Shown: in pieces, positions 1-64,000 of the stretch | Numbering within the stretch: the stretch's first letter is position 1 | How the letters are laid out: each line of letters opens with the position of its first letter | Program-made: the position numbers and the translations under genes | The notes under the pieces: model-generated | Database searches by the model: none | What the model was told of the DNA's origin: nothing | What the model saw: only the letters and a program-made list of their open reading frames with translations | Assembly: GCA_030650425.1 (NCBI GenBank) | Contig: JAUSED010000003.1 | Coordinates: 7,903-71,902 of the forward strand | Reading direction: 5' to 3' | Source: Candidatus Omnitrophota bacterium | GTDB lineage: Bacteria; Omnitrophota; Gorgyraeia; Gygaellales; Profunditerraquicolaceae | Length of the DNA stretch: 64,000 nucleotides

Positions 1-35
1 CGACCAGCTTAGTCGAGGCAACCTCGGATTACAGC

Positions 36-1358
36 GTGAAGAGCGCCTTTGTTTATGATGAGAGTTCGGATAAGCTTTCGATCAGGTTATGGCTGGAGAA
101 ACGCGGGAAGCTGGTGCTTAACGATGATGTGAATAAATTAGGCGCGGCTACGGTGCAGATTTTTAACGATACTACCGGCGTATGGCTTACCGATATTACG
201 ATAACCGCGCCAACCGGAACGACTAATGGTGTCTATAATAAAGATTTGACGGGAGTTATCGCTACCGCCGGAGATATTGATTTAACTTCGGGTAAGACTT
301 ATTACTCCAAGGTGAAGATAAATTACGGCGGCACGGCCGGAGACGCGCGCACCTATGAAGGCGGCACCACCTTTAGCGTAACGGTTAATGAATCCTTAAA
401 GACTGTAACCAGCGCCATTCAGACAGTAACGACTAATATTGCCGGACAGACTGCCGAGATCAAGACTGTGGTTAAAGACGAGATCAAAAAGCAGGTTGAT
501 GAGGTGGTGGTGCCTAAGATTACGGATGTGAAGGCCGAGACAGCCAAGATCCTTACTGCCACCGCCGAAACCCTGCCGGGCAAGATTACCGAAGCCAAGG
601 ATCAGATGGTCACCAAGCTTACCGAGGTTCAGGATCAGGTAGTTACGGAGATTCAACCGTCGGTAAAGAGCGGCATCCTTAACCGCGAGAACTCGGTTAA
701 ACAAGGAGGGACAGTAGTCATCCGTTACCGCACGACTACCGGCTTGTCTCCAGCCTTAAATGTTTACAGCCCGAAGGGCGCTTTACTTCTGGGAAGCAAG
801 GCGATGAAAGAGGTTGGCGCAACCGGTGTCTATGAATATAGCGTGACTTTCGCCGCTAGCTGGGGCACAGGAGATTTCTCGGTGGTTTGCAGTGAGGCCA
901 GCCAAGGAACCGCGGATGCCTTGGTGATGAGCGTTATGCAAACGGATATCGACACTGTTTCCGGTAATGTCTCAGCGGTATTGGGGAACACCGGCGGCTT
1001 GAGCAACTTAAAGAACGTTACCAATAATATCAGCACGCAATTCAATGATATGGATCGCGTGTTGGCTAAGATCAGCAAGGATATTTCCGGAAAGCTCGGA
1101 GAGGCAAAGAGCGTGGTTAATGATTTGGCCAGTACCTTTAAACAGCTGGAAGAGATGAGCAAGCAGATTAAGGATATCGGCGGGACCACAGGAATCAACC
1201 TTGAGAAACTCTATGAGGTTTCCAAGGATAAGAGAGAAGACATAACCTATATTAAGAATAAGAGCGAAGAGCTGAAGGCCGCGATGGAGCTGAACCAGAA
1301 GATGATCGAAAACGTAGCCAAGAAACCGGTCGTCCAGAGCTGGTTCGAATTCAAATAA
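36..1358 (+). CDS. Hypothetical protein, probably 5'-truncated at the window edge. The N-terminal region is Gly/Thr-rich and beta-strand-like, followed by a long coiled-coil-like C-terminal half.
   Basis: Long ORF from the six-frame track. There is no in-frame stop between position 3 and 36, so the gene may begin upstream of the window. I recognise no motif. The stop lies 2 nt before REP array 1. Confidence 0.5.
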   Translation: MKSAFVYDESSDKLSIRLWLEKRGKLVLNDDVNKLGAATVQIFNDTTGVWLTDITITAPTGTTNGVYNKDLTGVIATAGDIDLTSGKTYYSKVKINYGGTAGDARTYEGGTTFSVTVNESLKTVTSAIQTVTTNIAGQTAEIKTVVKDEIKKQVDEVVVPKITDVKAETAKILTATAETLPGKITEAKDQMVTKLTEVQDQVVTEIQPSVKSGILNRENSVKQGGTVVIRYRTTTGLSPALNVYSPKGALLLGSKAMKEVGATGVYEYSVTFAASWGTGDFSVVCSEASQGTADALVMSVMQTDIDTVSGNVSAVLGNTGGLSNLKNVTNNISTQFNDMDRVLAKISKDISGKLGEAKSVVNDLASTFKQLEEMSKQIKDIGGTTGINLEKLYEVSKDKREDITYIKNKSEELKAAMELNQKMIENVAKKPVVQSWFEFK

Positions 1359-1360
1359 AC

Positions 1361-1465
1361 CGAAACTGTTTCCAATCCGTGAAGGAAACTGTTTCCAAGT
1401 CAATCGGGAAACTGTTTCCGCTTTAGGTCGGAAACAGTTTCCCGATTAGAATGGAAACAGTTTCT
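1361..1465. repeat. REP array 1: five units of the 13-nt palindrome GGAAAC-N-GTTTCC, starting at 1361, 1384, 1407, 1430 and 1453.
   Basis: Read directly: cgaaactgtttcc / ggaaactgtttcc x2 / ggaaacagtttcc / ggaaacagtttct, with an exact 23-nt period. Linkers are aatccgtgaa, aagtcaatcg, gctttaggtc and cgattagaat. Confidence 0.9.
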
Positions 1466-1514
1466 ATTCAATTAATTTATTGAATACTAAAATTTATCTG
1501 CTAAAATATAAACT

Positions 1515-2225
1515 ATGGATATGAAAATGCGGGTCACATTTTTAATCCTCTTTTTACTTTTGTTTTGTTCCTCAATAGCGCAAGCAGCGGGCACGATTAC
1601 TTTACGCCTGATGGCGGTAAACCCGGCGGATTCGGAACAGACGGTCCCGGTGAAAGTTTACCTGCCGATGGAAGTAAAGCCCGAAGATATTATTTATAAA
1701 GGTGACCTCGGAGTCGCTTACGACGCCCAGCAGGGAAATTATTATGTTTTCGGCGAATACCAGCTTCAGCCTAAAGAGACCCTTGAAAAAGAAATAGAGA
1801 TCAAGGATGTCTGGGTGATTGATTCGACCCAGATAGGCTTGACCCGGCAGGAAGCAAAAGAGACGCTTGAGCAATTCAAGAAGACAAATTATGTCGAGAG
1901 GGCTAACCTTCTCTACGCCGGGATAGATAAGAAACTCAAAGAAGTTGAAGAGATGCAGGATATGTCTTCGGCCAGCCCGAGTTACAAAATATCCAATTAC
2001 CGCAACGCCTTAAGTTTATTGAATTCAGCGAAAGCCGACCTGCTGGCGGCCAAGACCCTGCTCTCGGAAGTGGCGCCTAAAGGGCTTGCTGGGCTTACTT
2101 GGAAGATTATCCTGTTTATTATTATTTTTCTTGGCGTGCTTGGTTTTGGTTTCTTTTTTATCTGGCAGCGCCAGATGAAGATGGAAGCGGAGCAGCAAAA
2201 AGACCAGCAGCCGCCGCAGGAATAA
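1515..2225 (+). CDS. Hypothetical secreted or membrane-anchored protein with an N-terminal signal peptide and a C-terminal TM helix.
   Basis: Hydrophobic N-terminus MRVTFLILFLLLFCSSIAQA, and C-terminal WKIILFIIIFLGVLGFGFFFIW. The true start may be ATG 1521 or 1527. Confidence 0.55.
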   Translation: MDMKMRVTFLILFLLLFCSSIAQAAGTITLRLMAVNPADSEQTVPVKVYLPMEVKPEDIIYKGDLGVAYDAQQGNYYVFGEYQLQPKETLEKEIEIKDVWVIDSTQIGLTRQEAKETLEQFKKTNYVERANLLYAGIDKKLKEVEEMQDMSSASPSYKISNYRNALSLLNSAKADLLAAKTLLSEVAPKGLAGLTWKIILFIIIFLGVLGFGFFFIWQRQMKMEAEQQKDQQPPQE

Positions 2226-2232
2226 TTTAGAG

Positions 2233-2276
2233 AGGGACGGTTCTATGCTCAACGGTTTAAAATAATAGAACCGTCC
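2233..2276 (+). terminator. Stem-loop (agggacggttctat ... atagaaccgtcc) following the stop of the 1515..2225 gene.
   Basis: 12-bp inverted repeat with an 18-nt loop, followed by T-rich sequence (ttattgtt). Confidence 0.4.
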
Positions 2277-2284
2277 TTATTGTT

Positions 2285-3070
2285 ATGACAAAACTTAAAT
2301 TAATTTTTTCATTTTTATTTCTTAGCTTATTCATATTCGCTTCGGCCCGGGCGGAAGTGATCAGTTCCTTCTGGCGGACGGAAAAATCCCAGCACTTTAT
2401 CGTTTATTATCAGCAGGCCAATCCCACTTTTGTCAGCGAGCTGATCAATAAGGCCGAGGATTATTATAACGGCATAATGGAAGAGCTGGGTTACCGCAGG
2501 TTTGATTTTTGGAGCTGGGATAACCGCGCCAAAATTTACCTTTATGATAATGCCGACGATTTCCATAAGGAAACGCAGCGCGAGGGTTGGACCGGGGCAA
2601 TAGTTTCCGTCCCGAACAGGACCATTCAAAGTTACGTGGGCCAGAGCGGTTTTTTTGATTCCCTGCTTCCCCATGAAATGACCCATATCATCTTTCGGGA
2701 GTTCATCGGTAAGCAGATCGCGCTTCCTCTCTGGATTGATGAGGGCGTTGCCTGCTCTCAAGAGAAGAGCAGCCTCCTGGCGCGTATGCGCATAGCCACG
2801 GAGTTGGTTACCCAAGGCCAATACCTGACTCTTGATGAGCTTTCGAAAGTGAGCAAATTAGACGACAAAATAACTCCCCGCGTTTTTTATTCAGAGGCAG
2901 CCTCAATCATCGTTTTCCTGATCCAAAAAGAGGGCAAGACAGGGTTTCTGGATTTTAGCCGGGCCCTGCGCGACGGGACAGATTGGAAAAAAGCGCTATT
3001 GAAGACGTATAATTTCTCCAGCCTCCAAGAGATGGAAGAGAAGTGGAAGGAGATGCTATGCAAGATGTAA
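2285..3070 (+). CDS. Secreted zinc-metallopeptidase-like protein (HExxH gluzincin-type motif).
   Basis: Signal peptide, motif PHEMTHIIF with a downstream IDEG glutamate. Resembles the peptidase MA superfamily. Confidence 0.5.
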   Translation: MTKLKLIFSFLFLSLFIFASARAEVISSFWRTEKSQHFIVYYQQANPTFVSELINKAEDYYNGIMEELGYRRFDFWSWDNRAKIYLYDNADDFHKETQREGWTGAIVSVPNRTIQSYVGQSGFFDSLLPHEMTHIIFREFIGKQIALPLWIDEGVACSQEKSSLLARMRIATELVTQGQYLTLDELSKVSKLDDKITPRVFYSEAASIIVFLIQKEGKTGFLDFSRALRDGTDWKKALLKTYNFSSLQEMEEKWKEMLCKM

Positions 3071-3933
3071 ATATTCTGGTTTTTGAAGAAGATGCCCAAG
3101 CAGCAAAAACAATCGAGGCTGTTTTGAAATCGGCAGGTTACCATGTCTGGTTAGCCTCAAGCCCCGCTGAAGCGCTTACTTCATTGCGCTCCAATGTTTT
3201 TCCCGCGGCGATTGCCGAGGTGCATTCGGCTAAAATGAATGGCACCCATTTTACGCAAGAAGTGCATAAAATATCCGCGGGGACGAATGTCTTGGTGATC
3301 ACGCTCTATTCTTTTATTAATTCAGCCATTGAAGCAATGGAAGCCGGAGCCTATGCCTATATTACCAAACCCTTCAACAGTTCAGAGATCCGTATCGTGG
3401 TTGAGCGGGCGGTGGAGAGGTATTTCCTGCTTTCGACCAGCGATGAAAAGGACTATTTTGTGGATTTGGCCGTGCGCGACGGCCTGACCGGTCTTTTTAA
3501 CCGCCGTTATTTCAATGAGTTAATCAATATGGAAATTAACCGTTTAAAAAGAGCGCCGAGTTCACTATCCCTACTAATGCTTGACATCGATAATTTTAAA
3601 ATCTATAATGATACGCAAGGGCATCCGGCGGGCGATGAATTACTCAAGAAATGCGCCAAGGTCTTCAAGAATTCCGTGCGCGCGGTGGATATAATTTGCC
3701 GCTATGGAGGGGAAGAGTTTATTATTATGCTTCCTCAGACAGATAAACCGGGAGCGCAGATTATCGCCGAGCGCCTGCGTATGCAGGCAGAACTTTTCTT
3801 ACCGACGACGATCAGCGTGGGAATTGCCACGCTTCCGCAAGACGCGCAGAGTGTTGAGGACTTGATTCAAAAGGCGGATGATGCTCTTTATCAGGCTAAA
3901 AAAAGCGGAAAAAATAAGTGGTGTGCGGCATAA
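3058..3933 (+). CDS. Response-regulator receiver fused to a GGDEF (diguanylate cyclase) domain. The receiver appears atypical.
   Basis: GGDEF signature RYGGEEFIIMLP. The receiver has K (YITKPF) and T/S positions but EE in place of the acidic DD pair, and Glu (AIAEVH) where the phospho-Asp is expected. Start moved to ATG 3058, which has an upstream GGAGA RBS. Confidence 0.8.
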   Translation: MQDVNILVFEEDAQAAKTIEAVLKSAGYHVWLASSPAEALTSLRSNVFPAAIAEVHSAKMNGTHFTQEVHKISAGTNVLVITLYSFINSAIEAMEAGAYAYITKPFNSSEIRIVVERAVERYFLLSTSDEKDYFVDLAVRDGLTGLFNRRYFNELINMEINRLKRAPSSLSLLMLDIDNFKIYNDTQGHPAGDELLKKCAKVFKNSVRAVDIICRYGGEEFIIMLPQTDKPGAQIIAERLRMQAELFLPTTISVGIATLPQDAQSVEDLIQKADDALYQAKKSGKNKWCAA

Positions 3934-4158
3934 ATGCAGTTATCCATACTTGATCCTAAAAAAGCCATCTGGCAGGGGATGAGTAAAGAAGTTAAATTGC
4001 CGACTGCCGACGGAGAAATGTGCGTGCTTGATTTCCACCAGTCTTTCGTGGTCAGGTTAGCCAGAGGCAGTATAATTTTTTCGGAGACGCGTATACCAAT
4101 AAAGGACGGTATTGCTTTTATGCGCTCAAACAGTTTGACTGTTTTCGCGCAGACGTAA
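3934..4158 (+). CDS. atpC: F-type ATP synthase epsilon subunit, N-terminal beta-sandwich domain only.
   Basis: Pattern L.I..P...IW.G....V.LPT.DGE..VL..H.....L..G.I.F matches the epsilon N-domain. At 74 aa it lacks the C-terminal helical hairpin. Confidence 0.6.
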   Translation: MQLSILDPKKAIWQGMSKEVKLPTADGEMCVLDFHQSFVVRLARGSIIFSETRIPIKDGIAFMRSNSLTVFAQT

Positions 4159-4167
4159 AATTAATCT

Positions 4168-4380
4168 ATGTCCACATTCGCATTAGCGCTGGTGATGATT
4201 CTAAGTACCGCCGGGCCTGCCGCGGTGATTGCCTTTGTAGGATATTCTGCGGTTAAATCAATAGCGCGTAACCCCTCCGCTTCCTCAAAAATATTCATCG
4301 TTATGATTCTGGCTTTTATTTTTTCAGAAGCAATCGCGATTTTAGCGCTTCTGATTTTATATAATCTTTTCGCCAAATAG
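4168..4380 (+). CDS. atpE: ATP synthase c subunit (proteolipid).
   Basis: Two-helix hairpin with a conserved loop (VKSIARNPSAS) and a carboxylate in helix 2 (FIFSEAIAILAL). Confidence 0.75.
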   Translation: MSTFALALVMILSTAGPAAVIAFVGYSAVKSIARNPSASSKIFIVMILAFIFSEAIAILALLILYNLFAK

Positions 4381-4393
4381 GAGCTCGGGTCTT

Positions 4394-5107
4394 ATGCTCA
4401 TCCAGCTTTTAGTCATCCAAGTAGTCACATTCATCGGTATTATCTTCTTAATGCGCTTTCTTTTCTCCCGGCATCTTAAAGTTGCCCTAGAGAGGCTGAA
4501 TACTTTACACGAGGAGAATCTGGCTAAAGAGGAAGAGCTTAATGAAGAGCTTAAGCGCGCCAAGGAAGAAAGCCATGCGCAAATAGAGAAGGGCAAGGAA
4601 GAAGCGGAGCTTATTGTTGAAGAGGCCAAGAAAGACGCGTTGCGGCTGCGTTCAGCGCTTGAGGAAGAAGCTAAGGCGCAGGCAGATAAAATTGTGGCTG
4701 GCGGGAAGATTGACGCAGAGAAACTGAAGGAAAAGTGCTCGCAAGATATACAGGCTCAAAGCGTCGAACTGGCTTCAAGGATGATTTCCGAGCTGTTGAT
4801 TGAGGCGGACAAAATCGCCCTGCAGTATCAATTTACCAATGAAATAATCGAAGAGATTGCCCGCCTGCCGAAAGAGCAGTTTAATGTCCAATCCAAAGAT
4901 ATAAAAGTCACCTCGAGTTTCCCGCTTCTAGATAGGCAGAGGGAAGAGCTTAAGAAGGCCTTGACTGAAAAGCTGGGGAGCGCGCCTGAAATAAAAGAGC
5001 AAATAGATGCCCGGCTTATCGGCGGCCTGATCGTCGAAATAGGCGGTATGGTTATCGACGGAACGTTAAGAAATAAACTGCAAAGAATCATTCCTTATTT
5101 GAAATAA
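4394..5107 (+). CDS. ATP synthase b subunit fused to a delta/OSCP-like C-terminal segment.
   Basis: N-terminal TM helix, long charged coiled coil, and a C-terminus (ARLIGGLIVEIGGMVIDGTLRNKLQRI) matching the delta-subunit C-terminal motif. Confidence 0.6.
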   Translation: MLIQLLVIQVVTFIGIIFLMRFLFSRHLKVALERLNTLHEENLAKEEELNEELKRAKEESHAQIEKGKEEAELIVEEAKKDALRLRSALEEEAKAQADKIVAGGKIDAEKLKEKCSQDIQAQSVELASRMISELLIEADKIALQYQFTNEIIEEIARLPKEQFNVQSKDIKVTSSFPLLDRQREELKKALTEKLGSAPEIKEQIDARLIGGLIVEIGGMVIDGTLRNKLQRIIPYLK

Positions 5108-5137
5108 GAAGCAAAAGAGACATACCGCAATTGTAGT

Positions 5138-5242
5138 AGGGGACACTTTCCAACCTCTGCAGAAAGGGACACTTTCCGTCAGGGCCTAACTAGAACTTCA
5201 AAAGGAAAATGTCCCTTTCTGACGCAAAGGAAAGTGTCCCCT
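5138..5242. repeat. Family-2 palindromic element as a nested double copy. Layout is A(5138-5151) A(5165-5177) loop A'(5204-5216) A'(5229-5242), with A = GGGGACACTTTCC.
   Basis: Read directly. The same stems and loop (gtcagggcctaactagaacttcaaaa) recur at 34171-34225 and, with the loop inverted, at 59843-59898. Confidence 0.85.
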
Positions 5243-5254
5243 AGCATTGAGAAA

Positions 5255-6715
5255 ATGAAAATTAACGCATTAGACATCCGGGAAGTCGGCAGAATAGAAG
5301 AGCTTAAGCAGGGAATTGTCAAGATCAGCGGCCTGCCTAATTGTTCGTACGGAGAAGTGATTGAATTTGAGAACGGGCTAAAAGGGATGATCGTTGAATT
5401 TAACCCTGAATGCGCTTACGGTATTATTTTCGGTGATGAACACAAGGTTAAGGTTGGGGATGTGGTCTCCAGCCGCGGAGGCCTGCTCAATGTTCCGGTG
5501 GGAAGCGCCTTTGTCGGCAGGGTAGTCGATTCTCTGGCCCGGCCAATAGACGGAAAAGGGCATATTGAAGCGGCGGATACTTATTCGGTTTTTCGCGAGG
5601 CAGCCGGAGTAATGGAGAGGGAGCCGATCAGCGAAACCCTGCATACAGGGATAAAGATTATCGATATGCTGATCCCCTTGGGTAAGGGCCAGCGCGAACT
5701 TGTCGTCGGAGACCGCCAGATTGGCAAGACTTCTATCGGCCTCGATACGATCATCAATCAAAAAGGTAAAAATGTCATTTGCATATATTGCTGGATAGGA
5801 GGGAGCAGCGCCGCTTTTAATAAAATCATCCAAACCCTGCGCCAGCACGGAGCAATGGATTATTTTCTGGGCGTTTCGGCGCCGGCAGGCGCCTCCACCT
5901 CCGAACAATACATCTGCCCTTATACCGCCGCTGCCCTCGGCGAATATTTTATGTATAACGGCAAGGATGTTTTGATTATTTTTGACGATTTAACCAAACA
6001 TAGCTGGGTTTATCGTCAGATGTCTTTGCTCCTTGAGCGCGCCCCGGGAAGAGAGGCGTACCCCGGAGATATATTCTTTCTGCATTCGCAGCTAATGGAA
6101 CGCGCGGGCAGGTTAAAGAAAGAATTCGGCGGAGGGTCAATGACCTTTTTTCCTTTAGCCGAGACACTACAAGGCGATATTACCGGATACATTTGTTCCA
6201 ATATCGTCTCGATGACTGACGGCCAAATTTATTTAAACACCGGGCTTTTCCAAGAAGGCTTTAAACCGGCGATCGATCTGGAGTTATCCGTCTCGCGTAT
6301 CGGAAGCAAGGTGCAGTGTCCGGCAATCCGTCAATTAAGCGCGGGGCTGCGCTACGAATACGTGCGCTTCCGTTCGTTGCTCAGGCTTACCCGCTTAAGG
6401 ACTAAGCTTAGCCCGGAGGCAGCTGAACAGCTGCAAAGGGGCAAGGTCCTCTATGAGCTTTTAATTCAGGAGAATAGCGTCCCTCTTTCTCAGGCGGAAG
6501 AGATCGCTCTTTTTTACGCTTTTTACCAGAAGATACTGGAGGCTCTCAGCATAGAGCAGGTGAAATATTTTAAAATTAACTTTTTTAATTATTTGTCTAA
6601 TCATTACGGGGAATTAGTCAATGAGCTTAACACAAAAGGCGAACTGGGAGACGAGATTAAGGCGCAATTAGATAAAGCAATCAAGGATTTCTTCCGCAGC
6701 GCGAAGATAGGGTAG
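5255..6715 (+). CDS. atpA: F1 ATP synthase alpha subunit.
   Basis: Walker A GDRQIGKTSIGLDTI, ERAPGREAYPGDIFFLHSQLMERA, and C-terminal LRYEYVRFRSL-like region. The track start at GTG 5234 lies inside the repeat element; ATG 5255 is preferred. Confidence 0.9.
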   Translation: MKINALDIREVGRIEELKQGIVKISGLPNCSYGEVIEFENGLKGMIVEFNPECAYGIIFGDEHKVKVGDVVSSRGGLLNVPVGSAFVGRVVDSLARPIDGKGHIEAADTYSVFREAAGVMEREPISETLHTGIKIIDMLIPLGKGQRELVVGDRQIGKTSIGLDTIINQKGKNVICIYCWIGGSSAAFNKIIQTLRQHGAMDYFLGVSAPAGASTSEQYICPYTAAALGEYFMYNGKDVLIIFDDLTKHSWVYRQMSLLLERAPGREAYPGDIFFLHSQLMERAGRLKKEFGGGSMTFFPLAETLQGDITGYICSNIVSMTDGQIYLNTGLFQEGFKPAIDLELSVSRIGSKVQCPAIRQLSAGLRYEYVRFRSLLRLTRLRTKLSPEAAEQLQRGKVLYELLIQENSVPLSQAEEIALFYAFYQKILEALSIEQVKYFKINFFNYLSNHYGELVNELNTKGELGDEIKAQLDKAIKDFFRSAKIG

Positions 6716-6720
6716 AATAA

Positions 6721-7560
6721 ATGATCCCCATAGGCAAGTTAAAGACGAATATGCTGTTTAATAAAAACCTCGAGGATTTAATCGAGGTAATGAAACTGGC
6801 GGCGACTACGCAGTTTAACCAGTTTCGTTCGCGCCAAGAGCCTTCCGCGGATTTCATCCGTCAGCTCGACGAAGTGTTTGAGGTTTTATTTTCTTCAGGG
6901 ATCCCCAAAGATTTGCTTGTCTCTGAAGAATCCCTCCCGGCGCTCATCCTCTTGGTCTCCTCCGACGAAGGCTTCTTGGGGGAATTGAATTTTCTTTTGG
7001 TGAATAAACTTTTGGATATAAAAAGGCCGCAGGATACGGTTCTTTGTGTGGGTAATCAAGGCGCTAATTACCTGAAGGAAACTGAGATAAATTTTTCATT
7101 CCTTGATTCGCCGGGCGAAAAGATTGACAGCGAAAACCTGGGTAAAATATGTGATAGTATTTTCAAGCAATACCTGAAGCGCTCCGTCGGCAGGGTTTAT
7201 GTGATCTATTCGCGTTTTATCAATATCACCGCGCAGCAGATCGAACTGGAGAGCCTGCTTCCTTTAGAGAAGACATCTTCTTCCACTAAGCCTGTACGCG
7301 ATCTTTTGGTTGAGCCTTCCAGCCGCGCTGTAATTGAGGGATGGATTAAGCAATGGCTGAGTTTTCGGCTTTATCATATATTCTGGTCGAGTAAGTTGGC
7401 AGAATTTGCCGCGCGGATTATGCATCTTGAGGGAAGCGTACAGGAGTTAGGAAAAATAAACAGCCATTTGCGTATGGAGTATTTTAAGTATTTGCACGGG
7501 CTTTCCGATAAATCCATCCGCGAACTTACCGCGGCGCGCTTGTTGGAGAAGAATAAGTAA
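6721..7560 (+). CDS. atpG: F1 ATP synthase gamma subunit (divergent).
   Basis: Position between alpha and beta, N-terminal LEDLIEVMKLAATTQFNQFR helix, and size of about 279 aa. Confidence 0.6.
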   Translation: MIPIGKLKTNMLFNKNLEDLIEVMKLAATTQFNQFRSRQEPSADFIRQLDEVFEVLFSSGIPKDLLVSEESLPALILLVSSDEGFLGELNFLLVNKLLDIKRPQDTVLCVGNQGANYLKETEINFSFLDSPGEKIDSENLGKICDSIFKQYLKRSVGRVYVIYSRFINITAQQIELESLLPLEKTSSSTKPVRDLLVEPSSRAVIEGWIKQWLSFRLYHIFWSSKLAEFAARIMHLEGSVQELGKINSHLRMEYFKYLHGLSDKSIRELTAARLLEKNK

Positions 7561-10678
<3,118 letters not shown>

Positions 10679-10679
10679 T

Positions 10680-10784
10680 GGAAACTGTTTCCGGTCCAAA
10701 GCGGAAACAGTTTCCGTTTCAATCGGGAAACAGTTTCCCGATTAGCTTGGAAACAGTTTCCTTCACGAATTGGAAACAGTTTCC
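10680..10784. repeat. REP array 3: five units starting at 10680, 10703, 10726, 10749 and 10772. It begins 2 nt after the pilB/gspE stop.
   Basis: 23-nt phasing. Unit 3 plus its arms forms the 26-nt palindrome tcaatcGGGAAACAGTTTCCcgatta. Confidence 0.9.
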
Positions 10785-10811
10785 ACTATGCTATGGCGGG
10801 GAGAATAGATT

Positions 10812-12047
10812 ATGAAATTTTTATACAAGGCTAAAAAGAGCTTAAACGAGATTGCTGAAGGAATCATTGAGAAAGATAGTATTGAGCAGGCTATCGAGGA
10901 ACTGCAGGCAAAAGGCCTTACCCCGATTTCTATCGAACCGCAAAGCCCAATTGTTTCTCCCGGAGCCCCTAGCGCTAAAGTCGTCAAGAAGAACAACCTA
11001 AGGTTTACCTCCGGAAAATGGGGGCTAAAACAACTGAGCCTTTTTACCCAGAAGTTATACAACTTAATCAATACCCGCGTTGAGCTGCTTAACGCGCTGC
11101 GGCTCTTAGAAAAAAATTGCGAGAACCAGACGGAAAAAATCCTTCTCGGAGAGATCATTAAAAATATTAAGGATGGTATGTCTTTTTCCGAATGCCTGAA
11201 CTGCTATCCTAAATATTTCCCCGAGCTTTACGTGCATATAATACACACCGGAGAGTCAACGGGGAAATTAAAGGATGCCCTTCTTCAACTGTTGGATTAT
11301 CTGCGCCGGCTTGAAGATTTGAAGCTGAAAGTAAAACAGGCGCTGGCCTATCCTATATTTATGACCGTAGTCGGCATAGGCACGATAGGCGTAATGCTCA
11401 CCTTTGTTTTACCGCGGCTTGCCGGGATGTTTGACGATTTTCACGCCCAGCTTCCTATGCCCACGCTTATCCTGCTGAATACCGCGAATTTCATCAAGCA
11501 GTATTGGTTTTTTATAATTATATTTTTTGCCCTGTTGATTTCCGCGTTAAGATTCCGGCTTCAGGGAAAAGAAAGTTTATTCGGACGCCTGAAATACCAT
11601 ATTCCCATAGCCAAGGGGATTATTTATAAACAGTCGGTAGCAAATTTCTCAAGGAGTATATCGCTGCTGCTAAAAAGCGGAGTCACTTTAATGGCCGCGC
11701 TTGGCGACGCCGCGTTTGTGATTGGAAATCCGGTTTACATCCAGCAGTTGGGAGAGGTGCGCAAGGATATAGCCGGAGGCGTTACTTTCTCTGATTCGCT
11801 GGCTAAATTCAAGATCTTTCCGGATTTTTTTGTGCAGATGATCCGCGTAGGTGAAGAGGGAGGGAGGCTGGATCAGGTCCTTTCGGATATAGCGGAATCT
11901 TACGATAACGAGATTGAAGCTGACCTGAAGACGATCAGTTCCCTGATCGAGCCGGCGATCATCCTGATTTTAGGTTCGGTGATCGGCAGTATGGTTATTG
12001 CTATGCTTTTGCCTATCTTTAACATGAGCAGCCTGTTCGGAACTTAA
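10812..12047 (+). CDS. Type IV pilus / T2SS inner-membrane platform protein (PilC/GspF family).
   Basis: Duplicated GspF domain architecture with 3 TM segments, typical length of 411 aa, and position after the ATPase. Confidence 0.85.
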   Translation: MKFLYKAKKSLNEIAEGIIEKDSIEQAIEELQAKGLTPISIEPQSPIVSPGAPSAKVVKKNNLRFTSGKWGLKQLSLFTQKLYNLINTRVELLNALRLLEKNCENQTEKILLGEIIKNIKDGMSFSECLNCYPKYFPELYVHIIHTGESTGKLKDALLQLLDYLRRLEDLKLKVKQALAYPIFMTVVGIGTIGVMLTFVLPRLAGMFDDFHAQLPMPTLILLNTANFIKQYWFFIIIFFALLISALRFRLQGKESLFGRLKYHIPIAKGIIYKQSVANFSRSISLLLKSGVTLMAALGDAAFVIGNPVYIQQLGEVRKDIAGGVTFSDSLAKFKIFPDFFVQMIRVGEEGGRLDQVLSDIAESYDNEIEADLKTISSLIEPAIILILGSVIGSMVIAMLLPIFNMSSLFGT

Positions 12048-12053
12048 ATAATA

Positions 12054-13427
12054 ATGAAAACCAAGGTAATCATTGAATTATCAGAGCGTTGGCTTAAGGT
12101 CGCGGTTGGCCGTAGGCTAGCCGTAGAGGCGGTAACCAGCAGCGACCCGGCGAGCTTAGCCGGTTCCATCAGCGCGATCCTGAAACAGAACAGGTGCGGG
12201 AAGGATGTGGAAGTCCTTGTAGTCTTATCCCGCAACAAGATCACTGTCCGGCGCGTAGACCTGCCTTCGCAAGACCCCAAAGAAATAGAGCAGATGCTTG
12301 GGCTCTATCTTATCCGTCAGATTCCTTATCGCAAAGAAGAGGTTTTCTGGGCCTACCAGAATTTAGGCTTTGACGGAATAAGTAACAGCCACATACTGCT
12401 GGCTATCGCGTTAAAGAATATGTTCAAGGATATTGTTAATTCATTCCTCCCTCTGAATTTGCTCCCCGAATCTATTCTAATGAGTTCGCAAGGGTTGATC
12501 CACTATATAAACGACGCGGTCAAGGAAAAAAGTATTTTACAGGCGCCCTATTTAGTCCTGGATATAGATGCTAATTACAGTGAGTTGATCCTAGTGAGCA
12601 AGCAGAAATTAAATTCCAGCGTAGTCATCGCGCAAGGGGTAGAGCAGCTCAAGAATGATCAGGAAAAAGAGAGGTTTATCGTTGAGCTTAAACAAGCCTT
12701 GGTCGCCTTGAACAGCGAAGCTCCTGACGCCCGGGTTGAAAGATTATTCTTAAGCGGCGCCTCTGAAGAACACTTGGTTCTGGTCGAGGGAGCCTTGGCC
12801 AGAGATACCAGCATCAAAGCGCAGTATGTATCTAACAAGGATTATGATAATTTCGGTTCGGGCCGGCCTAAAGATGTTTCCATGTCAGCGGTGCTGGGAT
12901 TTGCCTCTCAGGTAGCTAAGGATGACATAAAGTTTATCCTTCCCGAGCTGCAGATAAAGAAAGAGATGCAAGCCAAGGCCCGGCAGCTGATGATTTTAGG
13001 GGTAAGCCTTGTCTATATATTGATCATGCTGGTAGCGATTGCCCTGGTAAGGCTGGCGCAGAAACAATCTTATGCCACTGACCTTAAGGCTAAAGTAAAG
13101 AGTTTGTCCAAGAATACGCAGGAGCTGGAGGATATCGTCAATAAACTCAAAGTAGCCAAACAGTATGTCGACCCCAAGGCCTCGGCGCTTACGGCGCTTT
13201 ATGAGCTTACCCGGCTTTGCCCCGAGGGTATAACGATTACCAACTTTAACTGGGAGTGGCAGAAGAGCTTTTCTTTTAGAGGCTACGCGCAGCAGATACC
13301 GGATATTTTGGCTTTTACCAATACCTTAGGTAATTCCGAATATTTTAAAGGCGCGCAAAACCGTTATACCCGCAGGCGGAATGTCAAAGATAAAGAAATA
13401 GTTGATTTTGAGATTGTGGTAAAATGA
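12054..13427 (+). CDS. PilM-like actin-fold protein fused to a PilN-like TM and periplasmic segment.
   Basis: N-terminal ~300 aa cytoplasmic domain, an internal TM helix LMILGVSLVYILIMLVAIALV, and a C-terminal periplasmic coiled coil. Confidence 0.55.
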   Translation: MKTKVIIELSERWLKVAVGRRLAVEAVTSSDPASLAGSISAILKQNRCGKDVEVLVVLSRNKITVRRVDLPSQDPKEIEQMLGLYLIRQIPYRKEEVFWAYQNLGFDGISNSHILLAIALKNMFKDIVNSFLPLNLLPESILMSSQGLIHYINDAVKEKSILQAPYLVLDIDANYSELILVSKQKLNSSVVIAQGVEQLKNDQEKERFIVELKQALVALNSEAPDARVERLFLSGASEEHLVLVEGALARDTSIKAQYVSNKDYDNFGSGRPKDVSMSAVLGFASQVAKDDIKFILPELQIKKEMQAKARQLMILGVSLVYILIMLVAIALVRLAQKQSYATDLKAKVKSLSKNTQELEDIVNKLKVAKQYVDPKASALTALYELTRLCPEGITITNFNWEWQKSFSFRGYAQQIPDILAFTNTLGNSEYFKGAQNRYTRRRNVKDKEIVDFEIVVK

Positions 13428-13954
13428 TAAAATTAAATAATAAAGAGAAGATATTAGCCGCAGCAGTAGGTTTAATCATGGCCCTTTTTATGCTTAAAAC
13501 CTTCGTCTTCGGGCCGATCTATGAAAAAATCTCCGGCTATGATCAGGAGATCGAGCAGTCGAAGATGGCCATCCGTAAATTTATGGCCTTTGAACATAAC
13601 CGGCCCGAGATACTTAAAGCGCAGAAAAAGATCGAAGGATATTCGAGCCTTAAGGGTTCTGACGAAGATAAAAGCGCGATGGTGATGAGCAAGGTTGAGG
13701 CGCTTGGCCGCAACGCTAAGCTGCAGATTTCAGATATGAGCCCGGCCGGTTCCGCCAAGATAAAGGGAGGAGCGACGATTTACCGGATACAGTTACGCGG
13801 AGAGGCCCAGATGAAAAATATTTTGGATTTTATGTCGGAGGTTGAAAATGCCAATACCCTCTTACAGATTGAGAAGATAACCTTGGCGATTAAAGATGAA
13901 TCGAGCAACGTGTTGAAGATGGAAGTGACTGTGCTGGGGGTGTCATTTTCATAA
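13424..13954 (+). CDS. PilO/GspM-like bitopic pilus assembly protein.
   Basis: N-terminal TM helix plus a periplasmic domain. Start overlaps the previous stop (ATGA). Call rests on context. Confidence 0.45.
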   Translation: MIKLNNKEKILAAAVGLIMALFMLKTFVFGPIYEKISGYDQEIEQSKMAIRKFMAFEHNRPEILKAQKKIEGYSSLKGSDEDKSAMVMSKVEALGRNAKLQISDMSPAGSAKIKGGATIYRIQLRGEAQMKNILDFMSEVENANTLLQIEKITLAIKDESSNVLKMEVTVLGVSFS

Positions 13955-13966
13955 CTAACCGCTAAC

Positions 13967-14041
13967 CGAAACTGTTTCCAATTTGTGAGGGAAACTGTTT
14001 CCATTCCAAAGCGGAAACTGTTTCCGAGTCAATCGGGAAAC
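13967..14041. repeat. REP array 4: three units at 13967, 13990 and 14013, plus a degenerate fourth at 14036.
   Basis: 23-nt phasing. Linkers are aatttgtgag, attccaaagc and gagtcaatcg. Confidence 0.85.
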
Positions 14042-14061
14042 GGGGCATAAGGAGGAGATCG

Positions 14062-14457
14062 ATGAAAAGAGGGTTTACCTTAATCGAATTGATGCTCGTC
14101 GTGATTATTATCGGCGTTCTGTCGGCAATGGTCGTGCCGCGGCTTGCCGGGCGCTCGGAGCAGGCGCGCGCGCAGGCGGCCAAGACAGATATTAATTCCA
14201 GCATTCCTTTAGCGCTTGACCTCTATGAAATGGATATGGGTAAGTATCCGGAGAGCCTTGATTATTTGAAGACCAGGCCGGCAGACGGGGACAGCTGGCG
14301 CGGCCCGTATTTGAAAAAAAAGCCGCTTGACCCTTGGGGAAAATCATATATTTACAAGGCTCCGGGTGAGCATAATCAGGATGGGTATGATCTTTCTTCC
14401 TCAGGCCCTGATGGCCAGCCGGCCACAGCGGATGATATTACGAACTGGAGCGAGTAG
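14062..14457 (+). CDS. Major pseudopilin (GspG/PulG-like) with a prepilin N-terminal methylation motif.
   Basis: N-terminus MKRGFTLIELMLVVIIIGVLSAMVVP, and a C-terminal WRGPYLKKKPLDPWGKSYIY typical of GspG. Confidence 0.85.
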   Translation: MKRGFTLIELMLVVIIIGVLSAMVVPRLAGRSEQARAQAAKTDINSSIPLALDLYEMDMGKYPESLDYLKTRPADGDSWRGPYLKKKPLDPWGKSYIYKAPGEHNQDGYDLSSSGPDGQPATADDITNWSE

Positions 14458-14458
14458 C

Positions 14459-14863
14459 TTGAAAGGTTTCACTTTGGTCGAGGTGATGATCAGCGTGGCT
14501 ATCCTCGGGATCGGCCTTTCGATCGTCGCTAATTCGTATTTGGTCTGCCTGCGGGGGATCAATGCCAGCCAGAATAATATTCAGGCGCAGCTTCTGGCAA
14601 AAGCAAAACTGGATGAGCTGGAAGCCTTAAGTATTACGCGCAACGGGCTTACCTCTTTTTCCGAGCAGAATGTTATGCGATCATCCGGCAGGGATTATAA
14701 TTACAACCTGAAGATTACAGAGATAGCCAGCCCTGAATATATCGCTAAGCACTTTCTGCAAGCCTGTTTGAGCTATAGCTGGCAGGAGCAGAATGCCTCT
14801 AAAAGCGTTGCCTTTTCCACCTATTTCCCCAAACATGAAGAAGAAAAGCCTAAAAGCATTTAG
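14459..14863 (+). CDS. Minor pseudopilin (GspH/I-like).
   Basis: Prepilin motif KGFTLVEVMISVAILGIGLS. A TTG start at 14459 is needed to include the cleavage motif; the track start 14327 lies inside the previous gene. Confidence 0.65.
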   Translation: MKGFTLVEVMISVAILGIGLSIVANSYLVCLRGINASQNNIQAQLLAKAKLDELEALSITRNGLTSFSEQNVMRSSGRDYNYNLKITEIASPEYIAKHFLQACLSYSWQEQNASKSVAFSTYFPKHEEEKPKSI

Positions 14864-15404
14864 CCTGGTAGAGCTGCTTATCGCCTTATCCATCTTCGCC
14901 GTGGTGAGTATCGCCATTTATTCCACTTTTAATTCGGGCTTTAAGGTATTACACAAAGTTAAAGACATTGACCTTGCCCAGCAAAGTTTTATCTTTAAAG
15001 TAGAGAGGCTTGCTAAAGAGTTAAGGCAGGCAACTCATTTACGTAAACTTTTGTTGACCGGCGCTAAAACAAGCGTAAGTTTTGGGGGGATTGTTGATGA
15101 TCAGCCCTCCCGCGTAACTTATTATTTCGATAAATCATCCCAGAATTTTATACGGCAAGCCGATCATCTGGCGGATATTATTACTGACGAGAAAAAGATT
15201 GACCCGGAGTTGAAATCCAAAGGGGCAGTTTTCTTAAAAAAGGTTAACGAAATTAAATTTGCGTACTTATACCGTGATTTGAAGAAAAACATTTACGCCT
15301 GGGCCGAGGAATGGAAAGAGGATTTTCTTCCCTTGGCAATACAGGTAACTATCTCTACCGATAAACAAAACTATGTTACGACCATCTTCTTGCCCACAGC
15401 CTAA
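14835..15404 (+). CDS. Minor pseudopilin (GspJ-like).
   Basis: N-terminus KAFSLVELLIALSIFAVVSIAIYS. ATG 14835 is preferred over the track start 14793. Confidence 0.6.
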   Translation: MKKKSLKAFSLVELLIALSIFAVVSIAIYSTFNSGFKVLHKVKDIDLAQQSFIFKVERLAKELRQATHLRKLLLTGAKTSVSFGGIVDDQPSRVTYYFDKSSQNFIRQADHLADIITDEKKIDPELKSKGAVFLKKVNEIKFAYLYRDLKKNIYAWAEEWKEDFLPLAIQVTISTDKQNYVTTIFLPTA

Positions 15405-16290
15405 TCAAGGAAGCATACTGATCATCTGTCTTTGGACAGTGGTGATGCTTGCCATTTTAGGTATGGGGCTCACCGGGCTGGTATTTCAGGAAATAAAATC
15501 ATCCGTCATTATTTCCCGGTTGTACGGTTCTCTGCCTACGGCGGAAGCAGCCTTAAAATCGGTCTTATACGAAAGAGTTGAGGACCTGACTCCAACATAC
15601 GATACAATGGAGGAGTTAACGAGGGAGAATAACGTTGCTCTTTGCGGCACCAACTCCTATAAATATTATTTTACAGACAAGAAAGTGAATAAAGATTCCG
15701 TGGAGATTATCGACGAGAGCGCGCTAATCAACCTTAATACCGCCTCGTTAGATGTACTAAAGAGGCTTCCGGGAATGGATGAAGATTTAGCGGACAAGCT
15801 GGCTAATTTGGGGTTAAGGCCCTACATCTCCATTAACGAAGTTCTATTGGCAGAGGGGATGACGGTTGATAAATTCCGGCTTTTTAAAGATATGGTAACT
15901 GTTTACGGTAACGGTAAAGTAAATATTAATACCGTGAGCAAGGCTGTATTGGTCTGTCTTGGTTTAGACGAGGAATTAGCCGATAAGATCCTGCGTTTTC
16001 GCAAAGAGCATAAAATCGATCCGCCGAAAGATGATCAAGGCAATCCTATTATTAAAGAAGATGAATACGGCTTTTCTAGTGTTGCTTCGATGATCGCTGA
16101 GATGAATAGTTCTCTGGGGTTAAGCCTGCGTCAGGAACAGGATCTTATATCCGCGCAGAGTTATCTCTCCGTAAAATCAGAATACCTCAGGCTAAACATA
16201 ATCCCTCAAATCAATCACAAAGACGGCACCCGTTATTCAGCGGTCGTTCAACCTTCGACAAAAAAAATTCTTTCTTGGAAAGAGTATTAG
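15373..16290 (+). CDS. GspK-like pseudopilin with an internal helix-hairpin-helix segment.
   Basis: N-terminal hydrophobic segment ILIICLWTVVMLAILGMGLTG, and an HhH-like LNTASLDVLKRLPGM...LADKLANLG as in GspK/ComEA. Confidence 0.55.
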   Translation: MLRPSSCPQPNQGSILIICLWTVVMLAILGMGLTGLVFQEIKSSVIISRLYGSLPTAEAALKSVLYERVEDLTPTYDTMEELTRENNVALCGTNSYKYYFTDKKVNKDSVEIIDESALINLNTASLDVLKRLPGMDEDLADKLANLGLRPYISINEVLLAEGMTVDKFRLFKDMVTVYGNGKVNINTVSKAVLVCLGLDEELADKILRFRKEHKIDPPKDDQGNPIIKEDEYGFSSVASMIAEMNSSLGLSLRQEQDLISAQSYLSVKSEYLRLNIIPQINHKDGTRYSAVVQPSTKKILSWKEY

Positions 16291-16294
16291 AGGT

Positions 16295-16717
16295 TTATTG
16301 CAGGCTTTCTTTATTGGCAATAGCTTTTTCTATTTCCGATAAAACCGTTTTCATATCGAAGGGTTTGATCAGATAACCTACCACCCCAAGCTTGTAAGCC
16401 CTCTTGATATCCACCAGATCGCTTAAACCGGACATAATGATTATAGGCGTAGCTTGCGATTCCGGGTCATTGTTTAATATGCGGCAGATTTCGAATCCGT
16501 CTAAATCAGGCATGAGCAGGTCGAGGAGGATCAGGTCGGGTTGGAAGTGCTTAATTGATTTGATAAGTTCTTTGGGGTCTTTGGAGCCCATGACTTCGTA
16601 ACCTTTGGAAGTCAAGAAATCACTGAGCATTGAGAGTACATCTTCTTGATTATCTGCAACAAAAATTTTCTTTTTGGGCATCAAATTTAGTATAACTATA
16701 TTTTTATTCTTAGTCAA
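16295..16717 (-). CDS. Single-domain CheY-like response regulator.
   Basis: Phospho-acceptor context LILLDLLMPDLDG, and lysine motif YLIKPF. Confidence 0.85.
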   Translation of the reverse strand: MTKNKNIVILNLMPKKKIFVADNQEDVLSMLSDFLTSKGYEVMGSKDPKELIKSIKHFQPDLILLDLLMPDLDGFEICRILNNDPESQATPIIIMSGLSDLVDIKRAYKLGVVGYLIKPFDMKTVLSEIEKAIANKESLQ

Positions 16718-16724
16718 TAAAAAT

Positions 16725-16760
16725 AAAGGGGACGGTTGGGACGGTTGTCCCCTTTATTTT
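16725..16760. terminator. Strong GC stem-loop aaaggggacggttgggacggttgtcccctttatttt, lying between divergent gene starts.
   Basis: 9-bp GGGGAC stem flanked by an A-run and a T-run, so it is symmetric. It sits upstream of both 16717(-) and 16780(+), which is odd for a terminator. Confidence 0.4.
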
Positions 16761-16779
16761 TGTATGATATAATTAAATT

Positions 16780-18399
16780 ATGATTGAACGATTACGAATT
16801 CCCATGCCACTGCGAAAATCGCCTAAAGTTACTGCTGGAGGCAATTTTCTTGATATTGAAGTTATTTGTTGGGTTATGCTCTTGCTAACTTTGTCAGTGG
16901 TGTTGATCGTGAGGCTGAGGCTGTTGGGGATTCCCCTTGAGCGGGATGAGGGAGAATACGCCTATCTCGGCCAGCTTTTATTGCAGGGCGTGCCTCCTTA
17001 TAAGCTCGCTTATAGTATGAAGCTTCCCGGCGCGTGCGCTGTTTACGCTTTGTTGATGGCGGTATTCGGGGAGACGATCAAGGGCATTCATTTAGGGTTC
17101 TTAATTATTAATTTCGCTTCAATTGCCTTAATATTTTTTATAGCTAAAAGATTATCCGGCACTCTAGCCGGAATTATTTCCGCAGCTGCTTACGCTGTTT
17201 TATCTGTTAGTCAATCAGTCCTCGGAGTCCAGGCGCATGCCACGCATTTAATAGTCTTGGCAGCCCTCTGCGGATCAATCTTACTTTTAAAAGCAGTTGA
17301 AAATGATCGAAAGAGTTTAATTTTCTTGAGCGGTTTATTTTTTGGGCTGGCCTTTCTGATGAAACAACAGGGAATATTTTTTATCCCCTTCGGCATCTTT
17401 TATCTTTCCTGGGCTTGCAAGAAACGATCTGTTTTAGCGGCTAATTTGATGGTTTATAGCTTGGGAGCGGCGTTACCTTTTGCACTAACCTGTTTAGTTC
17501 TTTTTTTTGCCGGCGTTTTCGATAAATTTTGGTTTTGGACGTTTCAATATGCATCCGGGTATTCTTCCGGCGCTCACGTTTATTTGGCGTTTCAAATTTT
17601 CAAAGCCCAATTGCTGGGGGCGATCAAACCATTTAAGCCGGTATGGTATATCGCGGCCGCGGGTTCTTTGTGCCTTTTTATCGACGCTAAAGTTAGAAAG
17701 AATATCTTTTTTGTCGCGGCTCTGTTGATTAGTTCTTTTCTGGCTCTCTGCCCGGGATTTATCTTCCGTGAGCATTATTTTGTGATGATATTGCCGGTAG
17801 TTTCTATATTATGCGGTATGTGCGTAAATTCGGCTGTTGAATTTATCAAGAATCGAAAATATCCGGCAGCTTTTCAATCCTTTCCGGTGATCATCTTTAC
17901 CGTTATTTTGGCGCTTTCTGTTTTTCAACAGAGGGATTACTTTTTTACAGCAACTCCGGAGAGGGTATCGCGGAAGGCTTACGCTGAAAATCCTTTTATC
18001 GAGTCCATCAGTATAGGAAATTACCTAAAAGCGCATTCATCTCCGGAGGATACGATCGCGGTATTGGGCTCAGAGCCCCAGATATATTTTTACGCGCGCA
18101 GGCGTTCGGCAACCGGCTATATTTATGCCTATCCTTTAATGGAAAACCAGCCTTATGCCTTAAAGATGCAGGAGGAGATGATTAGAGAAATCGAATTTCA
18201 AAAACCCCTCTACTTAGTTTTTGTCAAGGTTAACACTTCTTGGCTGCGGCACGGAGGTTCAGAAAATTTTATCTTCAGATGGGCCCAAAATTATATTACC
18301 GAGCATTACGATATTGCCGGGGCAACCTTTATTTCTAAGCAACCTTTTTCCTCTGTATTGGTCTATAAGCGAAAGGCGGAAACAGTTTCCAATTTGTGA
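16780..18399 (+). CDS. Polytopic membrane glycosyltransferase of the GT39/GT83 family (PMT/ArnT-like).
   Basis: About 12 TM helices in the N-terminal two-thirds and a soluble C-terminal domain. The last six codons and the stop (ETVSNL*) are supplied by REP array 5. Confidence 0.55.
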   Translation: MIERLRIPMPLRKSPKVTAGGNFLDIEVICWVMLLLTLSVVLIVRLRLLGIPLERDEGEYAYLGQLLLQGVPPYKLAYSMKLPGACAVYALLMAVFGETIKGIHLGFLIINFASIALIFFIAKRLSGTLAGIISAAAYAVLSVSQSVLGVQAHATHLIVLAALCGSILLLKAVENDRKSLIFLSGLFFGLAFLMKQQGIFFIPFGIFYLSWACKKRSVLAANLMVYSLGAALPFALTCLVLFFAGVFDKFWFWTFQYASGYSSGAHVYLAFQIFKAQLLGAIKPFKPVWYIAAAGSLCLFIDAKVRKNIFFVAALLISSFLALCPGFIFREHYFVMILPVVSILCGMCVNSAVEFIKNRKYPAAFQSFPVIIFTVILALSVFQQRDYFFTATPERVSRKAYAENPFIESISIGNYLKAHSSPEDTIAVLGSEPQIYFYARRRSATGYIYAYPLMENQPYALKMQEEMIREIEFQKPLYLVFVKVNTSWLRHGGSENFIFRWAQNYITEHYDIAGATFISKQPFSSVLVYKRKAETVSNL

Positions 18400-18459
18400 A
18401 GGAAACTGTTTCCATTCCGTGAAGGAAACTGTTTCCAGCCCAATTGGGAAACTGTCCCC
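18378..18459. repeat. REP array 5: three units at 18378, 18401 and 18424, plus a degenerate unit GGAAACTGTCCCC at 18447-18459 abutting the RAYT stop.
   Basis: 23-nt phasing. Linkers are aatttgtgaa, attccgtgaa and agcccaattg. Confidence 0.9.
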
Positions 18460-18941
18460 TAGAGCACGAGTTTATCTAGTAAAGCAAAATTATTTAAATA
18501 GGCTAGATTCCTTTCTGGATAACTGCTGAATTCATACTCTTTCATATTTTTGACTAAATTAGCCCGGATTGGATTCTGTTCTACATAAGCAATACAGTCT
18601 ATTAGGTATTGATCTCTAGCTATTACCTTTGCCTTGAATCTACCCTGCCACAAATGGCCTACCTTATTATATTTTTTGTTATAGTAAGCAGTGTATGATC
18701 GATGTAGGCCTTGCATAAAACTAGGAAGTTTACTCGGGTTTTTAGGCTCACCTATAATATGAATATGGTTTGGCATTAGGCAGTAACCGTACAGAAGCAG
18801 GGAGTGTTTTCTTTTGTAAAGCCTTAATTGGTGAAGATAAAATTCAAAATCTTCTTTACTTTTGAATATTAGTTGTTTTTGATTGCCTCTCGCATAGATA
18901 TGATAGCAGGCATTATTGATAAGTAATCGTGTTTTAGCCAT
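18459..18941 (-). CDS. REP-associated tyrosine transposase (RAYT, IS200/IS605-like Y1 HUH family).
   Basis: HUH motif CLMPNHIHII, catalytic Tyr region IAYVEQNPIRANLV, and GHLWQGRFK. At about 160 aa it is the typical size. Start set at ATG 18941, which has an AAGGAGG RBS 5 nt upstream on the minus strand. Confidence 0.8.
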   Translation of the reverse strand: MAKTRLLINNACYHIYARGNQKQLIFKSKEDFEFYLHQLRLYKRKHSLLLYGYCLMPNHIHIIGEPKNPSKLPSFMQGLHRSYTAYYNKKYNKVGHLWQGRFKAKVIARDQYLIDCIAYVEQNPIRANLVKNMKEYEFSSYPERNLAYLNNFALLDKLVL

Positions 18942-18954
18942 TTTTCCTCCTTTT

Positions 18955-19036
18955 AAGTCCACTTTCCCGATTGGCTCGGAAACAGTTTCCGCTTTGAGAT
19001 GGAAACAGTTTCCCGATTAGGATGGAAACTGTTTCC
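18955..19036. repeat. REP array 6: a degenerate unit at 18955 (gtccactttccc), then units at 18978, 19001 and 19024.
   Basis: 23-nt phasing. Linkers are cgattggctc, gctttgagat and cgattaggat. Confidence 0.9.
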
Positions 19037-19039
19037 ATA

Positions 19040-20566
19040 TTATAATCTCCTGTCTAGGCTTCTGTATTGCACTGCCTCTGAAATATGCTCAGCCAGAATA
19101 ACTTCCGACCCGGCTAGATCCGCGATAGTCCTGGAGATTTTAAGAATTTTATCAAATGCCCGGCCGGAAAATCCTAATTCCGTCATCGCTATTTTTAACA
19201 ATTCTTTTGCTTCATCTTCGAGGCCGCAATATTTTTTGATTAATTTGATGTTCATCCTTGCGTTATAAAAAATTCCGTCATTGGCAAAGCGCCTGTTTTG
19301 GATGGCGCGCGCTTTTTCTACCCTTGTTTTAATCACGGTTGAAGACTCGGCATCCTTTGTATCGACGAGCTCTTGATATTTTATGGAAGGCAGCTCGATA
19401 TGGATATCTATTCTGTCTAATAATGGCCCGGATATTTTACCCATATATCCGGCTATCTTATGCGGATTACAGCGGCAGGCGCGATAAGGGTCAGTGTAAT
19501 AGCCGCAGGGACAGGGATTCATCGCAGCGACTAAAACAAAAGAAGCAGGAAAGATAAGAGATTTGAATATGCGCGATACGCGTATGCAGCCGTCTTCCAA
19601 CGGTTGACGCAAGGCTTCAAGGCAGTCGCGCCGGAATTCCGGAAGTTCATCCAGAAAAAGCACGCCTTGATGCGCTAAGCTAATTTCTCCCGGAACAGGT
19701 ATGGAGCCGCCTCCGACCATAGCTATAGTGGAGATGGTGTGGTGAAGGGAGCGGAATGGCCGGGTGATCATAATTCCGTCTTTATTGAGCAGGGTTCCGG
19801 CCACCGAATGTATTTTACTTACTTCTAATGTCTCTTGCAGAGTCAGGTCTGGCATAATCGTGGGGATTCTTTTAGCGAGCATAGTTTTGCCGCTCCCCGG
19901 CGGCCCAATCATCAGGATGTTGTGGCCTCCAGCTACAGCTATCTCTAAAGCTCTTTTCGCCAGAAATTGCCCTTTGACTTCCGAGAAGTCCAGACCATAA
20001 CAATCCTTACTTTGGTATAGACTGAACAGATCTGGTTTAGAAGGCTTAAAGCCGGCGGGATTATTTAAGAACTCAACAGTTGCGCGCAGCGTTTTAAGCG
20101 CGAAGACAGAGACTCCGGGTACGATAGCCGCTTCCTTAGCGTTTTGCTCGGGGGTAATCAGCGAGCCAAAGCCGGATTTCAGGGTAGCCATCGCTATCGG
20201 GAGCATCCCCCGCACCGGCCTAAGCGTTCCGTCCAAAGAGAGTTCTCCCAAGACAAAATATCCGGATAACCCGCAGCTATTTATCTGCTCGGTTGCCGCC
20301 AGTATCCCTAAGGCAATCCCGAGGTCGAAACAAGCGCCTTCTTTTTTGATTCCTGACGGCGCAAGGCTGATGGTCACCCTTTCCGATGGCCAATTAAACC
20401 CAGAGTTTTTGATCGCTGACTTCACCCGTTCCTTGCTTTCTTTTACCGCGGAATCCGGCAGCCCGACTACATTTACTGCTGGCAGGCCTCTACAGACATC
20501 TACTTCGATCTCCACAGGGTATGCCTCTATGCCCTGTAATCCAAAACTTAATACTTTAGCTAGCAT
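19040..20566 (-). CDS. comM: Mg-chelatase-like AAA+ ATPase ComM/YifB.
   Basis: N-terminal LAKVLSFGLQGIEAYPVEIEVDV (Lon-like domain), Walker A GPPGSGKTMLAKR, and a C-terminal ChlI-type domain. Confidence 0.85.
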   Translation of the reverse strand: MLAKVLSFGLQGIEAYPVEIEVDVCRGLPAVNVVGLPDSAVKESKERVKSAIKNSGFNWPSERVTISLAPSGIKKEGACFDLGIALGILAATEQINSCGLSGYFVLGELSLDGTLRPVRGMLPIAMATLKSGFGSLITPEQNAKEAAIVPGVSVFALKTLRATVEFLNNPAGFKPSKPDLFSLYQSKDCYGLDFSEVKGQFLAKRALEIAVAGGHNILMIGPPGSGKTMLAKRIPTIMPDLTLQETLEVSKIHSVAGTLLNKDGIMITRPFRSLHHTISTIAMVGGGSIPVPGEISLAHQGVLFLDELPEFRRDCLEALRQPLEDGCIRVSRIFKSLIFPASFVLVAAMNPCPCGYYTDPYRACRCNPHKIAGYMGKISGPLLDRIDIHIELPSIKYQELVDTKDAESSTVIKTRVEKARAIQNRRFANDGIFYNARMNIKLIKKYCGLEDEAKELLKIAMTELGFSGRAFDKILKISRTIADLAGSEVILAEHISEAVQYRSLDRRL

Positions 20567-20641
20567 ATTTACCTCCTCTAAGCTAATAGACGTAAGAAGG
20601 ATGTAAATCTAACGAAAATAATTGGATAGTTTTGACAAAAA

Positions 20642-20672
20642 AGGTGACAGCCACAAAATACGTGACTGTCAC
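20642..20672. repeat. Family-3 palindromic element ggtgacagCcac-aaaatac-gtgactgtcacc, flanked by an A-run and a T-run.
   Basis: Same architecture as the 54756-54796 element inside comEC. It sits between divergent gene starts. Confidence 0.6.
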
Positions 20673-20695
20673 CTTTTTCCGGAGATGAGAAAAGG

Positions 20696-20723
20696 CTTGC
20701 AATTTAAGGGCCTGATTATATAA
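20696..20723 (+). promoter_or_regulatory. Sigma70-like promoter TTGCAA-16-TATAAT for the 20733 gene.
   Basis: The -10 hexamer ends 9 nt before the ATG, which implies a near-leaderless transcript. Confidence 0.4.
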
Positions 20724-20732
20724 TATGCCATT

Positions 20733-21269
20733 ATGAGCAAAAGAATGCTCCTCAATATCTTTATTTTGCTCTTAGCGAGTTGCTCTATTTTCTTCGCCTT
20801 AAGGCATTTTTTTGCCTTAAAAGAGAATATCCTATTTTTGAGGGATAAACTCGCTACACTGGAAGACCAGAAGCAAAAACTCTTGCAGGAGCTAGAGAAA
20901 GAAAAAAATACTCTCCAGCAGCCTAATGCCAAAAACGCCGAGCTAAGGGCTTATCTCAAAAGCGCTCAAAATAGATTGAATGAGTCTTTTGAAACCTTAA
21001 GCAAAGCAGAAGAGAAGATTGATAAGCTTGGAGCGCAATTTTCCATACTTAAGGCGGAAAATAGCGCGCTTTTAGAAGATCGAGAAAAACTTACTAAAGA
21101 GATTGAGGCGATCAGAATAAGGTTAAATTCCGCGGATGAGCTTAAGAGAGCGCTGCGGAAGCTTAAGAAAGAAGAGCCAATAGAGAGTAACCGCGGTTTC
21201 TTGATTAAGGGCGGCCAACCGACTTCAACCGCAAAGATTCAAATAGAAGTTATACCTACCCCAAGGTAA
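20733..21269 (+). CDS. Hypothetical membrane-anchored coiled-coil protein.
   Basis: N-terminal TM helix, then heptad-rich LEDQKQKLLQELEKEKNTLQQ-like sequence. Confidence 0.45.
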   Translation: MSKRMLLNIFILLLASCSIFFALRHFFALKENILFLRDKLATLEDQKQKLLQELEKEKNTLQQPNAKNAELRAYLKSAQNRLNESFETLSKAEEKIDKLGAQFSILKAENSALLEDREKLTKEIEAIRIRLNSADELKRALRKLKKEEPIESNRGFLIKGGQPTSTAKIQIEVIPTPR

Positions 21270-21274
21270 TCATA

Positions 21275-21721
21275 ATGAAAGAAATATTCCTAGAGTTATC
21301 CCAAAATAAGATTCTTCTTACTACTCTTTCGGCTTGGTTGATTACTCAAGCGCTGAAAGTCTTTATCGGCGTTGTGCAAAAGAGAAGGTTTGATTTTCGT
21401 TTATTCGTGGGAACGGGAGGGATGCCTTCCAGCCATGTCGCTGGCGCCTCATGTCTGGCTACTGCCGTAGGCCTGGAGTGTGGCTTCGACAGCGTTTATT
21501 TTGCCTTGGCTGCTTCATTTGCCATTGTCGTTATGTTTGATGCTCAAGGCGTGCGCCGGGCGACCGGGAGACAGGCGCGCATTCTCAATAAAATAACCGA
21601 TGATATTTATTGGCAGGGTAAAATTCACGAAGGCCGTTTACGCGAACTTGTCGGGCATACGCCGCTTGAGGTAATCGCGGGTTTATTTGTCGGCGTGCTC
21701 ATAGCAATGTTGGCGCATTAA
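21275..21721 (+). CDS. Divergent PAP2 / DUF212 family membrane protein.
   Basis: GGMPSSHVAGASCLATAVGLE and FDAQGVRR match the acid-phosphatase/vanadium-haloperoxidase-related DUF212 family. Confidence 0.6.
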   Translation: MKEIFLELSQNKILLTTLSAWLITQALKVFIGVVQKRRFDFRLFVGTGGMPSSHVAGASCLATAVGLECGFDSVYFALAASFAIVVMFDAQGVRRATGRQARILNKITDDIYWQGKIHEGRLRELVGHTPLEVIAGLFVGVLIAMLAH

Positions 21722-21757
21722 TCAATAAAGTGTCCGTTACGATTGAGGAGGAATGCA

Positions 21758-22573
21758 GTGAATAAAAAAATTTTGCTTACAGCAGGTATAATACTGATAA
21801 TTTTAATTTTAATCATATCCTTTAGCTTAAAGAAAGGAAAAACGTCTTTTGCGGAAGGGAAAACAGCGGTTTTAAACGCGCAATCTCTATTGAATCAGGC
21901 AAGGGACCTGCAGACCAAAGGCGATTTATTGGGACTGGCGGCTCTCTATCAAAAATTAGTAAGTGATTTCCCTAACTCCGCCGAGGTAATGAATTGGCAG
22001 AAGAAAATAGACGATATCAACATCAGGCTTTTATTTTCTCCGACGTTGACTCCGAAGAGCGCTATTTATGAGATCAAGCCGGGGGACACATTAAGCAGGA
22101 TTGCCAAGGCATTTAAGACTACTCCCGAGTTAATTAAAAAGAGTAACAATCTAAAGAGTGATATGATCAGTCCGGGAAAGAAACTCAAGGTTTGGAACGC
22201 GCCTTTTAGCATTCTCGTGGATAAATCCCAGAATATCCTGATCCTTAAAAGTAATGAGGAGATCGTTAAAACCTATATTGTATCAACAGGAAAAGATAAT
22301 ACTTCTCCCGTAGGAAATTTTAAGATTACCTCTAAATTGGTAAATCCTACCTGGTTTAAGACCGGCGCGGTTATCCCGGCAGGCAGCCCGGAAAATGTAT
22401 TGGGGACGCGCTGGCTGGGTATAGACAAGCCCAGTTACGGCATACACGGCACGACTGACCCCCAAGATTTGGGCAAGCAGGTTACTCAAGGTTGTGTGCG
22501 TATGGCTAATTCGGACGTCGAAGAACTATATACTATTGTCCCCATTGGAACAGAAGTAGTTATTGTCGATTAA
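21758..22573 (+). CDS. L,D-transpeptidase with a LysM domain.
   Basis: LysM (IKPGDTLSRIAKAF...), YkuD catalytic HG...C (YGIHGT ... TQGCVRMAN). Start moved to GTG 21758, which lies behind a GAGGAGG RBS. Confidence 0.8.
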   Translation: MNKKILLTAGIILIILILIISFSLKKGKTSFAEGKTAVLNAQSLLNQARDLQTKGDLLGLAALYQKLVSDFPNSAEVMNWQKKIDDINIRLLFSPTLTPKSAIYEIKPGDTLSRIAKAFKTTPELIKKSNNLKSDMISPGKKLKVWNAPFSILVDKSQNILILKSNEEIVKTYIVSTGKDNTSPVGNFKITSKLVNPTWFKTGAVIPAGSPENVLGTRWLGIDKPSYGIHGTTDPQDLGKQVTQGCVRMANSDVEELYTIVPIGTEVVIVD

Positions 22574-22590
22574 TATAAAGTAAAATAAAG

Positions 22591-22695
22591 GAAACAGTTT
22601 CCAATCTGTGAAGGAAACTGTTTCCGGCTCAATCGGGAAACAGTTTCCGCTTTGGGTCGGAAACAGTTTCCGCTTTGAGATGGAAACAGTTTCCA
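22591..22695. repeat. REP array 7: five units at 22591, 22614, 22637, 22660 and 22683, between ldt and accA.
   Basis: 23-nt phasing. Linkers are aatctgtgaa, ggctcaatcg, gctttgggtc and gctttgagat. Confidence 0.9.
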
Positions 22696-22711
22696 GTTTG
22701 GTTTATCAAAT

Positions 22712-23659
22712 ATGGCCGGATTAGAATTTGAAAAACCTATCGTTGAATTAGAGAAGAAAATCCAGGAATTAAGGCGTTTTATCTCGGATAAAAAAATAGA
22801 CCTTTCTTCAGAAGTCAAGCGCTTAGAGGATAAGCTCGAACATCTCAAGAAAGAGACCTACGCCAATCTTAGCGCCTGGCAGAGAGTCCAGCTTGCCCGC
22901 CATCCGCAAAGGCCCTACACCTTAGATTACATCAACCTGATTATGTCGGATTTTATCGAATTACACGGAGACAGGTTATTTAGCGACGACAAGGCCGTCG
23001 TCTGCGGTTTAGCTAAATTAGATCAGCAAAAAATAGCGGTAATCGGGCATCAAAAGGGAAGAGATACCAAGGAAAATCTGAAACGTAATTTTGGCTGCGC
23101 CCATCCAGAAGGATACCGCAAGGCGCTTCGGATTATGCAACTGGCCGAAGAATTTAATTTAGCGGTAGTGGTTTTCATCGATACGCCCGGGGCATACCCG
23201 GGAATAGGCGCGGAAGAGCGCGGCCAAGCGCAGGCCATCGCGCTTAATTTAAGGGAAATGGCTTCTATAGCCACGCCAATAATCTCTATAGTAATCGGAG
23301 AGGGAGGTTCAGGCGGCGCTTTAGGCGTAGGCGTGGCTGACCGCGTAGCCGTATTAGAGAATGCTTATTATTCGGTTATTTCTCCTGAAGGCTGCGCGGC
23401 AATCTTGTGGAAAGACGGAGCAAAGGCTCCTCAAGCAGCCGAGGTTTTAAAATTAACTGGAGATGATTTATTGGCTCTCAAGGTGATTGATGAAGTGATC
23501 CCTGAACCTTTAGGCGGCGCGCATCGGGACGCGCAGAAAACAGCCCAAGCTCTAAAAGAATACATAGTCAGGAACCTCAAGGAATTAAGAACCAACGATA
23601 AAGAAGAGCTGCTTAAGTTAAGGTATAAAAAATTCCGCGAGATGGGCTTGGTAGCATGA
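22712..23659 (+). CDS. accA: Acetyl-CoA carboxylase carboxyltransferase alpha subunit.
   Basis: Full-length AccA signature region FIDTPGAYPGIGAEERGQAQAIA. Confidence 0.9.
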   Translation: MAGLEFEKPIVELEKKIQELRRFISDKKIDLSSEVKRLEDKLEHLKKETYANLSAWQRVQLARHPQRPYTLDYINLIMSDFIELHGDRLFSDDKAVVCGLAKLDQQKIAVIGHQKGRDTKENLKRNFGCAHPEGYRKALRIMQLAEEFNLAVVVFIDTPGAYPGIGAEERGQAQAIALNLREMASIATPIISIVIGEGGSGGALGVGVADRVAVLENAYYSVISPEGCAAILWKDGAKAPQAAEVLKLTGDDLLALKVIDEVIPEPLGGAHRDAQKTAQALKEYIVRNLKELRTNDKEELLKLRYKKFREMGLVA

Positions 23660-24171
23660 TTGAGCAAGAATTATTATTATTAGGCTTGCTTAAAGAGGGC
23701 CCCAAGCACGGCTATGATATCAAAACCAAGATCAAACAGATCCTTTTTCTCTTTGCCGGCGTAGAATTAAAATCCATATATTATCCGTTACGCATATTAG
23801 AAAAAAGAGGCCTGGTAGCCAAACGGACGCTTAAACCGGGGAAGAGGCCTGAGCGCATGGTCTACGCTTTGACTGCTAAGGGGCAAGTCCGTTTTAACGA
23901 GCTTTTAAATAAAAGCCTGCTTAATCTTAGGAGGCCGCAGTTTAGCCTGGATTTGAGTTTGTATTTCCTGCATTATATGAAACCCAGCGTTGCCTCTCGC
24001 CGCTTACGCGCAAGATTACATATGTTGAATAAGGTATCGGGCGGTTTGGCGCAGATGGTTAAAACCTCTTCCAAGGCTAAAACCGCTTCCTTAAACCGCA
24101 TCTTGGAGCATAATTTTAGTCTGCTTAAAGCAGAGTCCCAGTTTATCTCGCAGTTAATTAAGGGAATGTAG
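23656..24171 (+). CDS. PadR-family transcriptional regulator.
   Basis: N-terminal winged helix LLGLLKEGPKHGYDIKTKI ... YYPLRILEKRGLV. Confidence 0.65.
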   Translation: MIEQELLLLGLLKEGPKHGYDIKTKIKQILFLFAGVELKSIYYPLRILEKRGLVAKRTLKPGKRPERMVYALTAKGQVRFNELLNKSLLNLRRPQFSLDLSLYFLHYMKPSVASRRLRARLHMLNKVSGGLAQMVKTSSKAKTASLNRILEHNFSLLKAESQFISQLIKGM

Positions 24172-24173
24172 AA

Positions 24174-24201
24174 GAAAAAGTGACTGTCACTTTTTCTTTT
24201 T
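24174..24201. terminator. Perfect palindrome GAAAAAGTGAC-A-GTCACTTTTTC followed by a T-run. Candidate bidirectional intrinsic terminator.
   Basis: 11-bp perfect stem read directly. It shares the GTGACNGTCAC core with the family-3 elements. Confidence 0.55.
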
Positions 24202-24203
24202 GC

Positions 24204-24232
24204 TTGACACCTCGAAATTTAAATAGTAAAAT
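24204..24232 (+). promoter_or_regulatory. Sigma70-like promoter TTGACA-17-TAAAAT.
   Basis: The -10 hexamer ends 6 nt before ATG 24239, so the transcript would be leaderless. Confidence 0.45.
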
Positions 24233-24238
24233 TTTACT

Positions 24239-24520
24239 ATGTCATTAAAGGAATATGCTATGGAATGGGAGAGCTCTACACAGGAAAAACTTAAAGCGAT
24301 GGTCGCCAAGATCCCTGTTTTTCACCGCCGTATTACTGAAGAGGTAGTGACTAAAGGCGCCGAAAAGAGCGCGCGGACAAGGAATTCCGCCAAAGTAGAA
24401 GAAATAGACGTGCTCACTGCTTTTTTTTCGGATGTCCCGGCCGCGTTTTACAGCATGATGGTCAGGCTCTTGGAGCAGAGCGGGTTTGATTACAAGAAAT
24501 ATGGATTTCCCAAGCGGTAG
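24239..24520 (+). CDS. Small hypothetical protein.
   Basis: 93-aa ORF. I recognise no motif. Confidence 0.4.
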   Translation: MSLKEYAMEWESSTQEKLKAMVAKIPVFHRRITEEVVTKGAEKSARTRNSAKVEEIDVLTAFFSDVPAAFYSMMVRLLEQSGFDYKKYGFPKR

Positions 24521-24529
24521 GTTTTTAAT

Positions 24530-25537
24530 ATGAAGATAGCGGTGATTGGCGCAGGAGCCATCGGGAGTTTAGTTGCCGGTTACTTAAAATTACAAGGCGA
24601 AGATATATACCTGGTTGGAAACCCTGAAGCGGTTAAGTCGGTTTCTGAAAACGGCTGTAAGATTTCCGGGTGCCGAGGCGATTTTAAGGTCGATATCAGC
24701 ATATTTGAGATGCTTGTTTCCAAGCCTGAGCTTGTGATCCTGGCGACTAAAACGCAGGATATCGAGAGCGCGTTAAAGAATAACCTTAGTCTGCTTAAAG
24801 ATACGATTATTTTGACCACGCAGAACGGAGTTCAGGCTGAAAGAATAGCAGCCGGGTTTCTTCCTCAAGACAATATACTTTCGAGCATCGTCATGTTCGG
24901 CGCCACTTATTTGGAAGCAGGTAAGGTTATTCATAATTTTGAGGGAAGCTGGATTTTAGGTAATTTATTTTCCGAAGCCCCTGACCCGCGGGTACTTTCG
25001 ATCAGTATGATTTTAGATAAGGCATTTTCTACGGTTGTAAGCGACGATATCGCGGGGATGAAATATTTAAAGGTATTCGTGAATGCCAATAATTGCATCC
25101 CGGCGATATTAGGGATGAGCATGCAAGAGGCTTTTAGTGACCCGCAAATAAGCAGGATAAGTGTTAACATTTGGAAAGAAGGTTTCCAGATCATCGCGAA
25201 GGCCGGAATTAAGCTTGTTTCTTTACCGGGCTTTCCGCTAGAAAACGTAACTCGGCTCATCTCTATTCCACCGGAAGAAGCAGCGAATATTTTCTCAGGG
25301 ATTATGGGTAAGTTAAGCCGCGACCCGCTCTATGGTTCAATATTGCAGAGTATAAAAAGGGGAAGGTCGTCGGAGATTGATTATATCAACGGAGAATTTG
25401 TCAGCTTAGCTGAAAAATGCCGTTTAAACGCGGGGTTAAATAAAAGATTGGTGGAAATGGTGCACGAAGTTGAGAAGACAAATAAATTTTTTACTAAAAC
25501 TGAACTTTTAAATGCCGTACAAGGATTAGTAAGTTGA
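24530..25537 (+). CDS. 2-dehydropantoate 2-reductase family (ApbA/PanE-like NAD(P)H oxidoreductase).
   Basis: N-terminal Rossmann motif MKIAVIGAGAIGSLVAGYL, and size and fold typical of ketopantoate reductases. Confidence 0.65.
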   Translation: MKIAVIGAGAIGSLVAGYLKLQGEDIYLVGNPEAVKSVSENGCKISGCRGDFKVDISIFEMLVSKPELVILATKTQDIESALKNNLSLLKDTIILTTQNGVQAERIAAGFLPQDNILSSIVMFGATYLEAGKVIHNFEGSWILGNLFSEAPDPRVLSISMILDKAFSTVVSDDIAGMKYLKVFVNANNCIPAILGMSMQEAFSDPQISRISVNIWKEGFQIIAKAGIKLVSLPGFPLENVTRLISIPPEEAANIFSGIMGKLSRDPLYGSILQSIKRGRSSEIDYINGEFVSLAEKCRLNAGLNKRLVEMVHEVEKTNKFFTKTELLNAVQGLVS

Positions 25538-25538
25538 A

Positions 25539-26135
25539 ATGGTTGGAATAAATTCACCTTTTCCAAGGCTAAAACTTACCGTGAATAACGTTTACGGCGA
25601 ATGTTACCACGGTTATCAGGCAGGCGATGAGATTCTCCTCGAAGATTTTACTCATCCACCCAAGCATTTTTGCTTGGGGTTAGCCCACGCGCTTTTTCCG
25701 GTGATCTACGCCTTGAGTTTCGGCGCTAAGTTTGGTTTTCGCGATAACCAACGTTCGCTTTTGGTGACTTGTCCTGACGGCGGAAAGTTAGAGTTCAAAG
25801 CGGAAATTTTGGATAAAGAGGGCAAGGTAGAAACTCTCCCTAAAGATGCAAATCATAAATTTAATCCCAAAAAGATGGTGATTGAAGTGGTACAAGCCAA
25901 AGGAAAATGCACCTTTGGCTATAAAGTCGGAGATCAATGGGAGACGCTCGGGTTAAAATGTATTCCCGGTTTTTGCGGGGCGGCATTTCATACCGCGTTC
26001 CCGGCGCTCTTTGCCTTAAATTTTGGCGCCAAGTTTTTCTTTATGCAGAACCCTAATTCTATTGATACGGTGGCTTGCCCTGACGGAGGGAATATCGTAT
26101 TTAAGGTAAGCAGGATCGAGGAAGATAAAAAATGA
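25539..26135 (+). CDS. Small protein with an internally duplicated Cys/His-containing domain.
   Basis: Two repeats of a ~90-aa module (...HFCLGLAHALFPVIYALSFGAKFGF...CPDGG / ...GFCGAAFHTAFPALFALNFGAKFFF...CPDGG). Translationally coupled to the downstream KS. Confidence 0.45.
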   Translation: MVGINSPFPRLKLTVNNVYGECYHGYQAGDEILLEDFTHPPKHFCLGLAHALFPVIYALSFGAKFGFRDNQRSLLVTCPDGGKLEFKAEILDKEGKVETLPKDANHKFNPKKMVIEVVQAKGKCTFGYKVGDQWETLGLKCIPGFCGAAFHTAFPALFALNFGAKFFFMQNPNSIDTVACPDGGNIVFKVSRIEEDKK

Positions 26136-27391
26136 ACAAACGTAGAGTAGTGATTACCGGAATAGGCGTGGTTTCGCCTAACGGCATCGGCAAAGAAAAA
26201 GTTTATCAGGCGATGTGCAATGGCGTCTCCGGAATAAGGCGGGTGGATGGTTTTGATGTCTCGGTATTTAACACTAAGATTGCCGCGGAAGTGCGCGATT
26301 TCGATCCGTTTAAACTTGGCCTTACCCACGAAGAGGCTGTACGCATGGATAGATATGTGCAATTTGGCGTGGTCGCCGGAAATATGGCTCTTTGCGACAG
26401 CGGTTTGGATCTGGCGAAAGTTGACCCTGAACGTATCGGCGTCTGTCTGGCTAATGCTATCTGCGGGACAAAATATATGGAAGAGGAGTTTGCCTTGGTA
26501 ACTTGCGACGGGAAGAACCCTATTGATCCGTCAAAGGTACGTCCTGACCTTTATGACGCGGCGATGTTTAATACCCCTTCTATTGAATTGTCGGCTAAAT
26601 ATCACCTTAAAGGAATATGCAATACGCTTTCTACCGGCTGCACAGCCGGCACTGATTCTTTGGGGTTCGGATTAGAGACGATTCAAGATGGAGAGCAGGA
26701 GATTATGATTTGCGGGGCGGCGGAAGCGCCGATTACGCCGATTACTTTCGGTGCCTTTGATGTAGTCAATGTTTTGTCGGTGCGCAATGATCATCCGCAG
26801 GCCTCAAGCCGTCCTTTCGATAATAAGCGCGATGGCTTTGTCCTAAGCGAAGGCGCGGGTATTTTAATTTTAGAAGAATTGAATCACGCCTTAAAACGGA
26901 ATGCCCGGATTTATTGCGAAGTTTTAGGATTTGGCACCAGTTGTAACGCCTTTCATATGACCGATCTTCCGGGCGATGGACAGGCGATGACTACTTGTAT
27001 TGTCTTGGCTCTCAAAGATTCCGGGATCAAGCCGCAGGAGATAGATTATATCAGCGCCCATGGCTCAAGCACGAAAATGAACGATATATTCGAGACCAAC
27101 GCCTACAAGGCGGTTTTCGGCGATTACGCCTATAAACTTCCGATCAGTTCGCTTAAGTCGATGATCGGGCATCCCTTGGCCGCATCCAACGCCGTGGAGA
27201 TGACCGTCTGCTCGATGATCTTCGAAAGAAACATCCTTCCGCCGACGATCAATCAGGATGAAAAGGACCCTTTGTGCGACCTGAATTATATTCCCAACCA
27301 AGCGATTAGCAAAAAAGTAGATACGATTATTAAAACCAGCTCCGGTTTTTCAGGGATTCATTCTTCGTTAGTTTTAAGGAGATATAAATGA
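26132..27391 (+). CDS. Beta-ketoacyl synthase (KS alpha, FabF-like) with an intact Cys-His-His triad.
   Basis: Active-site TGCTAG, with His in NAFHMT and His in KSMIGHPLAASNA. Confidence 0.9.
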   Translation: MNKRRVVITGIGVVSPNGIGKEKVYQAMCNGVSGIRRVDGFDVSVFNTKIAAEVRDFDPFKLGLTHEEAVRMDRYVQFGVVAGNMALCDSGLDLAKVDPERIGVCLANAICGTKYMEEEFALVTCDGKNPIDPSKVRPDLYDAAMFNTPSIELSAKYHLKGICNTLSTGCTAGTDSLGFGLETIQDGEQEIMICGAAEAPITPITFGAFDVVNVLSVRNDHPQASSRPFDNKRDGFVLSEGAGILILEELNHALKRNARIYCEVLGFGTSCNAFHMTDLPGDGQAMTTCIVLALKDSGIKPQEIDYISAHGSSTKMNDIFETNAYKAVFGDYAYKLPISSLKSMIGHPLAASNAVEMTVCSMIFERNILPPTINQDEKDPLCDLNYIPNQAISKKVDTIIKTSSGFSGIHSSLVLRRYK

Positions 27392-27398
27392 AAAACAG

Positions 27399-27475
27399 CG
27401 AAACTGTTTCCATCTCAATCGGGAAACAGTTTCCGAGCCAATCGGGAAACTGTTTCCGAGCCAATCGGGAAAGTG
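27399..27475. repeat. REP array 8: units at 27399, 27422 and 27445, plus a degenerate unit at 27468, between the KS alpha and KS beta genes.
   Basis: 23-nt phasing. Linkers are atctcaatcg, gagccaatcg and gagccaatcg. Confidence 0.9.
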
Positions 27476-27496
27476 GGCATAGGAGAGGGAGGCTGT

Positions 27497-28735
27497 GTGG
27501 ATAAAATAGCGATTACGGGTATAGGTATCGTCAGCCCTTCCGGGATAAATAAGCGGCAGTTCTGGGCGAATATCAAAGCCGGACGCTCTTTTATCAAAGA
27601 GATTACCCGTTTTGACGCCTCAAAATACCCGTCGCATATTGCCGGCCAAATCGACGAACTAAATAAATATAGCAATTTCTCTGAGCGCCTGCTTAAAAAA
27701 ATCGACGCCTTTTCGCATATGGCCTTGATTGCTTCAGAATTGGCCCTGCAGGACGCCGGGATCGATATCAAGAACGAAGACCCAAATTTAGTCGGAATAT
27801 TCTTAGGCAATGCTATCGGCGGATGGCTTTACGCGGAGACAGAACTGCGCGATTTATATATCGAAGGCCGCGAAGGCGTTTCTCCTTATATGGCTTCAGC
27901 CTGGTTTCCGGCGGCGCCGCAAGGGCAGGTTTCTATTTATTACGGGATTAAAGGATTCTCCAAGACGATTGTCGCGGATAGAGCCAGCTCTTTGATGGCC
28001 TTAGGTTACGGCCGGAAGGTTTTAAATAAGAATAAGTTGAATATGATTTTAGCCGGCGGGATGGAAGCGCCGGTGACCCCTTACGCGCTTTTATGCTGCT
28101 CTACTTACGGCGCGCTCTCCAAAAATAATGCCAAACCTCAGGAAGCCTACCGGCCATTTGACAAAAAACGCGACGGGTGCGTAATCGGAGAAGGCGCGGG
28201 TATCGTGGTGATGGAGAGTATCGCGCGGGCAAATAAAAGAGGGGTTAGGCCTTTGGCTTATATTTCCGGATACGCGGCAAGCTGCGACGGAGTTGACCGG
28301 ATCAACTGCGGCGCAGACGGGAAAGAATTAGCCAGGGCAATTAAATTAGCGCTATCCGATGCCCAAACCAATATCGACGAAATCGACTACATTAGCTTAG
28401 ACGGTTTGGCCTTAAATTTATGGGATGATGCTGAGTTGAATGCGCTAAAGAGTGTTTTTAGTCAGAGGGTTAAGGATATTCCAATAAGTTGCCCAAAATC
28501 TATGTTTGGAAATTTACTGGGCGCATCCGGCGCTGTAGATATGATTACGACAATCTTAGCGATGGAACATAGCCTGGTTCCGGTTACCTTAAATTTAGAC
28601 GAACCAAGTATAAAAGATTTTAATTATGTTACTAAAGAAGCTAAGGAATACAAAATCAATAAGGCTTTGGTGATTTCGCGCGGCAGGGGCGGGATCAATT
28701 CAGTGTTGGTAGTCGAGAGTAACACCCCGCGCTAA
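27497..28735 (+). CDS. KS beta / chain-length-factor-like partner: a ketosynthase fold lacking Cys and both His residues.
   Basis: Aligns to the upstream KS, but the active-site Cys aligns to R/D (VADRASS), His1 to Asp (ASCDGV) and His2 to Asn (MFGNLLGAS). GTG 27497 follows a GGAGAGGGAGG RBS. Confidence 0.75.
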   Translation: MDKIAITGIGIVSPSGINKRQFWANIKAGRSFIKEITRFDASKYPSHIAGQIDELNKYSNFSERLLKKIDAFSHMALIASELALQDAGIDIKNEDPNLVGIFLGNAIGGWLYAETELRDLYIEGREGVSPYMASAWFPAAPQGQVSIYYGIKGFSKTIVADRASSLMALGYGRKVLNKNKLNMILAGGMEAPVTPYALLCCSTYGALSKNNAKPQEAYRPFDKKRDGCVIGEGAGIVVMESIARANKRGVRPLAYISGYAASCDGVDRINCGADGKELARAIKLALSDAQTNIDEIDYISLDGLALNLWDDAELNALKSVFSQRVKDIPISCPKSMFGNLLGASGAVDMITTILAMEHSLVPVTLNLDEPSIKDFNYVTKEAKEYKINKALVISRGRGGINSVLVVESNTPR

Positions 28736-28823
28736 TAAGAGGTGCCCGGCGCAATAGGTATGCGCCGGCATGCGCTTGTGCGCAAATTGCGCGGGTGTGC
28801 CCTTGTGGGCTAGGAGAAATTTA

Positions 28824-30284
28824 ATGAAGATTTTATTTGTTATGCCAAAGGTGGGCAGTTGGGCAACGCACGGAAAGCATGTCGCGCCGAATCAATTATA
28901 CGCGCATTGGGCTAGCTATGTCAGGGAAAAAGGTTACGCGGATGTTTCGGTTATCGACGGCAAGGCGATGGAAATCCCCATGGACGAGATGGTCCAGATG
29001 GTCAAAGATAAAAATCCGGATGTCGTGGTTATGGGTGAGCAGCTGCATTCTTATGGTGGATACGGGGTTTTGCGCCATTTTAACGAAGCCTCCAGAAAAA
29101 TAAAAGCTGCGCTTCCTAAAACTAAGCTTATTTTCGGCGGGCTTTGGTATTCGGCGATGCCGACGCAGACCTTGGATGAGAATCCCGCGGTAGATTATAT
29201 AGTGATGGGAGAAGAAGAGTCGTTTTTTGATTTACTTGAGGCGATTGCCAAGAATAAGCCGATTAAAGATGTTGCCGGCGTAGCTTCGCGCGTGGATGGC
29301 AAAGCGGTTTTGGGTCCGCATAAGCCGCTATTACAAGATTTGGATTCTTTACCGCTTCCAGCCTATGATTTATTCCCAATGGATAGATATGTAGGCCATA
29401 CCCACTGGAAACCGTTTGTGGATATGGTTACTTCGCGCGGCTGTCCCTCAGCCTGCACTTTTTGTTATGAATGGGATCAGTATGATCCGCGCCACCCGTC
29501 GGATTTTCTTACTTGGCGGGCAAAATCTCCGGAGAGAGTGATTGAAGAATTGAACCTTTTACATAATAAATATGGGGTCAAGGTCGTAGTGATCCAAGAT
29601 GATAATTTCAATGTTGACCCGGCGAGGGTGCAAAAATTCTGTGAGCTAAAAAAAGCATCGAACAACCCGATTAAATGGGTCTCTTTAGGCAGGGCAGTGG
29701 ATTGGGTTAATTGTGAAAAGATCCTACCTTTAATGAAAGAGACAGGGCTATTCACCGGCGTCTTTGGGATCGAAGTAACTACCCCGGAGGAACTAAAAAA
29801 GATTGCCAAGGGGATTACCATTGAACAGATCAAAAAGACGATCGAAATCCTGCGTAAGAATGATATTGCCGTGGTGGCGGATATCATGATGGGTTTTGAT
29901 TATGATACCGAGGCGATTATCAAGCAAAGATACGAATTTACCGATATGGTTGACCCGGATATCCTTTGGATCGGCTATGTCACTCCCGCGCCGAACTCTC
30001 CGATGTGGAAGATGTCTTTAAAAAAGAATTGGATCGACCCTAAAAAAGTGGATTTTTCACAATGGGATTTCCTGCATCCGGTTATACCCACCGACCATTT
30101 GAGCATCGAAGAATTAGGCCGCCTTGGGTCTTGGTGTATGCGTGAATTCTTCTCCAAGCCCGGCAGGATTAACCGGATTATGGAGAGTGATTTCGATATT
30201 TTAGCTAAACTCTGTTTTCAGGATGTGATGGCCGGCGTCGGAAAATGGGAAGCAGGCGCGACTAAGGGGGAAGTGCACGTATAG
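28824..30284 (+). CDS. B12-binding-domain radical SAM enzyme (class B rSAM).
   Basis: N-terminal cobalamin-binding Rossmann-like domain, and radical SAM cluster motif RGCPSACTFC. ATG 28824 with an AGGAG RBS is preferred over track start 28770. Confidence 0.8.
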   Translation: MKILFVMPKVGSWATHGKHVAPNQLYAHWASYVREKGYADVSVIDGKAMEIPMDEMVQMVKDKNPDVVVMGEQLHSYGGYGVLRHFNEASRKIKAALPKTKLIFGGLWYSAMPTQTLDENPAVDYIVMGEEESFFDLLEAIAKNKPIKDVAGVASRVDGKAVLGPHKPLLQDLDSLPLPAYDLFPMDRYVGHTHWKPFVDMVTSRGCPSACTFCYEWDQYDPRHPSDFLTWRAKSPERVIEELNLLHNKYGVKVVVIQDDNFNVDPARVQKFCELKKASNNPIKWVSLGRAVDWVNCEKILPLMKETGLFTGVFGIEVTTPEELKKIAKGITIEQIKKTIEILRKNDIAVVADIMMGFDYDTEAIIKQRYEFTDMVDPDILWIGYVTPAPNSPMWKMSLKKNWIDPKKVDFSQWDFLHPVIPTDHLSIEELGRLGSWCMREFFSKPGRINRIMESDFDILAKLCFQDVMAGVGKWEAGATKGEVHV

Positions 30285-30299
30285 GTTAGCGGAGGGAAA

Positions 30300-30533
30300 A
30301 TGGATATAAAAATAAAAGTCAAAGAGATATTGAGTAATCTTCTAAAAGTAAAAATCGATGAATTAAAAGATAACTCTTCTCTAGAGGCAAGCATCGGAGT
30401 GGATTCTACCGAGATGGTCGAATCAGTGATTGCTTTGGAAAAGGCGTTCGGAGTAAAACTAAGTCCCAAAGAGATTACCAAGTCTTCGAGTATTGAAGAC
30501 ATTGAAAAAGTTATCCACTCAAAAATTGGCTAA
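30300..30533 (+). CDS. Acyl carrier protein.
   Basis: 77 aa with a phosphopantetheine-attachment Ser in GVDSTEMVESV. Confidence 0.8.
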   Translation: MDIKIKVKEILSNLLKVKIDELKDNSSLEASIGVDSTEMVESVIALEKAFGVKLSPKEITKSSSIEDIEKVIHSKIG

Positions 30534-31331
30534 ATGAAAATAATTGACCTAAGCCTTCCTATAGACGACAAGGCATTTGAGGTGCACAAGGTTGCTATTG
30601 AGCGGGTGACCCATCAAGCGGGTGTCGAGAAATTTAACCGCCTGATTATGGGTAAAACCCTGCTAGGTAAAATTAAATACCTTTTGGGCCAGCGTATTCT
30701 CAAAAAAGAAGATTTACCTGATGAAGAATTCCTTTCTTTGGAAATCGTGCACTCTCCGGTGCATATCGGCACCCACCTTGATTATTCTTTCCACTATGGC
30801 TCAACTTCTGAAGGCCGCCCGTCAAAGACAGCGGAAGAAATCCCGCTGGAATATTGTTATCAAGACGGAGTGAAACTCGAGCTTACCCATAAGCAGCCCA
30901 ATGAGAAGATTATCGCCGCGGATATCACAGCCGCGCTTACCAAGATTAATTATAAATTAAAACCCTTAGATATTGTTTTCCTGCATACCGGCGCGGATAA
31001 ACTTTACGGTTCTTCCAAGTATTTCTCGGATTATCCGGGCGTAGATACCTCGGCGATAGATTATCTATTGGACCGCGGGGTTAAAATCTTCGGCGTGGAT
31101 ACGATGGGCATAGACCGGCCGTATAGATTTATGCTGAAGGAATTTTTGGATAATAAAGACACGCAAGCTTTGTATCCGGCGCATTTTTACGGTAGGAAAA
31201 GAGAATTTATCCATATTGAGAGGCTGGCGAACCTGGAGAAACTTCCGGAAACCGGATTTAAGGTCATTTGTTTTCCGGTGAAAATTAAGAGGACCGGTGC
31301 TGCCTGGGCAAGGGTGGTTGCAATTATCTAA
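30534..31331 (+). CDS. Cyclase-family protein (PF04199-like; kynurenine formamidase / putative polyketide cyclase fold).
   Basis: Metal-binding motif SPVHIGTHLDYSFHYG. Confidence 0.6.
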   Translation: MKIIDLSLPIDDKAFEVHKVAIERVTHQAGVEKFNRLIMGKTLLGKIKYLLGQRILKKEDLPDEEFLSLEIVHSPVHIGTHLDYSFHYGSTSEGRPSKTAEEIPLEYCYQDGVKLELTHKQPNEKIIAADITAALTKINYKLKPLDIVFLHTGADKLYGSSKYFSDYPGVDTSAIDYLLDRGVKIFGVDTMGIDRPYRFMLKEFLDNKDTQALYPAHFYGRKREFIHIERLANLEKLPETGFKVICFPVKIKRTGAAWARVVAII

Positions 31332-31336
31332 AAAAT

Positions 31337-31367
31337 GAGGGACCGTTTCCTGAAAGGAAACGGTCCC
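31337..31367. terminator. Intra-cluster hairpin gagggaccgtttcc-tgaaa-ggaaacggtccctag.
   Basis: 13-bp stem with a 5-nt loop immediately after the cyclase stop. There is no T-run, so it is more likely an attenuator or processing structure than a terminator. Confidence 0.35.
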
Positions 31368-31386
31368 TAGATTCTAGGAGGCCATT

Positions 31387-31827
31387 ATGGGACATACCTG
31401 TAATTCAGTTATAATTAACGCGCCCTATGATTTAGTTTTTGATATTTCCAATGATATCCCCCGCTGGACGGAATTATTCGGGAGTGAATACAAAAAAGCA
31501 GAAGTGGTGAAGAAGGAAGCAAATAAAATTACCTTCCGCCTGACTGATGACGAAGGTAAGTCTTGGCAGTCATGGAGATTACTTTTTAAGCAGAATAATT
31601 TTACTTACGCCGAAAGAGAAGAGCCGAAATTCCCTTTTCAATACATGAAAATCATCTGGCTTTATACGCTTAAACCGGAAGGGGTGGAATTAACCTGGAT
31701 CCAGCATTTTGCAATGGATGCAAAAGCCAAATTCAACGATGAGCAGGTCGAAGGTTTTATTAATAAGCATTCTAAGGATAATCTTTTAATTTTTAAGCGG
31801 GTAATCGAGCAGGCAGCAGGTAAGTAA
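31387..31827 (+). CDS. SRPBCC / Bet v1-fold polyketide cyclase-dehydratase-like protein.
   Basis: At 146 aa the pattern is typical of polyketide_cyc2 aromatase/cyclases (INAPYDLVFDISNDIPRWTELF ...). Confidence 0.55.
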   Translation: MGHTCNSVIINAPYDLVFDISNDIPRWTELFGSEYKKAEVVKKEANKITFRLTDDEGKSWQSWRLLFKQNNFTYAEREEPKFPFQYMKIIWLYTLKPEGVELTWIQHFAMDAKAKFNDEQVEGFINKHSKDNLLIFKRVIEQAAGK

Positions 31828-31842
31828 TTCTAGGAGGTTAAG

Positions 31843-32619
31843 ATGAATGAGCAATTAAAAGGTAAGGTTGCGATTGTGACGGGCGCCAGCCGCGGCATAG
31901 GTAAAGCCTTGGCTTCTACAGCAGCAAGTTTAGGGATTAATCTGGCGATAGCCGCGCGTCAAGAAGGCCCATTAAAAGAAACAGCCGAGGAGATCGCCAA
32001 GAAATATAAAGTTACTGTTTTAGCTATCCCTTGCGATGTCACCAAACTCGAAGATTTAGAGAATCTGGTGAATAAAACCAAGGAGAAATTCGGTAGAATT
32101 GATATTTTAATTAATAATGCCGGGGTTTCCTCGCAATATCCGTTTCAGGAGCAGCCGATTGAGGATTTCGAACGGCTGGCCCACACAAATTATTTGGGTT
32201 ATGTGCGCCTGATCCGCTTAGTGATCAACGATATGATTAAAAATAAAAGCGGCGCGATTATCAACATGGTCTCCGGTTCAACCCTCTGCGACCCGCTTCC
32301 ACGGAATTTTATTGTTTATAGCTCGCTTAAAGTCGGCCTGCGCGCATTTTCCAAGGGGCTTTTTTGGGAATTACGCGACCACGGAATAAAGGTAACCTCT
32401 ATATTACCCGGAGTGACAGATACGGATTTGACCGGGAAATTAAAAGAAATTACCGCAGATACCTCGCGGCTAATGACCACCGAGGCGATTGAAAACGCGG
32501 TAAGGTTTGCTTTAACTGTGCCGCAGAATGTTTGCCCGTTAGAAATAGCAGTAATTAACCAGCAGACGCCTTGGACTGCTCCGGTTATTCCATTTAAGCA
32601 GCAGCATCCGGGCAAGTGA
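31843..32619 (+). CDS. Short-chain dehydrogenase/reductase (candidate ketoreductase).
   Basis: Cofactor motif TGASRGIGKALA, NNAG, and a catalytic YSSLK-type tetrad region. Confidence 0.85.
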   Translation: MNEQLKGKVAIVTGASRGIGKALASTAASLGINLAIAARQEGPLKETAEEIAKKYKVTVLAIPCDVTKLEDLENLVNKTKEKFGRIDILINNAGVSSQYPFQEQPIEDFERLAHTNYLGYVRLIRLVINDMIKNKSGAIINMVSGSTLCDPLPRNFIVYSSLKVGLRAFSKGLFWELRDHGIKVTSILPGVTDTDLTGKLKEITADTSRLMTTEAIENAVRFALTVPQNVCPLEIAVINQQTPWTAPVIPFKQQHPGK

Positions 32620-32659
32620 CAAAATATTAAATACAGGTAGAGCAAGAAAGGGGATAAAG

Positions 32660-33268
32660 ATGAAAAAAATATTTTTGGTAATAGCGTTATTCTTCGGCGC
32701 AATGGGGATAAGCTTTGCCGCAGCTGAAAATTTGTTAGTCGACGATTTTGAAATTAGCGTATCCAGCGGCCCGAACGGCACAGTTGATTTTGGCGCGGGG
32801 AATGGCTCTACTGTAAACGTTACCGCAGCTGCCGAAGTTAAAAATACCGGGAAGCAGGCCCTTAAGGTAGATTTTGACGCGGTTACCGGCGGCTATATGT
32901 ACGTTGCCCGGGGAGAAGGATTGGACGCTCATAATACCGGATGGTTGGTTAGTCCCGAGGATATCAAGTGGCATGATTATAAGGCATTTTCTTTCTACAT
33001 GTATGGCTCGGATTCCAAAGGTAAGGTAGCTTTTGATATTAAAGATAATGCTAATGAAGTTTGGCGTTTTATCGTTGAGGATAATTTTGAGGGCTGGAGG
33101 CAGATTATTTGTAATTTCGAGCAATTTACCGCCAGAGGAGATTGGCAGCCGCAAAACGCCGATAATAACGCTGTGCTTAATTTTCCGGTGAGGTCTTTTC
33201 AATTCGAACCGCTTCCTCCGTTAAAAGGGACCATTTATCTTGATACTGTGGAATTAGTTAAAAAATGA
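32660..33268 (+). CDS. Secreted hypothetical protein with a beta-sandwich-like sequence.
   Basis: Signal peptide MKKIFLVIALFFGAMGISFAAA. No recognised motif. Confidence 0.45.
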   Translation: MKKIFLVIALFFGAMGISFAAAENLLVDDFEISVSSGPNGTVDFGAGNGSTVNVTAAAEVKNTGKQALKVDFDAVTGGYMYVARGEGLDAHNTGWLVSPEDIKWHDYKAFSFYMYGSDSKGKVAFDIKDNANEVWRFIVEDNFEGWRQIICNFEQFTARGDWQPQNADNNAVLNFPVRSFQFEPLPPLKGTIYLDTVELVKK

Positions 33269-34197
33269 TCATTGACGCGCATAGCCATTGGCTGCCGGAA
33301 GAAATAATTTCCAATGCCCATTTTTTTTCCAAAAGCTGGGGTGAGATCGAGCATCAGCTTGAGGCAATGGATGAAGCAGGGATTGATCAAGCCGTTCTCT
33401 CATATCCTACTTCCGACGCCCATCTTAAGTTAGGGAGTATTTCACTGGTTGCCCGGATTTTTAATGATAATGTAGCCAAAATCCTCAAAAAATATCCGGA
33501 CAGATTTATTGGCGCGGCAGTCCTGCCAGTGGACAACGGGAAGGATATGCAAGAGGAGGCTAAGCGGGCTATAGAAAAACTAGGGTTTAAGGCCTTCTCT
33601 TTGGCGAGCAGCTACAATGCTGTATATCTGGACGATCAGATCTTCTTACCTATATATAAGCTGGCGCAGGATGAGCATATACCGATTTTTGTGCATTCTC
33701 AGATTGTTAAGCCCATTGGCATCGAGCGCGTAAACGACCCGCTGCTTACCCCGGTAATCGAATATGTTTTTGATATGACGGTGTGTATTGGTAAGCTGCT
33801 GATGTCGGATATTTTACGCGATTATAAAACGAAATTTATCTTTGCATCTTTTGGCGGGGTAATTCCGTTTATAGCGCATAGGTTTGACGCGACCTACCAG
33901 ATGCTGCGGGGGATTAATTTTGTCAAAGACCTGCAAGCAATGCCTACAGAATTATTGAAGTATATTTATGTGGATACCAGCGGAGATAAGACCAAGGCGA
34001 ATTTTCAGGCAGCCTTGGAGTTACTCGGGCCAAAACATATTCTCTGGGGAAGCGATTGGCCAGCCAAAAAAGATATCGCCGCAGGAATGCAGGCGGTTAA
34101 AAATTTAGATATATCTAACGAAGACAAGCATAATATTTTAGGCGGTAATTTAGAACAGTTCTTGAACAGTAGGGGACATTTTCCGTCAGGGCTCTAA
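33265..34197 (+). CDS. Amidohydrolase-2 family enzyme (ACMSD-type metal-dependent decarboxylase/hydrolase).
   Basis: N-terminal MIIDAHSHWLPEE and a TIM-barrel hydrolase pattern. The last ~8 codons and the stop are encoded within a family-2 repeat element. Confidence 0.65.
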   Translation: MIIDAHSHWLPEEIISNAHFFSKSWGEIEHQLEAMDEAGIDQAVLSYPTSDAHLKLGSISLVARIFNDNVAKILKKYPDRFIGAAVLPVDNGKDMQEEAKRAIEKLGFKAFSLASSYNAVYLDDQIFLPIYKLAQDEHIPIFVHSQIVKPIGIERVNDPLLTPVIEYVFDMTVCIGKLLMSDILRDYKTKFIFASFGGVIPFIAHRFDATYQMLRGINFVKDLQAMPTELLKYIYVDTSGDKTKANFQAALELLGPKHILWGSDWPAKKDIAAGMQAVKNLDISNEDKHNILGGNLEQFLNSRGHFPSGL

Positions 34198-34225
34198 GAG
34201 GAGCCTCAAAAGGAAAGTGTCCTCT
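34171..34225. repeat. Family-2 palindromic element copy B: AGGGGACATTTTCC - loop - GGAAAGTGTCCTCT.
   Basis: Diverged copy. The loop is gtcagggctctaagaggagcctcaaaa versus gtcagggcctaactagaacttcaaaa at 5178. Confidence 0.75.
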
Positions 34226-34261
34226 ACTGACTCAAACGGAAATTCATTAAGAGAAAACATT

Positions 34262-34636
34262 ATGACTAAATTTTTTAATTTGATTATCGGCGGGGCGGTG
34301 GGAACAATTGCCAGATATCTCTTGGCCGGTGTTGTGTATAGGTATATGGGGACGAGTTTTCCTTACGGGACGCTGATAGTAAATATTTCCGGATGTTTTA
34401 TCTTAGGGGTTTTGGCATCTTTGGCGGATAAGAAATTTATCCTCGGGCCTGACGCCCGAATTTTACTGATGATTGGTTTTTGCGGCGCGTTTACTACTTT
34501 TTCAACCTTGATCTTTGAGACGGATAATCTTGTCAGGAATGGCCAGGCAATGCGTGCTTTTACCAATATCTTTGTGAGCGTGATTTTAGGCTTTATTTTA
34601 TTTAGGGTTGGTTCTTTAATCGGCGAAATTATTTAA
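34262..34636 (+). CDS. crcB: Fluoride channel CrcB/Fluc.
   Basis: N-terminus NLIIGGAVGTIARYLLAG and four TM helices, about 124 aa. The track start GTG 34217 lies inside the repeat element; ATG 34262 is preferred. Confidence 0.8.
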   Translation: MTKFFNLIIGGAVGTIARYLLAGVVYRYMGTSFPYGTLIVNISGCFILGVLASLADKKFILGPDARILLMIGFCGAFTTFSTLIFETDNLVRNGQAMRAFTNIFVSVILGFILFRVGSLIGEII

Positions 34637-34649
34637 ATAGGGGGTAAAG

Positions 34650-34979
34650 ATGAAAATTCCTGCGGACGGTAAACTCTTAAGGATTTTTGTGGGCGAAGCG
34701 GATAAGTGGAATGGCAAGCCGCTTTATGAGGAAATTGTACTTTTGGCTAAAAAAGAAGGCTTAGCCGGCGCAACCGCGCTAAAAGGGTTTATGGGTTTTG
34801 GATGTAAGAGCCATATGCATACCGCCAACCTGCTTAGGCTCTCCGAAGACCTACCGATTATTATTGAAATCGTAGATAGCGAGGATAAAATTAACCGTTT
34901 TATACCGCAACTGGATAAAATGGTCAAAGAAGGTCTGATTACTCTGGAAAAGGCTAACGTAATTATGTATCGCGCGTAA
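34650..34979 (+). CDS. DUF190-family protein, commonly co-located with crcB.
   Basis: LRIFVGEADKWNGKPLYEEIV...GATALKGFMGFG is characteristic of DUF190. Confidence 0.65.
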   Translation: MKIPADGKLLRIFVGEADKWNGKPLYEEIVLLAKKEGLAGATALKGFMGFGCKSHMHTANLLRLSEDLPIIIEIVDSEDKINRFIPQLDKMVKEGLITLEKANVIMYRA

Positions 34980-34997
34980 AAATAAGGAGAAATAAAT

Positions 34998-35747
34998 ATG
35001 CAAATGATTAAAGATGTGCATTTGACAGGAAAAGATTTGACGGAGATGGTGCAGCTGAGGCCGCAGGATGTCGCTAAATATGCGATTGTCCCCGGGCCAA
35101 GGGATAGGCTGGATGTCTTAATCAAAAAGATAGAAAATCCGGTGCGTAATTTTTCATTCATGGAGTACACGATGTATACCGGGACCTACCAAGGAATAAA
35201 AGTAACCGCAATTAACGGCGGCAGGTTCTCAACGGATACCTCGATTACCACCGAAGTAATCTGTAACGCGAAAATTGAAAACATCATTCGTGTAGGCACC
35301 GCCGGCAGTTTGGATGAAAATATAAAAGTAGGGGATTTGTTCGTGGTGGATGAAGTAATTCGCGGAGACGGGGTTACGCCATATTACGTGGATAAGAATT
35401 TTAAGACCGTAGCGGATAAGCAAATCGCCGATACCCTCTATGGAATCGGTAAAGATATGGGCTTAAACATCCATCGGGGTAAGGCTTGGACTACGGACGC
35501 GCTTTTACGCGAGACCAGAGAAATTGTCGAAGCCAAGCGTAAAGAGGGGGCAAGGGCGGTTGATATGGTCTCTTCAACACTGTTGACCATTGCCCAGACT
35601 TATAATATTAAAGCCGGCTCAATTTTAGCGGTCAGTGATAATGTTATTACGGGCGAAATGGGCTTTATGAACCCCCTTTATTATATGGCGGAGTCAAATA
35701 TTTTGAAAATAGCTTTAGAGGCAGTGGTAAAATTAGAGGGAAAATGA
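34998..35747 (+). CDS. Nucleoside phosphorylase, PNP/UDP family 1 (candidate 5'-deoxyadenosine/MTA phosphorylase).
   Basis: The phosphorylase fold has RVGTAGSL at the phosphate site. Context with the isomerase and aldolase genes downstream supports the call. Confidence 0.6.
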   Translation: MQMIKDVHLTGKDLTEMVQLRPQDVAKYAIVPGPRDRLDVLIKKIENPVRNFSFMEYTMYTGTYQGIKVTAINGGRFSTDTSITTEVICNAKIENIIRVGTAGSLDENIKVGDLFVVDEVIRGDGVTPYYVDKNFKTVADKQIADTLYGIGKDMGLNIHRGKAWTTDALLRETREIVEAKRKEGARAVDMVSSTLLTIAQTYNIKAGSILAVSDNVITGEMGFMNPLYYMAESNILKIALEAVVKLEGK

Positions 35748-36670
35748 AATTTTCTCCGTTATTTTGGCCGATTCAGTTCAAGAATGGCGTAATTTATATC
35801 CTTGATGAAACTCTCCTTCCGCATAAGCTTGCCTATATAAAGGCCAGAAACTATCAGCAGGCCTGCCGCGCGATCAAAGAGATGAAGACCCGCGCCGTTG
35901 GGCAAGTGCTCTTAGTGATGTATATTTTCCTGCAGTTAATTAAGCAGAAAAAGCAGAAAGATTTAGCCAAAGTAACCAAAGCCATTAACGCCACCCGGCC
36001 AACCTTATCTTTTAAATTTTTAACCGACATGGTTTTAGGTTGGGCTAAAGGCAAGGCGCCTTTAGAAAAATGTATTTTAGGATTTTTGGAAGGATTAAGA
36101 TGCAGCCGTATTCAACAGGCGGAAGAAGCAGCTAAGTTAATTAAAAACGGTGATTGCATACTGACGCATTGCAATGTCAGCGGCCTTATGCCTTTGATTG
36201 GAGAAATTTGCCGTAAGCAGGGGAAGAAGGTAAGTTTCTTTACCACCGAGACCCGTCCGTATCTGCAGGGTTCACGTTTAACTGCTTGGGAATTGCAAAA
36301 CGCGGGATTTGAGGTAACGATCATCACCGATGGGATGGTCGCCGCGGTTATGTCGCAGGGTAAAGTGAACAGAGTCATTGTCGGAGCGGATCATTTGGCG
36401 CGAAACGGCGATATTGCCAATAAAGTCGGCACCTACGCCATCGCGGTATTAGCCAGGCATTTCAAGCTTCCTTTTTATGTTTTATGCCCGCCGGCATCGC
36501 AATTAAAGAGCGGCAAAGAGATAAAGATAGAAATCCGTCCGGATAAAGAAATGTTGGAGTATCAGGGATTGAGGCTTGCGCCCAAAGGCGTAAAAGGGTA
36601 TTATCCGGCATTTGATATTACGCCTAGTAAATTAATTACCAAACATATACCTTTGGAGATCAAAAGATGA
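35744..36670 (+). CDS. eIF-2B-like (e2b2) sugar-phosphate isomerase; MtnA-like 5-(methylthio/deoxy)ribose-1-phosphate isomerase.
   Basis: VIVGADHLARNGDIANKVGTYAIAVLARHFKLPFYVL is the hallmark of the MtnA / R15P isomerase family. Confidence 0.7.
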   Translation: MKFSPLFWPIQFKNGVIYILDETLLPHKLAYIKARNYQQACRAIKEMKTRAVGQVLLVMYIFLQLIKQKKQKDLAKVTKAINATRPTLSFKFLTDMVLGWAKGKAPLEKCILGFLEGLRCSRIQQAEEAAKLIKNGDCILTHCNVSGLMPLIGEICRKQGKKVSFFTTETRPYLQGSRLTAWELQNAGFEVTIITDGMVAAVMSQGKVNRVIVGADHLARNGDIANKVGTYAIAVLARHFKLPFYVLCPPASQLKSGKEIKIEIRPDKEMLEYQGLRLAPKGVKGYYPAFDITPSKLITKHIPLEIKR

Positions 36671-37668
36671 TTTTCTGCAAAGAAAAGTCGATAAAAAAAG
36701 AAATTATCAAGATCGGCGCGCGGCTCTATCAAACCGGCTTGGCTGTGGCTAAGTCCGGGAATATCAGCAGCCGGCTTGACGATAAGAATATACTGATTAC
36801 CGCGACCGGGACATCTTTGGGGAATTTAAAATATCAGGATATCGTAAAAGTAAATTCGAATTCCTTAAGCTCGTCTGGCGTAAGTAAGCCAAGTTCAGAA
36901 TTGCCCTTGCACGCGTTAATCCATAAAAACTTTAGCGCTAAAACCATTCTCCACGCTCACCCTCCCTTAATCAACGGATATTTTGCGGTTTATTCCGAGA
37001 TCAAAGCGCTTACCTTTGAAACCAAGCTTTATCTGGGGAATGTTCCGGTTGTGCCTCAGGAGACTCCGGCGGTAACTAATCCGGAAGCAGTGGTTGAGGC
37101 CTTAAAATCCAGCAATCTGGTAGTCTTAAAAAATCATGGGGTAATCGCTGTCACGGATCAATTTTCTGACGGATTGAATCTAATCGAAGCCTTAGAAGAG
37201 GCAGTGCGGAGCGCGGCAGTAGCGAGAATTTTTAATAAAACAGCTCTGGACGATTTGGACAAGGCGTTCAAACAGGACATTACCCAGAATGCCGCGTTCC
37301 CGATGTTTTCCAAGGAGCATATTCAGGCAATCGTAGAGCTGGTAAATAAAGATGAATTTATCGCTCAAAAGGGAAAAGAACTGGATTTAACGGTGCAGCT
37401 GGCTATAAAATTAGACGAAAGTGATCAGGCCTATAAATTTAATTTTGAGCAAGGCAAAATCATTCGTTTAGATTCTGATATTGACGCGCCGTTTGTGATT
37501 TCTGCTCCGGGGCAGGTCTGGGAACTGGTATTTTTGGGGAAATTAGATTCATTTGTCGCGGTCACACAAGGAAAGATGAAATTAAAGGGTGATCTGGGTA
37601 AACTTTCTCGTTGGTATGTGCCTTTTACCCGTTTATTTGAATTATTCAGGCAGGTGAGGATAAAATAG
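36667..37668 (+). CDS. Class II aldolase/adducin-family protein (Ald2/MtnB-like) fused to a C-terminal SCP2-like domain.
   Basis: N-terminus GARLYQTGLAVAKSGNISSRL, and metal-binding HAHPP. The C-terminal ~110 aa (GKMKLKGDLGKLSRW) resembles an SCP2 sterol-carrier fold. Confidence 0.55.
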   Translation: MIFCKEKSIKKEIIKIGARLYQTGLAVAKSGNISSRLDDKNILITATGTSLGNLKYQDIVKVNSNSLSSSGVSKPSSELPLHALIHKNFSAKTILHAHPPLINGYFAVYSEIKALTFETKLYLGNVPVVPQETPAVTNPEAVVEALKSSNLVVLKNHGVIAVTDQFSDGLNLIEALEEAVRSAAVARIFNKTALDDLDKAFKQDITQNAAFPMFSKEHIQAIVELVNKDEFIAQKGKELDLTVQLAIKLDESDQAYKFNFEQGKIIRLDSDIDAPFVISAPGQVWELVFLGKLDSFVAVTQGKMKLKGDLGKLSRWYVPFTRLFELFRQVRIK

Positions 37669-37678
37669 GAGGTAGGAA

Positions 37679-38476
37679 ATGGATTGGGGAATGAAGAATC
37701 GCCTTAGCAGATTAATTCAACCGGATGGCCGCTGTTTTTTTATGCCTATCGATCACGGTTATTTTCAGGGCCCGACCAGCTGCTTGGAAAAACCCGCGCA
37801 AACAATTAAACCTTTGCTTCCTTATTTTGACGCGCTTTTTGTTACCCGCGGAGTTTTACGTTCGGTAATCGATCCGGGTTTCAATAAGCCAATCATTTTA
37901 AGGGTTTCCGGAGGAACGAGTATGGTGGGAAAAGATTTAGCCAATGAAGAGATCACCACTTCCATCGAGGAAATTATCCGGCTTAACGCGGCCGCGGTAG
38001 GCGTATCTATTTTTGTCGGGAGCGACTACGAAAAACAGACCTTGCTTAATCTGGCAAAATTAGTTAATGAATGCGGAAATTATGGTATTCCGGTAATGGC
38101 CGTTACTGCCGTGGGTAAGGAACTCGAAAAGAGGGATGCCCGCTATCTGGGTTTGTGCTGCCGGATTGCCGCGGAATTAGGCGCGGCCGTAGTCAAAACC
38201 TACTGGTGCGAGAAAGATTTTGATAAGGTAGTCAAGGGCTGCCCTGTTCCGGTGGTGATTGCCGGCGGCCCAAAATGCGCGTCCGAGGTTGATGTATTTA
38301 AATTTGTCTATGACGGAATGCAGAAGGGGGCGATCGGGATAAATTTAGGAAGGAATGTCTGGCAGAGCCCTCATCCGGAAGCTGTTGCAGCGGCGCTGCG
38401 GGCGATTATCCACGAAAAAGCGGATGTAAAAAAGGCGGGGAAAATTTTCGACGAAATTAAAAATAAAAATAAGTAA
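37679..38476 (+). CDS. Class I aldolase of the DhnA/FbaB (archaeal-type) family.
   Basis: TIM-barrel DeoC/FbaB-like pattern (FFMPIDHGYFQGP ... AVVKTYW). Confidence 0.5.
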   Translation: MDWGMKNRLSRLIQPDGRCFFMPIDHGYFQGPTSCLEKPAQTIKPLLPYFDALFVTRGVLRSVIDPGFNKPIILRVSGGTSMVGKDLANEEITTSIEEIIRLNAAAVGVSIFVGSDYEKQTLLNLAKLVNECGNYGIPVMAVTAVGKELEKRDARYLGLCCRIAAELGAAVVKTYWCEKDFDKVVKGCPVPVVIAGGPKCASEVDVFKFVYDGMQKGAIGINLGRNVWQSPHPEAVAAALRAIIHEKADVKKAGKIFDEIKNKNK

Positions 38477-38489
38477 GGAGTTCAGGGGT

Positions 38490-39509
38490 ATGCGCGTAGC
38501 GATGTATTACAATAACAGGGATGTTAGGATCGAAGACCTGCCTGAGCCTAAGATCAGCGACACCGAGTTATTGGTTAAGGTAAAGGCAAGCGGAATCTGC
38601 GGGAGCGATGTTTTGGAATGGTACAGGGTAAAAAAAGCGCCGCTTGTCCTCGGCCATGAGATCGCCGGAGAAATTGCTAAAATAGGCAAAGATGTAAAAG
38701 GCTTTCAAATCGGTGACCGGGTTTTTGTTTCGCACCATGTGCCCTGCAACACCTGTTACTATTGCCTAAATGGGAATCATACTGTTTGCGAAACTTTGCA
38801 TACGACCAATTATTATCCCGGGGGGTTTGCGGAATATATCAGAGTTCCGTCAATTAATGTTGAGCGGGGAGTATTTTTACTGCCGGATGAAATATCTTTT
38901 GAAGAGGGGACTTTTGTCGAACCGCTCGCCTGCGTTTTGCGCGGGCAGAGGATGATCAACATTAAACCCGGGCAAAGCATACTTATTTTAGGAGGAGGCA
39001 TTTCCGGATTATTGCACCTTTTGGCTGCGCGCGCTCAGGGAGCCGGCCGGATCATCGTAACGGATATCAGCGAATACCGCCTGAAAATGGCTAAAAGCCT
39101 GGGGGCTGATAGTGTGATTAATGCCAAAGAGGATGTTACGGTAATGCTGCGTAAGGCTAACCATAACCGTCTTAGTGATCAGGTGATTATTTGTACCGGA
39201 GCAACTTCGGCATTTATGCAATCTTTGCAATGCGTTGAGCGGGCAGGGACTATTTTGTGTTTCGCCGCAACTTTGCCGGGAGTAACTTTACCGGTTCCGG
39301 TGAATGATTTCTGGCGCAATAGCGTCAAGATTATGCATTCTTACGGCGCTGCGCCCGTAGATATAACGCAGGCAATAGAATTGTTACGCGCCAAAGTTGT
39401 GGAGGTCAAGAAGTTAATCACCCACTCTTTAGAGCTAGCGGAAGCAGCTAAAGGCTTTCAGCTGGCGGCCGAAGCAAAAGAATGCGTTAAGGTAATCCTT
39501 AAGCCATGA
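38490..39509 (+). CDS. Zinc-dependent medium-chain alcohol dehydrogenase.
   Basis: Catalytic Zn ligands GICGSDV and GHEIAGEI, structural-Zn cysteines CNTCYYCLNGNHTVC, and Rossmann motif LGGGISG. Confidence 0.9.
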   Translation: MRVAMYYNNRDVRIEDLPEPKISDTELLVKVKASGICGSDVLEWYRVKKAPLVLGHEIAGEIAKIGKDVKGFQIGDRVFVSHHVPCNTCYYCLNGNHTVCETLHTTNYYPGGFAEYIRVPSINVERGVFLLPDEISFEEGTFVEPLACVLRGQRMINIKPGQSILILGGGISGLLHLLAARAQGAGRIIVTDISEYRLKMAKSLGADSVINAKEDVTVMLRKANHNRLSDQVIICTGATSAFMQSLQCVERAGTILCFAATLPGVTLPVPVNDFWRNSVKIMHSYGAAPVDITQAIELLRAKVVEVKKLITHSLELAEAAKGFQLAAEAKECVKVILKP

Positions 39510-40987
39510 GTACGGATCTATTTATCAACGGTGAATTTAAAGAGGCAAAAGAAAAGCAGAATATCATTAATCCCTCTACCGGGAAGGCGATTGCGCAGGC
39601 AGGGGTTGCTTCTTTAAAAGATGTAGATTCAGCGATTGCCGGCGCCAGGGCCGCCTTTGATCAAGGAGAGTGGCCGCGATTATCATTAGCCGAACGCAAG
39701 GATTTTATTTCCAAGATTAGCCAAGGTATTTTAGATAACGCCGGAGAGCTGGCGGAGTTAGAGAGCCTAAACACCGGTAAGCCGATTAAAGAAACAACTT
39801 TTATGGATATTCCCTCGGCCGCGAAAACCTTTGAGTATGCCGCTAATAACTTTGAAAGATTCTTGAGCAGCGAGGAGTTGAATGTTTCAGGCAAAGCAAA
39901 GGCAGTTTTAAGGCGCGAGCCCGTCGGGGTCGTAGTTTTAATTGTCCCCTGGAATTATCCGCTTTTAATCGCCTGCTGGAAATTGGCGTCAGCTTTAGCC
40001 GCGGGAAATACGGTAATCCTTAAGCCCTCCAGCCTTACCCCGTTAAGCGCGCTTAAATTAGCCGGCATCGCGCATACTGCCGGTATTCCCGCCGGAGTGG
40101 TGAATGTGATCAATGGAAGCGGAGATAAAATCGGCGCAGCGCTTTGCGCGGATAGAAGAATAGATATGCTTTCTTTTACCGGTAGTAATGAGGTGGGGAG
40201 GAAAATTCTTGAATACTCTTCGCAGAATATAAAGAAATCGATTATGGAGTTGGGCGGAAAAAGCGCCAGTTTAATTTTTAACGATGCTGATTTAGATACC
40301 GCGGTGAACAGCTCGCTAGTATCAATATTTCTAAATCAGGGCCAGATGTGCACAGCGATGTCGCGCATCTTTGTTCAAGACAGCCTATATGATAAATTTG
40401 TAGTTAGTTTTGTAGAAAAGGCCAGGACCATAAAACTCGGTCCCGCGGATAGCCACGAAACTCAGATGGGCCCACTAATTAGCGAAAATCAGCGTAAAAG
40501 AGTGATTGCCTTTGTCGAAAAGGCTAAGGCCGAAGGCGCGCAGGTTTTGTGCGGCGGAAAAATCCCGCAAGATCCCGCGCTCAAAAATGGGTTTTTCTTT
40601 GAACCTACGGTGATCATTGATGTTAAGCCGCAAATGACTATATCCAAAGAAGAGGTTTTCGGCCCTGTTGTTACGATTAGCAGGTTTTCTAATAGCGATG
40701 AGGCAGTGAAGTTAGCTAACGCAAGCGATTTTGGATTAGCAGCCTGTATTTGGAGTAAAGATATAAATTTTGCTGAAAGAGTAGCCTGCCAGCTTAATAG
40801 CGGAACAGTCTGGATTAATACTTATGGCATGTTTTATAATCAGCTTCCTTACGGTGGATTCAAGCAGAGTGGTTTTGGTAAAGAATTAGGGAGGGAGGGG
40901 TTTCTCGAATATACCCGTCTTAAAAATATAATCATCGATCAGTCAGCCGATAGCAGGCCATTGGTCAATTACTGGTACGGTTTCTAA
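39506..40987 (+). CDS. NAD(P)-dependent aldehyde dehydrogenase.
   Basis: Catalytic Cys in LNQGQMCTAMSR, and Glu in IMELGGKSA. Confidence 0.9.
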   Translation: MSTDLFINGEFKEAKEKQNIINPSTGKAIAQAGVASLKDVDSAIAGARAAFDQGEWPRLSLAERKDFISKISQGILDNAGELAELESLNTGKPIKETTFMDIPSAAKTFEYAANNFERFLSSEELNVSGKAKAVLRREPVGVVVLIVPWNYPLLIACWKLASALAAGNTVILKPSSLTPLSALKLAGIAHTAGIPAGVVNVINGSGDKIGAALCADRRIDMLSFTGSNEVGRKILEYSSQNIKKSIMELGGKSASLIFNDADLDTAVNSSLVSIFLNQGQMCTAMSRIFVQDSLYDKFVVSFVEKARTIKLGPADSHETQMGPLISENQRKRVIAFVEKAKAEGAQVLCGGKIPQDPALKNGFFFEPTVIIDVKPQMTISKEEVFGPVVTISRFSNSDEAVKLANASDFGLAACIWSKDINFAERVACQLNSGTVWINTYGMFYNQLPYGGFKQSGFGKELGREGFLEYTRLKNIIIDQSADSRPLVNYWYGF

Positions 40988-40991
40988 AATA

Positions 40992-41711
40992 ATGAGGAAA
41001 TACATTTTATCTGTCTGGTTTTGGATAGGCAGCGCAATATTGACGATAATTTTATTTTTTGTCGTGCTGCTTCTTGCGGTCATTCTCCTTCCTTTTGATA
41101 AAAAAAGAAAAGTTGCTCACGCGCAATGTTTCTGGTGGTCGGATTGCGTAATCAAACTGAATCCCTATTGGAGATTGCGTGTTGAGGGCTTAGAGAATAT
41201 CGATCATCACAAGACATATGTGGTGATTGCCAATCATCAGAGTATGGCCGATATAGCTGTGCTTTATCAGACGCGCATGCAATTTAAGTGGGTCTCCAAA
41301 AAAAGCCTTTTCAATGTTCCTTTTATCGGGTGGTGCCTTACGCTCACTAAGCATATCAAGTTGGAGCGGGGAGAATTTTCCAGTATTAAAAAAGTATACC
41401 GCGAGGCGGCGGAATGGCTGAGAAAGGATATATCGGTATTATTTTTTCCGGAGGGGACACGCAGCGATACCGGCCAGATGAATGTCTTTCAAAACGGCGC
41501 CTTTAAGTTAGCGATAAAAGAAAAGAGGCCTATACTTCCTATCCGCATCCAGGGAACGCGCGAGGCCATTCCTAAAGGCAGCTGGGTTTTTAACGCGAAA
41601 GTTTTGGTGACCATTACTGTCCTCCCTGCTGTTGAAACAGGTTCATTAAATCCGGCTGATTTTGCCAGCCTTAGGGATACGGTTTTTAAGAGAATTAGTG
41701 GTATAATATAG
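40992..41711 (+). CDS. plsC: 1-acyl-sn-glycerol-3-phosphate acyltransferase (lysophospholipid acyltransferase).
   Basis: N-terminal TM segment, acyltransferase motifs HQSMADI (HxxxxD) and FPEGTRS. Confidence 0.85.
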   Translation: MRKYILSVWFWIGSAILTIILFFVVLLLAVILLPFDKKRKVAHAQCFWWSDCVIKLNPYWRLRVEGLENIDHHKTYVVIANHQSMADIAVLYQTRMQFKWVSKKSLFNVPFIGWCLTLTKHIKLERGEFSSIKKVYREAAEWLRKDISVLFFPEGTRSDTGQMNVFQNGAFKLAIKEKRPILPIRIQGTREAIPKGSWVFNAKVLVTITVLPAVETGSLNPADFASLRDTVFKRISGII

Positions 41712-41724
41712 AAAAGGGGCCAGA

Positions 41725-42567
41725 ATGGATACTTATATACTTTTATTCCAGTGCAGGGACCAAAGAGGGATTGTAGCCAAGATTTCTGATTTTATTTTCA
41801 AACATGGCGGGAACATTGTTACCGCTGATCAATACTCCACTGATTTCCAGAAAGGTTATTTCTTTATCAGGCTGGAATTTGTAGTAGGCACTAAACCCGG
41901 GATAAAAGCCGGCCTGGAAAGAGGTTTAGGCCTGATTGCCAAGGGCTTTAGCGCCAAGTTTTCGCTTCATGATAAAAATAAACCCCTGCGCATGGGGGTA
42001 TTGGTTTCCAAGCCCAGCCATTGCCTGGCCGAAATATTGTATTTATGGCAGGAGAAAGAACTGCGTTTGGAAATACCTTTTGTAATCAGTAATTTCGCGG
42101 GGCACGCTGAACTCGTCAAGCAATACAAGATCCCTTTTTATTTTATTCCGGCGGAAAGCAAGGACAGGAAAGAAGCTGAGTTATTGAAGTTAGTCTCAGA
42201 GAAAACCGACTTTCTGGTTTTAGCCCGTTATATGCTCCTGCTTTCCCGAAAATTCCTTGGCGCTTACGGTAAAGAGATCCTCAATATCCATCACGGATTC
42301 CTGCCTTCGTTTAAAGGGCGCAATCCTTATCGGCAGGCGCTTTCCAGCGGAGTGAAGATAATCGGAGCAACCAGCCATTTTGTGACTGAGAGACTTGACG
42401 AAGGCCCGATGATCGCCCAGGAGGTAGAGAGTATTTCGCATAAAGATAGCTTAGCTGACCTGACGCGCAAAGGGAAGAATTTGGAAAAGAAGGCCCTAAT
42501 TGACGCGATTTGCGCCTACGTGGATTACCGCGTGATTAAATTCGATAATAAAACCATAGTTTTTTAG
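41725..42567 (+). CDS. purU: Formyltetrahydrofolate deformylase (ACT domain plus formyltransferase).
   Basis: ACT domain ILLFQCRDQRGIVAKISDFI, formyltransferase motifs LNIHHGFLPSFKG and SHFVTERLDEGP. Confidence 0.85.
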   Translation: MDTYILLFQCRDQRGIVAKISDFIFKHGGNIVTADQYSTDFQKGYFFIRLEFVVGTKPGIKAGLERGLGLIAKGFSAKFSLHDKNKPLRMGVLVSKPSHCLAEILYLWQEKELRLEIPFVISNFAGHAELVKQYKIPFYFIPAESKDRKEAELLKLVSEKTDFLVLARYMLLLSRKFLGAYGKEILNIHHGFLPSFKGRNPYRQALSSGVKIIGATSHFVTERLDEGPMIAQEVESISHKDSLADLTRKGKNLEKKALIDAICAYVDYRVIKFDNKTIVF

Positions 42568-42584
42568 CTAGAGGGATTAACCCG

Positions 42585-43664
42585 ATGAGGAAAATTAATA
42601 AGATTCTATTGTGGATAATTGCCGTTTTTTTTACCCTTTTTATTATTGCCAATATCGCGGTTTCCTTATTTGCCAAACAAATTATAGTTAGGCAAATCGA
42701 AGAGAACCTTAAAGTTCCCGTAACCCTCGGCAGCATAAACGTCGGCCTGCCTCTTTCCATAAAACTAAGTAAACTTAGCGTCGGGGATTTATTTAAAGCC
42801 GATGAAGTTTCTGTTTCTCCTAACATCCTTGGATTTTTCGCGGGTAAGCTTGTGCTTAGTTCGGTGGACTTAGTTAATCCGTTGGTCAATCTTGAACGGT
42901 CAGCCGACGGAAGGCTCAACCTACCCAAATTAGATAATAATAAAGGAAAGCCACCCGCGATTTATCTGACTAGCCTGAGCGTAAGAAACGGAAAGCTTAT
43001 TTTTATCGATAGAAAGATAGATCCTTCCGGTTATAAAATTATTCTGGCAAATTTAAACAGCCACATTTCTAAAGTCATGCTTCCTCCGGCTTCGCTTAAG
43101 GTTAATTTTAAGCTGTCGGCGGATTTGTTGGCTCCAGATAGCCGGAAATTGGGAAGTACAGCGTTATCCGGCTGGCTGGATTTCGGGCCTAAGGATATGG
43201 ATGGGAACCTCATCATCAAAGACTTGGACCTGACTTATTTTTCTCCATACTACGGGAATTTTATCTCCGATAAGAAACTCCTTTCAGCCAAGCTCAATAT
43301 CAATACTAACCTTAAGGCCGAAAATAATAACCTAAAAATCTTGACTGATTTCAGGCTCTCTAATTTAACATATAGCCAAGAGGCACCTGTTGAAGGAACG
43401 CTGCCGGAGATAAATTTCGCGAAGAATGCCTTGGAGTTTTTTACCGATTCCAAAGGTAACCTGAATCTGGAATTTGAGATTAATACCCGATTGGACCATC
43501 CCAATGTCACTGTCGAGCAGCTTAAGAAGGTGATCTTAAAGGCGGCCAGCAAAAATCTCTCTAACCAATCTCCGGAAGAGCTGATGAAGAAAGTTAATGC
43601 TAATATCGACCAATTCAAGGCGATAGGCAAGACTTTGAAGAATATATTTAAAGGGAAAGAGTAA
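42585..43664 (+). CDS. Hypothetical membrane-anchored protein (AsmA/DUF748-like?).
   Basis: N-terminal TM helix followed by a soluble beta-rich region. The family call is weak. Confidence 0.4.
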   Translation: MRKINKILLWIIAVFFTLFIIANIAVSLFAKQIIVRQIEENLKVPVTLGSINVGLPLSIKLSKLSVGDLFKADEVSVSPNILGFFAGKLVLSSVDLVNPLVNLERSADGRLNLPKLDNNKGKPPAIYLTSLSVRNGKLIFIDRKIDPSGYKIILANLNSHISKVMLPPASLKVNFKLSADLLAPDSRKLGSTALSGWLDFGPKDMDGNLIIKDLDLTYFSPYYGNFISDKKLLSAKLNINTNLKAENNNLKILTDFRLSNLTYSQEAPVEGTLPEINFAKNALEFFTDSKGNLNLEFEINTRLDHPNVTVEQLKKVILKAASKNLSNQSPEELMKKVNANIDQFKAIGKTLKNIFKGKE

Positions 43665-44320
43665 TGCCAGCGAATAAATCTAAAAGCCTGCAAGATATCG
43701 AAGAAAAAATGGGATCTCTGGACGTAAATTCTTTACGTTATCATGTGCTGGAGAGCGCCAGGAATTTTAAAACCTCCTGGATTGAATTAGGACGCTCGCT
43801 TTATTCCGTCTGGAAAGATAAGATGTATAAGGAATGGGGTTTTGGGACGTTTGACGCCTACACCGCCAAAGAAATCGGGATCAAGAAGCCCACGGCGATG
43901 AAGCTACTGCGCTCATATTATTTTCTGGAAAAAGAAGAACCGGCATATTTGAAGGATGGTTATACTGAATCAGCTGATACGGCCAAGCTTCCCAGCTACG
44001 AAGCCGTGGATTTATTGCGCAAGGCAAAAGATAAGAAAACTCTGGATTCCCAAGATTATTCAAAATTGAAAAAGGAAATTTTTGAGGATGGTAAGGATGT
44101 GCAAACTGTAAAGCGGGATTTGACTTCTCTAGTCAGGCAGAGAGAAGAACTTGAACCTGAAGAGGCGTATAAAAAAAGACGGACAGCCATCTTAAGGAGA
44201 TTTATCGGCAGCCTTAAGGCCTTAAAGCAGGAGGCAGAAGTATCCAAATTGCTTCCGGCCCAGCTGATCAACGAAGCGCAGGAATTGATCCGCAAGATAG
44301 AGGAGCAAATTAAATTGTGA
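43664..44320 (+). CDS. Hypothetical protein.
   Basis: 218-aa ORF with no recognised motif. Its stop lies 1 nt before REP array 9. Confidence 0.45.
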   Translation: MPANKSKSLQDIEEKMGSLDVNSLRYHVLESARNFKTSWIELGRSLYSVWKDKMYKEWGFGTFDAYTAKEIGIKKPTAMKLLRSYYFLEKEEPAYLKDGYTESADTAKLPSYEAVDLLRKAKDKKTLDSQDYSKLKKEIFEDGKDVQTVKRDLTSLVRQREELEPEEAYKKRRTAILRRFIGSLKALKQEAEVSKLLPAQLINEAQELIRKIEEQIKL

Positions 44321-44321
44321 G

Positions 44322-44380
44322 GGAAACTGTTTCCAACTTGTGAAGGAAACTGTTTCCGGATCAATCGGGAAACAGTTTCC
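44322..44380. repeat. REP array 9: three units at 44322, 44345 and 44368.
   Basis: 23-nt phasing. Linkers are aacttgtgaa and ggatcaatcg. This is the last family-1 array in the window. Confidence 0.9.
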
Positions 44381-44387
44381 ATAGTAT

Positions 44388-45896
44388 ATGATGAATATAA
44401 TTGAAATATTAGATAAGCGGGCAAAGGATGCTCCGGATAAGCCGGCAGTAATTTTTAGAGATAAGGTTATTTCATTTGCTGACTTAGCGGATAAATCTTT
44501 ACGCCTAGAATCCGCGTTTAAAGAATTAGGCATAAATAAAGGCGACAAAATAGCCATCTATTTACCGAGTTGGCCGGAGTACATTTTTAGTTATTTGGCT
44601 ATCTGGCGTATCGGCGCGACAGCCGTACCTTTGGATTTTATGCTTACCGAAGATGAGTTAGTTTCCTGCCTTGCGCATTCCGAAGCCAAGATTTTAATTG
44701 CCAAGCCTAAGGCCAATCTTTCTTTAGCCGCGCTCAAACAAAGATGCCCGGGGCTAAAAGAAATCATTACCTGTCAGGATAAGGAAGAGGGATTTCTATT
44801 TTTTGATGAATGCCTGGAAAAATCCGGCGCAAGCGCTGTCAAAGCGGATACACAGGACAAAGATTACGCGATTATCTTCTATACCTCGGGGACAACCGGT
44901 AAGCCCAAGGGAGTGTTGATCAATTATTTGCAACTAAGCGCGCCGCCCAAGTCGATGGAATTTTTTGTGAACGCGGATTTAAGCGATAGAGACACTACTT
45001 TATGCGCTTTACCCTTCTCGCATTTGGGGGGCTTGATTTATATCCAAAATACAATAGTTTTTGGCTTAAAGTTAGTCTTAATGGAACGTTTTATTCCGTT
45101 AGAGTTCTTAAAGAATACCCAGCATCATAAGGTAAACTTTTTTTGGCTTGTTCCATCGATGTATTATGCCCTGCTGCAGCTAAAAGAATTTGAAACCTTT
45201 GACTTGGAGAGTCTGCGCTGGATAGTTACCTTTGGCGCCTCTAATTCTCCGGATGCCTTGCGCAGATTCCAACAATATTGTCCTAAAGCCAGCCTGTTGA
45301 ACGGCTGGGGCCTGACGGAGACCAACGCGCCGACAGTGGTTTCGGGGATGGGTTCCCAAAAAATCGAAAGCGTAGGCAGGCCTGCGCCATGGGTAGAGGT
45401 AAAGATTTTTAATGAAGAAGATAAAGAGGTTAGCATCGGGCTGGTAGGTGAGATCGTGGTTAAAGGTTGGGTAGTAACCGACGGGTATTATAAAGATGAT
45501 GCCTTGACCAATGAAACTTTAAGAAATGGATGGTTTCACACCGGAGATTTGGGAAAATTCGATACCGAAGGCGACCTTTATATCGTCGGCAGGAAGAAAG
45601 AGATGATTAAAGTCGGAGGAGAGATTGTTTTTGAGCCGGAGGTAGAATCGGTGATCTACCGGCATCCTGATATCGCTGAAGCCGCGGTGGTCGGGGTGGT
45701 AGATAAATTAAGGGGAGAGGTTCCTAAGGCTTGGGTGGTTTTAAAAGAAGGAAAGAATTTAAACGAAGAAGAACTGCGTTATTTCTTGCGGCAGCACTTG
45801 GCGCATTTTAAGATTCCGCATTATTTTGAATTTACCAATTCTCTTCCCAAAAATCGTACCGGAAAGATCGATAAAGAAAAATTAAGATGCTTGTAG
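44388..45896 (+). CDS. AMP-dependent synthetase/ligase (acyl-CoA synthetase family).
   Basis: AMP-binding motif IFYTSGTTGKPKGV, GWGLTETN, and a C-terminal GEIVFEPEVE...PKNRTGKIDK. Confidence 0.9.
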   Translation: MMNIIEILDKRAKDAPDKPAVIFRDKVISFADLADKSLRLESAFKELGINKGDKIAIYLPSWPEYIFSYLAIWRIGATAVPLDFMLTEDELVSCLAHSEAKILIAKPKANLSLAALKQRCPGLKEIITCQDKEEGFLFFDECLEKSGASAVKADTQDKDYAIIFYTSGTTGKPKGVLINYLQLSAPPKSMEFFVNADLSDRDTTLCALPFSHLGGLIYIQNTIVFGLKLVLMERFIPLEFLKNTQHHKVNFFWLVPSMYYALLQLKEFETFDLESLRWIVTFGASNSPDALRRFQQYCPKASLLNGWGLTETNAPTVVSGMGSQKIESVGRPAPWVEVKIFNEEDKEVSIGLVGEIVVKGWVVTDGYYKDDALTNETLRNGWFHTGDLGKFDTEGDLYIVGRKKEMIKVGGEIVFEPEVESVIYRHPDIAEAAVVGVVDKLRGEVPKAWVVLKEGKNLNEEELRYFLRQHLAHFKIPHYFEFTNSLPKNRTGKIDKEKLRCL

Positions 45897-45901
45897 GGGT
45901 T

Positions 45902-46933
45902 ATGCAAGATATTAAAGAACTAACCCTTAAAGAACTGGAAGAAACGCTCAAGTCCTTTGGCGCTAACGCCTATAATGCCCGGCAGATATTTTCCTGGATT
46001 TATAAGAAAGGCGTAAGCGAGTTCGCTCAGATGAGCGATTTGAGCCAAAGTTTAAGGGATAGCCTAAGTAAAAGTTTCTACATTTCCGGTTTAGCAATAG
46101 TCAAGAAGCTTAAATCCAGCGACGGAACTCAGAAATTACTTTTTAAGTTAAAAGACGCAAGTCTGATTGAAGCTGTGATCATTCCCGCTAAAGGCAGAAT
46201 TACGGGTTGTCTTTCGACGCAAGTCGGTTGTAAATTTGCCTGTCGGTTTTGCGCCAGCGGGATAAGCGGATTCAAACGCAATCTGACTTCTTCGGAGATA
46301 ATTGAAGAGGTTTTGTACCTAAAGAGAGAATCTTTGCCTGAAAGACTGACGCACCTGGTATTTATGGGCACAGGAGAGCCGTTGGATAATTACAATGAAA
46401 TAATCAGGGCAATAAGAATCATTAATTCTCCGGACGGATGTAATATCGGAGCGCGCAGGATTACCATATCCACCAGCGGAATTATCCCGGGTATTCAAAA
46501 ACTAGCAGGGGAAGGTTTACAGATAGAGCTATCTGTTTCTTTACACGCGGCTGGTGAGAAATTAAGAACCGAGATTATGCCCATTAATGAGAAATATCCG
46601 CTTAAGGAATTAATCGCAGCCTGTAAGGAGTATGTTGCCAAGACCAATCGCCAGATTACCTTTGAATATATTTTGATTAAAGGCCTGAATGCAGGTTTAA
46701 AAAATGCGCAGGAATTGAGTAAGTTATTAAGCGGCTGGAAGCTTGCTAAGGTGAATCTTATCCCGTCTAATCTTATCAGTGAGCTTAAAGCAGCGCCTCC
46801 GGAGAAAAAAGATATTCTTGCGTTTAGGGATTATTTAATTAAGCACAAAGTAAATGTTACTTTGCGCAAAGAGCGCGGAGAAGATATTAACGCGGCCTGT
46901 GGACAACTGAGGTTAACTTATGCTAAGGAATAG
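45902..46933 (+). CDS. rlmN: 23S rRNA m2A2503 / tRNA m2A37 methyltransferase, radical SAM.
   Basis: Radical SAM cluster CKFACRFCASG, LVFMGTGEPLDN, and a C-terminal GEDINAACGQL. Confidence 0.85.
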   Translation: MQDIKELTLKELEETLKSFGANAYNARQIFSWIYKKGVSEFAQMSDLSQSLRDSLSKSFYISGLAIVKKLKSSDGTQKLLFKLKDASLIEAVIIPAKGRITGCLSTQVGCKFACRFCASGISGFKRNLTSSEIIEEVLYLKRESLPERLTHLVFMGTGEPLDNYNEIIRAIRIINSPDGCNIGARRITISTSGIIPGIQKLAGEGLQIELSVSLHAAGEKLRTEIMPINEKYPLKELIAACKEYVAKTNRQITFEYILIKGLNAGLKNAQELSKLLSGWKLAKVNLIPSNLISELKAAPPEKKDILAFRDYLIKHKVNVTLRKERGEDINAACGQLRLTYAKE

Positions 46934-47552
46934 CCAAAAGATAATTTTATTAGCCGTCATCCTGACTTTATTGGGGTTTTGCGCTTTTGTCTTGTCTAGC
47001 TGCGTAAAAAAAGAGATTAAGAATACTAATTCCAGCGGCAAGAATATTATTTGTTTCGGCGACAGCATTACCTTTGGCTACGGAGTGAACCCGGGGCAGG
47101 ATTATCCAACTCACTTGGCAAAAATGGTGAATAGGCCGGTGATTAATGCCGGAGTTGACGGAGATACTTCTATCGAAGGCTCAAAAAGGATTAAAAGAGA
47201 CGTCTTAGATAAGCAGCCGTATCTAGTGCTGATTGAATTTACCGGGAATGACTTTTTAAAGAAGGTCCCGCTTTACACCACGATCGATAATCTAAAAGAA
47301 ATGATCCGGCAGATCCAAGGAGCAGGGGCAATCACTGCTATCGTTGATGTAAGCGCCGGATTATTCTTACTCGACTACCGAATACAACTTTCTAAGCTGG
47401 CCCGGGAAACCGAATCAATTTTTATCCCCGCCACCTTAAGCGGAATTATTACCAATCCGAGCATGAAAAGCGATTTTATGCATCCTAATGCCGGCGGCTA
47501 CGTGATCGTCGCCCAAAGGGTATGCCGCGGGATCGAGGATTATATAAAATGA
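46920..47552 (+). CDS. SGNH/GDSL-family hydrolase (lipoprotein).
   Basis: Block I IICFGDSITFGYG and block III-like TGNDF. N-terminal signal/lipobox LSSC. Confidence 0.75.
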   Translation: MLRNSQKIILLAVILTLLGFCAFVLSSCVKKEIKNTNSSGKNIICFGDSITFGYGVNPGQDYPTHLAKMVNRPVINAGVDGDTSIEGSKRIKRDVLDKQPYLVLIEFTGNDFLKKVPLYTTIDNLKEMIRQIQGAGAITAIVDVSAGLFLLDYRIQLSKLARETESIFIPATLSGIITNPSMKSDFMHPNAGGYVIVAQRVCRGIEDYIK

Positions 47553-47628
47553 ATAAGTTTTAATATTCGTTGTTTCCAAAGCCCGTCCATAACCATAAAA
47601 GACCAAGTTTATTCCCAACTTTACGCAT

Positions 47629-48255
47629 ATGAAAAAAGAAGATTATCTTGAAGAGTTATATAAGATTCAATGCCGCAATAACCGCGTTGCCAGGGTTACT
47701 GAATTGGCGCATGCGCTCAAAGTTTCCGATTCAAGCGTTTCTGAAATGATCAGAAGGCTCCAGAAGGAAAAATTGGTCACTTTCGAGCGTTTCGGAGGAA
47801 TCAGCCTTACTGCCGCGGGAATTAAGGAAGCCAGGAAAGTAATTAGAAAACATCAGCTCTTAGAAGTTTTTTTCAGCAAGGTGCTAAAAATAAAAACACA
47901 TTCCCATGAAGAAGCCCACCTCATGGAACACGTCCTCTCAGACGCGGCAACTGATAAGCTTGACAGTGTGCTTAAAAAACCCAAACTTTGCCCGGACGGT
48001 AATCCTATCCCGGAGAAGAATAGCGAAGTAGTAAGTCTAATTCAGCTCTCTGTAAAAAGTAAAGCAGAGGTTATCTTTGTAGCTAGCAAAAACAAGGCCT
48101 GCCTTGAACGCCTGAATTCACTCGGGCTTGTTCCCCAGGCAAAAGTCAGGGTAGTGCGTAAATTAAGCAGAGGGCCATTGATTTTGAATGTAAAAGGAAG
48201 CGAGATTGCCTTAGGGCCTGATGTTTGCGCGAGCATATTTGTGGAGAAAAAATGA
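47629..48255 (+). CDS. DtxR/MntR-family metal-dependent repressor with a C-terminal FeoA-like SH3 domain.
   Basis: DtxR HTH ARVTELAHALKVSDSSVSEMIRRL, metal-site H/E-rich helix HSHEEAHLMEH, and a C-terminal FeoA-like ~70 aa. Confidence 0.7.
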   Translation: MKKEDYLEELYKIQCRNNRVARVTELAHALKVSDSSVSEMIRRLQKEKLVTFERFGGISLTAAGIKEARKVIRKHQLLEVFFSKVLKIKTHSHEEAHLMEHVLSDAATDKLDSVLKKPKLCPDGNPIPEKNSEVVSLIQLSVKSKAEVIFVASKNKACLERLNSLGLVPQAKVRVVRKLSRGPLILNVKGSEIALGPDVCASIFVEKK

Positions 48256-50207
48256 GCTGTAATCCAAAGGCTTGTGGGGCAGATATCGCGCTTGTCGGAA
48301 ATCCAAATACAGGCAAGAGCTGCCTTTTTAATCAGCTTACTACCGCTGATGCGATAGTATCCAATTATCCGGGGACAACTGTGGAGATCCTCGAGGGCAA
48401 AACCGCAATTGATAATAAGGTTATGCATGTAGCTGACCTTCCGGGCATATATAATCTTGGTTCATCAAGCGATGATGAAAGAGCCGCCACTGATTATATC
48501 ATCGAGAAAAAGCCCGGGGTGATAGTAAATGTGGTGGATGCCGCGCTTTTAGAGCGCAATCTTTACCTGACCCTGCAATTGCTGGAGTTAGAGGTTCCCA
48601 TGGTTATAGCTTTAAATTTTTATGAAGAGTTAGAAGATAATGGCATTAGCATAGATTATAACAATCTAAGCGCCTTGCTGGGTGTGCCTGTTGTACCTAT
48701 TGACGCGTTGCGGGGAGCAGGTATAGATATACTGGTCAAAACAATAGACACGATTATGCAAGATAGTTACAAATTCGATTATTATCATCTTAAATATGAT
48801 GACCATATAGAAAAGGCGATTGATAAAATTACCGAGATTATTGAAGAGGAGAATATCCCAAAACGCACAGCGTCAATTAACCTGATTGAGGAAGACGATG
48901 TTGAATGGGGGAAAGCCGGGCATAAAGAAGAGGTGCGCAAGATTATAGATGAGCTTAGCAAAGAGCACGCCCTGAATACCGAAATTGCGCGGGAGCGCCA
49001 TGGCCAGGCGGCATTACTGGCCCAGAAAGTAATGATCCAGGGGAAGCCGAAAAAGCATTTTAAGGATTTTCTTGACAGATTTACGACCGAGCCCCTGACA
49101 GGCGGCATTTCACTTGTTTTTATCATGGGCCTTAGTTTCTTCTCCCTGTTTACAATTGGCAATTATCTTAGTGACTTAATGGGAAAATGGTTTGATCTGC
49201 TTATTGCTAATCCGCTGAATCCTTTGATCAAGGCAATTCCCAGCACAGCTTTACAAACAGTTCTGACTTGGGGCCTACAGGGTATAAACGCGGGGCTGCA
49301 GATAGCCTTGCCGTATATCTTTATATTTTATCTAGTACTGGGCGCATTGGAGGATACAGGATATCTGCCCCGCATGGCTTATCTTTTGGACAGGTTAATG
49401 CATAAGATGCACTTACATGGCAATGCCATCATACCGATGATGCTTGGATTTGGCTGCAGTGTTCCGGCGGTACTCGCAACGCGTATTTTGCCTAATAAGA
49501 AAGACAGGATATTGACATCTATTTTGATTTGTATGATTCCGTGTTCCGCGCGAACCGCTGTTATCTTTGGGGCAGTAGGGAAATTTATCGGCGCGGGTTA
49601 CGCGCTTTTGATTTTTGGGATTGTCTTATCGCTGATATTCGCAGTTGGTTATATCCTGGGCAGATTCCTTCCCGGAGAATCAACCGGGCTGATAATGGAA
49701 ATGTCGGAATATAGGCTGCCTCAGCTTAAGAATGTCTGGAAAAAAACATGGATGAGGGTAAAGGATTTTATTTGGGTCGCGTTCCCCTTGATTATCATAG
49801 GCTCTGTTGTCTTGGGCTTACTTAAGGTTTACGGGGTTCTCGAGATCATTACAAAACCTTTTGCTCCGATTATTAGCGGTTGGCTGATGCTTCCTGCTAT
49901 CGCGGGTATTACGCTAGTTTACGGAATCCTGAGAAAAGAGATGGCCTTGGAATTATTGTTTGTGCTTGGCGGAAGCTCAAGGCTGCTGAATTTTATGACT
50001 CCGTTACAGATATTTATATTTACTTTGGTTGTTGCCTTGTATTTTCCTTGTGTGGGGACCCTGGCAGTTTTAAAGCATGAGTTTGGCTGGAAGAAGAGCC
50101 TGGCGATATCGTTGTTTACGATTGCCCTGGCTGTCGCAATAGGCGGGTTCGTTGGGAGGTTATTTCTTATAATGGGAGTTCCCAATCATGGGAATCAATT
50201 AATTTAA
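48252..50207 (+). CDS. feoB: Ferrous iron transporter FeoB (G-domain plus polytopic membrane domain).
   Basis: G1 GNPNTGKS, G3 DLPG and G4 NFYE. Start ATG 48252 overlaps the previous stop (ATGA). Confidence 0.9.
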   Translation: MSCNPKACGADIALVGNPNTGKSCLFNQLTTADAIVSNYPGTTVEILEGKTAIDNKVMHVADLPGIYNLGSSSDDERAATDYIIEKKPGVIVNVVDAALLERNLYLTLQLLELEVPMVIALNFYEELEDNGISIDYNNLSALLGVPVVPIDALRGAGIDILVKTIDTIMQDSYKFDYYHLKYDDHIEKAIDKITEIIEEENIPKRTASINLIEEDDVEWGKAGHKEEVRKIIDELSKEHALNTEIARERHGQAALLAQKVMIQGKPKKHFKDFLDRFTTEPLTGGISLVFIMGLSFFSLFTIGNYLSDLMGKWFDLLIANPLNPLIKAIPSTALQTVLTWGLQGINAGLQIALPYIFIFYLVLGALEDTGYLPRMAYLLDRLMHKMHLHGNAIIPMMLGFGCSVPAVLATRILPNKKDRILTSILICMIPCSARTAVIFGAVGKFIGAGYALLIFGIVLSLIFAVGYILGRFLPGESTGLIMEMSEYRLPQLKNVWKKTWMRVKDFIWVAFPLIIIGSVVLGLLKVYGVLEIITKPFAPIISGWLMLPAIAGITLVYGILRKEMALELLFVLGGSSRLLNFMTPLQIFIFTLVVALYFPCVGTLAVLKHEFGWKKSLAISLFTIALAVAIGGFVGRLFLIMGVPNHGNQLI

Positions 50208-50290
50208 TGCCGAAGGAGGGAGTTGAACCCACATGGGCTTGCGCCCAACAGCTTTTGAGGCTGCCGCGTATGCCATTTCGCCACTTCGGC
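50208..50290 (-). tRNA. tRNA-Leu (anticodon CAA), class II with a long variable arm.
   Basis: Reverse complement is GCCGAAGTGGCGAAATGGCATACGCGGCAGCCTCAAAAGCTGTTGGGCGCAAGCCCATGTGGGTTCAACTCCCTCCTTCGGCA. The 7-bp acceptor stem and anticodon loop CUCAAAA read directly; the 5' half is near-identical to E. coli tRNA-Leu. Confidence 0.9.
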
Positions 50291-50358
50291 AGATAATTTT
50301 ACATTGACGTTAGTTATTTTATATTCTAAAATAGCAAAGGTCAATAGATATAATTTGA

Positions 50359-50434
50359 GGGGCTGTAGCTCAGCTGGGAGAGCACTTGCATGGCATGCAA
50401 GGGGTCAGGAGTTCAATCCTCCTCAGCTCCACCA
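50359..50434 (+). tRNA. tRNA-Ala (anticodon GGC), CCA encoded.
   Basis: GGGGCTGTAGCTCAGCTGGGAGAGC...anticodon loop AUGGCAU...TTCAATCC...CAGCTCCACCA. The G3:U70 Ala identity pair is present. Confidence 0.9.
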
Positions 50435-50463
50435 AATTTTTCTGACAAAGAAAAATTTGGTGG
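50430..50463 (+). terminator. Hairpin caccaaatttttc-tgacaaa-gaaaaatttggtg immediately after tRNA-Ala.
   Basis: 13-bp A/T-rich stem overlapping the tRNA 3' CCA. Confidence 0.4.
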
Positions 50464-50530
50464 CACTAAAGCGAGCGTAAAAAATCGCGGCAAGCGGTTT
50501 AGCGAGCGTAGTGCCTTCGGTAAATTCTCC

Positions 50531-50561
50531 ATAAAGGGACGGATAATATCCGTCCCTTTAT
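50531..50561 (+). terminator. Hairpin ataaagggacggat-aat-atccgtccctttat.
   Basis: 14-bp perfect stem. It belongs to the GGGAC(G/C)G-stem hairpin class that recurs at 2233, 16725, 31337 and 53881. Confidence 0.5.
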
Positions 50562-50587
50562 GGTAGAACAGTTTTAGAGAAGAGTTA

Positions 50588-50616
50588 TTGACGCTCAACT
50601 TGCGCAGAGGTATAAT
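50588..50616 (+). promoter_or_regulatory. Consensus-like sigma70 promoter TTGACG-17-TATAAT for nfo.
   Basis: The -10 hexamer ends 9 nt before ATG 50626, implying a leaderless or near-leaderless mRNA. Confidence 0.55.
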
Positions 50617-50625
50617 TTAAGCACG

Positions 50626-51471
50626 ATGATTCTAGGTGTGCATGTTTCCGGAGCAGGGAAGATTTATCAGACGCTGGATATCGCGCATCAGCTGAAGTGT
50701 CAGACGATGCAAATCTTCGCTCGCAACCCTCAGCAATGGCGCGCCGGCCCCTTGGACCCTAAAGATATTGCGGAATTTAAGCTCAGGCGCAAGAAATTTA
50801 AGATTGACCCGGTCTTTATCCATATTTCTTATTTGATTAATCTGGCTTCGCCTAATCCCCGGCTTTACCAAGGTTCAATTCGGGCTTATGTTGAGGATAT
50901 GCAGGACGCGGAAGCATTAAAAGCCGATTATATCGTTACGCATATGGGCAGCCATAAGGAAACTTCCGAAGAAGCCGGCATAAAAAGGTTAATCGCTGCT
51001 TTAAATAAAATCCTGGATGAAACCAAAGGTTCGAAAGTAGGGATATTATTGGAGAATACCTCAGGCAGCGGTTCGTGGCTGGGGTATAAGTTTGAGCATC
51101 AGCAAAAAATCATCGCCGGGATAAAAGAAAAGTCGCGCGTGGGCCTCTGTTTAGATACGGCGCATGCTTATCTAGCCGGTTATGACCTGGCCACTAAAGA
51201 AGGATTAGCTAAGATGTTGGATGAGATTGATACGCAAGTTGGCTTAAAATTAGTTAAATTGATTCATTTGAATGACGCCTACGGCGCGTTAGCTTCACAT
51301 TATGACCGGCATGACCATATTGGCAAAGGAAGTATAGGCTTAGCCGGAATGAAAAGGATTATTACGCACCCGAAGTTAAAGAATATCCCGATGATTTTAG
51401 AGACGCCCAAAGATGACGAAACCAGTGATCTGTTGAACCTAGCGTTAGTGCGAAAATTAAGCAAAAATTAG
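50626..51471 (+). CDS. nfo: Endonuclease IV (AP endonuclease family 2).
   Basis: TIM-barrel Nfo pattern: HVSYLINLASP, VTHMGS, LENTSG, and HLNDAYG. Confidence 0.85.
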   Translation: MILGVHVSGAGKIYQTLDIAHQLKCQTMQIFARNPQQWRAGPLDPKDIAEFKLRRKKFKIDPVFIHISYLINLASPNPRLYQGSIRAYVEDMQDAEALKADYIVTHMGSHKETSEEAGIKRLIAALNKILDETKGSKVGILLENTSGSGSWLGYKFEHQQKIIAGIKEKSRVGLCLDTAHAYLAGYDLATKEGLAKMLDEIDTQVGLKLVKLIHLNDAYGALASHYDRHDHIGKGSIGLAGMKRIITHPKLKNIPMILETPKDDETSDLLNLALVRKLSKN

Positions 51472-51477
51472 GAAACT

Positions 51478-53877
51478 ATGTTTTACGACTTTAAAAAAAT
51501 AGAAGAAAAGTGGCAGAAAAAGTGGCAGAAGGATAAAACCTTTCGCGCGCAAATAGCTCCCGCGCAGAAAAAATATTACCTGCTGGAGATGTTTCCTTAT
51601 CCATCGGGTAAAATCCATATGGGCCATGTGCGTAATTATACCATTGGGGATGTGGCAGCGCGTTTTAAGATGCTGGAGGGATATAATGTGCTGCATCCGA
51701 TGGGTTTTGACGCCTTTGGCCAGCCCGCCGAGAATGCCGCGATCAAAAATAAGACTAAGCCGGATGCCTGGACGCATAAATGTATCCGTGAAATGGAAGA
51801 CGAACTCAAAAAAATGGGCTTTGCTTATGATTGGGAGAGGGAAGTTTCCACTTGCGACAATTCTTACTATCGATGGAACCAATGGATCTTTCTGAAGATG
51901 TTTGAGCGAGGCCTGGCCTATAAAAAGGCTTCCAATGTGAATTGGTGTCCCGGCTGTCAGACGACTTTAGCCAATGAAGAGGTGATTGAAGGCGGCTGTT
52001 GGCGTTGCTCAGCCAAAGTAGAGCAAAAAGATCTAGAGCAATGGTATCTAAAAATTACCGAATATAGGGAGAGGCTTTTAGAAGACTTGCAGCAATTAGA
52101 AGATTGGCCTGAGCGCGTCTTAAGTATGCAGGCAAATTGGATCGGCAAAAGCCAAGGCGTGGAGATTTATTTTAAATTAAAAGGCCAAGATAAAGTGGTT
52201 CCGGTTTTTACTACCCGCGCGGATACGATTTTCGGCGCAACCTACATTGTTTTGGCTCCGGAACATCCTTTGGTTAAAGAATTAATTAAAGGTAAGGCGC
52301 AGGAAAATGAGGCCTTAAAGTTTATCGATAAGGTGGCTAAAGAAAGTAAAGTTGTGCGCGCCTCCTCGGATGTGAAGAAGGAGGGTGTTTTTACTGGAAG
52401 TTTAGCGGTTAATCCGGTGAATAATGAAGAGGTGCCGGTTTGGATCGCGGATTATGTTTTAATGGAATATGGAACCGGCGCGATTATGGCTGTGCCGACG
52501 CATGACCAGCGGGATTTCTTGTTCGCTAAAGAACATAAACTACCGATGAGAATAGTAATACAGAGGACAGAAGACAGAGGACAGAAGACAGAGGATTTAA
52601 CTGAAGCATATGAAGGGGATGGCATTCAGGTTAATTCCGGAGAATTTAACGACTTGCCTAACTCCGAAGCCAAAATTAGAATTGCCGAATGGATGGAGAC
52701 AAAAGGAATCGGTAAAATCCAGACGCATTGGCGTCTGCGCGACTGGCTGATTTCGCGGCAACGTTATTGGGGAACGCCCATTCCGATTATTTATTGTCCC
52801 AAATGCGGCGTTGTTCCTGTCCCTTACCAAAATCTGCCAGTGGAATTACCCAAAGACGCGCCCTTTACCGGAGAAGGAGGCAGTCCATTAGGTAAAGTAA
52901 AAAAATTTGTGCAAGTAAAGTGCCCGAAATGTAAGGCTTTAGCCCGCCGGGAAACCGACACCATGGCGACTTTTTTTGACTCGTCATGGTATTTCTTAAG
53001 ATTTTGTTCGCCCAAATTTAAGGATGGTCCATTTGGAGAGAAAGAAGCCGCATATTGGATGCCGGTTGACCAATACATCGGCGGGATTGAGCATGCCATC
53101 CTGCATCTTTTGTATGCACGTTTCTTTACTAAGTTCTTTAAAGATCTGGGGTTGATTGATTTTAATGAGCCTTTTAAGCGCCTGCTTACGCAAGGAATGG
53201 TTTTAAAAGATGGCGAGGTGATGTCTAAATCCAAGGGAAATATCGTTGACCCGGATACGATGATCAAAAAATACGGCGCCGATACTTTACGCTTATTTAT
53301 TTTATTTGCCGCGCCTCCGGAAACAGAATTAGAATGGGATGACCGGGGATTGGAAGGGGCGCATAAATTCCTCAACCGCGTCTGGCGCATTCAGGATAAT
53401 CTCAAGGATAAAGCTGACCCCGCGCTGCTGCGTATCTTGCATAAAACCATTAAAAAAGTAAGCGAAGACTTCCGGGAATTTAAATTTAATACGGCTATTG
53501 CCAGTCTTATGGAGTTGACTAACGCGGTTTATCAGTTGGGAGCGGATAAAGAGGTTTTTTCCAAGCTGATTATTATGCTTAGCCCGATTACCCCGCATTT
53601 TAGCGAAGAACTCTGGAAGATCTTGGGGAATAAAGATAGCGTGTTAAAAGCCGGCTGGCCGGAATACGATTCCAAAATACTTATCGAAGAGAATATTACT
53701 ATCGTCCTACAGGTTAATGGCAAGGTTCGTTCGAAAATCGAGGTAGCCGCGAATATCGCGGAAAGTAAGCTCAAAGAAATGGTTTTAGCTGATAAAAAAC
53801 TCTCCCCCTGGATTCAGGGTAAGCCCGTCAAAAATTTCATCCTCGTTCCAAATAAGCTTGTTAATATCGTAGTCTAG
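51478..53877 (+). CDS. leuS: Leucyl-tRNA synthetase.
   Basis: HIGH motif [21 protein letters not shown] motif [10 protein letters not shown]1 editing domain, and about 799 aa. Confidence 0.95.
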
Positions 53878-53880
53878 GAT

Positions 53881-53946
53881 AAATAGGGACAGCGCCAATT
53901 TTTTCAGTAAAAATATACGCAGAAAAAATGGGCGCTGTCCCTATTT
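53881..53946 (+). terminator. Long imperfect hairpin after leuS (aaatagggacagcgccaattttttc ... gaaaaaatgggcgctgtccctattt).
   Basis: About 25-bp interrupted stem, followed by T-rich sequence. Confidence 0.55.
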
Positions 53947-54016
53947 ATCTCTATTTATCTATTTATTTCAGTTAGATTCTGCCTCTCTCTGCGTCTATTA
54001 GGGTAGGAGGTGGGGA

Positions 54017-54346
54017 ATGCTTAATTTTACGCAGGAAGAGAGGAAGGTAATTTTGTTTCTGGTAATGCTGGCGTTCTTAGGGGCGGGGGTAAATTTTGCA
54101 GTTAAGCGGTTTGGCGGCGGGAAAAGCACTTTTTGTTTTGCTGATGATCTGGGGAAGGTGAATTTAAACAGCGCGGATAAAAGGCTGCTGATGAAAGTAT
54201 CTGGAATAGGGGAAAAGTTGGCTCAGCGTATCATCGATTATCGCGATAAAAGCCGCGGATTTAACGCCCTAGATGAGCTCAAGGAGATAGAGGGGATGAA
54301 CGACTCCAAATTTGCCAAATTAAAAGACTATCTAATGGTCAAATGA
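54017..54346 (+). CDS. comEA: ComEA-like competence protein with a helix-hairpin-helix DNA-binding domain.
   Basis: N-terminal TM helix. HhH motifs VNLNSADKRLLMKVSGIGEKLAQRII... Confidence 0.75.
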   Translation: MLNFTQEERKVILFLVMLAFLGAGVNFAVKRFGGGKSTFCFADDLGKVNLNSADKRLLMKVSGIGEKLAQRIIDYRDKSRGFNALDELKEIEGMNDSKFAKLKDYLMVK

Positions 54347-55761
54347 GCTGGCTGACTTTATATTTTTGCGCGGGGATAATTTTTGCGCATTTTTTTAAAG
54401 TTTATTTTTGGCCGCTTTATTCTCTCGGATTGGCCTTACTTGTTATCTGCACCATTTTTATCAAAAAAGATTTAATCTTCAAGAGATTCTCCTCTTGTTT
54501 AATTTTTATCTGCGGAGCAGTGTTGTTAACCAATACTTATATCCTGTCTAAAACTCATATCTCTAAATTTGTCTCCTATAAGAACGATACAGTTTTTACG
54601 GTTAAGGGATTTGTGAACAGCCAGCCGCAGTTAAAAGATAACCAGGTTTCATTTCTCTTGGCCGTGCAAGAATTGGAATTTAACCGCGCTCATTATAAAT
54701 CTTGCGGAGAGATTCTGGTTCATCTAAAAGAAATCAAAGAAGGGGAAGAAGGTCCCGAAGGTGACAGTCACGAAATGCGTGACTGTCACCTTCGGTACGG
54801 CGAGGCCTTAATCTTAAGAGGGACTATGCATAAGCCGTTTAAGTTATATAGTGACAGGATAGCTGCGATTATGCGGGTGAATATGCCCGGTTGCGTCATA
54901 AGATTAAATAGAAATTGTGGAAACCCCGTGCTTAGATTTGCCTATTTCCTTAAAGGAAAGATAGAGGAGGTAATTTATCAGAGGCTTTCTAAATTAGCCG
55001 CGGGCATCGCGAACGCCATGATTTTAGGAGAAGAGAGGGGTATCCCGGTTGCAGTTTATGACGCGATGGCCAAAAGCGGGACTGTGCATATCTTGGTGGT
55101 CAGCGGTTTTAATGTCGGAATAGTTGCCTTTATCATTATCTTGTTGTTTAAGGTCTTACGGGTTCCCCGCAAGCTTAGATATCTTCTAGCCATCCCTTGC
55201 CTAATAATATACTGCTTAGCTACAGGCGCTCAGGCTCCGGTGGCGCGCGCGACGATTATGGCGATATTTTTTCTCACGGGATTCCTTCTTAAAAGGGAGC
55301 CGGATATACGTAATTCTTTTTCTTTAGCCGCCCTCTTCATTCTTTTAATTAACCCGAGAGAAGTATTTTCCATCAGTTTCCAGCTTTCTTTTGCCAGCGT
55401 CGCGGCGATCATTTTTCTTGATCCTAAACTCAACGCGTTTTTTAAAACCGAATGCATAAAGCTGAAACTTTTAAGATTGATCACGGAAGGCGCCCTGGTA
55501 TCTCTATCTGCCTGGGTAGCTACTTTAGGGTTGATCGCTTATAATTTCAGGTTTCTCTCTCCGGTTACCGTATTAGCCAATATTTTTATTGTTCCTCTAG
55601 CCACTTTGATTACGCTCTCCGGATTTAGCTTGGTTATTATCTCCATAATTTTTCCTGTTTGGGCGGGATTCTTTGCTCGCGCCATCGAGTTCTTAGTGGT
55701 CGTACTTTTAAGCGTCAATAACCAGCTGGTTCAGTTCCCCTTGGCTTACCTACATTGGTAG
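54343..55761 (+). CDS. comEC: ComEC/Rec2-like DNA internalization channel, short form lacking the C-terminal metallo-beta-lactamase domain.
   Basis: N-terminal DUF4131-like OB region plus a multi-TM competence domain. The ORF ends before any MBL motif, 60 nt before the bamD-like gene. It contains a 41-nt perfect hairpin at 54756-54796. Confidence 0.65.
   Translation: MSWLTLYFCAGIIFAHFFKVYFWPLYSLGLALLVICTIFIKKDLIFKRFSSCLIFICGAVLLTNTYILSKTHISKFVSYKNDTVFTVKGFVNSQPQLKDNQVSFLLAVQELEFNRAHYKSCGEILVHLKEIKEGEEGPEGDSHEMRDCHLRYGEALILRGTMHKPFKLYSDRIAAIMRVNMPGCVIRLNRNCGNPVLRFAYFLKGKIEEVIYQRLSKLAAGIANAMILGEERGIPVAVYDAMAKSGTVHILVVSGFNVGIVAFIIILLFKVLRVPRKLRYLLAIPCLIIYCLATGAQAPVARATIMAIFFLTGFLLKREPDIRNSFSLAALFILLINPREVFSISFQLSFASVAAIIFLDPKLNAFFKTECIKLKLLRLITEGALVSLSAWVATLGLIAYNFRFLSPVTVLANIFIVPLATLITLSGFSLVIISIIFPVWAGFFARAIEFLVVVLLSVNNQLVQFPLAYLHW
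54756..54796. repeat. Intragenic family-3 palindromic element CCGAAGGTGACAGTCAC-gaaatgc-GTGACTGTCACCTTCGG, a perfect 17-bp stem.
   Basis: Read directly, inside the comEC coding sequence (encodes ..PEGDSHEMRDCHLRY..). The homologous copy is at 20642-20672. Confidence 0.85.
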
Positions 55762-55821
55762 ATAAAATGGGTTCTTAATCTGTTTGACAAAGCAGTTTTC
55801 GTGTGATAAAGTTGTAATATT

Positions 55822-56763
55822 ATGCGACGGATAATCTTAAGTCTCTGTGTTATTTTTGCCCTAGCGGTTAACCCGGCCTATTCCTTCTGGATCTGGACGC
55901 CGAAAACCGGCAAATGGGTTAACCCTAAGAATCTCCCTAAAGATAATCCCAAGGCCCAGTTTGATTATGCCAAAGGCTTTTATGATGAAAAGAAATATGA
56001 TGAGGCTATCCGTGAATTCAGGAAGCTCCTTAAGGCTTACCCCAAAGCCTTTGAGGCTTCGGAATCCCAATATTATTTAGGGGTAATTGAGGAAGAAAGA
56101 GGGAATCTTTATGAGGCCTATCTGGCCTATCAGAAGGTGGTGGATAAATACCCCTTTTCCGAGCGGATTAAAGAAATCATTGAAAAAGAATACCATATTG
56201 CCGAGCAATTCATCGCGGGCTATAAACGTAAAGCGCTGGGGGTAACCTTACCGGTTGAGGATCCTTCTATAGAAATACTCACCAAAGTGGTAGAGAATTC
56301 GACTTATGGGCCGCTGGCGTCCAAGGCAGAGTATAAATTAGGTTTAGTTTTAAAGGGCCTGCAACGTTATTATGAGGCCGAGGATGCCTTTAATAAGGTA
56401 ATCTCCAATTATCCGGATAGCGAATGGGTTGAACCATCCAAATTTCAGATCGCCTCTTGCCGCGCCGCGGTATCGCGCGGCCCGGATTATGATCAAGGGG
56501 CGATGCAGGAGGCTAAGCAAAAATTCGAAGAATTTGTCAGAGAGCATCCAGACGCTGTATTATCTAAAGACGCCCAGCAGAATATCAGTAAGTTAAAAGA
56601 AAAAGAAGCCGCCTCCAGCTACAATATCGCGGTATTTTATGAAAAACAAAAGGCTTATAAGGCTGCTAAGATTTATTATGAAAACGTGATTAATAATTAC
56701 TCCGGGTCTGTCTGGGCGGCTAAGGCCTTGGAGAGCCTGCAATTAATGGAGAAGAAAAAATGA
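55822..56763 (+). CDS. TPR-repeat periplasmic protein, BamD/YbgF-like.
   Basis: Signal peptide followed by multiple TPR-like repeats. Lies in a neighbourhood of envelope-biogenesis genes. Confidence 0.45.
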   Translation: MRRIILSLCVIFALAVNPAYSFWIWTPKTGKWVNPKNLPKDNPKAQFDYAKGFYDEKKYDEAIREFRKLLKAYPKAFEASESQYYLGVIEEERGNLYEAYLAYQKVVDKYPFSERIKEIIEKEYHIAEQFIAGYKRKALGVTLPVEDPSIEILTKVVENSTYGPLASKAEYKLGLVLKGLQRYYEAEDAFNKVISNYPDSEWVEPSKFQIASCRAAVSRGPDYDQGAMQEAKQKFEEFVREHPDAVLSKDAQQNISKLKEKEAASSYNIAVFYEKQKAYKAAKIYYENVINNYSGSVWAAKALESLQLMEKKK

Positions 56764-57323
56764 AGAAAAGAATAAGCCGGATTTTTCTGTTTTCTGTCCT
56801 CTGTTTTCTGTCCTCCGCGCTAGCCGGTTGCGGCTATACTACCCGTTCCATGGTCGGAAGTAAATACAGGACCATCTACATAACACCTTTCGTAAATAAA
56901 ATAAATATTACTACTCAGACTGACGCGGCCAATAAATACAGATTGTACAGGCCGATGATCGAGACCGATATTACCAGATCCGTAAATAACCGCTACCTCT
57001 TTGATGGAAATTTAAGGCCGCTAAAAGAAGAGTCGGCGGATGTTATTTTAAAGGGCGAGGTGTTAGATTTCCGCCGTGATCCTTTACGTTACGATGCTAA
57101 CGGCAATGTCACCGAATACCGTATTAATCTAGTGGTCAATATCAGCCTCTGGGAGAGGGCAGAGAATAAATTAATCTGGCAGGAGAATAGTTTTACCGGA
57201 GATACCACCTATTTTACCTCGTCTTCCGGAAACCCTCAGGCAAAGAGCGAAGATACGGCGGTAACTGACGCCCTGACTGACCTTAGCCGCCGGATTGTCG
57301 AGCGGACAGTTGAACAATGGTAA
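56760..57323 (+). CDS. lptE: LptE-like LPS-assembly lipoprotein.
   Basis: Lipobox LAGC followed by GYTTRS (compare LptE CGWHLRG). About 185 aa. Conserved leuS...lptE-holA neighbourhood. Confidence 0.55.
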   Translation: MKKRISRIFLFSVLCFLSSALAGCGYTTRSMVGSKYRTIYITPFVNKINITTQTDAANKYRLYRPMIETDITRSVNNRYLFDGNLRPLKEESADVILKGEVLDFRRDPLRYDANGNVTEYRINLVVNISLWERAENKLIWQENSFTGDTTYFTSSSGNPQAKSEDTAVTDALTDLSRRIVERTVEQW

Positions 57324-57324
57324 G

Positions 57325-57996
57325 ATGATTTATTTATTTGTCGGCCAGGACTCTACCCTTAAAGATTCTCCTCTGAGCGTCAAAGATACCCAGCTAAAAC
57401 AGATCAAAGAAGTATTCCTTCCTAAAAAAGTAGAGCAGTTTAATTATGATTGCCTTTACGCGGAAACGCTGAAGCTTACAGACTTGCAGGAAAGACTGCT
57501 CTGTCTCCCGGTGAACTCGCCTAAAAGAATGATTGTGGTAAGGAACGTTCAGGAATTAGCCGCGGATATAGAGGCCTTTATTTTAGAGTGGGCAAAATCA
57601 GGGGAGCGTTCAATCCTTCTGCTTTTAGATATAGAAGACGCGGGGAAAAAAGATGATTTTCTGAAGAAGATCCATCAATACGCTAAAGTATTTCGTTTTA
57701 AAGAAACAACCAGCCTGAATACCTTTAATCTTACCCGTTCGATAGAAGAGCGAAGGCCGGATCACGCGCTGAGGATATTGGATCAGCTTTTAAAAGACGG
57801 GGAGAGGCCGGAGAGGATCATGGGTGGATTAAGGTATGCCTTGGAGAAAAGCCGGTTAAACCCACTGGAAATAAAGCGCAGGCTTAGGCTGTTGATCGAT
57901 AGCGATATCGAAATTAAAACAGGGAGGGTTAAACCTGTTTTGGCCTTGGAAAAATTAATTGTGCGGTTATGCGCCCTTGTTCAACCGTTTCATTAA
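57325..57996 (+). CDS. holA: DNA polymerase III delta subunit (short).
   Basis: N-terminus MIYLFVGQDSTL ... KRMIVVRNVQEL typical of HolA, with synteny after lptE. ATG 57325 follows the lptE stop. Confidence 0.55.
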   Translation: MIYLFVGQDSTLKDSPLSVKDTQLKQIKEVFLPKKVEQFNYDCLYAETLKLTDLQERLLCLPVNSPKRMIVVRNVQELAADIEAFILEWAKSGERSILLLLDIEDAGKKDDFLKKIHQYAKVFRFKETTSLNTFNLTRSIEERRPDHALRILDQLLKDGERPERIMGGLRYALEKSRLNPLEIKRRLRLLIDSDIEIKTGRVKPVLALEKLIVRLCALVQPFH

Positions 57997-58230
57997 GCGG
58001 GATTTCCTGCGGTTAGCTGTGGCGGGGTGGATGGTTCTTTTTTTAGCCGCTTTATCCAATTGTGAAAATACCTGAACCAGTATTTTTTTAGCCTCGGTAA
58101 TATTCTTTGCCGTAAGCAGGCCTTGAAACTGTTTGACCGTCTTCTTAAGCTGTTGTTTGATTTTCAGGTTTTGCAGGTGTTTTTTCTTATCCTGCCGCGT
58201 TTTTTTAACCGATGTTCTACGTCTTGGCAT
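57967..58230 (-). CDS. rpsT: Ribosomal protein S20.
   Basis: Basic 87-aa protein MPRRRTSVKKTRQDKKKHLQNL...ANRRKSRLMKRLN. An AAGGAG RBS lies upstream on the minus strand. Confidence 0.7.
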   Translation of the reverse strand: MPRRRTSVKKTRQDKKKHLQNLKIKQQLKKTVKQFQGLLTAKNITEAKKILVQVFSQLDKAAKKRTIHPATANRRKSRLMKRLNKGA

Positions 58231-58272
58231 ATTAGTTTCTCCTTTTAAATAAATTAGCATAATTCATTATTT

Positions 58273-59835
58273 ATGTCAACAGCCAAATATCCGCATCACT
58301 CTAACCGTAGAGTAGCTAAATCCGCCAGCGTCATCGGCCTGGCCACGCTTATCTCTCGCCTATTAGGATTCTTGCGGGATATTGTGATTGCCCGGCTTTT
58401 CGGGGTCTATGTCTACGCGCAGGCATTTGTGATTGCCTTCAGGATACCCAATCTCTTCCGGGACCTAGTCGGAGAAGGAGCGACCAACGCCGCCTTTGTT
58501 CCGGTATTCAGCGAATACGCTGAGCGCCATAGCCAAGAGGAATTTTGGGAGCTGGCTAATGTTGTGCTTAACCTGCTCTTGATCATACTGATGGCCATTA
58601 CCATTCTGGGCATAATATTTTCTCCAGTGATTGTGCGCTTAATCGCTCCCGGGTTTAGCGCTTCTCCGGAGAAATTAGCCGCGACCATCAAACTTAACCG
58701 GATTATTTTTCCTTACATCTTGCTAATAAGTTTAAGCGCCTATTCTATGGGCCTGCTGAATTCTCTCAAAGATTTCACTGTCTCTGCTTTTGCTCCCTGC
58801 CTTTTGAATATCTCCATTATTATCTTTGCCATGCTTTTTGGAGAAGGGATTAAGGGTTTGGCTTTAGGCGTTTTAACCGGCGGCGTTCTGCAACTAGCCG
58901 TGCAGATACCGGTGTTGTATAAAAAGGGTTTCCGCCTCAAAAGACCTAAAACCCTGAATCATCCGGCTGCTCAAACTATCGGCAAGTTAATGCTGCCGCG
59001 GCTTTTAAGCTCCTGTATTTATCAGCTGAATAATTTTGTCGATTCGATTTTCGGCTCATTGGCTTGGATCGTCGGAGAGGGAGGGGTGGCAGTTTTATAT
59101 TTTTCGTACAGGCTGATTCAATTTCCTTTGGGAGTTTTTAGCAACGCGTTATCTCAGGCAATCCTGCCGGCTTTTTCTACGCACGCCTTGGAAGAATCGC
59201 CTGATAAGTTGAAACATGCCCTATCCTGGGGCTTACGCGCGGTATTCTTTGTGATGCTCCCTGCCTCCGCGGGCTTTATGGTTTTAGCTAAACCATTGAT
59301 CTGGACGCTCTTTGGAGGAGGCCGCTTCGACAGCTACGCCAGTAATCTTACCGCCAGCGCTTTATTCTATTATAGCTTGGGATTATCCGCTTACGGCGGA
59401 ACCAAAATATTACAATCATGTTTTTTTAGCCTTAAAGATACAGTCACGCCTACTAAAACTGCCGCCTTATCTTTGATCTTAAATATTATCTTTATCATTA
59501 TTTTTATCTACCCTTTAAAGATTGCCGGGATTGCCTTGGCTACATCCTTATCCGGGATAATTACCTTTTTGGTTTTATTTTCTATTCTTAAAAAAAAGAT
59601 AGGGGATTTTGGAGTGGGCCAGATTGGCGCTTCTTTTCTGCGCGTCCTGCTGGCGAGCCTTGCTATGGGGGTCGTTTGTTATTTTACATCCCAGTTGCGT
59701 ATTAATCGATTCCTGAATTTAAGCGTTAGCGTTCTGGCGGGCCTATCTTCTTATGTAATTTTTTGTTTTATATTTAAGGTTAGCGAAATGCGCCAGCTCT
59801 GGAGCTGGGTGGTGCATAAAGAAAGAATAGGATAA
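58273..59835 (+). CDS. murJ: Lipid II flippase MurJ (MviN).
   Basis: N-terminus SVIGLATLISRLLGFLRDIVIARLFG, and 14 TM helices. Confidence 0.9.
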   Translation: MSTAKYPHHSNRRVAKSASVIGLATLISRLLGFLRDIVIARLFGVYVYAQAFVIAFRIPNLFRDLVGEGATNAAFVPVFSEYAERHSQEEFWELANVVLNLLLIILMAITILGIIFSPVIVRLIAPGFSASPEKLAATIKLNRIIFPYILLISLSAYSMGLLNSLKDFTVSAFAPCLLNISIIIFAMLFGEGIKGLALGVLTGGVLQLAVQIPVLYKKGFRLKRPKTLNHPAAQTIGKLMLPRLLSSCIYQLNNFVDSIFGSLAWIVGEGGVAVLYFSYRLIQFPLGVFSNALSQAILPAFSTHALEESPDKLKHALSWGLRAVFFVMLPASAGFMVLAKPLIWTLFGGGRFDSYASNLTASALFYYSLGLSAYGGTKILQSCFFSLKDTVTPTKTAALSLILNIIFIIIFIYPLKIAGIALATSLSGIITFLVLFSILKKKIGDFGVGQIGASFLRVLLASLAMGVVCYFTSQLRINRFLNLSVSVLAGLSSYVIFCFIFKVSEMRQLWSWVVHKERIG

Positions 59836-59842
59836 TTAAGCA

Positions 59843-59898
59843 GTAGGGGACACTTTCCTTTTGAAGTTCTAGTTAGAACCCTGACGGAAAGTGTCCCC
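59843..59898. repeat. Family-2 palindromic element copy C: AGGGGACACTTTCC - loop - GGAAAGTGTCCCCT, with the loop inverted relative to the 5165-5216 copy.
   Basis: The loop ttttgaagttctagttagaaccctgac is the reverse complement of the loop at 5178-5203, allowing 2 mismatches. Confidence 0.85.
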
Positions 59899-59909
59899 TT
59901 ACCCGAAAG

Positions 59910-61145
59910 ATGATGCCTAATTTAAGAGAGATTATCGCGCGGGCGCCGGATACCTCCGGCGTATATTTGATGAAGGATAAGGCTGGCCGGGTGATTTACG
60001 TAGGCAAAGCCAAGTCTTTAAAAAAGCGGTTATTAAATTATCTGGGAAGAAACCTGGATACTAAAACCGTGATCTTAATCTCGAATGTGGCTGATATTGA
60101 ATATCGGCTTGCTCCAACCGAAAGCCTCGCCTTATTATTGGAAGCAAGCCTGATACATAAATATGATCCGAAATACAACGTTTCTTTACGCGATGATAAG
60201 AGCTTCCCGCTAGTCAAGATCACTAATGAAGAATTTCCGGCGATTTGTATTACGCGTAAGAGGGAGGATGATGGAGCCCGCTATTTCGGCCCTTACACCA
60301 GCGCGTCGCTTTTGAGAGAGGCATTAAAGATTATCCGTAAGCGTTTTCCTTACCGTTCTTGTAAACAGATGCCGCGCGAGGCTTGCCTGTATTACCGCAT
60401 CGGCCTGTCTCCCGCGCCTTGTGTCGGTAAAATAAATAAGCGGGAATATGCTAGAACCATAAAAAATATTTCTTTGATTTTAGAAGGTAAGACCGACGCG
60501 CTGATGAAGAAATTACTGACTGAAATGAAATTACGGGCTAAAAAGCACGATTTTGAAGAGGCGGCTAAAATCCGGGATCAGCTAAATGCCTTAAGCGCCA
60601 TAGCCGAAAATTACGCAGGCGCGCCTAATCAAGGCGATTTAGAAGACTTAAAGAATCTTTTACAGCTGAAGAAGCTTCCTGAAAGGATAGAGGCCTTTGA
60701 TATTTCCAATATTTCCGGTAAAGAGGCTACCGGTTCCATGGTAAGTTTCTATCGAGGTTTGCCGGATAAGAATAATTATCGCAGGTTTCGGATTAAAACG
60801 GTTAAGGCTATCGATGATTACGGGATGCTGGCGGAAGTAGTCCAGAGGCGTTATCTCCGGCTGATGAAAGAGAAACTTCCCTTGCCGGACTTAATTATTA
60901 TTGACGGAGGAAGGGCGCATTTGGCGACTGCCGCCAGAGTGCTGGCCGGACTCGGCTTAAACATTCCTTTAACGAGTATCGCCAAAGAAGAGGAGTATAT
61001 CTATTTGGGTGGAACTTTAAAACCGATAAAATTATCATTCGATACCCCGGCTCTGAATTTAATCCGGCGTATCCGCGACGAAGCGCACAGGTTTGCATTG
61101 GCCTATCATCATATATTGAGAAGAAAAAAGTTAATAGGAAGATAA
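59910..61145 (+). CDS. UvrC-family excinuclease homolog (GIY-YIG plus endonuclease V-like domain), shorter than canonical UvrC.
   Basis: GIY-YIG motif GVYLMKDKAGRVIYVGKAKSLKKRLLNY, and a UvrC-like region IEAFDISNISGKEATGSMVSF. At 411 aa it is well short of about 600. Confidence 0.65.
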   Translation: MMPNLREIIARAPDTSGVYLMKDKAGRVIYVGKAKSLKKRLLNYLGRNLDTKTVILISNVADIEYRLAPTESLALLLEASLIHKYDPKYNVSLRDDKSFPLVKITNEEFPAICITRKREDDGARYFGPYTSASLLREALKIIRKRFPYRSCKQMPREACLYYRIGLSPAPCVGKINKREYARTIKNISLILEGKTDALMKKLLTEMKLRAKKHDFEEAAKIRDQLNALSAIAENYAGAPNQGDLEDLKNLLQLKKLPERIEAFDISNISGKEATGSMVSFYRGLPDKNNYRRFRIKTVKAIDDYGMLAEVVQRRYLRLMKEKLPLPDLIIIDGGRAHLATAARVLAGLGLNIPLTSIAKEEEYIYLGGTLKPIKLSFDTPALNLIRRIRDEAHRFALAYHHILRRKKLIGR

Positions 61146-61423
61146 TGAAACCTTTTACTAAAAAAGTTTACCAGGCAGTTTTAAGCATACCGCTGGGCGA
61201 GGTGCGCAGCTATAAATGGGTAGCTCACCAAGCCGGTAATAGGAAAGCTTACCGGGCCGTAGGAACGATTTTAAATAAGAACCCTTTTCCTATAATGATT
61301 CCTTGTCATCGGGTGATAAAGAGTAATAATATCTTAGGCGGATATATCTTCGGCCAGAAGAGGAAAAAAGAAATCCTGGATTTAGAAAGGGAACTCAAGC
61401 AATGTCTAACGAACAAAGAATAA
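61145..61423 (+). CDS. Methylated-DNA-protein-cysteine methyltransferase DNA-binding domain protein (MGMT/Ogt family).
   Basis: Active-site motif IPCHRVI. Start overlaps the uvrC-like stop (ATGA). Confidence 0.8.
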   Translation: MKPFTKKVYQAVLSIPLGEVRSYKWVAHQAGNRKAYRAVGTILNKNPFPIMIPCHRVIKSNNILGGYIFGQKRKKEILDLERELKQCLTNKE

Positions 61424-62349
61424 GAGGGGCCTTATTCTATTTGAGCGTGGCGGTATTTCTTACCGGATTACCGCTTATTTTGTCCTTTGCTTTAGGTTAC
61501 AAGTTTAACCCGCGTACCTTTAAATTCACCAAGACCGGTATTATCAGTTTAAAGACCCAGCCTCAAGGCGCGGATGTTTATCTGGATGGAAAATTATTAA
61601 ATGATAAAACCCCGGTGACGATCAATGAGCTTCTTCCCGGCCCATACAGCCTTAAGATAGAGTTAAAAAGGCATTATCCCTGGGTTGCCCAGGTTAACGT
61701 CGAACCGCGTAAGGTGGCGCGCTTTGAGAGGATCATACTCTTTCCTGACCGGCCGAATATCAAGCAGCTGAATCAGGATAAGGTATCTTCTTTTTGGGTA
61801 GATAAGGAGGGTGGGAGGGTTTATTATTTTAATCAGGAAGAAAACATCCTTTATAAATCTAATCTGGAAGGGGAAAAGTTCGAAGAGATTGGCAGCATCC
61901 CGCAGGGATTCTCTTCATTGCCCAAGGAACTAAAAATATCCCACGATAGGCAACAGATGCTCATTTTTAGCGCTCATCAGATTTGCGCGCTAACCCTGAA
62001 GGGCCAGGGGGATTTAGCTTATCTTAAGGCCCCGGTTATCTTGAAGTTTCCAAATAAGCAGGTCAATAATGTGTTTTGGCATTCGGATAGTTACCATCTT
62101 ATTTTGGTTACTGATAAGGATGTGGAAGTCCTGGAAAGCGACGAAAATTCCAAGCCGGTAATTCTGGTAAGTTTAAACAGTAAGAATCCCGGTATTTTTT
62201 ACGATACGGATAAGGACGCGCTTTATTTTATGGATTCCCAGAGAGGCGAGGATGGTATTTTGTACAATAATACCTATAAACTCGAATTAAGCAACAAAGA
62301 AAATCTTTTGGATGATCTAATCAAGTTGAGACAAAATGCGCAAGATTAA
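61402..62349 (+). CDS. PEGA-domain membrane-anchored protein.
   Basis: N-terminal TM helix. PEGA-like motif QGADVYLDGKLLNDKTPVTINELLPGPYSLKIE. Confidence 0.55.
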   Translation: MSNEQRIRGALFYLSVAVFLTGLPLILSFALGYKFNPRTFKFTKTGIISLKTQPQGADVYLDGKLLNDKTPVTINELLPGPYSLKIELKRHYPWVAQVNVEPRKVARFERIILFPDRPNIKQLNQDKVSSFWVDKEGGRVYYFNQEENILYKSNLEGEKFEEIGSIPQGFSSLPKELKISHDRQQMLIFSAHQICALTLKGQGDLAYLKAPVILKFPNKQVNNVFWHSDSYHLILVTDKDVEVLESDENSKPVILVSLNSKNPGIFYDTDKDALYFMDSQRGEDGILYNNTYKLELSNKENLLDDLIKLRQNAQD

Positions 62350-63829
62350 AAAAATAAAAAGAGTTTTAGAGATCATCCCGGGAGCTTTATCTTGGGGGAT
62401 GATCATCGGGTTAATCTTGTTGGCTGTATTTCACCCTATTTCCTGCGCTATTATAATTATCGTATTTGATTTTTATTGGATCATCAGGACAGTCTATCTT
62501 ACCACCTTGTTGGTTATGGCGCACCAACAGCTCTACCGGCAAAAGGATATCAATTGGCTGGTTAAATGCCGCAGAATTGGCAAACAATCCGGATTGGAAA
62601 AACTAAAGCACCTGGTCATCTTTCCGGTATATAAAGAGGGCTTGGATATTTTACGGCCCTCTTTAAAAGCTATCCAGGAATGTAACTATTCAAAAGATAA
62701 AATGATTGTAGTCGTAGCCTTTGAGGAGCGCAACCCCGCTTCCCGAGAGAACGCCCAAAAGCTGGAATCCGAATTTAAGGATAAATTTTTCCGCTATCTC
62801 TCCACTTTCCATCCCGATGGCATTAGCGGAGAGGCCCGCACCAAAGGCGCTAACGCTACCTGGGCAGCCAAAAGAGCGAAAGAATTATTAACATCCGAAG
62901 GGATTAACGATGAAGAGGTGATTGTTTCTTGTTTTGACGCGGATACCTGCGTGGCTAAGGAGTATTTCAGCTGCCTGAGTTATCATTTTCTGACTTCGCC
63001 GAATCCTCATCAGGCCAGCTACCAACCGATTCCGGTCTATAATAATAATATCTGGCAGGCGCCTTCGTTCGCGCGCCTGGTTGAAATAAGCTCCTCTTTC
63101 TGCCAGATGATTGAAAGCATGCGCTTGGAGAAATTCGTTACCTTCTCCAGCCACAGTATGAGCTTCAAGACTTTAGTCGCTATAGATTATTGGCCCGTGG
63201 ATATGGTCTCGGATGATTCAGTGATTTACTGGAAAGCGTACCTGTTTTATCAAGGCGATTACCGGGTGGTGCCTTTATATATCACGGTTTCTATGGACGT
63301 CGCTTATTCCAGTAATTTCTTTAAGACCATCCAAATGCAATATAAGCAGAAGAGAAGGTGGGCCTGGGGAGTAGAGAATTTTCCGTTTTTAGTCAGCGCT
63401 TTTTTGGGCGAAGCGCGGATTCCTTTAACTAAAAAAATACGCCGGTCTTTCCATCTTTTGGAAAGCCACGTAACTTGGGCGGTTTGGGCGATTATACTGG
63501 TTTTTATCGGGCCCCTGCCGATCATCGCCGGCGGAACCTTTTTTAATCAAATGTCCATTGGTTATAACCTGCCTAAGATAACCGGTTTGCTTTTTAATTT
63601 TACTTTTGGGGCCAGCCTTGCCTGGATCGTCTTAAGCCGCATCATTTTGCCTCCCCGGCCAAAAGGGGTCAGCTGGCTAAAAAACATAACCATGATCGTC
63701 GAATGGATGATGGTTCCTTTTATCATACTCATACTCGGGTCTTTGCCTGCTTTGGATGCCCAGACGCACCTGTTATTGGGAAAATACATGGAATTTAATC
63801 CTACTCAAAAAAACAAGAGAGTGGTATAA
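62336..63829 (+). CDS. Membrane-embedded family-2 glycosyltransferase (processive synthase-like).
   Basis: N-terminal TM helices, GT-A features (DAD-like FDADTC, QxxRW-like KQKRRWAWG), and C-terminal TM helices. Confidence 0.65.
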   Translation: MRKIKKIKRVLEIIPGALSWGMIIGLILLAVFHPISCAIIIIVFDFYWIIRTVYLTTLLVMAHQQLYRQKDINWLVKCRRIGKQSGLEKLKHLVIFPVYKEGLDILRPSLKAIQECNYSKDKMIVVVAFEERNPASRENAQKLESEFKDKFFRYLSTFHPDGISGEARTKGANATWAAKRAKELLTSEGINDEEVIVSCFDADTCVAKEYFSCLSYHFLTSPNPHQASYQPIPVYNNNIWQAPSFARLVEISSSFCQMIESMRLEKFVTFSSHSMSFKTLVAIDYWPVDMVSDDSVIYWKAYLFYQGDYRVVPLYITVSMDVAYSSNFFKTIQMQYKQKRRWAWGVENFPFLVSAFLGEARIPLTKKIRRSFHLLESHVTWAVWAIILVFIGPLPIIAGGTFFNQMSIGYNLPKITGLLFNFTFGASLAWIVLSRIILPPRPKGVSWLKNITMIVEWMMVPFIILILGSLPALDAQTHLLLGKYMEFNPTQKNKRVV

Positions 63830-63880
63830 TTATTATAAATAAAGATAGCGCAGGGTATAAGCAGCAGGGTGGAGGGTAAA

Positions 63881-64000
63881 ATGAGCATTAAGCAATTAAT
63901 GCGGGAGATGAGCATCTGTAATGCCTCGGATTTGTTCTATCGCGCCGGAGGAAAAGCGCGTTTAAGAATTGACGGAAAACTGGCGCCGGCGGGTGAAAAA
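63881..64000 (+). CDS. pilT: Twitching-motility ATPase PilT, 5' fragment running off the window.
   Basis: N-terminus MSIKQLMREMSICNASDLFYRAGGKARLRIDG matches the PilT N-terminus (...ASDLHL.AG.PP..R.DG). Confidence 0.6.
   Translation, partial: MSIKQLMREMSICNASDLFYRAGGKARLRIDGKLAPAGEK

What the first reader, a model, noticed from the sequence alone, without database searches (positions are those of the whole stretch)
54756..54796. Perfect 17-bp-stem hairpin (GTGAC-N-GTCAC family) embedded in the comEC coding sequence, with a sister copy in an intergenic region
CCGAAGGTGACAGTCAC-gaaatgc-GTGACTGTCACCTTCGG is a flawless inverted repeat inside an ORF, where selection on codons normally erodes such symmetry. 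A near-identical element, ggtgacagCcac-aaaatac-gtgactgtcacc, lies at 20642-20672 between divergent promoters. The 11-mer GTGACAGTCAC also forms the bidirectional terminator at 24174-24196. The element is 41 nt, not a multiple of 3, so it is either an insertion absorbed with a compensating indel or a structure maintained for a function such as ribosome pausing, RNase processing or a DNA-level protein site. The comEC gene is the short form without the MBL nuclease domain, so it may already be a decaying or re-purposed gene.
Basis: seen in the sequence. Interest (0 to 1): 0.6.

Follow-up and report, generated by a model that had tools for sequence, protein, structure and literature searches.

The report
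Mobile palindromic repeat inserted inside comEC
The perfect hairpin inside the DNA-uptake gene comEC is a copy of a small selfish palindromic repeat (a REP-type element) that landed in frame in a floppy surface loop of the protein and is tolerated there, which has been described before in other bacteria.

Summary
The hairpin is real, at 54755-54795 (one base off the stated coordinates). It has a 17-18 bp perfect stem and is the only long perfect hairpin in the window that lies inside a gene.

It sits in a 48-nt, 16-codon in-frame insertion that none of the other 119 ComEC homologues collected from Omnitrophota-type assemblies carries. An AlphaFold model puts the insertion in the only disordered loop of the N-terminal beta-barrel domain. 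comEC is otherwise intact: dN/dS is 0.21-0.24, as in its orthologues, and the short form without an MBL domain is normal for this clade.

The 31-nt core (two GTGAC-W-GTCAC units, 18-nt period) recurs at 20643-20673, and a single unit lies at 24180-24190. Relatives lack a hairpin at the two matching intergenic sites.

Other genomes link the same doublet to a transposase. It directly flanks REP-associated tyrosine transposase (RAYT) genes in two Chloroflexota genomes and one Omnitrophota genome. It is also inserted in frame in gatA of another Omnitrophota genome.

The window has its own RAYT (18459-18941, minus strand). That gene is flanked by a sister repeat family, GGAAAC-W-GTTTCC, in 23-nt phased arrays (35 units).

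Verdict: an intragenic REP/REPIN-like insertion, a new member of a known kind (Di Nocera 2013). I found no evidence for a regulatory role or for gene decay.

The parts
54755..54795 (.). Perfect inverted repeat: 17-nt arms with a 7-nt spacer, which folds as an 18-bp stem with a 5-nt loop. It consists of two GTGAC-W-GTCAC units at 54761-54771 and 54779-54789 (18-nt period) plus the outer arms CCGAAG / CTTCGG.
54740..54787 (+). 48-nt in-frame insertion as aligned to three orthologous genes; the boundaries are ambiguous by a few nt. It encodes about residues 133-149 (EGEEGPEGDSHEMRDCH) and replaces a single G/D codon. The right outer arm CTTCGG lines up with the host L-R codons.
   Evidence: pLDDT is below 50 only at residues 132-147.
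54343..55761 (+). comEC, 472 aa, DUF4131 plus Competence domains. It is intact and under purifying selection.
20643..20673 (.). Sister doublet GGTGACAGCCAC-AAAATAC-GTGACTGTCACC, 28 of 31 nt identical to the comEC copy and flanked by A6/T5. It lies in the divergent intergenic region upstream of comM. The orthologous site in three relatives has no such hairpin.
24172..24198 (.). Single GTGACTGTCAC unit (24180-24190) with complementary A/T-rich flanks, just after the PadR stop codon. The orthologous site in three relatives has no such hairpin.
18459..18941 (-). REP-associated tyrosine transposase (RAYT), 160 aa, with the HUH motif NHIHI and the catalytic Tyr. It is single copy and syntenic downstream of comM in relatives. 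It is the cognate of the GGAAAC repeat family, not demonstrably of the GTGAC family.
18378..18462 (.). GGAAAC-W-GTTTCC array forming the left inverted flank of the RAYT gene.
18960..19036 (.). GGAAAC-W-GTTTCC array forming the right inverted flank of the RAYT gene, between RAYT and comM.
19040..20566 (-). comM (Mg-chelatase-like competence helicase). RAYT lies immediately downstream of it in this window and in L207, L208, L209 and L012.

Best explanation
The hairpin is a copy of a REP-type palindromic repeat: a doublet of two 11-13-nt odd palindromes, (G)GTGAC-W-GTCAC(C), that pair into one long hairpin, as in a REPIN.

REP-associated tyrosine transposases (RAYTs, HUH/Y1 enzymes of the IS200 superfamily) bind and cleave REP hairpins in single-stranded DNA in vitro (E. 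coli RAYT; cited in PMC3733652 and PMC5581495). They are thought to spread these repeats around the genome.

One copy, together with about 7-17 nt of extra sequence, entered comEC. It survived for three reasons: the total length is 48 nt, the element has no stop codon in that frame, and the site is a disordered, insertion-tolerant loop between two beta strands of the N-terminal OB-fold-like (DUF4131) domain. ComEC therefore stays functional and carries a 16-residue acidic loop.

The very stable mRNA and DNA hairpin is a passenger, not a selected regulatory device.

Shown: the insertion, its position in the protein, its membership of a dispersed repeat family, the absence of family copies at orthologous sites, the RAYT association of this repeat type in other genomes, and a RAYT/REP system in this window.

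Inferred: that a RAYT moved it, which RAYT did so, that it is selectively neutral, and that it is fairly young. For the age, if all 34 stem positions were neutral, a perfect stem would be expected only below about 0.09 substitutions per site, while dS to the nearest orthologue is about 0.6.
For: 1. Lineage-specific insertion. Only 1 of 120 ComEC homologues has it. The DNA alignment shows exactly 48 extra nt.
2. Tolerant site. The only segment of the model with pLDDT below 50 is residues 132-147, between strands 123-129 and 154-163. Nine to ten distant homologues carry an unrelated insertion of about 10 aa in the same loop.
3. The gene is healthy. dN/dS is 0.21-0.24.
4. Repeat family. There are three loci in 64 kb with 90% identity over the 31-nt core, including the loop. 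Relatives L207-L209 lack hairpins at the two orthologous intergenic sites.
5. RAYT association. RAYT genes are flanked on both sides by GTGACNGTCAC units in L039 and L005 (Chloroflexota) and in L012 (Omnitrophota).
6. This genome runs a RAYT/REP system. The window's Y1 protein hits NCBIfam NF047646, 'REP-associated tyrosine transposase' (80.3 bits, cut-off 80). It has the HUH and Tyr motifs. It is flanked by inverted GGAAAC-W-GTTTCC arrays. The same repeat flanks its orthologues in three other genomes.
7. An independent precedent in the same phylum. The same core is inserted in frame, as 12 aa, in gatA of Omnitrophica RIFOXYB12_FULL_50_7.
8. Published precedent. Intragenic in-frame REPs and REP dimers, many of them in DNA-metabolism genes, are described in PMC3733652.
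Against: - The RAYT in this window is flanked by the GGAAAC family, not the GTGAC family. In three relatives its orthologues have GAAACnGTTTC flanks and no GTGAC units within 20 kb. The enzyme that would move the GTGAC element in this genome has therefore not been identified.
- Only about 64 of at least 359 kb of the contig could be read, so the genome-wide copy number is unknown.
- The canonical GTAG or CGTC terminal tag of published REP super-families is absent.
- A scan of 80 metagenomic RAYT loci found no further GTGAC-flanked RAYT.
- The insertion is 48 nt while the shared core is 31 nt. The origin of the extra bases is unexplained, including three GAAGGnnnn units at a 9-nt period on the left side.
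- A perfect stem could also reflect selection for the structure.
Confidence: 0.75

Rival explanations
1. The hairpin is kept by selection for a function inside comEC. At the RNA level this could be ribosome pausing for membrane insertion, an RNase III or RNase E processing site, or transcript stabilisation. At the DNA level the two GTGAC-N-GTCAC palindromes could be operators for a dimeric regulator, perhaps one tied to competence.
For: The stem is flawless, 18 bp and -37 kcal/mol, whereas the sister copy has a mismatch. Two of the three GTGAC loci in the window touch competence genes: one is inside comEC and one is upstream of comM. The single unit lies next to a PadR regulator gene. Each unit is a perfect palindrome of the kind that homodimeric DNA-binding proteins recognise.
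Against: The hairpin is absent from 119 of 120 homologues, so ComEC does not need it. The comM and PadR sites are empty in three relatives with the same gene order. The same core flanks RAYT genes and is scattered in unrelated contexts in over 120 loci from other genomes. No U-run follows the stem, so it is not an intrinsic terminator. The proximity to comM is explained by the conserved comM-RAYT synteny.
Confidence: 0.1
2. The palindrome was made locally without transposition, for example by intrastrand template switching, fold-back priming or replication slippage that extended a short quasi-palindrome. Its likeness to the other copies would then come from gene conversion or from a shared sequence bias.
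For: The outer arms differ between copies but are always complementary: CCGAA/TTCGG here and AAAAA/TTTTT at 20643. The right outer arm coincides with host codons L-R. Three GAAGGnnnn units at a 9-nt period on the left side (encoding EGE-EGP-EGD) look like slippage products.
Against: Local template switching does not explain a 31-nt core that is 90% identical, loop included, to a copy 34 kb away. It also does not explain why the same core occurs next to RAYT genes elsewhere. The orthologues have no seed palindrome at the site.
Confidence: 0.08
3. It is an assembly or binning artefact, such as a chimeric join or a palindromic mis-assembly, and not part of the real gene.
For: The window comes from a metagenome-assembled genome. 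Palindromes break de Bruijn graphs: the Logan contigs end inside this hairpin and inside the one at 59845-59899.
Against: Two Logan contigs assembled separately from run SRR13727527 read from each flank into the hairpin with 100% identity and overlap by 25 nt. The insertion keeps the reading frame, and the flanking comEC sequence is collinear with the orthologues.
Confidence: 0.02
4. The GTGAC-N-GTCAC motif is a DNA uptake signal sequence of a naturally competent organism, over-represented genome-wide and often found as inverted pairs.
For: The organism encodes ComEA, ComEC and ComM. In Neisseria, uptake sequences often occur as inverted pairs in terminators (from my own knowledge, not tested here).
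Against: There are only four exact units in 64 kb, far fewer than uptake sequences usually reach. The motif is shared with Chloroflexota and flanks RAYT genes. The abundant motif in this window is a different one, confined to phased intergenic arrays.
Confidence: 0.03

Closest known systems
Intragenic REP elements and REP dimers (Di Nocera et al. 2013, PMC3733652), for example in Opitutus terrae, Thauera and Stenotrophomonas
   Same: Short palindromic repeats that are normally extragenic but are occasionally found in frame inside known genes, often as dimers that add a short peptide. Many of the published cases are in DNA-metabolism genes. They are inferred to be tolerated in loops or linkers and are associated with RAYT genes (REPtrons).
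   Different: There is no GTAG or CGTC terminal tag. The units are perfect odd palindromes (5-6 nt, N, 5-6 nt) spaced at a strict 18-nt period. The host phylum, Omnitrophota, is not covered in that survey. The cognate RAYT in this genome was not found.
REPIN-RAYT systems (Bertels and Rainey 2011, PMC3116915; Bertels et al. 2017, PMC5581495)
   Same: A doublet of inverted REPs forms one hairpin. There is a single-copy, vertically inherited RAYT flanked by the repeats; here that gene is syntenic downstream of comM in at least four Omnitrophota genomes. The repeat population has expanded in one lineage.
   Different: The doublet is much shorter (31-41 nt, spacer 7 nt) than typical REPINs. REPINs are described as extragenic. 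The GTGAC core is shared between RAYTs that are only 22-33% identical and between two phyla.
Rickettsia palindromic elements (RPEs)
   Same: It works like an RPE: a selfish palindromic repeat inserted in frame into conserved protein-coding genes, giving an extra surface segment without destroying the protein.
   Different: RPEs are about 100-150 bp, are restricted to Rickettsia, and have no dedicated transposase known (CGTC-tagged according to PMC3733652). There is no sequence relationship.
IS200/IS605 subterminal hairpins and their Y1 transposase TnpA
   Same: The same enzyme superfamily (Pfam Y1_Tnp). Recognition is of DNA hairpins in single strands.
   Different: The repeat here is not the end of an insertion sequence. 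The transposase gene is single copy and syntenic rather than multi-copy.

Membership tests
REP / REPIN repeat (RAYT-associated) | Short palindromic unit able to form a stem-loop, with units paired in inverted orientation into a larger hairpin | tested here: met
   Two 11-nt palindromes 18 nt apart form an 18-bp stem, z = -7.6.
REP / REPIN repeat (RAYT-associated) | Repeated and dispersed in the genome, mostly extragenic | tested here: inconclusive
   Three loci with 4 exact units (5 with one mismatch) in 64 kb, against 0.02 exact units expected; two of the three loci are intergenic. The rest of the genome could not be read. Nine loci from other Omnitrophota genomes are mostly intergenic.
REP / REPIN repeat (RAYT-associated) | A RAYT gene flanked by the same repeat (REPtron) | tested here: inconclusive
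   Met in other genomes: L039, L005 and L012 have a RAYT homologue with GTGACNGTCAC units on both sides. Not met in this window: its RAYT is flanked by GGAAAC-W-GTTTCC.
REP / REPIN repeat (RAYT-associated) | Conserved terminal tetranucleotide GTAG (or CGTC) at one end of the unit | tested here: not met
   The flanks are ccgaaG, aaaaaG and gaaaaa. Chloroflexota copies are mostly preceded by NNAG. A GTGAR motif precedes some GGAAAC units, but that is not the published tag.
REP / REPIN repeat (RAYT-associated) | Presence/absence differences at orthologous sites (mobility) | tested here: met
   The comEC site is empty in 119 of 120 homologues. The sites upstream of comM and downstream of PadR are empty in L207-L209.
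REP / REPIN repeat (RAYT-associated) | Cleavage and joining of the single-stranded hairpin by the RAYT | not testable with these tools
   This needs biochemistry.
RAYT (NCBIfam NF047646), for the window protein 18459-18941 (minus strand) | Y1/HUH transposase fold scoring above the family cut-off, with HUH and catalytic Tyr present | tested here: met
   Pfam PF01797, E = 4.6e-11. NF047646 at 80.3 bits against a cut-off of 80, which is borderline. NHIHI and Y..NP are conserved.
RAYT (NCBIfam NF047646), for the window protein 18459-18941 (minus strand) | Single copy, vertically inherited, flanked by abundant repeats | tested here: met
   Orthologues at 57-87% identity are found across Omnitrophota. 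L207-L209 show the same PadR-accA-YkuD-DUF212-comM-RAYT order. The same repeat flanks the gene in those loci. The window holds 35 units of it.
Rickettsia palindromic elements | Element of about 100-150 bp belonging to the RPE families of Rickettsia | tested here: not met
   The element is 41-48 nt and the host is Omnitrophota. The RPE size is taken from PMC10969869.
Intrinsic (Rho-independent) terminator | GC-rich hairpin followed directly by a U-run | tested here: not met
   The stem is followed by TACGGCGAGG on the plus strand and by GACCTTCTTCC on the minus strand. It is not listed as a full hairpin by the scan.
Known structured RNA family (Rfam) | Match to a covariance model at the gathering score | tested here: not met
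   Only tRNAs reach the gathering score in the window. Around the hairpin there are only weak, generic miRNA-like hairpin hits, at 22 bits or less.
Functional ComEC (DUF4131 plus Competence domains) | Full-length ORF with both domains, conserved residues and purifying selection | tested here: met
   PF13567 plus PF03772. All 70 invariant columns are kept. dN/dS is 0.21-0.24. Mean pLDDT is 80.

The most novel reading that the evidence does not exclude
The GTGAC-W-GTCAC and GGAAAC-W-GTTTCC repeats (common frame GG..AC-W-GT..CC) may define an undescribed REP super-family that lacks the GTAG tag.

Its features would be:
- perfect odd palindromes laid out at strict 18- or 23-nt phase;
- a comM-linked, vertically inherited RAYT in Omnitrophota;
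- the same 11-nt core shared with hundreds of Chloroflexota copies, even though the associated RAYTs are only 22-33% identical.

That sharing would imply either inter-phylum transfer of REP/RAYT systems or a strong common constraint on what these enzymes can recognise.

Its members repeatedly enter essential genes in frame (comEC here, gatA in another genome). The family could therefore be a steady source of new surface loops in the proteins of uncultured phyla.
Probability: 0.3. Interest if true: 0.5.

Novelty: new member of a known kind. Interest (0 to 1): 0.35.

Why it matters
It explains an odd-looking feature in ordinary terms. It also corrects two misreadings: the gene is not decaying, and no regulatory hairpin needs to be invoked.

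It documents a RAYT/REP system in Omnitrophota, an uncultured phylum for which the paper search found no description of RAYT/REP systems. It adds two clean examples (comEC and gatA) of REP doublets carried in frame inside conserved genes.

For annotation, such hairpins break short-read assemblies, so genes that carry them are split in metagenome assemblies. The two Logan contigs that end inside this hairpin show the effect.

For REP biology, a palindrome core shared between two phyla and between distant RAYTs could help define what these transposases recognise. So could a lineage in which one REP type has expanded (35 units in 64 kb against 3-5 in 20 kb in relatives).

Tried and rejected
- Rfam. 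No family matches. The full-window gathering scan gave only two tRNAs. A permissive scan around the hairpin, and one of a Chloroflexota locus, gave only generic hairpin hits.
- Literature search for the literal motifs. It returned only unrelated primer or shRNA hits.
- Intrinsic terminator reading for the comEC copy. Rejected because no U-run follows the stem.
- Metagenome scan with a RAYT alignment, meant to collect more GTGAC-flanked RAYTs. It returned 80 loci, none with GTGAC flanks. About ten have other 5-N-5 palindromes on both sides, such as GGGACnGTCCC and GGGTCnGACCC. It neither supports nor refutes the GTGAC association.
- Stop-to-stop ORF test on the genome-scan hits. Most apparent 'coding' hits lie at ORF ends or in spurious high-GC ORFs. 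I kept only gatA (L114), and probably a DNA methylase (L015), as real in-frame cases.
- Attempts to read more of this genome or to find empty-site alleles. ComEC itself and one flanking gene are not on record in the contig index. No near-identical ComEC without the insertion exists in the protein database; the closest is 75-78% identical.
- Viral contigs. Three GTGAC hits and no GGAAAC hits, so there is no sign of a phage vector.
- I looked for a target-site duplication around the insertion and found none that was convincing.
Full report
**Observation**

The inverted repeat CCGAAGGTGACAGTCAC / GTGACTGTCACCTTCGG, with the 7-nt spacer GAAATGC, is present at 54755-54795. That is one base left of the stated coordinates. 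As RNA it folds into an 18-bp stem with a 5-nt loop, on either strand, at -37 and -36 kcal/mol, z about -8 against dinucleotide shuffles.

The window holds seven perfect hairpins with arms of at least 14 nt and loops of 3-10 nt, against 0.03 per shuffled window. This one has the second-longest arm and is the only one inside a long ORF.

The 11-mer GTGACNGTCAC occurs four times against 0.02 expected. The 31-nt doublet occurs twice against none expected. The sister copy is at 20643-20673, with one stem mismatch and the loop AAAATAC. A single unit lies at 24180-24190 between complementary A/T-rich flanks.

Two contigs assembled separately from run SRR13727527 are 100% identical to the window. One stops at 54787 and the other starts at 54763, symmetric about the hairpin centre, as expected when a de Bruijn graph meets a perfect palindrome. 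Both junctions are therefore confirmed by a second assembly.

**It is an insertion**

The window comes from a Candidatus Omnitrophota MAG. Its ComEC is 472 aa, while the nearest homologues (59-78% identity) are 456-460 aa. In an alignment of 26 sequences, the window protein alone has 16 extra residues. The sequence K-EGEEGPEGDSHEMRDCH-LRYGEAL replaces K-[G/D]-L[S/A]YGEAL. Across all 120 collected homologues, 108 have the short loop and only the window protein has this insertion.

A DNA alignment with three orthologous genes shows exactly 48 extra nucleotides, 54740-54787 as aligned. The right outer arm CTTCGG falls on the host L-R codons. So the 41-nt hairpin is not itself a multiple of three, but the inserted DNA is.

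**Where it sits in the protein, and the state of the gene**

An AlphaFold model built from the alignment has mean pLDDT 80 and pTM 0.74. Its single segment below pLDDT 50 is residues 132-147, which is the insertion. That segment lies between beta strands 123-129 and 154-163 of the N-terminal beta-rich domain, which Pfam calls DUF4131. I recall this domain being described as OB-fold-like; I did not test that here.

Nine to ten more distant homologues carry an unrelated insertion of about 10 residues in the same loop, so the site tolerates insertions.

The gene is not decaying. It keeps all 70 invariant alignment columns. Its dN/dS against three orthologues is 0.18-0.24, the same as among those orthologues (0.18-0.20). 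The short form without an MBL domain is the rule for all listed homologues.

**What the element is**

Three lines of evidence point to a REP-type repeat.

*1. The window encodes a REP-associated tyrosine transposase.* The gene is at 18459-18941 on the minus strand.
- It hits Pfam Y1_Tnp and NCBIfam NF047646 'REP-associated tyrosine transposase' at 80.3 bits, cut-off 80.
- The HUH motif and the catalytic tyrosine are present.
- It is flanked on both sides by inverted arrays of a 13-nt odd palindrome, GGAAAC-W-GTTTCC. That palindrome occurs 35 times in the window in nine intergenic arrays with a strict 23-nt period.
- Orthologues of this RAYT (57-87% identity, about 160 aa) are common in Omnitrophota.
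- In three genomes they sit in the same PadR-accA-YkuD-DUF212-comM-RAYT neighbourhood. There they are again flanked by GAAACnGTTTC units.
- This matches the published picture of a single-copy, vertically inherited RAYT with its REP population (PMC5581495).

*2. The GTGAC palindrome has the same frame as the GGAAAC one.* Compare GGTGAC-A-GTCACC with GGAAAC-A-GTTTCC. Elsewhere the GTGAC type is itself RAYT-associated.
About 104 are Chloroflexota, 9 are Omnitrophota loci from 8 genomes, and a few come from other phyla.
- RAYT homologues lie directly between GTGACNGTCAC units in L039 and L005 (Chloroflexota) and in L012 (Omnitrophota STC_70).
- In L012 the order is comM, GTGAC doublets, RAYT, which is the same position as in the window.

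*3. The copies behave as mobile DNA.*
- The two intergenic sites that hold GTGAC copies in the window (upstream of comM, downstream of PadR) contain no such hairpin in the three syntenic relatives.
- In another Omnitrophota genome (RIFOXYB12_FULL_50_7, L114) the same core lies inside gatA. There it forms a 12-residue in-frame insertion relative to solved GatA structures.

The motif has a TGA in one frame only, on either strand. Two of three frames are therefore open, and the 18-nt period keeps both units in the same frame.

**Mechanism proposed**

A REP/REPIN-like doublet was copied into comEC. By analogy with E. coli RAYT acting on REP single strands (cited in PMC3733652 and PMC5581495), the agent was presumably a RAYT acting on single-stranded DNA.

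Only an in-frame, stop-free event in a tolerant loop could persist in a gene under purifying selection, and this event meets all three conditions. The hairpin in the mRNA and DNA is then a by-product.

The perfect stem suggests a fairly recent event. If all 34 stem positions were neutral, no change would be expected only below about 0.09 substitutions per site, whereas dS to the nearest orthologue is about 0.6. This is an inference.

**What does not fit or stays open**

- The RAYT in the window belongs to the GGAAAC family. Its orthologues carry no GTGAC units nearby. The enzyme for the GTGAC copies in this genome is therefore unknown: it may lie outside the window, be lost, or be the same enzyme acting on a near-cognate site.
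- The published GTAG and CGTC tags are absent.
- A metagenome scan with a RAYT alignment returned 80 loci, none GTGAC-flanked, although several have other 5-N-5 palindromes on both sides.
- The shared core is 31 nt but 48 nt were gained. The left side carries three GAAGGnnnn units at a 9-nt period (encoding EGE-EGP-EGD) that look like slippage.
- The outer arms differ between copies yet are always complementary. This leaves some room for a template-switching component.

**Rivals**

- *A selected RNA or DNA function in comEC.* The flawless stem, and the fact that two of the three copies touch competence genes, make this conceivable. Against it: the hairpin is absent in all orthologues, the sites are empty in relatives, it is associated with RAYT genes, and comM-RAYT synteny accounts for the comM link. 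I give it 0.1.
- *Local palindrome formation without transposition.* 0.08.
- *DNA uptake sequence.* 0.03.
- *Assembly artefact.* 0.02, given the second assembly.

**Comparison with what is known**

Di Nocera et al. 2013 (PMC3733652) already report REPs and REP dimers entirely inside known genes. More than half of those inserts are dimers or groups that encode 20-30 residues. Many are in replication and repair genes, with the highest GTAG count in Opitutus terrae. The authors argue that such inserts may be neutral because they lie in loops or linkers. Rickettsia palindromic elements are the classic in-frame case.

The present element works like these. It passes most REP/REPIN criteria but fails the terminal-tag criterion, and it lacks a demonstrated cognate RAYT in this genome. 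I therefore file it as a REP-like element rather than as a member of a named REP family.

**Novelty and score**

For the finding as given: a new member of a known kind, interest 0.35.

The more novel reading is a tag-less, phased, odd-palindrome REP super-family shared by Omnitrophota and Chloroflexota, with a comM-linked RAYT, that repeatedly enters essential genes. It is not excluded. I give it probability about 0.3 and interest 0.5 if true.

Noticed in passing
window 1361-1465, 7563-7667, 10680-10784, 13967-14025, 18378-18436, 18978-19036, 22590-22694, 27399-27457, 44322-44380: There are nine intergenic arrays of the 13-nt palindrome GGAAAC-W-GTTTCC with a strict 23-nt period: 35 units, 3-5 per array. 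They start within a few bases of the upstream stop codon. The 10-nt spacers come from three recurring classes (AAYYYGTGAR, NNNYYAATCG, GCTTTGRRNN) and occur in both orientations. Relatives have only 3-5 units per 20 kb, mostly next to the RAYT gene, so this lineage shows an expansion.
   Followed up: partly
window 18459-20566; L207, L208, L209 around 8400-10500; L012 19-1860: RAYT lies immediately downstream of comM in at least five Omnitrophota genomes. In four of them it is the 160-aa type flanked by GGAAAC repeats. In STC_70 (L012) a 205-aa RAYT that is only 33% identical, flanked by GTGAC repeats, occupies the same position.
   Followed up: partly
L114 5010-5036 (Omnitrophica RIFOXYB12_FULL_50_7): A GTGACTGTCAC-CAACA-GTGACAGTCAC doublet lies inside gatA. 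It forms a 12-residue in-frame insertion (KVTVTNSDSHQG) between PCGF and LPIGLQ, relative to solved GatA structures.
   Followed up: yes
L015 2426-2455 (Candidatus Caldilinea saccharophila): The doublet appears to sit in frame inside an N6 DNA methylase-like ORF of about 890 aa (…TPREIVDYMVDEAL…VTEQ[VTVTSKSDSHL]KPRL…). I did not check it against homologues.
   Followed up: no
L004-L123 (genome scan hits): In Chloroflexota, 98 of 112 doublets have the A..T arrangement (a perfect hairpin with A on the 5' arm) and only 12 have T..A, although both would pair equally well. The spacer is 7-8 nt, often self-complementary around UUCG-like or GAAA-like centres, and the flanks are usually AG…CT. In Omnitrophota genomes, 8 of 10 doublets are A..A or T..T.
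   Followed up: partly
window 54763-54787 and 59848-59868; L204, L205, L206: Logan contigs of run SRR13727527 break exactly inside perfect palindromes: the comEC hairpin and the hairpin at 59845-59899. Genes carrying such repeats are therefore split in short-read assemblies, and their products are missing from protein catalogues.
   Followed up: yes
P0047, P0057, P0059, P0062, P0072, P0093, P0096, P0103, P0117 (ComEC homologues): A clade of more distant ComEC proteins has an unrelated insertion of about 10 residues (for example KKDLPGALAQIQ) in the same loop as the window's insertion. Its DNA was not examined.
   Followed up: no
window 54739-54765: The left edge of the insertion consists of three units at a 9-nt period, GAAGGGGAA / GAAGGTCCC / GAAGGTGAC (peptide EGE-EGP-EGD). 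This may be slippage that brought the insertion into frame.
   Followed up: no
window 53878-53949: A 72-nt hairpin with 28-nt arms (96% complementary, 16-nt spacer) fills the leuS-comEA intergenic region. It contains GGGACAGCGCC. Other intergenic hairpins are built on GGGAC/GTCCC or mixed GGGAC-N-GTTTCC arms (16719-16761, 31338-31368, 50529-50563, 59845-59899).
   Followed up: no
L071 5203-5345 and 6710-7999 (Omnitrophota RA.bin19): A 35-residue duplicate of the comM 3' end lies about 1.4 kb downstream of the intact comM and next to a GTGAC doublet. This suggests an insertion into the comM 3' end.
   Followed up: no
L144, L145, L141, L171, L125, L162, L182, L187: Metagenomic RAYT homologues are flanked on both sides by other 5-N-5 odd palindromes (GGGACnGTCCC, GGGTCnGACCC, GGACGnCGTCC, ACCTCnGAGGT, CCTCCnGGAGG, AGGACnGTCCT). 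Odd-palindrome REPs may be a wider class.
   Followed up: no
window 1-64000: GC skew is positive in every 4-kb block, and almost all genes are on the plus strand. Both GTGAC doublets have their A-rich loop (RAAATRC) on the plus strand, that is, the same polarity with respect to the likely leading strand (n = 2).
   Followed up: no
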